Part shown: piece after piece, positions 1 to 19,007 of the stretch
Layout of the letters: the number at the start of each line of letters is the position of its first letter
How positions within the stretch are numbered: the first letter of the stretch is position 1
DNA from: Thecamonas trahens ATCC 50062
Taxonomy: Eukaryota > Protista > Apusomonadida
Reading direction: 5' to 3'
Length of the DNA: 19,007 nt
NCBI RefSeq assembly: GCF_000142905.1
Contig: NW_013657632.1
Coordinates: 296,626-315,632, forward strand
The notes under the pieces: generated by a model
Told to the model about the DNA's origin: nothing
Seen by the model: the letters and a program-made list of their open reading frames with translations, nothing else
Database searches by the model: none
Program-made: the position numbers and the translations under genes

Positions 1-401
1 TGTGACGCTGCTACGGTTTCACTTGCTACTGCGTGCGATTCGCAATCCACAGCACGACGGTGATGAGCGGCGAGGTCGAGAGTGAGGCCAGGAGCTTGCG
101 GTTGAGTGGAAGGCCAAAGATCTTGATGGGCCGTGGCGTGTTGAACTTGATCGCCTTTTCGAGCGTCCGCATCACCCGCTGCAGGTGCTTGGCGGCAAGA
201 TCGAGCTTGTACGGCGAGAGCTGTCGGATTGGTGGCACCATGCGGCTTGCTTTGTGCCCGCCGCGATTGCTGCTTGACGAGGACGAGGATGAGACCCACC
301 ACCGCTGTCCGTCCGAGTCGTCGGAGCCGCTGCCACCATGCCCATGGTTGTGCGCGTGCATCTTCATCGACGCCAGCTGCGCCTTGATGTTGTCAAGGTA
401 C
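1..401. repeat. Direct repeat copy A (duplicate of 1231-1631); runs off the left edge of the window
   Basis: 1-401 matches 1231-1631 with two mismatches found (22 c vs 1252 t; 176 c vs 1406 g). Identity ends abruptly after ...tgtcaaggtac (401/1631). Confidence 0.97.
26..401 (-). pseudogene. Duplicated 3' fragment of the PHTF/7TMIC-like gene
   Basis: Encodes YLDNIKAQ...VVLWIANRTQ*, identical to the C-terminus of ORF 1256-3499, but lacks the upstream part of that gene. Confidence 0.85.
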
Positions 402-905
402 CACAAACAGCGGAGTCTCGTTCCGATCACCAGGCAAGTCGATGAGAGCGCCTCGCTCCAGCAGCATGGGCACAGCATGAACTAAACCATAACGCGCCGC
501 CATATGAAAGACACCGATGATATCCTTTTCCGCAAAATTGACGGATGCGCCAGCATCAAGCAGGAGCGCCACCTTGTCCAACTCGTTCAGCGACATGGCC
601 ACGGCTGCGAGCGGAGCGACGTCCTGGTAGCAGGAGTCGAGCGAGACCCGGGTGGCGACCTGAGAGAGAAGGGCCTTCAACTTGTTGGCGCTTCCGTACC
701 GCACCACATCCAGCAACTGGTTCAGTATATTCTCCTCCCTGCGTCCTACTCTCCCCCATGCGCTTCCCGCATACGACAACCTGTGGTCACAGGTAGGTCG
801 GCTCTGGCTCGGTCTCTGGCTCCCGCCCGCTCGCTCGCCCTGTTGTGGTCCACCACCGCGACCTCGTCGGGCTCTTCTTTGGTATTGTCCCTTGCGTCTG
901 GCCAT
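393..905 (-). pseudogene. Ankyrin-repeat protein, 3'-truncated at the duplication junction
   Basis: Ankyrin-like segments (VALLLDAGASVN; VFHMAARYGLVHAVPMLLERGALID; GDRNETPLF). The third repeat is cut just after TPLF, and the stop (393-395) comes from the duplicated segment read out of frame. True start uncertain. Confidence 0.8.
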
Positions 906-1230
906 GGTGCGGGAGGGGGTGGGGTGAGGTGTGTAGGTAGTGTGGCCAGGTGCCGTCTATGGCCATCCTGTCGTCTGGTCACATCTCCTCGCCGACCCGC
1001 GTCTCCATCCGTGACCAGACGACAACTTGGCCATTCGGTACGGCAGGCCACCCGGACGTGGTTGTGCTGCTTCTCACCGACGAGCGCGTTGATCCATCAG
1101 CGTAGGACCAATGCAATGCAGCTTTCCGAGGCACACGTAGCTGTGCGGGAGACCAAGTCGTCGCGCTCCTCTTCGCTGACGATCGTGTCATGTGCTTCGG
1201 GCTCCGCCTCGGGCTCCGCTTCGGACTCGT

Positions 1231-1631
1231 TGTGACGCTGCTACGGTTTCATTTGCTACTGCGTGCGATTCGCAATCCACAGCACGACGGTGATGAGCGG
1301 CGAGGTCGAGAGTGAGGCCAGGAGCTTGCGGTTGAGTGGAAGGCCAAAGATCTTGATGGGCCGTGGCGTGTTGAACTTGATCGCCTTTTCGAGCGTCCGC
1401 ATCACGCGCTGCAGGTGCTTGGCGGCAAGATCGAGCTTGTACGGCGAGAGCTGTCGGATTGGTGGCACCATGCGGCTTGCTTTGTGCCCGCCGCGATTGC
1501 TGCTTGACGAGGACGAGGATGAGACCCACCACCGCTGTCCGTCCGAGTCGTCGGAGCCGCTGCCACCATGCCCATGGTTGTGCGCGTGCATCTTCATCGA
1601 CGCCAGCTGCGCCTTGATGTTGTCAAGGTAC
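1231..1631. repeat. Direct repeat copy B (3' end of the membrane-protein gene plus downstream bases)
   Basis: Same sequence as 1-401, offset 1230 bp. Confidence 0.97.
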
Positions 1632-3352
1632 TGCTGCAGATCGGCGATGCGGAACTCCTCCAGGAACTGGTTCTCCTTCTCCGGTAGCTCGGCGATGGAG
1701 AAAGAGGCGGTGACGGTAAAGGCGAGAAAGACGACGATAAGGACTGCGCTGATGATGCCGTACACCGCAAGCTCATCGAATGGATGGTCACTCTGGACCT
1801 CGCTCACCAAGACACGCAAGCCAAAGACGACAGCAAAGGCAACGAGAAAAATGACCGAGAAGACGAAGATCGGGTGGACGAGAGCCGAGACAAGCGAGTC
1901 GCGGTCCCACTGCCGGATCTCGCGCTTCATCCGCAGCCACATGAGAATGCTTCCGGAAGTGTTGAGCTTGAGCTCGAGGCCCTCGCCCGATGAGCTGCTG
2001 CTGTCGTCGGCGTCCACAACTTTGATGCCACCGTTGTCGTCACGGACGAGGTTAAACGCCACCAGCAAGCCGCGGTAGATCTTCCAGTAGTGGGCGGCAA
2101 TGGCGACGGCAGCAAGGAGAAAGGCAAGGGCAAAGACGAAGATCGAGTACGCCGACGAGACCACAATGAGCTTGTCGTACGTCGCGCCGCGGCCAAAGAA
2201 CTCTGGATGCTCCAGCGAGCGGTCGCCCGGATTGATGACGCGGTGCAGCGGGCCGGTAAGTGCAAGCCCAAGCGCGGCCGTCGCGGCCGCAAGACCCACA
2301 ATGGCCCGCGACCATCGCGCCTTGATCAGCCGCGAGTCACGCTTGATCTTGCGCAGCAGCAGCCGGTTGTCGATCATGTTCGTCTCGGCAGCCACCTGCC
2401 TGCTATCGCGGAGGTCGTTCTTGTAGGCGAAGCCGTCGCGGAGGTAAAAGTTGATGTCGCGGAGGTACCGCTCGTTGTTGGCCATGTCGTACACGGCGCC
2501 GGTGTCGGAGAGCCGCGACGAGAGCGAGAGGTTGTAGACGCAGACGACAACAACAACAAGCGCGGCCGGCGCAAAGACCTCCACCGACGAGATCGAGACC
2601 TCCTCAAAGTATACCACGTACAGCAGTATGTTCATCCACGCCAGATACGGAAGGAGAACGGCGGCGAGCGAGAACCAGAACATGTACCGCTTGTTCCGTT
2701 TCTCCGTCTTGGTCTGCCCGCCGTCGTCATCGCTCGAGCTGTCATCCGACGCCGTTCCCATCATCCCCACATTACGAGAGTCGGACGATCCGCTCTCGCT
2801 ATCGCTCTCGCTTTCTCCAGCGTGGCCGTAGCGGAGCCGTGCAAGCCATCTCGGCAGCTTTGCCCCGCACACGTTGTAGATGTCGACGACGAGGAAGACG
2901 GTAAAGGCGATGGGCGCCACAATCAGGACGGCCACAACCCACACCAGGCCCATGATCACCTCCTTCAGCCCCTTCCAGAACTTGGTATCCTTCACATTAA
3001 AGGTGTCAATGCGGAAAACAGACGTGCTCGACGTGCTCGACATGGTCGACGTGCTCGATGTCATGCCTTTCCAACTGGCTGACGAGCTGCTGCTCGACCC
3101 GCCCACACCTCGACCGCGCTGGAATTGCATGCCACCGGGGAGAGACACTGGCCCAGAGAGAATCCTTGCCAGTTCCACTGCCGGTGAGGATGTTGAGTGT
3201 GAGTTCCTCCCGCAACAAGCCACCGTGTGTGACTCGCTGTCGCTGCGGTGCTGCCGCATGCGTTTGGGGCTCTCTCCTTTGCACCTAGCAAAGAAAGGGC
3301 CACTGGCGCCCGAAAAAAATTGGCTGAAAAAAAGGCGTGAGGGCTTTAGCAT
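1256..3352 (-). CDS. Polytopic membrane protein (~698 aa), PHTF / 7TM ion channel (gustatory-receptor-like) superfamily candidate
   Basis: About 7-8 hydrophobic segments, S/T- and acid-rich N-terminal loops. Motifs LKLNTSGSILMWLRMKREIR, FLEEFRIADLQQYL and C-terminal PIKIFGLPLNRKLL...VVLWIA resemble PHTF and GR-type C-terminal signatures as recalled. First in-frame ATG is at 3352 (the ORF-track start at 3499 is TTG); later ATGs are possible. CDS is secure, family is moderate. Confidence 0.8.
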   Translation of the reverse strand: MLKPSRLFFSQFFSGASGPFFARCKGESPKRMRQHRSDSESHTVACCGRNSHSTSSPAVELARILSGPVSLPGGMQFQRGRGVGGSSSSSSASWKGMTSSTSTMSSTSSTSVFRIDTFNVKDTKFWKGLKEVIMGLVWVVAVLIVAPIAFTVFLVVDIYNVCGAKLPRWLARLRYGHAGESESDSESGSSDSRNVGMMGTASDDSSSDDDGGQTKTEKRNKRYMFWFSLAAVLLPYLAWMNILLYVVYFEEVSISSVEVFAPAALVVVVVCVYNLSLSSRLSDTGAVYDMANNERYLRDINFYLRDGFAYKNDLRDSRQVAAETNMIDNRLLLRKIKRDSRLIKARWSRAIVGLAAATAALGLALTGPLHRVINPGDRSLEHPEFFGRGATYDKLIVVSSAYSIFVFALAFLLAAVAIAAHYWKIYRGLLVAFNLVRDDNGGIKVVDADDSSSSSGEGLELKLNTSGSILMWLRMKREIRQWDRDSLVSALVHPIFVFSVIFLVAFAVVFGLRVLVSEVQSDHPFDELAVYGIISAVLIVVFLAFTVTASFSIAELPEKENQFLEEFRIADLQQYLDNIKAQLASMKMHAHNHGHGGSGSDDSDGQRWWVSSSSSSSSNRGGHKASRMVPPIRQLSPYKLDLAAKHLQRVMRTLEKAIKFNTPRPIKIFGLPLNRKLLASLSTSPLITVVLWIANRTQ

Positions 3353-3904
3353 GGCCAACGGCCGTGGTGTGTGGGGGAGGGGGAGGGGAAGACTGACGAT
3401 AGTGGAGAAATATTTGGCTTTCGGGCTCTTACTCTGTGTGTAAGGAAATGTGCAGGAGGGATGGATGATGGCACAAACGAGCACGCAACGACAGCACAAT
3501 CACGACCTGCAGTCTGTATCCCGTAGCATGCAGCGTGGGGTGCCATCCATCCATTCATTTCTCTAGGCTTCACAGCCATACCCTCACTCGCCTCAGCTTG
3601 CTTCTCCCCCGGTCGATCGACTTCCCTTTCCTTCCACTTCCCCTTGCCAATGAAACGCCCCAAGCCAACCACGCTCCACATAGCGCCAATGGCCATCATA
3701 ACCCTCCCCATGGCCAGCCACCACCATGCTCGCTCCCATCACAGCTGCAGACATGCCCATCATGGCGGCAGCGATGATCACCTACCTTTCCTTTGCCACG
3801 GCACTCATTGCGGCAAAGCGGCTCGGGTGGCGACTAGGTCGAAGACCGAGGGCACACTCGCGGCCACACTTGGCTCCAGGGAGCGGGAGAGAGCTACGGT
3901 CACC

Positions 3905-5286
3905 ATGTCTGTCAAACTCCATGTTCAACACGTACCTGTGGGTGACCCATTTTCGAGGTGCTGTTGGGGAGTGTTGGTGGTCCAGACAAGGTCGGGACCG
4001 TGTCCGGCATGTCCGACAACGACACGCTGGTTGCGTTGGTGCACCGATGCCCGCATCTGAAGTGCATCGATTTGACTGAAAGCGGCGAGGACATCACCGA
4101 TAGCGCACTCATGGTAGTTGCTGTCGACTGCCATGGACTTGAGGTCCTTGTTCTCAACAACTCTTCCGCCATCACCGACGACGGCCTACTCGCTGTCGTC
4201 CGCAACTGCCGGCATCTACGAACTGTGCTCATCAAGTTCTGCCGAACATCTCGTCCGACATGCCAGATATCATCGCCAGTGTGAACCCCAATGTGACGGT
4301 GACCATGACGGGTCCTTTGCGCTACGAGTCAGCGCATGCTTTGGCTCGACTCGAATCGAGATCCACGCTTGCCGCTGCGCCTATGACTCGGCAACTTCAC
4401 GGCTTTCTGTGGAACTCCGATGAGGTGCTCCCCATCGCAGCAGCCACAACCACTCCAACAGGCAATCTTAGGAGGCATGTTTGGTGGGGGCGGCGGTGAT
4501 GACGGTGGTTCGACATCCAAGTCCTTGGGGGATCCCGGTCGGCAGCCCCTGGCCACTTCGATTACCAATAGGTACCAGTCTGCCGGCTCATCGCCTACCA
4601 GCAGTCCGCCGCCGACATCGTCTCAGACAAACGAAGAAAGCGCTTCTGGAGGCTACATGGCGTCACCATCGTTTATCCAGCCGCCAGCTACAAACATTTC
4701 CGGTAGGAAGTGGGACGTGTTCATCTGCCACGGCGGCGGGGACAAGGGTATCGCCAGAGATCTCTACAACAACCTCACCGGTCGCGACCTCCGTGTCTTT
4801 CTTGACATCAAGTCGCTTGACGGTGAGCGCTGCGCAACCCCGCGTGACATGGTTGCCCACGTCAAGGCGTCATCGGTCGTTCTCGTCCTTGTTTCCAAGT
4901 TCCTCATTGTTTCGCGCTGGGCCATGGCTGAGGCCAAGGCCGCAGTGGATGCTGCCGACGCCAACCGTGGCAAGGTCTTCTCTGCCATCATCGGCAGCGA
5001 CATTACGTCGACCACGCTCCGCAACATGAAGGAGCATGATGTCAACAGCATCGACCATCCGCTCATCCACGCCATGGACAACTTCTTCCAAACCGACGCC
5101 CATCACGATCAGTGGTCCAACTGGCGGCACGAAAAGTTCACCCCTGCCCACAAGACCGATCACGTCGCCACTGTCTTCCGCCTCCTCGAGTACGGTTTCG
5201 CCCCGTTTGGTCCCAGTGACCAGCCGTCGGAAATCGTGAGCGAGATCGCCAAGCGAACACGCATCTTGGCGACAGGCTCCCCGTAG
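3905..5286 (+). CDS. Cys-containing LRR - low-complexity linker - TIR domain protein, frameshifted in this assembly (pseudogene or sequencing errors)
   Basis: Three LRR_CC/AMN1-like repeats (RCPHLKCIDLT..ITDSAL; DCHGLEVLVLNNSSAITDDGL; NCRHLRTVLIKFC). Adding one C at ~4242 gives CPNISSDMPDIIASVNPNV. A further frame change at 4387-4499 leads into the TIR ORF 4420-5286. The start at 3905 needs another 1-nt correction at ~3946; ATG 4009 is an alternative. Confidence 0.7.
4711..5283 (+). other. TIR domain (TIR_2-like) with conserved catalytic glutamate
   Basis: WDVFICHGGGDK (betaA), LRVFLD (betaB), SSVVLVLVSK (betaC), SRWAMAEAKAA matching the SxWCxxEL motif; Glu codon at 4930-4932. Confidence 0.88.
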
Positions 5287-5339
5287 ACTAACCAACCCGA
5301 TCCAAGCTCAGATCATTTGTCCCCCAAAGTGCGACGATG

Positions 5340-5367
5340 TATGTGTGTGTGGGGGGGGGGGGGGGGG
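5340..5367. repeat. Short (TG)n run followed by a G17 homopolymer, between convergent genes
   Basis: tatgtgtgtgt then G at 5351-5367, read directly. Confidence 0.9.
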
Positions 5368-5610
5368 ATGCAGACAGGGAGGGTGTGTGTTTGGGCAAAA
5401 AGAAAAAAGAATGCGTTACTCGGTATTCCCGTGTGGTCCCCCACCACAGTACTAACCAAGCCTCATGCTGCTTGACTTCCGAGAGCGAGACGGGATCGGG
5501 TATTTTCAGCATAGGATGAACGCATTCAGAACCAGAGTGACTGGCTGAGCATTTTATTGGTTTGGCGACAAAATTAGCCACTTGCCAAATGGGTTGAGGA
5601 CAGACTCCCC

Positions 5611-8600
5611 CTATTCGTAGAGATCGGCCTGAGTGTAGAAGGTGGACGGATCAAATTTGGCCCAGTTGGGGAAGATGGCCGGCATGTGCTCGTCGGCGAC
5701 GCCGAACCACTGAGCGATGCCGTGCCACATGGCCTCCCACGGCATGGTGGGCAGGACGCGACCCTTGTCGATGATCTGCGGGCCATCGTCAGAGAACTTG
5801 TTGATGTACTGGCCGAGCACCCGCTCACCGCGAAGCCCGCCACCAAGAATGACTGTGTTGCCGCCCCACGCGTGATCGGTGCCCTTGCCGTTGTTCTTGA
5901 GCGTCCGGCCAAACTCGGACATGAGGACGATGGTGGTGTCGTCCCACACGTTCTGCAGCTTGAGCTCCTGGATGAGTTGGCCGAGCGGGGTGTCGACAGC
6001 ACCGATGGCGCCGTTGAGATCGAGGCTGTTGTGAGTGTCAAAGTTGGTGGCGGTGGCGTAGTAGATACCGCGCTCCTGACCGTCGCCGCGAGCGCCGATG
6101 ATGAGCTCGGCAACACGCTTGATCTGGCGGAAGGTGAGACCTGAGCCGGACCATGAGTTGAGAAGCGAGACGGTGGCGAGCTGCTGGTTGATTTTTTCGG
6201 TCGAGTTGAGAGCAGAGTCGAGCTGGTCGCCAAAGAGGTCGGTGAGTGGCGTCGCCTCCTTGCGGGCAAGCAGCTTGTTGACGACCGGTCGGACGTCGTC
6301 GCGGTTGTTGAGCGTCTCGATCGAGGTGCCTGTTCCCACAATGTCGTACGAGACCTTGGTTCCGCTCATCGCCCGCGTTGCGCCGCGGACCGACTGCATG
6401 ACAAGAGAGTAGGTGTCGGCGATGGTGGTGGAGAGGACGTCGGCGATGCGAGCCAGGACACCCGATCCGCGGAGTGAGCCTGGGTCACACGTCCGCCCGT
6501 GGAGCTGCATCGAGCTGTGCGAGTAGAGCGAGACAGGGAGGCCGACGCGCTTCTTACGGTACTGCTCGAGGGTGGTCGGCTCGACGAGGGCGCCGATGTT
6601 GGCAAACCAGAGCGCATCGCCGTCATCGTAGGCCTGCTTGACGTTGGCAAAGGCCGGATGCATGCCAAAGGTAGAGCATGGCTGCGGATCGCCGCCGTTG
6701 TTGGTGACCGGGAGGAGCGAGCCTGTGTCCATCGCGGCCCCGCCACGGACGGACTCGTACTCGGCACGGACGCCGGCATCACAGGTGAGCGGCTCAAGGG
6801 CAGCGAACGAGTCGAGCCCACCCTCGAGGAAGATCATTACAAGGGCCTTGAACGGGCGGGTGCTGCCCGATGTGGTCGAGGACTCGGCCCGCGACCGTTC
6901 GGTCGGCTGGGCCACGTTGGTGGTGTAGAACTCGGGCGCGGCGATCATGATCTTGGCCGTCCGGCGGATGGCAGCAGCGCGGCCAGACTCGGCGTCGACC
7001 CGCTCAAAATCAGTCAAGAGCGTGGTGTGCGTGGCCATGCCCGGCAGGATCCGCCCGCCGGTAAGGACAAGCGAGAGCTCGTCGACGATGTCGGCGGCGG
7101 TCGAGGCAGCGTGCTTGGTCGCTGCGTTCTCAAGCGCGTCGAGGTAGCCATCAGCGTACGGCTTGGGATCGCCGCACCCGTACGTCCGCAGGTCGTCGCC
7201 AAACCCGCTAGCGCAGTGGGTGAGGCCGTAGTCCATGAGCGAGTGGATGCCGTTGAGCAGCGAGACCATGATGGGCGGGGTGGCGAGCTGGGCAGCTGGA
7301 GAGAAGAGGCCTTCATCGAGCATGCGCCCGGACGGCTGGTATTCGGGCAGATAGAAGGAGAAAACCGATGGCGCAGTGAGCGGCTGCATGGCGATGGGAG
7401 ACGAAGTCTGCAGCTGAAGCTCGCGCTTGATCGGCGACTGGTAGTCCAGCCCCCGGAGGACGCGATGGAGGAGCATGAGAGGATCGTTGACCATGCCAAA
7501 CGAGGTGTCGGCCAACAGGACGTCGGACCGGGCCTCGCGATCGGTGAGGATGGCAAAGATGGCGGCGCCGAGATCGCCGTAGGTGTTAGAGAAGGCATGG
7601 ACGGTGCCATCGCGAGTGGTGACCGAGCCGGTCCGGAAGGCCTTGACCACCTTTTCCATGTACCGTGGCGACGGGTTCGATGTGACCAGGTTCTGGATGA
7701 GACGCCAGCAGACAAACGGCGCGGTGGCATCGTGCTCGACCAGCATCTCGAGCAAGGCGCTGACCTCATCGTGCGCCGTGTGGGCGAACATACCGAGGCT
7801 ATCGTAGTCGGCGTTAAAGACTTTGCCAAAGCCGACAAAGCGGGTAAAGGTCGGCGCGTTGCGGAAGGAGTAAGCATCGCCGTCGCCGAGGTAGACCGTC
7901 GAGACCCGGTTGAGGATGAAGCGCGGCCGACCGCCCAGGCGGAAGGCCGGGAGCGCAAAGATGGTACGCGCTGAGAAGCTGCCACCATCGCCCGAGTGAA
8001 GCCAGATGGTGGCGCCTGTGGTGTTGGCCACAGACTTGCACACATCGGTGGTGCACTCGGCGTACACACCCGCACCGTACATTGACGGCGCGGTGGCGCC
8101 GATGTGGACGTTGGCGAGGAGATCGGCCGACGTGGCGTTGATCAACTGCTCCGGAGAAGTGTAGACGACCGAGTCGACGACGCGTGTGGAGCAGATGCAC
8201 GAGACACCATCGGCCGTGGGCTCGGCATCACAGCCGGCAGGGCAGACGCCGTCGATGGCGAGGAGCGGGTCCGAGTTCCAGACGACGCGGAAAAAGTTGT
8301 TGGAAGACTTTTGCAGCACCTTTTCGGTGCTGAGAGCGATATCGTCGACGACGCCGACGCGGCCGCTGGCGTAGATCTGAGCCTTGATGGAGCAGTTGGA
8401 GTTGGCCCAGTAGCTCGAGCGATCGAGACAGGTCCTACCCCAACCACCGTTGGTGATAGTGTGATCGCAGAGAACAGCACCGGCAGCGGAGCAGCGCGCG
8501 ACGGCCTCAGTGTGGCTCACCTTCTCGTGAATAAAGTTGCAGATGCCCGGGACGACGGTCATAGAGCGGGTGTTGGTCGGCGAGCAGCAGAGCGGCATGG

Positions 8601-15383: not shown

Positions 15384-17400
15384 CTAGCGGCGTGCTTGGA
15401 AGATGGTGATGGCCTTGTCGACGTGCTGGAGGATGTTGGCGCGGTCGGCCTGGAGGGCGGCGATGTTGCCCGTGGCGATGGTGACGTGATCCCTGACGTC
15501 GGCGAGCTCGGCCTTGGTGTCGGCGAGCTCGGCCTTGGTATCGGCGAGCTCGGCCTTGGTGTCGGCGAGCTCGGTCCTGGTGTCGGCGAGCTCGACCTTG
15601 GTGTCGGCGAGCTCGGCCTTGGTGTCGGCGAGCTCGGCCTCGAGTTTGTCCACGCGAGTGGAGGACCCAGCAGAGGCGCCTGCACCGCCGCCAATGTCGC
15701 CACCAGCAGCGATGGTCTCACGGACGTGGTCAGCAACACGCTCCGGGATAGAGCTTGTACCAACGATGAGGTTGTAGACTTCTTTTGCAGCCGCGTTGGT
15801 GTCGCTTCCAGGCTTGTTGAGCACAGCCGAGGCAATTGACATGGCCGTCTCGCCGTTGGTCCCGAGAGCCCACACATCGGCACCCGCGGCGAGCAGTGCC
15901 ATGGTTGCGAGGATGTTGGAGGGCGAGACAGCGATGTGGAGCGGGCGCAGTTCAAGGGACGGCTCGAGGGCATTGATGTCGGCGCCGGAGTTGATGAGGA
16001 AGGTGAAGACTGGGATGGAGAACGGGATTGTGTCTGCGGCATGAAGGACGATGAAGAGGGCGAGGGTGGCCTTATTGATGCCGCTGGTTAGCTCGGTGGC
16101 GCCGTCGCCATGCTCGCGGATCCAGGCAACCATCGCAGATGAGAACGCTGGAGATCGCTCCACGGGAGCAGCTACGTACACGTGCGTGTTGTCCGGCTGC
16201 AGCGTGAAGGGATCGAGACCAACTCCGCCCAGCTCGGCCATAGCCTCAGCTGTCAGCTGGTTCGCGGCGATAATGGTGTCGAGCACAGTGGCGCCGTTTC
16301 CGTCGACGGCAGACTGGTCGAGGACGACATCCAGGGCGGCGACTGCCTCGAGGAGAGCCTTGAGGGCACCGTGCTCCGTGTTGGCAGCCGCGACATGAAT
16401 GACGGGCGTATTGAATGTGGGTTCAACAGCGTTGACGTCTGCACCAGCGGTGACGAGCTCGGAGACGATGTCGGCTGAGATCGGGACGGTCGGTGAGGCG
16501 CGGAGGGCGACAAAGAGGGCGAGGGTGGCCTTGTTGATGCCGTTGGCGAGCTTGGTGGCGCCGTCAGCGTTGGCCTGCAGCGACTCGATCATGAGGTCGA
16601 CAAAGACCGGCGCAGAGGATGCGGGCGAATGCACATACGCGTGCTTGTTGTCATCATCGAGATCGTAGAGGTCTGCGCCGTTGGCAAGCAGCGTGTTGAG
16701 CGCGCCGAGGGAGAGGAGGTTACAGCGGTCTATGGCATGCACCGGATGGGGCACATGGGCCTGAGCAACGTCAAGCAATGCATGGGCGTGCTGCGATGCA
16801 GGGAAGTCTGGTTGGGCGATGGTAGTGCGCGCGCGACCCAAGTCGAGGGTAACCTTGGAGCAGTTGTCCAAGCGGACGGTTGTGAGGTTGGGGCAGCCAC
16901 CGGCGAGGGCGACCACTGCCGCATCGGTGATGTTGAAGCAGTTGCCCAAGAGGAGGATTGTGAGGTTGGGGCAGCCACCGGCGAGGGTGACCACTGCCGC
17001 ATCGGTGATGTTGGAGCAGTTGCCGAAGCCGAGGAATGTGAGGTTGGGGCAGCCACCGGCGAGGGCGACCACTGCCGCATCGGTGATGTCGGAGCAGTTG
17101 TACAAGTAGAGGGTTGTGAGGTTGGGGCAGCCACCAGCGAGGGCGACCACTGCCGCATAAAATGATGTTGGAGCAGTTGTACAAGTCGAGGAATGTGAGG
17201 TTGGGGCAGCCGCCGGCCACGGCCACCACTGCCGCATCGGTGATGTTGGAGCAGTAGTCCAAGCGGAGGGATGTGAGGTTGGGGCAGCCACCGGCGAGGG
17301 CGACCACTGCCGCATCGGTGATGTTGGAGCAGCTAAACAAGTCGAGGGTTGTGAGGTTGGGGCACATCTCCGCCACCACCATGGCCATGGCGTCGGTGAA
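15384..17400 (-). CDS. LRR (7 x 26 aa, Cys-containing) - duplicated ankyrin module - coiled-coil protein; one frameshift at 17159-17162; start uncertain
   Basis: CPNLTxLxLxxCSNITDAAVVALAGG repeats span two ORF frames joined at a +1 lesion. Ankyrin motifs LVTAGADVNA..TPVIHVAAA, LINSGADINA..RPLHIAV, LLAAGADVWALGTNGETAMSIA. C-terminal (ELADTKA)n heptads. The 5' end lies next to the assembly gap. Confidence 0.85.
15498..15640. repeat. 21-bp coding tandem repeat x7 (ELADTKA heptads)
   Basis: gtcggcgagctcggccttggt units start at 15498, 15519, 15540, 15561, 15582, 15603 and 15624. Confidence 0.95.
16850..17400. repeat. 78-bp coding tandem repeat x7 (LRR units)
   Basis: Anchor gtgaggttgggg at 16882, 16960, 17038, 17116, 17195, 17273 and 17351; spacings 78, 78, 78, 79, 78, 78. 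Confidence 0.96.
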
Positions 17401-17552
17401 GGACTCATTGTAACTCGCCCCCACCTCGCCCACGCCCACGCCATTCCCCAGACCCCCAATCCCTCCTCCACCGACCTCGCCTCCTTCACGACCACCACTC
17501 GTCCAGCCCCGGTCCAACCATACTCCCTCTCCTATCTATCAGAGAGAGAGGA

Positions 17553-17690
17553 NNNNNNNNNNNNNNNNNNNNNNNNNNNNNNNNNNNNNNNNNNNNNNNN
17601 NNNNNNNNNNNNNNNNNNNNNNNNNNNNNNNNNNNNNNNNNNNNNNNNNNNNNNNNNNNNNNNNNNNNNNNNNNNNNNNNNNNNNNNNNN
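17553..17690. other. Assembly gap (138 N)
   Basis: Run of N. Confidence 1.
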
Positions 17691-19007
17691 CACCATACTC
17701 ATTGCCCACTTACACATCCTCTCAATCACCCTCTGTACACCCCCGTGGTCCCGTATCCATCATTCCCGTCAGACCACCCCGTCACCCTCCATTGGTCCTC
17801 CCGGCACTGTAACGTCAATCTCGGCACTGTGACGTCGTGCCCTTCCCTGCCCGTCTGCCGAGGAAGCCCACCACACCGCCACGCCGCCCTTTCCGCCGCT
17901 CCGTCGGATGGGTCACTGCCTTGATCACTTCCGCAATGGTCTCGCTCTTCCCTCTCCGGGGCATGCCTCTCCGTCGGCCTCTCTCCAACCCGTCCTTCTG
18001 CCGGACGTCGTCGATGACTTCTGCGGACATGCCCAACACGCTGCTGTGCTCGTGGGTGTCTCGATCAACGTCTGCTGGCCAATGCGCCTCTGTCTTGCCT
18101 AACTTCTGCTGATGGGCTGGTTGGGCTTGGCCGGCCGATCGCCGGGGGGTGGGTCACTGTGCTGATCGACGCGATCCGGCAGGCAGAGATGGCGAGCGCG
18201 ATAGATGCGAGGACATCTCGAGCCGTCAAGCGAGCGGGGCGATCGGCTGGTTGGGAGCTGGAGATGGCCGAGCGCACTTGGTACAGGCACTGTGAGATGC
18301 CCGATCTGTCCTTGAGCTCGGCTGATCGATGGGGATCATGGTCGATGTCGAAGCTGGCGTCCCGCGTGAGGATGGATGAGGTCGAGCGCCATGCGGCTTG
18401 AGCCTGTGGTCTGTGTCAGCAATCACTAGAACCGATGCGATGACGATGGGTACTACATGTTGTGTGACTTTCACAACTGCTGGACGTGTGCCTGTAGGAA
18501 GGACGGCATGTTGTGGGAAAGTGCCGATGCTGTGCGGCGGGCGTGGGCAGGGGGGGTCTCTGTAGTGATGCCGATTGCGATCGGGGCGATGGCCGCGGTG
18601 GAGCGCCGATGAGCCTTGCGGCGATGGCTACGACATGACGTGAGGGGGTAAATGGTCATCGGGCGGTTGGTACTGGGGATGTGGGCCACGGACTGAGTAC
18701 ATAGTTGTGACGAGCGCTGCGATGCGAGTGCGTCATGGGGCGTGGCCACGACTGAGGTGTATGCGTGGATGGCTTTATCGACTGGCCAGTTGCTGGACAG
18801 CAGGCTCGTGACCAGCAAGCAGGTGATGGGATGGGAGAGGATGGATATCTGCATCATCCGTCAGTCTGTCCGATGAGTGTGTGTCGATGCTTGGATGGAA
18901 TGGGAAGGTGGAGGGAGCGGAGCAGTGATCACCAGTTCGTTCGGCGACGGACGATTCAGAGCTACGACAAGTATAACTCCACACACCGCTTCTACACGGA
19001 TCTCCGC

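Follow-up and report, generated by a model that had tools for sequence, protein, structure and literature searches.

A probably decayed LRR-TIR allele in Thecamonas trahens ATCC 50062 and the environmental haplotypes that point to its native form

The locus described here is most probably, with a likelihood that we put at about two in three, an allele that has decayed. It would derive from a single Thecamonas trahens gene without introns that in wild relatives encodes a soluble LRR-TIR protein. It occupies positions 3905-5286 of the window, by which we mean the whole stretch of 19,007 nucleotides that was analysed, the final 19 kb of contig C48 (315,632 bp) in the assembly of strain ATCC 50062. 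In our reconstruction, the native gene would be one intronless open reading frame (ORF) of about 466 codons in the order LRR, spacer, linker and TIR. Its product would comprise a cap and four to five FBXL-type LRR turns (approximately residues 1-140), a disordered spacer of about 140 residues rich in serine, proline and glycine, and a C-terminal TIR domain. In ATCC 50062, the LRR half and its connection to the TIR domain would be broken by net frameshifts, three in all, and by a compensated deletion pair (-1/-17), with the 288-codon linker-TIR frame staying open. Judged from the sequence, these indels are probably real, and this copy is predicted to be incapable of giving rise to an LRR-TIR polypeptide in ATCC 50062.

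Reading frames of the reference allele

The original prediction placed an LRR-TIR protein at 3905-5286, which in the reference copy was not confirmed as one reading frame. The region 3527-5286 is tiled by four overlapping open frames and contains no single ORF; by coordinate modulo 3, the ATG at 3905 lies in frame 2, the LRRs in frame 1, the spacer in frame 0 and the TIR ORF in frame 1. The Cys-containing LRR units sit in an open frame of 112 codons (3946-4284, + strand) that has the same phase as the TIR ORF, itself 288 codons long with its frame open from 4387. Between the two, the LRR frame is interrupted by TGA stops at 4282, 4294, 4300, 4306 and 4384, so that the reference copy, examined for an intact gene, shows five stops and three frame changes. 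The four clustered stops arise where GTG ACx and ATG ACx codons of a third phase, which is open across 4143-4499, are read off-frame. The coding parts of the predicted native ORF are distributed over the reference sequence as follows:

3905..3951, + strand: start codon and first 15 codons of the native ORF, in frame 2; this ATG opens the ORF in both environmental contigs, L074 and L075
3952..4241, + strand: N-terminal cap and Cys-containing (FBXL) LRR turns, in frame 1, assigned from array matches, HMM, codon usage and a structure model
4242..4427, + strand: last LRR turn and beginning of the disordered spacer, in frame 0, assigned from its codon-usage score
4420..5286, + strand: S/P/G-rich linker and TIR domain, the sole long open frame of the reference allele, with its TAG stop at 5284-5286

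The S/P/G-rich linker that had been predicted is present, these three residues making up 47% of the first 96 residues of the 288-residue ORF. The spacer piece 4242-4496 has no second match in the T. trahens genome, and a GC3 profile over the gap between LRR and TIR gave no clear periodicity. A hydrophobic ORF further upstream (3753-3815) was set aside as noise, 3500-3904 being without coding signal.

Environmental haplotypes

An exhaustive protein search returned two ORFs from ENA metagenomes (P0004 and P0005) that are identical to the LRR part. The environmental contigs are L075 (ERZ1643211, 4035 bp) and L074 (ERZ505273, 1762 bp, coverage 1.4). Against the window, L075 is 99.6% identical and gap-free over 415-3440, and L074 is 99.1% identical over 2753-3440; each covers the window again from 3614, L075 to 4604 and L074 to 4460. 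The two contigs are two substitutions and two indels apart in 847 bases; the distance of each to the window is 6-8 substitutions and 4-6 indels. Since these differences are small, we take the contigs to be wild haplotypes of the same species.

L074 carries one ORF that starts at the ATG at 3905 and passes through the LRRs and the spacer into the stretch SPSQQPQPLQQ, which forms the N-terminal portion of the TIR ORF in the window. L075 carries one ORF that begins just past the second of the lesions listed below and continues through spacer and linker to the end of the contig at 4604; it keeps to the phase of that TIR ORF and crosses the annotated intron on the way. It is this read-through in one frame on both contigs that leads us to propose one intronless ORF for the native gene, with the annotated intron as an artefact.

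The same two ORFs bear on whether LRR and TIR were ever one gene at all, or whether an independent TIR gene merely happens to have the relic of an LRR-family gene upstream of it. Subtelomeric shuffling of fragments, exemplified by a copy of window 5156-5595 on contig C51, would be compatible with such a juxtaposition, as would our finding no second LRR-TIR gene in the genome. However, the LRR frame of L074 runs stop-free into the SPSQQPQPLQQ of the TIR ORF, and L075 extends that frame to window position 4604; we consider two separate genes highly improbable.

The whole ORF is intact in one piece on neither of the two environmental contigs, and the case for it is chained over three haplotypes: L074 from the ATG to 4460, L075 over 4242-4604 and the window over 4387-5286. 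The terminal 225 bases of L074 have no match in the T. trahens genome, and the L074 haplotype may therefore be chimeric or rearranged. Word searches with TIR pieces of 198 and 120 residues found no environmental TIR fragments, and the TIR ORF retrieved from JGI metagenome contigs only distant, bacterial-like and LRR-free TIRs. Exact look-ups of the public protein P0001 (see below), of the 288-residue ORF and of a 91-residue LRR ORF gave no record.

Lesions of the reference allele

Comparison with the two contigs places the following lesions in the reference allele:

3951..3952, + strand: lesion 1, one base missing (TTTT in the window, TTATT in L074 and L075), a frameshift
4241..4243, + strand: lesion 2, CC in the window and L075, CCC in L074, a frameshift
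after 4339 and after 4366, + strand: compensated pair, 1 and 17 bases missing relative to both contigs
4428, + strand: lesion 3, an extra C found in neither L074 nor L075

The -1/-17 pair is in frame overall and scrambles nine codons; lesion 3 gives the TIR ORF its in-frame ATG at 4420. The five indels fall within 480 bp (3951-4428), against none in the 3026-bp flank.

The reference alone has lesions 1 and 3 and the -1/-17 pair; these differ from both contigs and have no second witness, as they might if the frame changes were errors of the reference assembly and the gene of ATCC 50062 were really intact. The assembly offers two further observations in the same direction: the frame of an Ank-kinase-TIR paralogue on contig C1 is also broken, inside an ankyrin repeat, and the matches of one HSP70 gene fall in two frames that overlap. 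Yet L075, an independent Illumina-type assembly, carries the same CC, and for this reason we regard lesion 2 as a real allele. Moreover, a deletion of 17 bases is atypical of sequencing errors, and simple miscounting of a homopolymer explains neither lesion 1 nor lesion 3, in which a C precedes TCCCC. The idea that every lesion could be mended within a C-run carries little weight, since runs of two or more C come every 18 bases here and lesion 1 concerns an A within a T-run. The distribution of gaps between L075 and the window, with no indel in 3026 bp of flank and then four gap openings within 1 kb, likewise speaks against assembly error, which we consider quite unlikely as the source of the frame changes.

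The public gene model and its intron

A word search returned a single protein, P0001 (AMSG_08833, XP_013754589.1; 313 residues; T. trahens ATCC 50062). It maps on the window as exon 1 at 4009-4235 and exon 2 at 4572-5286, separated by the following feature:

4236..4571, + strand: annotated intron of AMSG_08833, 336 nt, donor GTTCTG, acceptor AATAG; judged an annotation artefact

Taken at face value, this two-exon model, which is present in both NCBI and UniProt, describes a protein of 313 residues with three LRRs and a TIR domain. Its intron has GT and AG at the boundaries and a length that is a multiple of three and lies within the span of verified introns, 75 to about 380 nt. A preprint describes T. 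trahens as intron-poor, its preferred donor having a C at +4 (bioRxiv 10.1101/2022.06.08.495308). The verified introns used here are three, in actin and HSP70 genes of T. trahens; their donor is GTACGT or GTACGC, and 19-25 nt upstream of the AG they carry the branch site ACTCAC. Against this pattern the annotated donor is poor, with fewer than four of six matches to the GTACG[TC] consensus; no CTCAC-type branch site occurs in 4230-4571, and no GTACG-type donor in 4200-4571.

What the annotated intron removes also tells against the model: the stops are exactly what it cuts out. A coding signal in the third frame covers its first 190 bases; there, 4245-4430 reaches a codon-usage score of +14.4 (shuffle mean -6.3, p 0.017; non-coding controls -16 to +0.3), a value to be read with caution because the linker read off-frame reaches the same +14.4. 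L074 and L075 both have an ORF through the intron. In P0003, the annotated C1 paralogue, residues are likewise passed over where its frame shifts, and such skipping may be habitual with the gene caller. We judge the AMSG_08833 intron to be an artefact of a gene caller that stepped over frameshifts and so hid the damage, and we find it hard to credit that the two-exon model is right.

A short FBXL-type LRR domain

The segment from about 3988 to 4320 is homologous to the 26-residue CC-type LRR arrays of the T. trahens genome (E 5e-9), the match to these arrays being confined to 3988-4245. A two-unit LRR HMM gave 26-28 bits on this segment, with domains at 1e-10, and gained only 2.5 bits from the frame-shifted continuation; a one-unit HMM built from paralogues was too narrow and was set aside. 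The codon-usage score of the segment is +44.8. The Pfam LRR models all remained under their cut-offs (LRR_4 at 13.6-14.8 against 27, LRR_6 at 11.4-13.6 against 23.4, LRR_At5g56370 at 17.2 against 27). In the exhaustive protein search, more than 140 LRR proteins matched the segment at E < 1e-11, several of them Pfam-checked.

A structure model of the N-terminal 191 residues from the environmental sequence shows four to five strand/helix turns at pLDDT 80-94 and disorder past residue 140. Its best PDB matches in Foldseek are the LRRs of FBXL17, FBXL2, TIR1 and NLRP1. Array homology, HMM and modelled fold agree on a CC-type LRR solenoid, and the predicted Cys-containing LRRs are in this respect real, if short: the domain is predicted to consist of four to five FBXL-type turns.

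A local alignment of 3905-3946 with the N-termini of paralogues gave no significant similarity, and it was by comparing the environmental ORFs that co-linearity with the LRR family became clear: the environmental N-terminus aligns with the subtelomeric CC-type LRR family from the first Met. Members of this family resemble the locus in N-terminus and LRR units (26-27% identity over the aligned N-terminal part) and, like it, lie near a contig end. They differ in that their repeats, 5 to more than 20 of them, are near-identical and lead into an unrelated C-terminal region containing ankyrin-like segments, whereas the locus has just four to five divergent turns and then the TIR domain.

An enzymatic-type TIR domain

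Two features define the C-terminal half:

4701..5283, + strand: TIR domain, from Pfam TIR_2 (E 9.7e-12), an AlphaFold model, Foldseek and a codon-usage score of +133.8
4930..4932, + strand: GAG codon of the putative catalytic Glu of SRWAMAE, from alignment with AtTIR and the invariant alignment column E81

Pfam TIR_2 (PF13676) matches at 45.9 bits, above its cut-off of 28, and PF01582 at 24 against 21.3. An AlphaFold model of the domain, made with a 21-TIR alignment as input, has a pLDDT of 86 and a pTM of 0.86. With this model Foldseek found 33 PDB matches at E <= 0.001, led by TIRs of plant NLRs; the top matches are RPV1, RPS4, RUN1, SNC1, AtTIR, L6, RPP1 and ROQ1 (TM 0.6-0.7), with the TIRs of SARM1, MAL, MyD88 and Toll-like receptors ranking below them. 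In a phmmer search against the PDB, SRWAMAE pairs with SSWCLDE of AtTIR (3JRN), so that its Glu falls on the Glu of the WCLDEL motif, and this residue is invariant in the 21-sequence alignment, bacterial-like TIRs included. In plant TIRs and SARM1 this Glu is required for NAD+ cleavage. Both the TIR domain and the NADase-type Glu of the original prediction are borne out by these data, which assign the domain to the enzymatic plant/bacterial type with a putative catalytic Glu. Compared with models of the Thoeris protein ThsB, the domain matches PADLOC ThsB1 at E 0.001 and 16 bits; a match to PDC-S66 has E 8e-6.

The good state of this half raises the alternative that a TIR-only gene survives here: its 288-codon frame, begun at the ATG at 4420, would be expressed and kept by selection, and the LRR half would be dead. 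TIR-only proteins occur in plants. The indels are all five confined to 524 bases at the start of the 1382, an arrangement with a chance of (524/1382)^5, or about 0.008, under an even spread, in a test that is post hoc; the TIR frame is free of stops and shifts and has kept the putative catalytic Glu; and it was lesion 3 that put the ATG of this frame into the TIR phase. On the other side, the environmental sequence ends before the TIR half, which leaves room for in-frame damage there, and on an mRNA with an upstream start translation would run from the ATG at 3905 to a stop at 4058. We regard a selected TIR-only gene as possible but somewhat unlikely, and we continue to favour a decayed allele of one LRR-TIR gene.

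Comparison with known receptors

The original prediction held that neither a transmembrane helix nor a P-loop or NB-ARC domain lies between the LRRs and the TIR domain, and three scans agree with it. In any frame between LRRs and TIR, no 19-residue window has a mean hydropathy above 1.0, and the hydropathy peak of 1.79 is a core strand of the TIR domain. The motif G-x4-GK[ST] is absent from every + frame over 3700-5286, and Pfam gave no NB-ARC or NACHT match in P0001, the TIR ORF or the environmental ORFs.

Toll-like receptors and the locus have the same order from N- to C-terminus, an LRR sensor and then a TIR domain. Unlike them, the locus has neither a signal peptide-like N-terminus nor a transmembrane helix, its LRRs are of the intracellular FBXL/RI-like type, and its TIR is nearer in Foldseek to the enzymatic plant TIRs than to those of Toll-like receptors, MyD88 and MAL. 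The best structural matches are TIRs of plant TNL and TIR-only proteins (RPV1, RPS4, RUN1, L6, RPP1 and AtTIR AT1G72930; Foldseek E 6e-7 to 1e-4). These have in common with the locus TIR a DVF..H/S start motif and an S-x-W-x-x-x-E motif with the Glu, but are only 14-19% identical to it in sequence. Plant TNLs are ordered TIR, NB-ARC and LRR; the locus has its LRRs, which are FBXL-type and not plant-specific, at the N-terminus, then a disordered linker and the TIR domain, and no NB-ARC. The P-loop ATPase domain that characterizes the NLR/TNL class is lacking.

Similar in make-up are bacterial proteins of Bacillota, Bacteroidota and Chloroflexota that combine LRR and TIR_2: they have the same two domains and similar size, and no transmembrane helix or STAND ATPase. 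The ESM Atlas holds many bacterial clusters annotated LRR_4 + TIR_2, 300-640 residues long and uncharacterised. The likeness comes from language-model features (scores 0.80-0.89) and is a lead, not an alignment; the LRRs of the bacterial proteins are annotated LRR_4/LRR_8, whereas those of the locus are FBXL-type. Nine bacterial-like TIR relatives from metagenomes have no LRR. The LRR-TIR make-up may, as a lead only, have bacterial precedent, and we see in the locus a variant that is eukaryotic, FBXL-type and represented by intact-looking and null alleles. The prediction of a soluble LRR-TIR receptor unlike both TLR and NLR accordingly stands in part: the two contigs support this structure for the native gene, and no transmembrane helix or NB-ARC domain was found, but the copy at hand is disrupted and the architecture appears to have bacterial precedents.

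The TIR and LRR repertoire of T. trahens

The T. trahens genome contains at least 27 TIR_2 matches, many of them close to contig ends, in architectures that include Ank-kinase-TIR, TIR-NB-ARC-WD40, Ank-TIR-NB-ARC, TIR-AAA, TIR-Ulp1 and GNAT-TIR. The closest TIRs are those of two Ank-kinase-TIR genes, 48-50% identical to the locus TIR, and those of the TIR-NB-ARC-WD40 family are 33-40% identical to it. T. trahens TIRs, that of the locus included, have the motifs DVF[IL]CHG..DKG and RWA.AEA in common.

None of the other T. trahens TIRs has an LRR within 500 residues, and in three LRR searches no LRR match lay within 10 kb of a TIR match, this locus excepted. The genome searches for TIRs and LRRs score the best candidates only, so that their counts are lower bounds; in the paralogue survey six TIR loci were judged by coordinates, and several TIR paralogues were read in part, short of their far ends. 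At the sensitivity used, LRR-TIR is a singleton architecture in this genome, and no intact LRR-TIR paralogue was found.

Discussion

NAD+-cleaving TIR domains are an immune output common to bacteria, plants and animals, and to our knowledge the coupling of TIR domains to sensors outside these three groups is poorly mapped. Apusomonads are a sister lineage of animals and fungi. The locus described here suggests that an apusomonad built a direct fusion of LRR and TIR with neither a STAND ATPase nor a membrane anchor, and that this fusion is accompanied by a repertoire of at least 27 TIR matches, TIR-NB-ARC-WD40 genes included.

Judged from domains only, an intact LRR-TIR protein would be expected to combine sensing with NADase activity. 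We propose that a ligand would bind on the LRR face and bring TIR domains together, and that the assembled TIRs would cleave NAD+, either to make a signal or to deplete NAD+. The gene itself may be of a dispensable, immune-type kind with fast turnover, close to a chromosome end. More tentatively still, as a proposal that we think unlikely to hold in full, wild Thecamonas may carry a one-chain cytosolic receptor in two kinds of allele, working and null; in this receptor an FBXL-type LRR would directly control an NAD+-cleaving TIR, with no ATPase switch or membrane anchor.

For the sequenced strain, an LRR-TIR protein is not predicted to be producible from this copy, and the public model should be corrected accordingly, the AMSG_08833 intron being in our judgement an artefact that conceals a pseudogene. 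The natural occurrence of intact-looking and frameshifted alleles would correspond to the turnover expected for immune-type genes. No searchable paper linking Thecamonas with TIR, and none on an LRR-TIR NADase or the ENA sample codes, was found in a literature search. If our reading is true, the one-chain receptor would be a eukaryotic counterpart of the bacterial LRR-TIR proteins, and it would show presence/absence polymorphism in the manner of a plant resistance gene.

A large TIR repertoire and a TNL-like environmental protein

T. trahens encodes a large TIR repertoire, with at least 27 hits genome-wide, and we found no description of it in the searchable literature. It includes NLR-like layouts (TIR-NB-ARC-WD40, Ank-TIR-NB-ARC and TIR-AAA, with the TIR-AAA protein AMSG_01571 showing a weak LRR_6 match) as well as odd fusions of TIR to other domains: Ank-kinase-TIR, TIR-Ulp1 peptidase and GNAT-TIR. 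An environmental protein of 1075 residues (entries P0036 and P0152), encoded on ENA contigs 7.9 and 5.0 kb long, has the order TIR - NB-ARC - LRR_6, a layout like that of plant TNLs. Its TIR domain is 33% identical to that of the gene in the window.

A 5S rRNA repeat often near TIR genes

A full-length 5S rRNA gene separates the TIR gene from the DUF1800/DUF1501 gene in the window, and lies within a repeat with more than 25 copies in the genome at 88-99% identity.

Window 5408-5527, - strand: 5S rRNA gene (Rfam RF00001, 104.9 bits)
Window 5349-5595: repeat containing the 5S rRNA gene
G000:C51:110895-111327 (pieces L030 and L048): copy of window 5156-5595

Copies of the repeat are often found close to contig ends and no more than a few hundred bases upstream of genes encoding TIR-NB-ARC-WD40 proteins (C59, C64, C97, C39, C57, C79, C22 and C125). 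The copy on contig C51 comprises the final 130 bases of the TIR ORF together with the 5S gene, at 94-96% identity; it is a segmental duplicate carrying only a gene fragment.

Upstream region and environmental contigs

Window 3441-3613: stretch of 173 bp within the shared promoter
Window 3753-3815, + strand: hydrophobic 21-residue stretch of a short upstream ORF (mean hydropathy 1.94)
L074:1538-1762: last 225 bases of a low-coverage environmental contig (GC 0.60)

The 173-bp stretch occurs once in the genome and is missing from both environmental contigs that match the window (L074 and L075). We rejected an intron here: the boundaries of the stretch are fixed as TA...GT, and it is therefore an indel. 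The hydrophobic stretch lies in a region without coding signal, and is probably a chance occurrence. This final part of L074 has no match in the reference genome, and represents either a chimeric join or else a rearranged haplotype whose LRR ORF stops after 207 codons.

Frame breaks in other genes and the intron signal

L042:3040-3120 (G000:C1, about 68,040-68,120): frame change in the Ank-kinase-TIR paralogue
G000:C17:110128-111893: HSP70-family gene matched as two pieces that overlap but differ in frame (profile positions 17-432 and 414-594)

In the C1 paralogue the frame shifts within an ankyrin repeat, leaving no space for an intron. Because its public protein, P0003, omits about a dozen residues at the frame change, this model probably likewise conceals a frameshift. 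The split HSP70-family match on C17 shows that a conserved gene either carries a frameshift or is misassembled.

The donor GTACG[TC] is common to the verified introns of T. trahens, as is an ACTCAC branch motif located 19-25 nt upstream of the AG.

L064:1426-1508: verified intron
L062, - strand: verified intron, 75 nt
L070, - strand: verified intron, about 380 nt

This strict donor and branch signal could serve to audit public gene models of T. trahens.

What the first reader, a model, noticed from the sequence alone, without database searches (positions are those of the whole stretch)
16850..17400. LRR array with near-identical scaffold DNA and hypervariable ligand-binding face
Seen: seven 78-bp units share an almost invariant DNA scaffold (CSNITDAAVVALAGGCPNLT), while the exposed x positions of xLxLxx differ in every unit: TLDLFS, SLRLDY, FLDLYN, TLYLYN, FLGFGN, ILLLGN, TVRLDN. 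Known: these positions form the concave binding surface of LRR solenoids. The same pattern (concerted scaffold, diversified contacts) marks variable recognition systems such as lamprey VLRs, high-internal-conservation repeats of fungal NLRs and Ectocarpus ROCO LRRs. Inference: a recombination-shuffled, diversifying non-self sensor in a protist, not an ordinary FBXL-type LRR; no F-box is visible.
Basis: partly seen in the sequence, partly recalled or inferred. Interest (0 to 1): 0.85.

Follow-up and report, generated by a model that had tools for sequence, protein, structure and literature searches.

The report
Hypervariable subtelomeric LRR gene, broken copy
Near a chromosome end of the marine flagellate Thecamonas trahens lies one apparently frame-broken copy of a gene family of about a dozen members whose nearly identical leucine-rich repeats differ almost only at the four residues lining the predicted binding groove, which is how fast-diversifying recognition receptors evolve, although what these proteins bind is unknown.

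Summary
On the minus strand, 16848-17364 holds six full 78-bp units and one partial unit of a cysteine-containing (FBXL-type) leucine-rich repeat.

The genome (Thecamonas trahens ATCC 50062) has at least 11 such arrays of 5 to 31 units. In 99 clean units, variation sits at codons 6, 8, 10 and 11. On a unit tree these codons show 86 nonsynonymous and 5 synonymous changes, against 49 and 33 in the scaffold. Synonymous rates are equal.

Some units carry the scaffold of another locus, one of them in this window. Array lengths also differ between loci. Both point to shuffling.

No copy has an F-box. The family design is a short cap, the LRR array, ankyrin modules and a long coiled coil, with no signal peptide. 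The genes lie in duplicated blocks that run into the canonical subtelomeric repeat.

The window copy has three frame-breaking indels. It is a pseudogene or badly sequenced.

"Diversifying, recombining LRR family" is well supported. "Non-self sensor" remains inference.

The scan found this family before on a paralogue (s1-742072). I found no paper on it.

The parts
16848..17364 (-). LRR array: six full 78-bp (26-codon) cysteine-containing LRR units plus a seventh partial unit. The units occupy 17287-17364, 17209-17286, 17130-17208, 17052-17129, 16974-17051, 16896-16973 and 16848-16895.
   Evidence: TRF period 78, score 759. Unit register and translations. nhmmer with a unit profile. Pfam LRR_4 and LRR_6 above threshold.
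17159..17162 (-). Frame break in unit 3. Four T on the coding strand stand where all other units have CCG, a net +1 with three substitutions.
   Evidence: The 79-bp spacing, the open frames switching here and the unit comparison. The public gene model P0003 hides the break with an 'intron' that removes one unit. Read laying was inconclusive.
17209..17286 (-). Unit 2 (SLRLDY, ending AVAGG), a 'foreign' unit that carries the scaffold type of the divergent C73a array.
   Evidence: It has 1 scaffold difference from the nearest C73a unit. The median for main-clade units is 6.
17365..17521 (-). N-terminal cap region of about 55 codons in paralogues, starting from the family start codon at 17519-17521. 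Relative to paralogues it is broken here by 1-bp deletions at about 17514/17515 and about 17461/17462.
   Evidence: DNA alignment with C102, C60, C61 and C70. In the intact C61 paralogue the region is modelled as two extra strand-helix units, not an F-box. No Pfam F-box hit at E up to 10.
15663..16847 (-). LRR C-terminal cap followed by two ankyrin-like modules of about 135 residues each.
   Evidence: Pfam Ank_4 at 1.5e-9 and Ank_2 at 2.6e-7, both above threshold. Paralogues carry one to three such modules. The Atlas returns only generic ankyrin clusters.
15387..15662 (-). C-terminal coiled coil. It includes a 21-bp heptad repeat (ELADTKA, 6.8 copies, at 15498-15640). The stop codon is at 15384-15386.
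   Evidence: TRF period 21, score 258. In the paralogue model this is a single 90-residue helix with pLDDT 81-91. Heptad number varies between paralogues.
17554..17691 (.). Assembly gap (run of N) just upstream of the gene.
   Evidence: Direct reading.
17692..19007 (.). Upstream flank shared at 90-98% identity with at least 12 other contig-end loci. The contig ends at 19007.
   Evidence: In C61 the same flank runs on into the canonical subtelomeric repeat.
13765..15383 (.). Downstream flank of the duplicated block, shared at 93-97% identity with C60 and C102 and in part with C73c, C61, C34 and C96.
   Evidence: blastn of the window against the other loci.

Best explanation
The array belongs to one copy of a subtelomeric gene family of Thecamonas trahens. 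This copy is probably defective.

The family encodes cytosolic proteins built as follows: a short LRR-like cap, 5 to 31 FBXL-type 26-residue LRRs, one to three ankyrin modules, and a long coiled coil.

Shown here:
- The 78-bp units are kept almost identical at the DNA level within and between arrays.
- Units are gained, lost and moved between chromosome-end loci.
- Amino-acid change is concentrated at unit positions 6, 8, 10 and 11, and more weakly at 13 and 14. Nonsynonymous change there exceeds the neutral expectation. The synonymous rate is the same as in the scaffold.

Inferred:
- The variable positions lie on the strand and the loop after it, which line the concave face of the solenoid. 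Each array therefore presents its own binding surface.
- Unequal crossing-over and ectopic gene conversion between subtelomeres, together with diversifying selection, generate a germline repertoire of binding specificities.
- The coiled coil probably makes the protein oligomeric, and the ankyrin modules offer a second interaction platform.
- The most likely role is intracellular recognition of variable ligands, in defence or self/non-self discrimination. Output would go through partners, since no enzymatic or death-type domain is present.
For: Repeat and register.

Family: 133 units in at least 11 loci.

Architecture and intact paralogues. Pfam finds LRR_4, LRR_6 and Ank and no F-box.

Variation:
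- Entropy and diversity peak at codons 6, 8, 10 and 11, in the first and second codon positions. The scaffold varies mostly synonymously.
- Tree-based counts give 85.8 nonsynonymous and 5.2 synonymous changes at the x codons (omega about 4.0, binomial p 1.3e-4 against neutrality). The scaffold gives 49 and 33 (omega 0.56). Fisher p is 2.4e-8.
- Synonymous change per synonymous site is 2.2 at the x codons and 1.84 in the scaffold.

Homogenisation and shuffling:
- Scaffold DNA identity within arrays is 94-98.5%, against 90-95% for the non-repeat gene parts between loci.
- The old paralogue C73b has units only 60% alike in DNA.
- Four identical 78-mers are shared between loci, and 99 units carry 46 x-motifs.
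- Four units with the C73a-type scaffold sit inside other arrays, one of them in this window.
- Each window unit has its nearest relative in a different locus.

Structure: the LRR part of the intact paralogue has pLDDT of about 90, strands at unit positions 6-8, and a 90-residue C-terminal helix. The best structural matches are FBXL2, FBXL17, FBXL5 and Skp2 LRRs.

Subtelomeric position:
- The loci are at contig ends with the 5' end outward in most.
- The shared flank runs into a repeat of 40 or more copies at contig ends, in a fixed orientation.
- That repeat lies beside TTAGGG arrays on C1 and C2.

An environmental relative (P0005) shows the same pattern with new x residues.
Against: - There is no evidence on ligand, expression, localisation or variation between individuals.
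- No signalling or effector domain is present.
- This copy has three frame-breaking indels, and several paralogues are broken too (C74, C113, C70, C60). Part of the family may be decaying.
- Units are related by recombination, so the tree-based counts are approximate. The tree was built from the same sites.
- Arrays in a gap-rich draft assembly may be partly misassembled.
- Telomere repeats are not present on the LRR-bearing contigs themselves. The subtelomeric position rests on homology of flanks.
- The hydropathy check is crude. The highest 19-residue window scores 1.73, inside an ankyrin helix.
Confidence: 0.6

Rival explanations
1. A working, diversifying binding family whose role is not defence. 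One possibility is a variable substrate or cargo adaptor for protein turnover, localisation or the cytoskeleton. Others are mating or kin recognition, or a selfish subtelomeric element.
For: The LRRs are of the type used by substrate adaptors of ubiquitin ligases. No immune-type output domain is present. Subtelomeric, copy-variable families serve many roles.
Against: Ordinary adaptors have conserved single-copy orthologues and do not show omega above 1 on the binding face with DNA-level homogenisation. A TIR-domain gene lies 10 kb away in the same window, which is only a weak association.
Confidence: 0.2
2. A decaying subtelomeric repeat family. The arrays are pseudogenic DNA spread by segmental duplication, and the variable positions simply reflect relaxed constraint on exposed residues inherited from an ancestral LRR gene.
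For: The window copy and several paralogues carry frameshifts. Remnants with stop codons exist on C49 and C44. All copies lie in duplicated chromosome-end blocks.
Against: - There are no stop codons in 99 units, and open frames reach 908-1189 codons in several loci.
- Scaffold omega is 0.56, with strong depletion of nonsynonymous change at many codons.
- Omega at the x codons is above 1, not equal to 1.
- The same pattern appears in an environmental relative with an intact 451-residue frame.
Confidence: 0.12
3. An ordinary F-box/LRR (FBXL) substrate receptor of an SCF ubiquitin ligase, as the public annotation says. The F-box would be missed because of the gap or an unseen exon.
For: The public name is 'F-box/LRR-repeat protein 2'. 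The best sequence and fold matches are GRR1, EBF, FBXL2 and Skp2.
Against: - Intact, gap-free paralogues start about 55 codons before the first unit at a conserved start codon.
- Pfam finds no F-box at E up to 10 on those N-termini.
- The model shows strand-helix LRR-like units there, not a three-helix F-box.
- None of the Thecamonas family proteins in the database carries PF00646 or PF12937, while the fungal and plant hits do.
Confidence: 0.05
4. Targeted hypermutation produces the variable codons. This would be a retroelement-guided system that mutates adenines, as in bacterial diversity-generating retroelements, or a deaminase-driven process.
For: Consensus x codons are AAC, TAC and ACC, with an almost fixed third-position C. 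That superficially recalls diversity-generating retroelement targets.
Against: - Variation is not restricted to adenines. The second-position C of codon 6 and the first-position T of codon 10 also vary.
- Scaffold adenines are invariant.
- The synonymous rate at the x codons equals that of the scaffold.
- No reverse transcriptase or template repeat was seen in the blocks.
- The differences are germline differences between units and loci.
Confidence: 0.02

Closest known systems
High-internal-conservation (HIC) repeats of fungal NOD-like receptors (HET-E, HET-D and NWD family; Dyrka et al. 2014, PMC4986451)
   Same: Tandem repeats are kept nearly identical. A few hypervariable positions under positive selection map to the binding face. 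Repeat number varies and units are exchanged between paralogues.
   Different: In fungi the repeats are WD40, ANK or TPR, and no LRR was found in 5,616 fungal candidates (PMC4986451). Here the repeat is an LRR. There is no NACHT or NB-ARC domain and no N-terminal effector domain. The host is an apusomonad and the loci are subtelomeric.
LRR-ROCO and NB-ARC-TPR candidate receptors of Ectocarpus and other brown algae (Zambounis et al. 2012, PMC3341825; PMC11378527)
   Same: A protist family in which LRR units are shuffled to give a repertoire of candidate receptors.
   Different: According to those papers' titles and abstracts, shuffling there works through exons and alternative splicing and the LRRs are fused to a ROC-COR GTPase. 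Here the arrays are continuous open frames without introns, fused to ankyrin modules and a coiled coil.
Variable lymphocyte receptors of lampreys and hagfish (from general knowledge)
   Same: LRR cassettes with a conserved scaffold and variable concave-face residues are combined in different numbers and orders.
   Different: VLRs are assembled somatically, are secreted or membrane-anchored, and have LRRNT and LRRCT caps. Here diversity is germline, between loci. There is no signal peptide and no sign of somatic assembly.
F-box/LRR (FBXL) proteins such as FBXL2, Skp2 and GRR1
   Same: Cysteine-containing 26-residue LRR type, with the best sequence and fold matches.
   Different: There is no F-box. 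The repeats are homogenised at the DNA level with a diversifying face. The C-terminus carries ankyrin modules and a coiled coil. This is a multi-copy subtelomeric family rather than conserved single-copy orthologues.
Subtelomeric contingency gene families (var, VSG, MSG and similar; from general knowledge)
   Same: They sit in duplicated chromosome-end blocks with a fixed orientation, undergo ectopic exchange between ends, and include many broken copies.
   Different: Those encode surface antigens of parasites. These are predicted cytosolic proteins of a free-living bacterivore.

Membership tests
F-box/LRR-repeat (FBXL) proteins | N-terminal F-box domain (PF00646 or PF12937) that binds Skp1 | tested here: not met
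   No F-box hit on three whole paralogues at E up to 0.05, nor on their first 60 residues at E up to 10. The N-terminus is modelled as strand-helix units. The database records of the family carry no F-box Pfam.
F-box/LRR-repeat (FBXL) proteins | Cysteine-containing LRR units of about 26 residues | tested here: met
   The unit is 26 residues with the L-x-x-L-x-L-x-x-C-x-x-I-T-D pattern. Pfam LRR_6 and LRR_4 match. Foldseek's top hits are FBXL2, FBXL17, FBXL5 and Skp2.
High-internal-conservation (HIC) repeat proteins as defined for fungal NLRs | Internal repeats over 85% identical over at least 100 residues (PMC4986451) | tested here: inconclusive
   Mean pairwise unit identity is 85-88% in C34, C113, C61, C70 and C74 over 130-800 residues, so the criterion is met there. 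It is 79% for the five clean units of the window array and 80-81% for C73a and C73c.
High-internal-conservation (HIC) repeat proteins as defined for fungal NLRs | Hypervariable, positively selected positions on the binding face | tested here: met
   Omega is about 4 at codons 6, 8, 10 and 11, against 0.56 elsewhere. The strands fall at unit positions 6-8 in the model.
High-internal-conservation (HIC) repeat proteins as defined for fungal NLRs | Repeat-number polymorphism between alleles or individuals | not testable with these tools
   Only variation between paralogues was seen (5-31 units). The available runs are short assembled contigs confounded by paralogues.
NOD-like receptors / STAND proteins | Central NACHT or NB-ARC nucleotide-binding domain | tested here: not met
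   Pfam finds only LRR, ankyrin and coiled-coil-type matches in the whole proteins.
Variable lymphocyte receptors | Signal peptide, LRRNT and LRRCT caps, and somatic assembly from flanking cassettes | tested here: not met
   The N-terminus is not hydrophobic. There are no LRRNT or LRRCT Pfam hits. The arrays are complete germline open frames. Somatic assembly itself was not testable.
Subtelomeric gene family | Position within the duplicated blocks next to telomere repeats | tested here: inconclusive
   All loci lie within about 25 kb of contig ends or on small contigs. The shared flank continues in C61 into a repeat of 40 or more copies at contig ends, found beside TTAGGG arrays on C1 and C2. 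No LRR-bearing contig itself reaches a telomere repeat.

The most novel reading that the evidence does not exclude
Thecamonas trahens, from a lineage usually placed close to animals and fungi, keeps a germline repertoire of intracellular LRR receptors. The repertoire would be diversified by unit shuffling between chromosome ends and by selection on the concave face. These receptors would work without any NOD domain, signalling instead through coiled-coil oligomerisation and ankyrin-bound partners. That would be an LRR-based counterpart of the fungal HIC-repeat receptors and an independent form of innate non-self recognition in a free-living unicellular eukaryote.
Probability: 0.3. Interest if true: 0.8.

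Novelty: new variant of a known kind. Interest (0 to 1): 0.62.

Why it matters
Repeat arrays that are homogenised at the DNA level while their binding residues diversify are a hallmark of fast-evolving recognition systems. In the literature read here they are described for the WD40, ANK and TPR repeats of fungal NLRs. LRR versions are known from brown-algal ROCO genes and jawless-fish VLRs.

A subtelomeric LRR version with no NOD domain, in an apusomonad, would do three things:
- It would widen the taxonomic and architectural range of such systems.
- It would show that FBXL-type cytosolic LRRs can be used in this way.
- It would give a small, culturable protist in which to ask how unicellular eukaryotes recognise viruses, prey or kin.

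There is also a practical point. The public name 'F-box/LRR-repeat protein 2' is misleading, and the public model hides a frame break behind an invented intron.

Tried and rejected
- Read laying. Four runs were laid on 15384-17553 (2,170 letters, within the operators' limit). All were short assembled contigs of 80-360 bases mixed with paralogues. The bin holding the unit-3 break had depth 0 to 6.5 and no indel row, so the break is neither confirmed nor refuted.
- Metagenome scans. An exact scaffold pattern found nothing. The profile scan chose a coiled-coil pattern and returned one irrelevant locus. No independent environmental sample of units was obtained beyond P0005 and P0006.
- More genome DNA. 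C39 was identified through P0128 instead.
- Retroelement-guided or deaminase-type hypermutation. Rejected on base spectrum and equal synonymous rates.
- F-box. Rejected.
- Surface antigen or adhesin. Unlikely, because the N-terminus is not hydrophobic and there is no convincing membrane span. No dedicated predictor was available.
- Transposon cargo. No transposase, reverse transcriptase or terminal repeats were seen in the Thecamonas blocks. Only the environmental contig L050 has an integrase-like ORF next to the gene.
- Distant relatives of the ankyrin and coiled-coil part. Beyond the family only generic ankyrin and coiled-coil proteins turned up.
- Handling of the frame break. The two pieces of the window gene either side of the break were searched separately and were never joined.
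- Complex prediction for the coiled coil. Not run, because oligomerisation is a side inference.
Full report
**1. What is in the window**

Tandem Repeats Finder reports a 78-bp period at 16855-17364 (6.5 copies, 87% matches, score 759). The coding strand is the minus strand. With each unit starting at the Cys-Pro-Asn-Leu-Thr codons, the units begin at 17364, 17286, 17208, 17129, 17051, 16973 and 16895.

Each unit is a 26-residue cysteine-containing LRR. Pfam LRR_4 and LRR_6 match above threshold. The seventh unit keeps 13 codons and then becomes the C-terminal cap.

Downstream on the same strand come:
- two ankyrin-like modules (Ank_4 at 1.5e-9, Ank_2 at 2.6e-7);
- a coiled coil that includes a 21-bp heptad repeat at 15498-15640;
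- the stop codon at 15384-15386.

**2. This copy is broken**

Unit 3 has four T at 17159-17162 where every other unit has CCG, so the frame shifts by +1. The family start codon is present at 17519-17521. Aligned with paralogues, however, the N-terminal cap has 1-bp deletions at about 17514/17515 and about 17461/17462. A run of N follows at 17554-17691.

The public model of this gene (P0003, 'F-box/LRR-repeat protein 2', 642 residues) starts at an internal Met. It jumps the break with an 'intron' that deletes one unit.

Laying four public runs on 15384-17553 did not settle whether the indels are real. Only short contigs confounded by paralogues were available. I searched the two pieces either side of the break separately and never joined them.

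**3. The family**

The organism is Thecamonas trahens ATCC 50062. Earlier notes of the scan gave the same lead. The window is the last 19 kb of contig C48.

A unit profile finds 133 units in at least 11 loci:

| Locus | Units |
|---|---|
| C34 | 24 or more |
| C74 | 31 |
| C113 | 15 |
| C70 | 6 |
| C73 (three loci) | 18, 6 and 7 |
| C61 | 5 |
| C60, C102, C96, C87 | cut by assembly gaps |

Intact, gap-free members (C61 with 659 residues, C73a with 855) define the design:
- a conserved start, then about 55 residues;
- the LRR array;
- a cap;
- one to three ankyrin modules;
- a variable number of heptads;
- a conserved C-terminus.

Older paralogues have the same design but ordinary, non-homogenised LRRs. 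These are C73b, whose units are 55% alike in protein and 60% in DNA, and C39 (equal to P0128), which is 38-44% identical. Remnants with stop codons lie on C49 and C44.

**4. No F-box**

- Pfam finds none in three whole paralogues, nor in their first 60 residues at E up to 10.
- An AlphaFold2 model of the C61 protein has LRR pLDDT of about 90 and overall pTM of 0.36. The ankyrin part is poorly modelled.
- In that model the N-terminus forms two further strand-helix units. The strands fall at unit positions 6-8, and the last 90 residues form one helix.
- Foldseek's best matches are the LRR domains of FBXL2, FBXL17, FBXL5, Skp2 and KDM2.

The repeats are therefore FBXL-type in sequence and fold, but the protein fails the defining test for an F-box protein. 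The N-terminus is not hydrophobic. The highest 19-residue hydropathy window (1.73) lies in an ankyrin helix that contains His, Asp and Pro. I read the protein as cytosolic, with the caveat that no dedicated predictor was available.

**5. Where the variation sits**

In 99 clean units with no stop codons, amino-acid entropy is:

| Unit position | Entropy (bits) |
|---|---|
| 10 | 3.1 |
| 8 | 2.8 |
| 11 | 1.8 |
| 6 | 1.3 |
| 14 | 1.15 |
| all others | 0.7 or less |

Nucleotide diversity at codons 6, 8, 10 and 11 lies in the first and second codon positions. Scaffold codons vary mostly at synonymous third positions.

I counted changes on a tree of the 83 distinct units:

| Codons | Nonsynonymous | Synonymous | Omega |
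|---|---|---|---|
| 6, 8, 10, 11 | 85.8 | 5.2 | about 4.0 |
| 22 scaffold codons | 49 | 33 | 0.56 |

- The binomial p against neutrality at the four codons is 1.3e-4.
- The Fisher p between the two classes is 2.4e-8.
- Synonymous change per synonymous site is alike (2.2 and 1.84). This argues against a local mutator and for selection.
- The four most variable positions all belong to the five canonical x positions of the LRR consensus (p 3.3e-4).
- From established LRR structures, these residues are on the strand and the following loop, which line the concave face. The strand assignment agrees in the model.

Caveats: units recombine, the tree uses the same sites, and draft arrays may contain assembly errors.

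**6. Homogenisation and shuffling**

- Scaffold DNA identity within arrays is 94-98.5%. Between loci it is 96% (excluding C73a). The non-repeat parts of the same genes are 90-95% identical.
- The 99 units carry 46 different x-motifs. Several motifs recur in different loci, and four 78-mers are identical between loci.
- Long arrays contain amplified blocks. In C74, four motifs account for 23 of 27 units.
- Four units inside main-clade arrays carry the scaffold type of the divergent C73a array, with 1-2 differences against a median of 6. One of them is window unit 2 at 17209-17286.
- Each window unit has its nearest relative in a different locus.

Together with the range of 5 to 31 units, this is the signature of unequal crossing-over within arrays and ectopic conversion between loci.

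**7. Genomic setting**

The window from 13765 to its end belongs to a block shared at 90-97% identity with ten or more loci. In most loci the gene's 5' end points to the contig end.

In C61 the same upstream flank continues for 10 kb into a repeat with 40 or more copies. Almost all copies lie within about 5 kb of contig ends, on the minus strand at contig starts and the plus strand at contig ends. On C1 and C2 the repeat lies right beside the TTAGGG arrays. The family is therefore very probably subtelomeric. No LRR-bearing contig itself reaches a telomere tract, so this rests on homology.

**8. Relatives elsewhere**

Outside Thecamonas, whole-protein hits are ordinary F-box LRR proteins that match the LRR part only. 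The ankyrin and coiled-coil part finds only family members and then generic ankyrin or coiled-coil proteins.

Two metagenome contigs carry family members:
- L051 (JGI) is 99% identical to C73b. It is intact where the assembly's copy is frameshifted.
- L050 (ENA) encodes a 451-residue member with three units. Its scaffold DNA is again nearly identical, and its x residues are new.

Marine and estuary metagenomes hold 27-49% of the sampled words of the window's ankyrin region.

**9. Interpretation**

The evolutionary claim is well supported: concerted scaffold, diversifying concave face, and unit exchange between subtelomeric loci. The functional claim is inference by analogy with fungal HIC-repeat NLRs (PMC4986451), brown-algal LRR-ROCO genes (PMC3341825) and VLRs.

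The proteins lack any NOD, TIR, death or kinase domain. Any signalling must therefore go through oligomerisation or partners. A TIR-domain gene lies at 4420-5286 in the same window, but this is weak association.

Rivals are:
- a non-defence adaptor role;
- a decaying repeat family;
- a missed F-box;
- targeted hypermutation.

The last two are largely excluded (sections 4 and 5).

**10. Novelty**

A full-text search for the species name together with 'leucine-rich repeat' gave six papers, none about this family. The HIC literature states that no LRRs occur in fungal NLRs.

The scan had already reported a paralogue (s1-742072, 18 units, which I take to be C73a) with the same reading. My analysis agrees with it and adds:
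- the subtelomeric anchoring;
- the foreign-unit evidence;
- the older non-homogenised paralogues;
- the broken state of this copy.

I rate it a new variant of a known kind.

Noticed in passing
window 4420-5286 (+): A 288-residue open frame with a TIR domain (TIR_2 at 9.7e-12, TIR at 3.9e-5), about 10 kb from the LRR gene. I did not check the LRR part.
   Followed up: partly
L045:5400-8416 (C61:236400-239416) and 40 or more other contig ends: A canonical subtelomeric repeat of about 3 kb, 83-91% identical between copies. It is oriented minus at contig starts and plus at contig ends, and lies next to the TTAGGG arrays on C1 and C2. It would serve as a marker for chromosome ends in this assembly.
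   Followed up: partly
L033:1142-1870 (+) (C74:91142-91870); similar ORFs in L034, L035 and L044: An open frame in the distal shared flank with a weak RNase III domain match (E 7e-5, below Pfam's threshold). It may be a Dicer-like remnant carried in the subtelomeric block.
   Followed up: partly
L037:3900-4040 (C73b) compared with L051: The assembly's C73b copy ends early after an apparent frameshift. A 99% identical JGI metagenome contig encodes the full-length protein (P0006). This is either an assembly error or a strain difference.
   Followed up: partly
L031:7643-10000 with L048:1-2652, L037:5484-9599, L042:1-1404: Large open frames with FG-GAP/VCBS-like repeats (a recurring Asp-Gly-Asp-Gly ... 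Trp-Tyr-Glu-Asn pattern) lie on the interior side of several family loci. In P0006 such a frame is read through into the family gene.
   Followed up: no
L050:2-601 (+): In the environmental contig, the family member is preceded by an ORF that looks like the C-terminal part of a retroelement integrase. This rests on inspection only.
   Followed up: no
window 15498-15640 (-) and paralogues: The 21-bp heptad repeat (ELADTKA) of the coiled coil varies from about 3 to 8 copies between paralogues. The number of ankyrin modules varies from 1 to 3. Length variation is therefore not confined to the LRR array.
   Followed up: partly
   Followed up: partly
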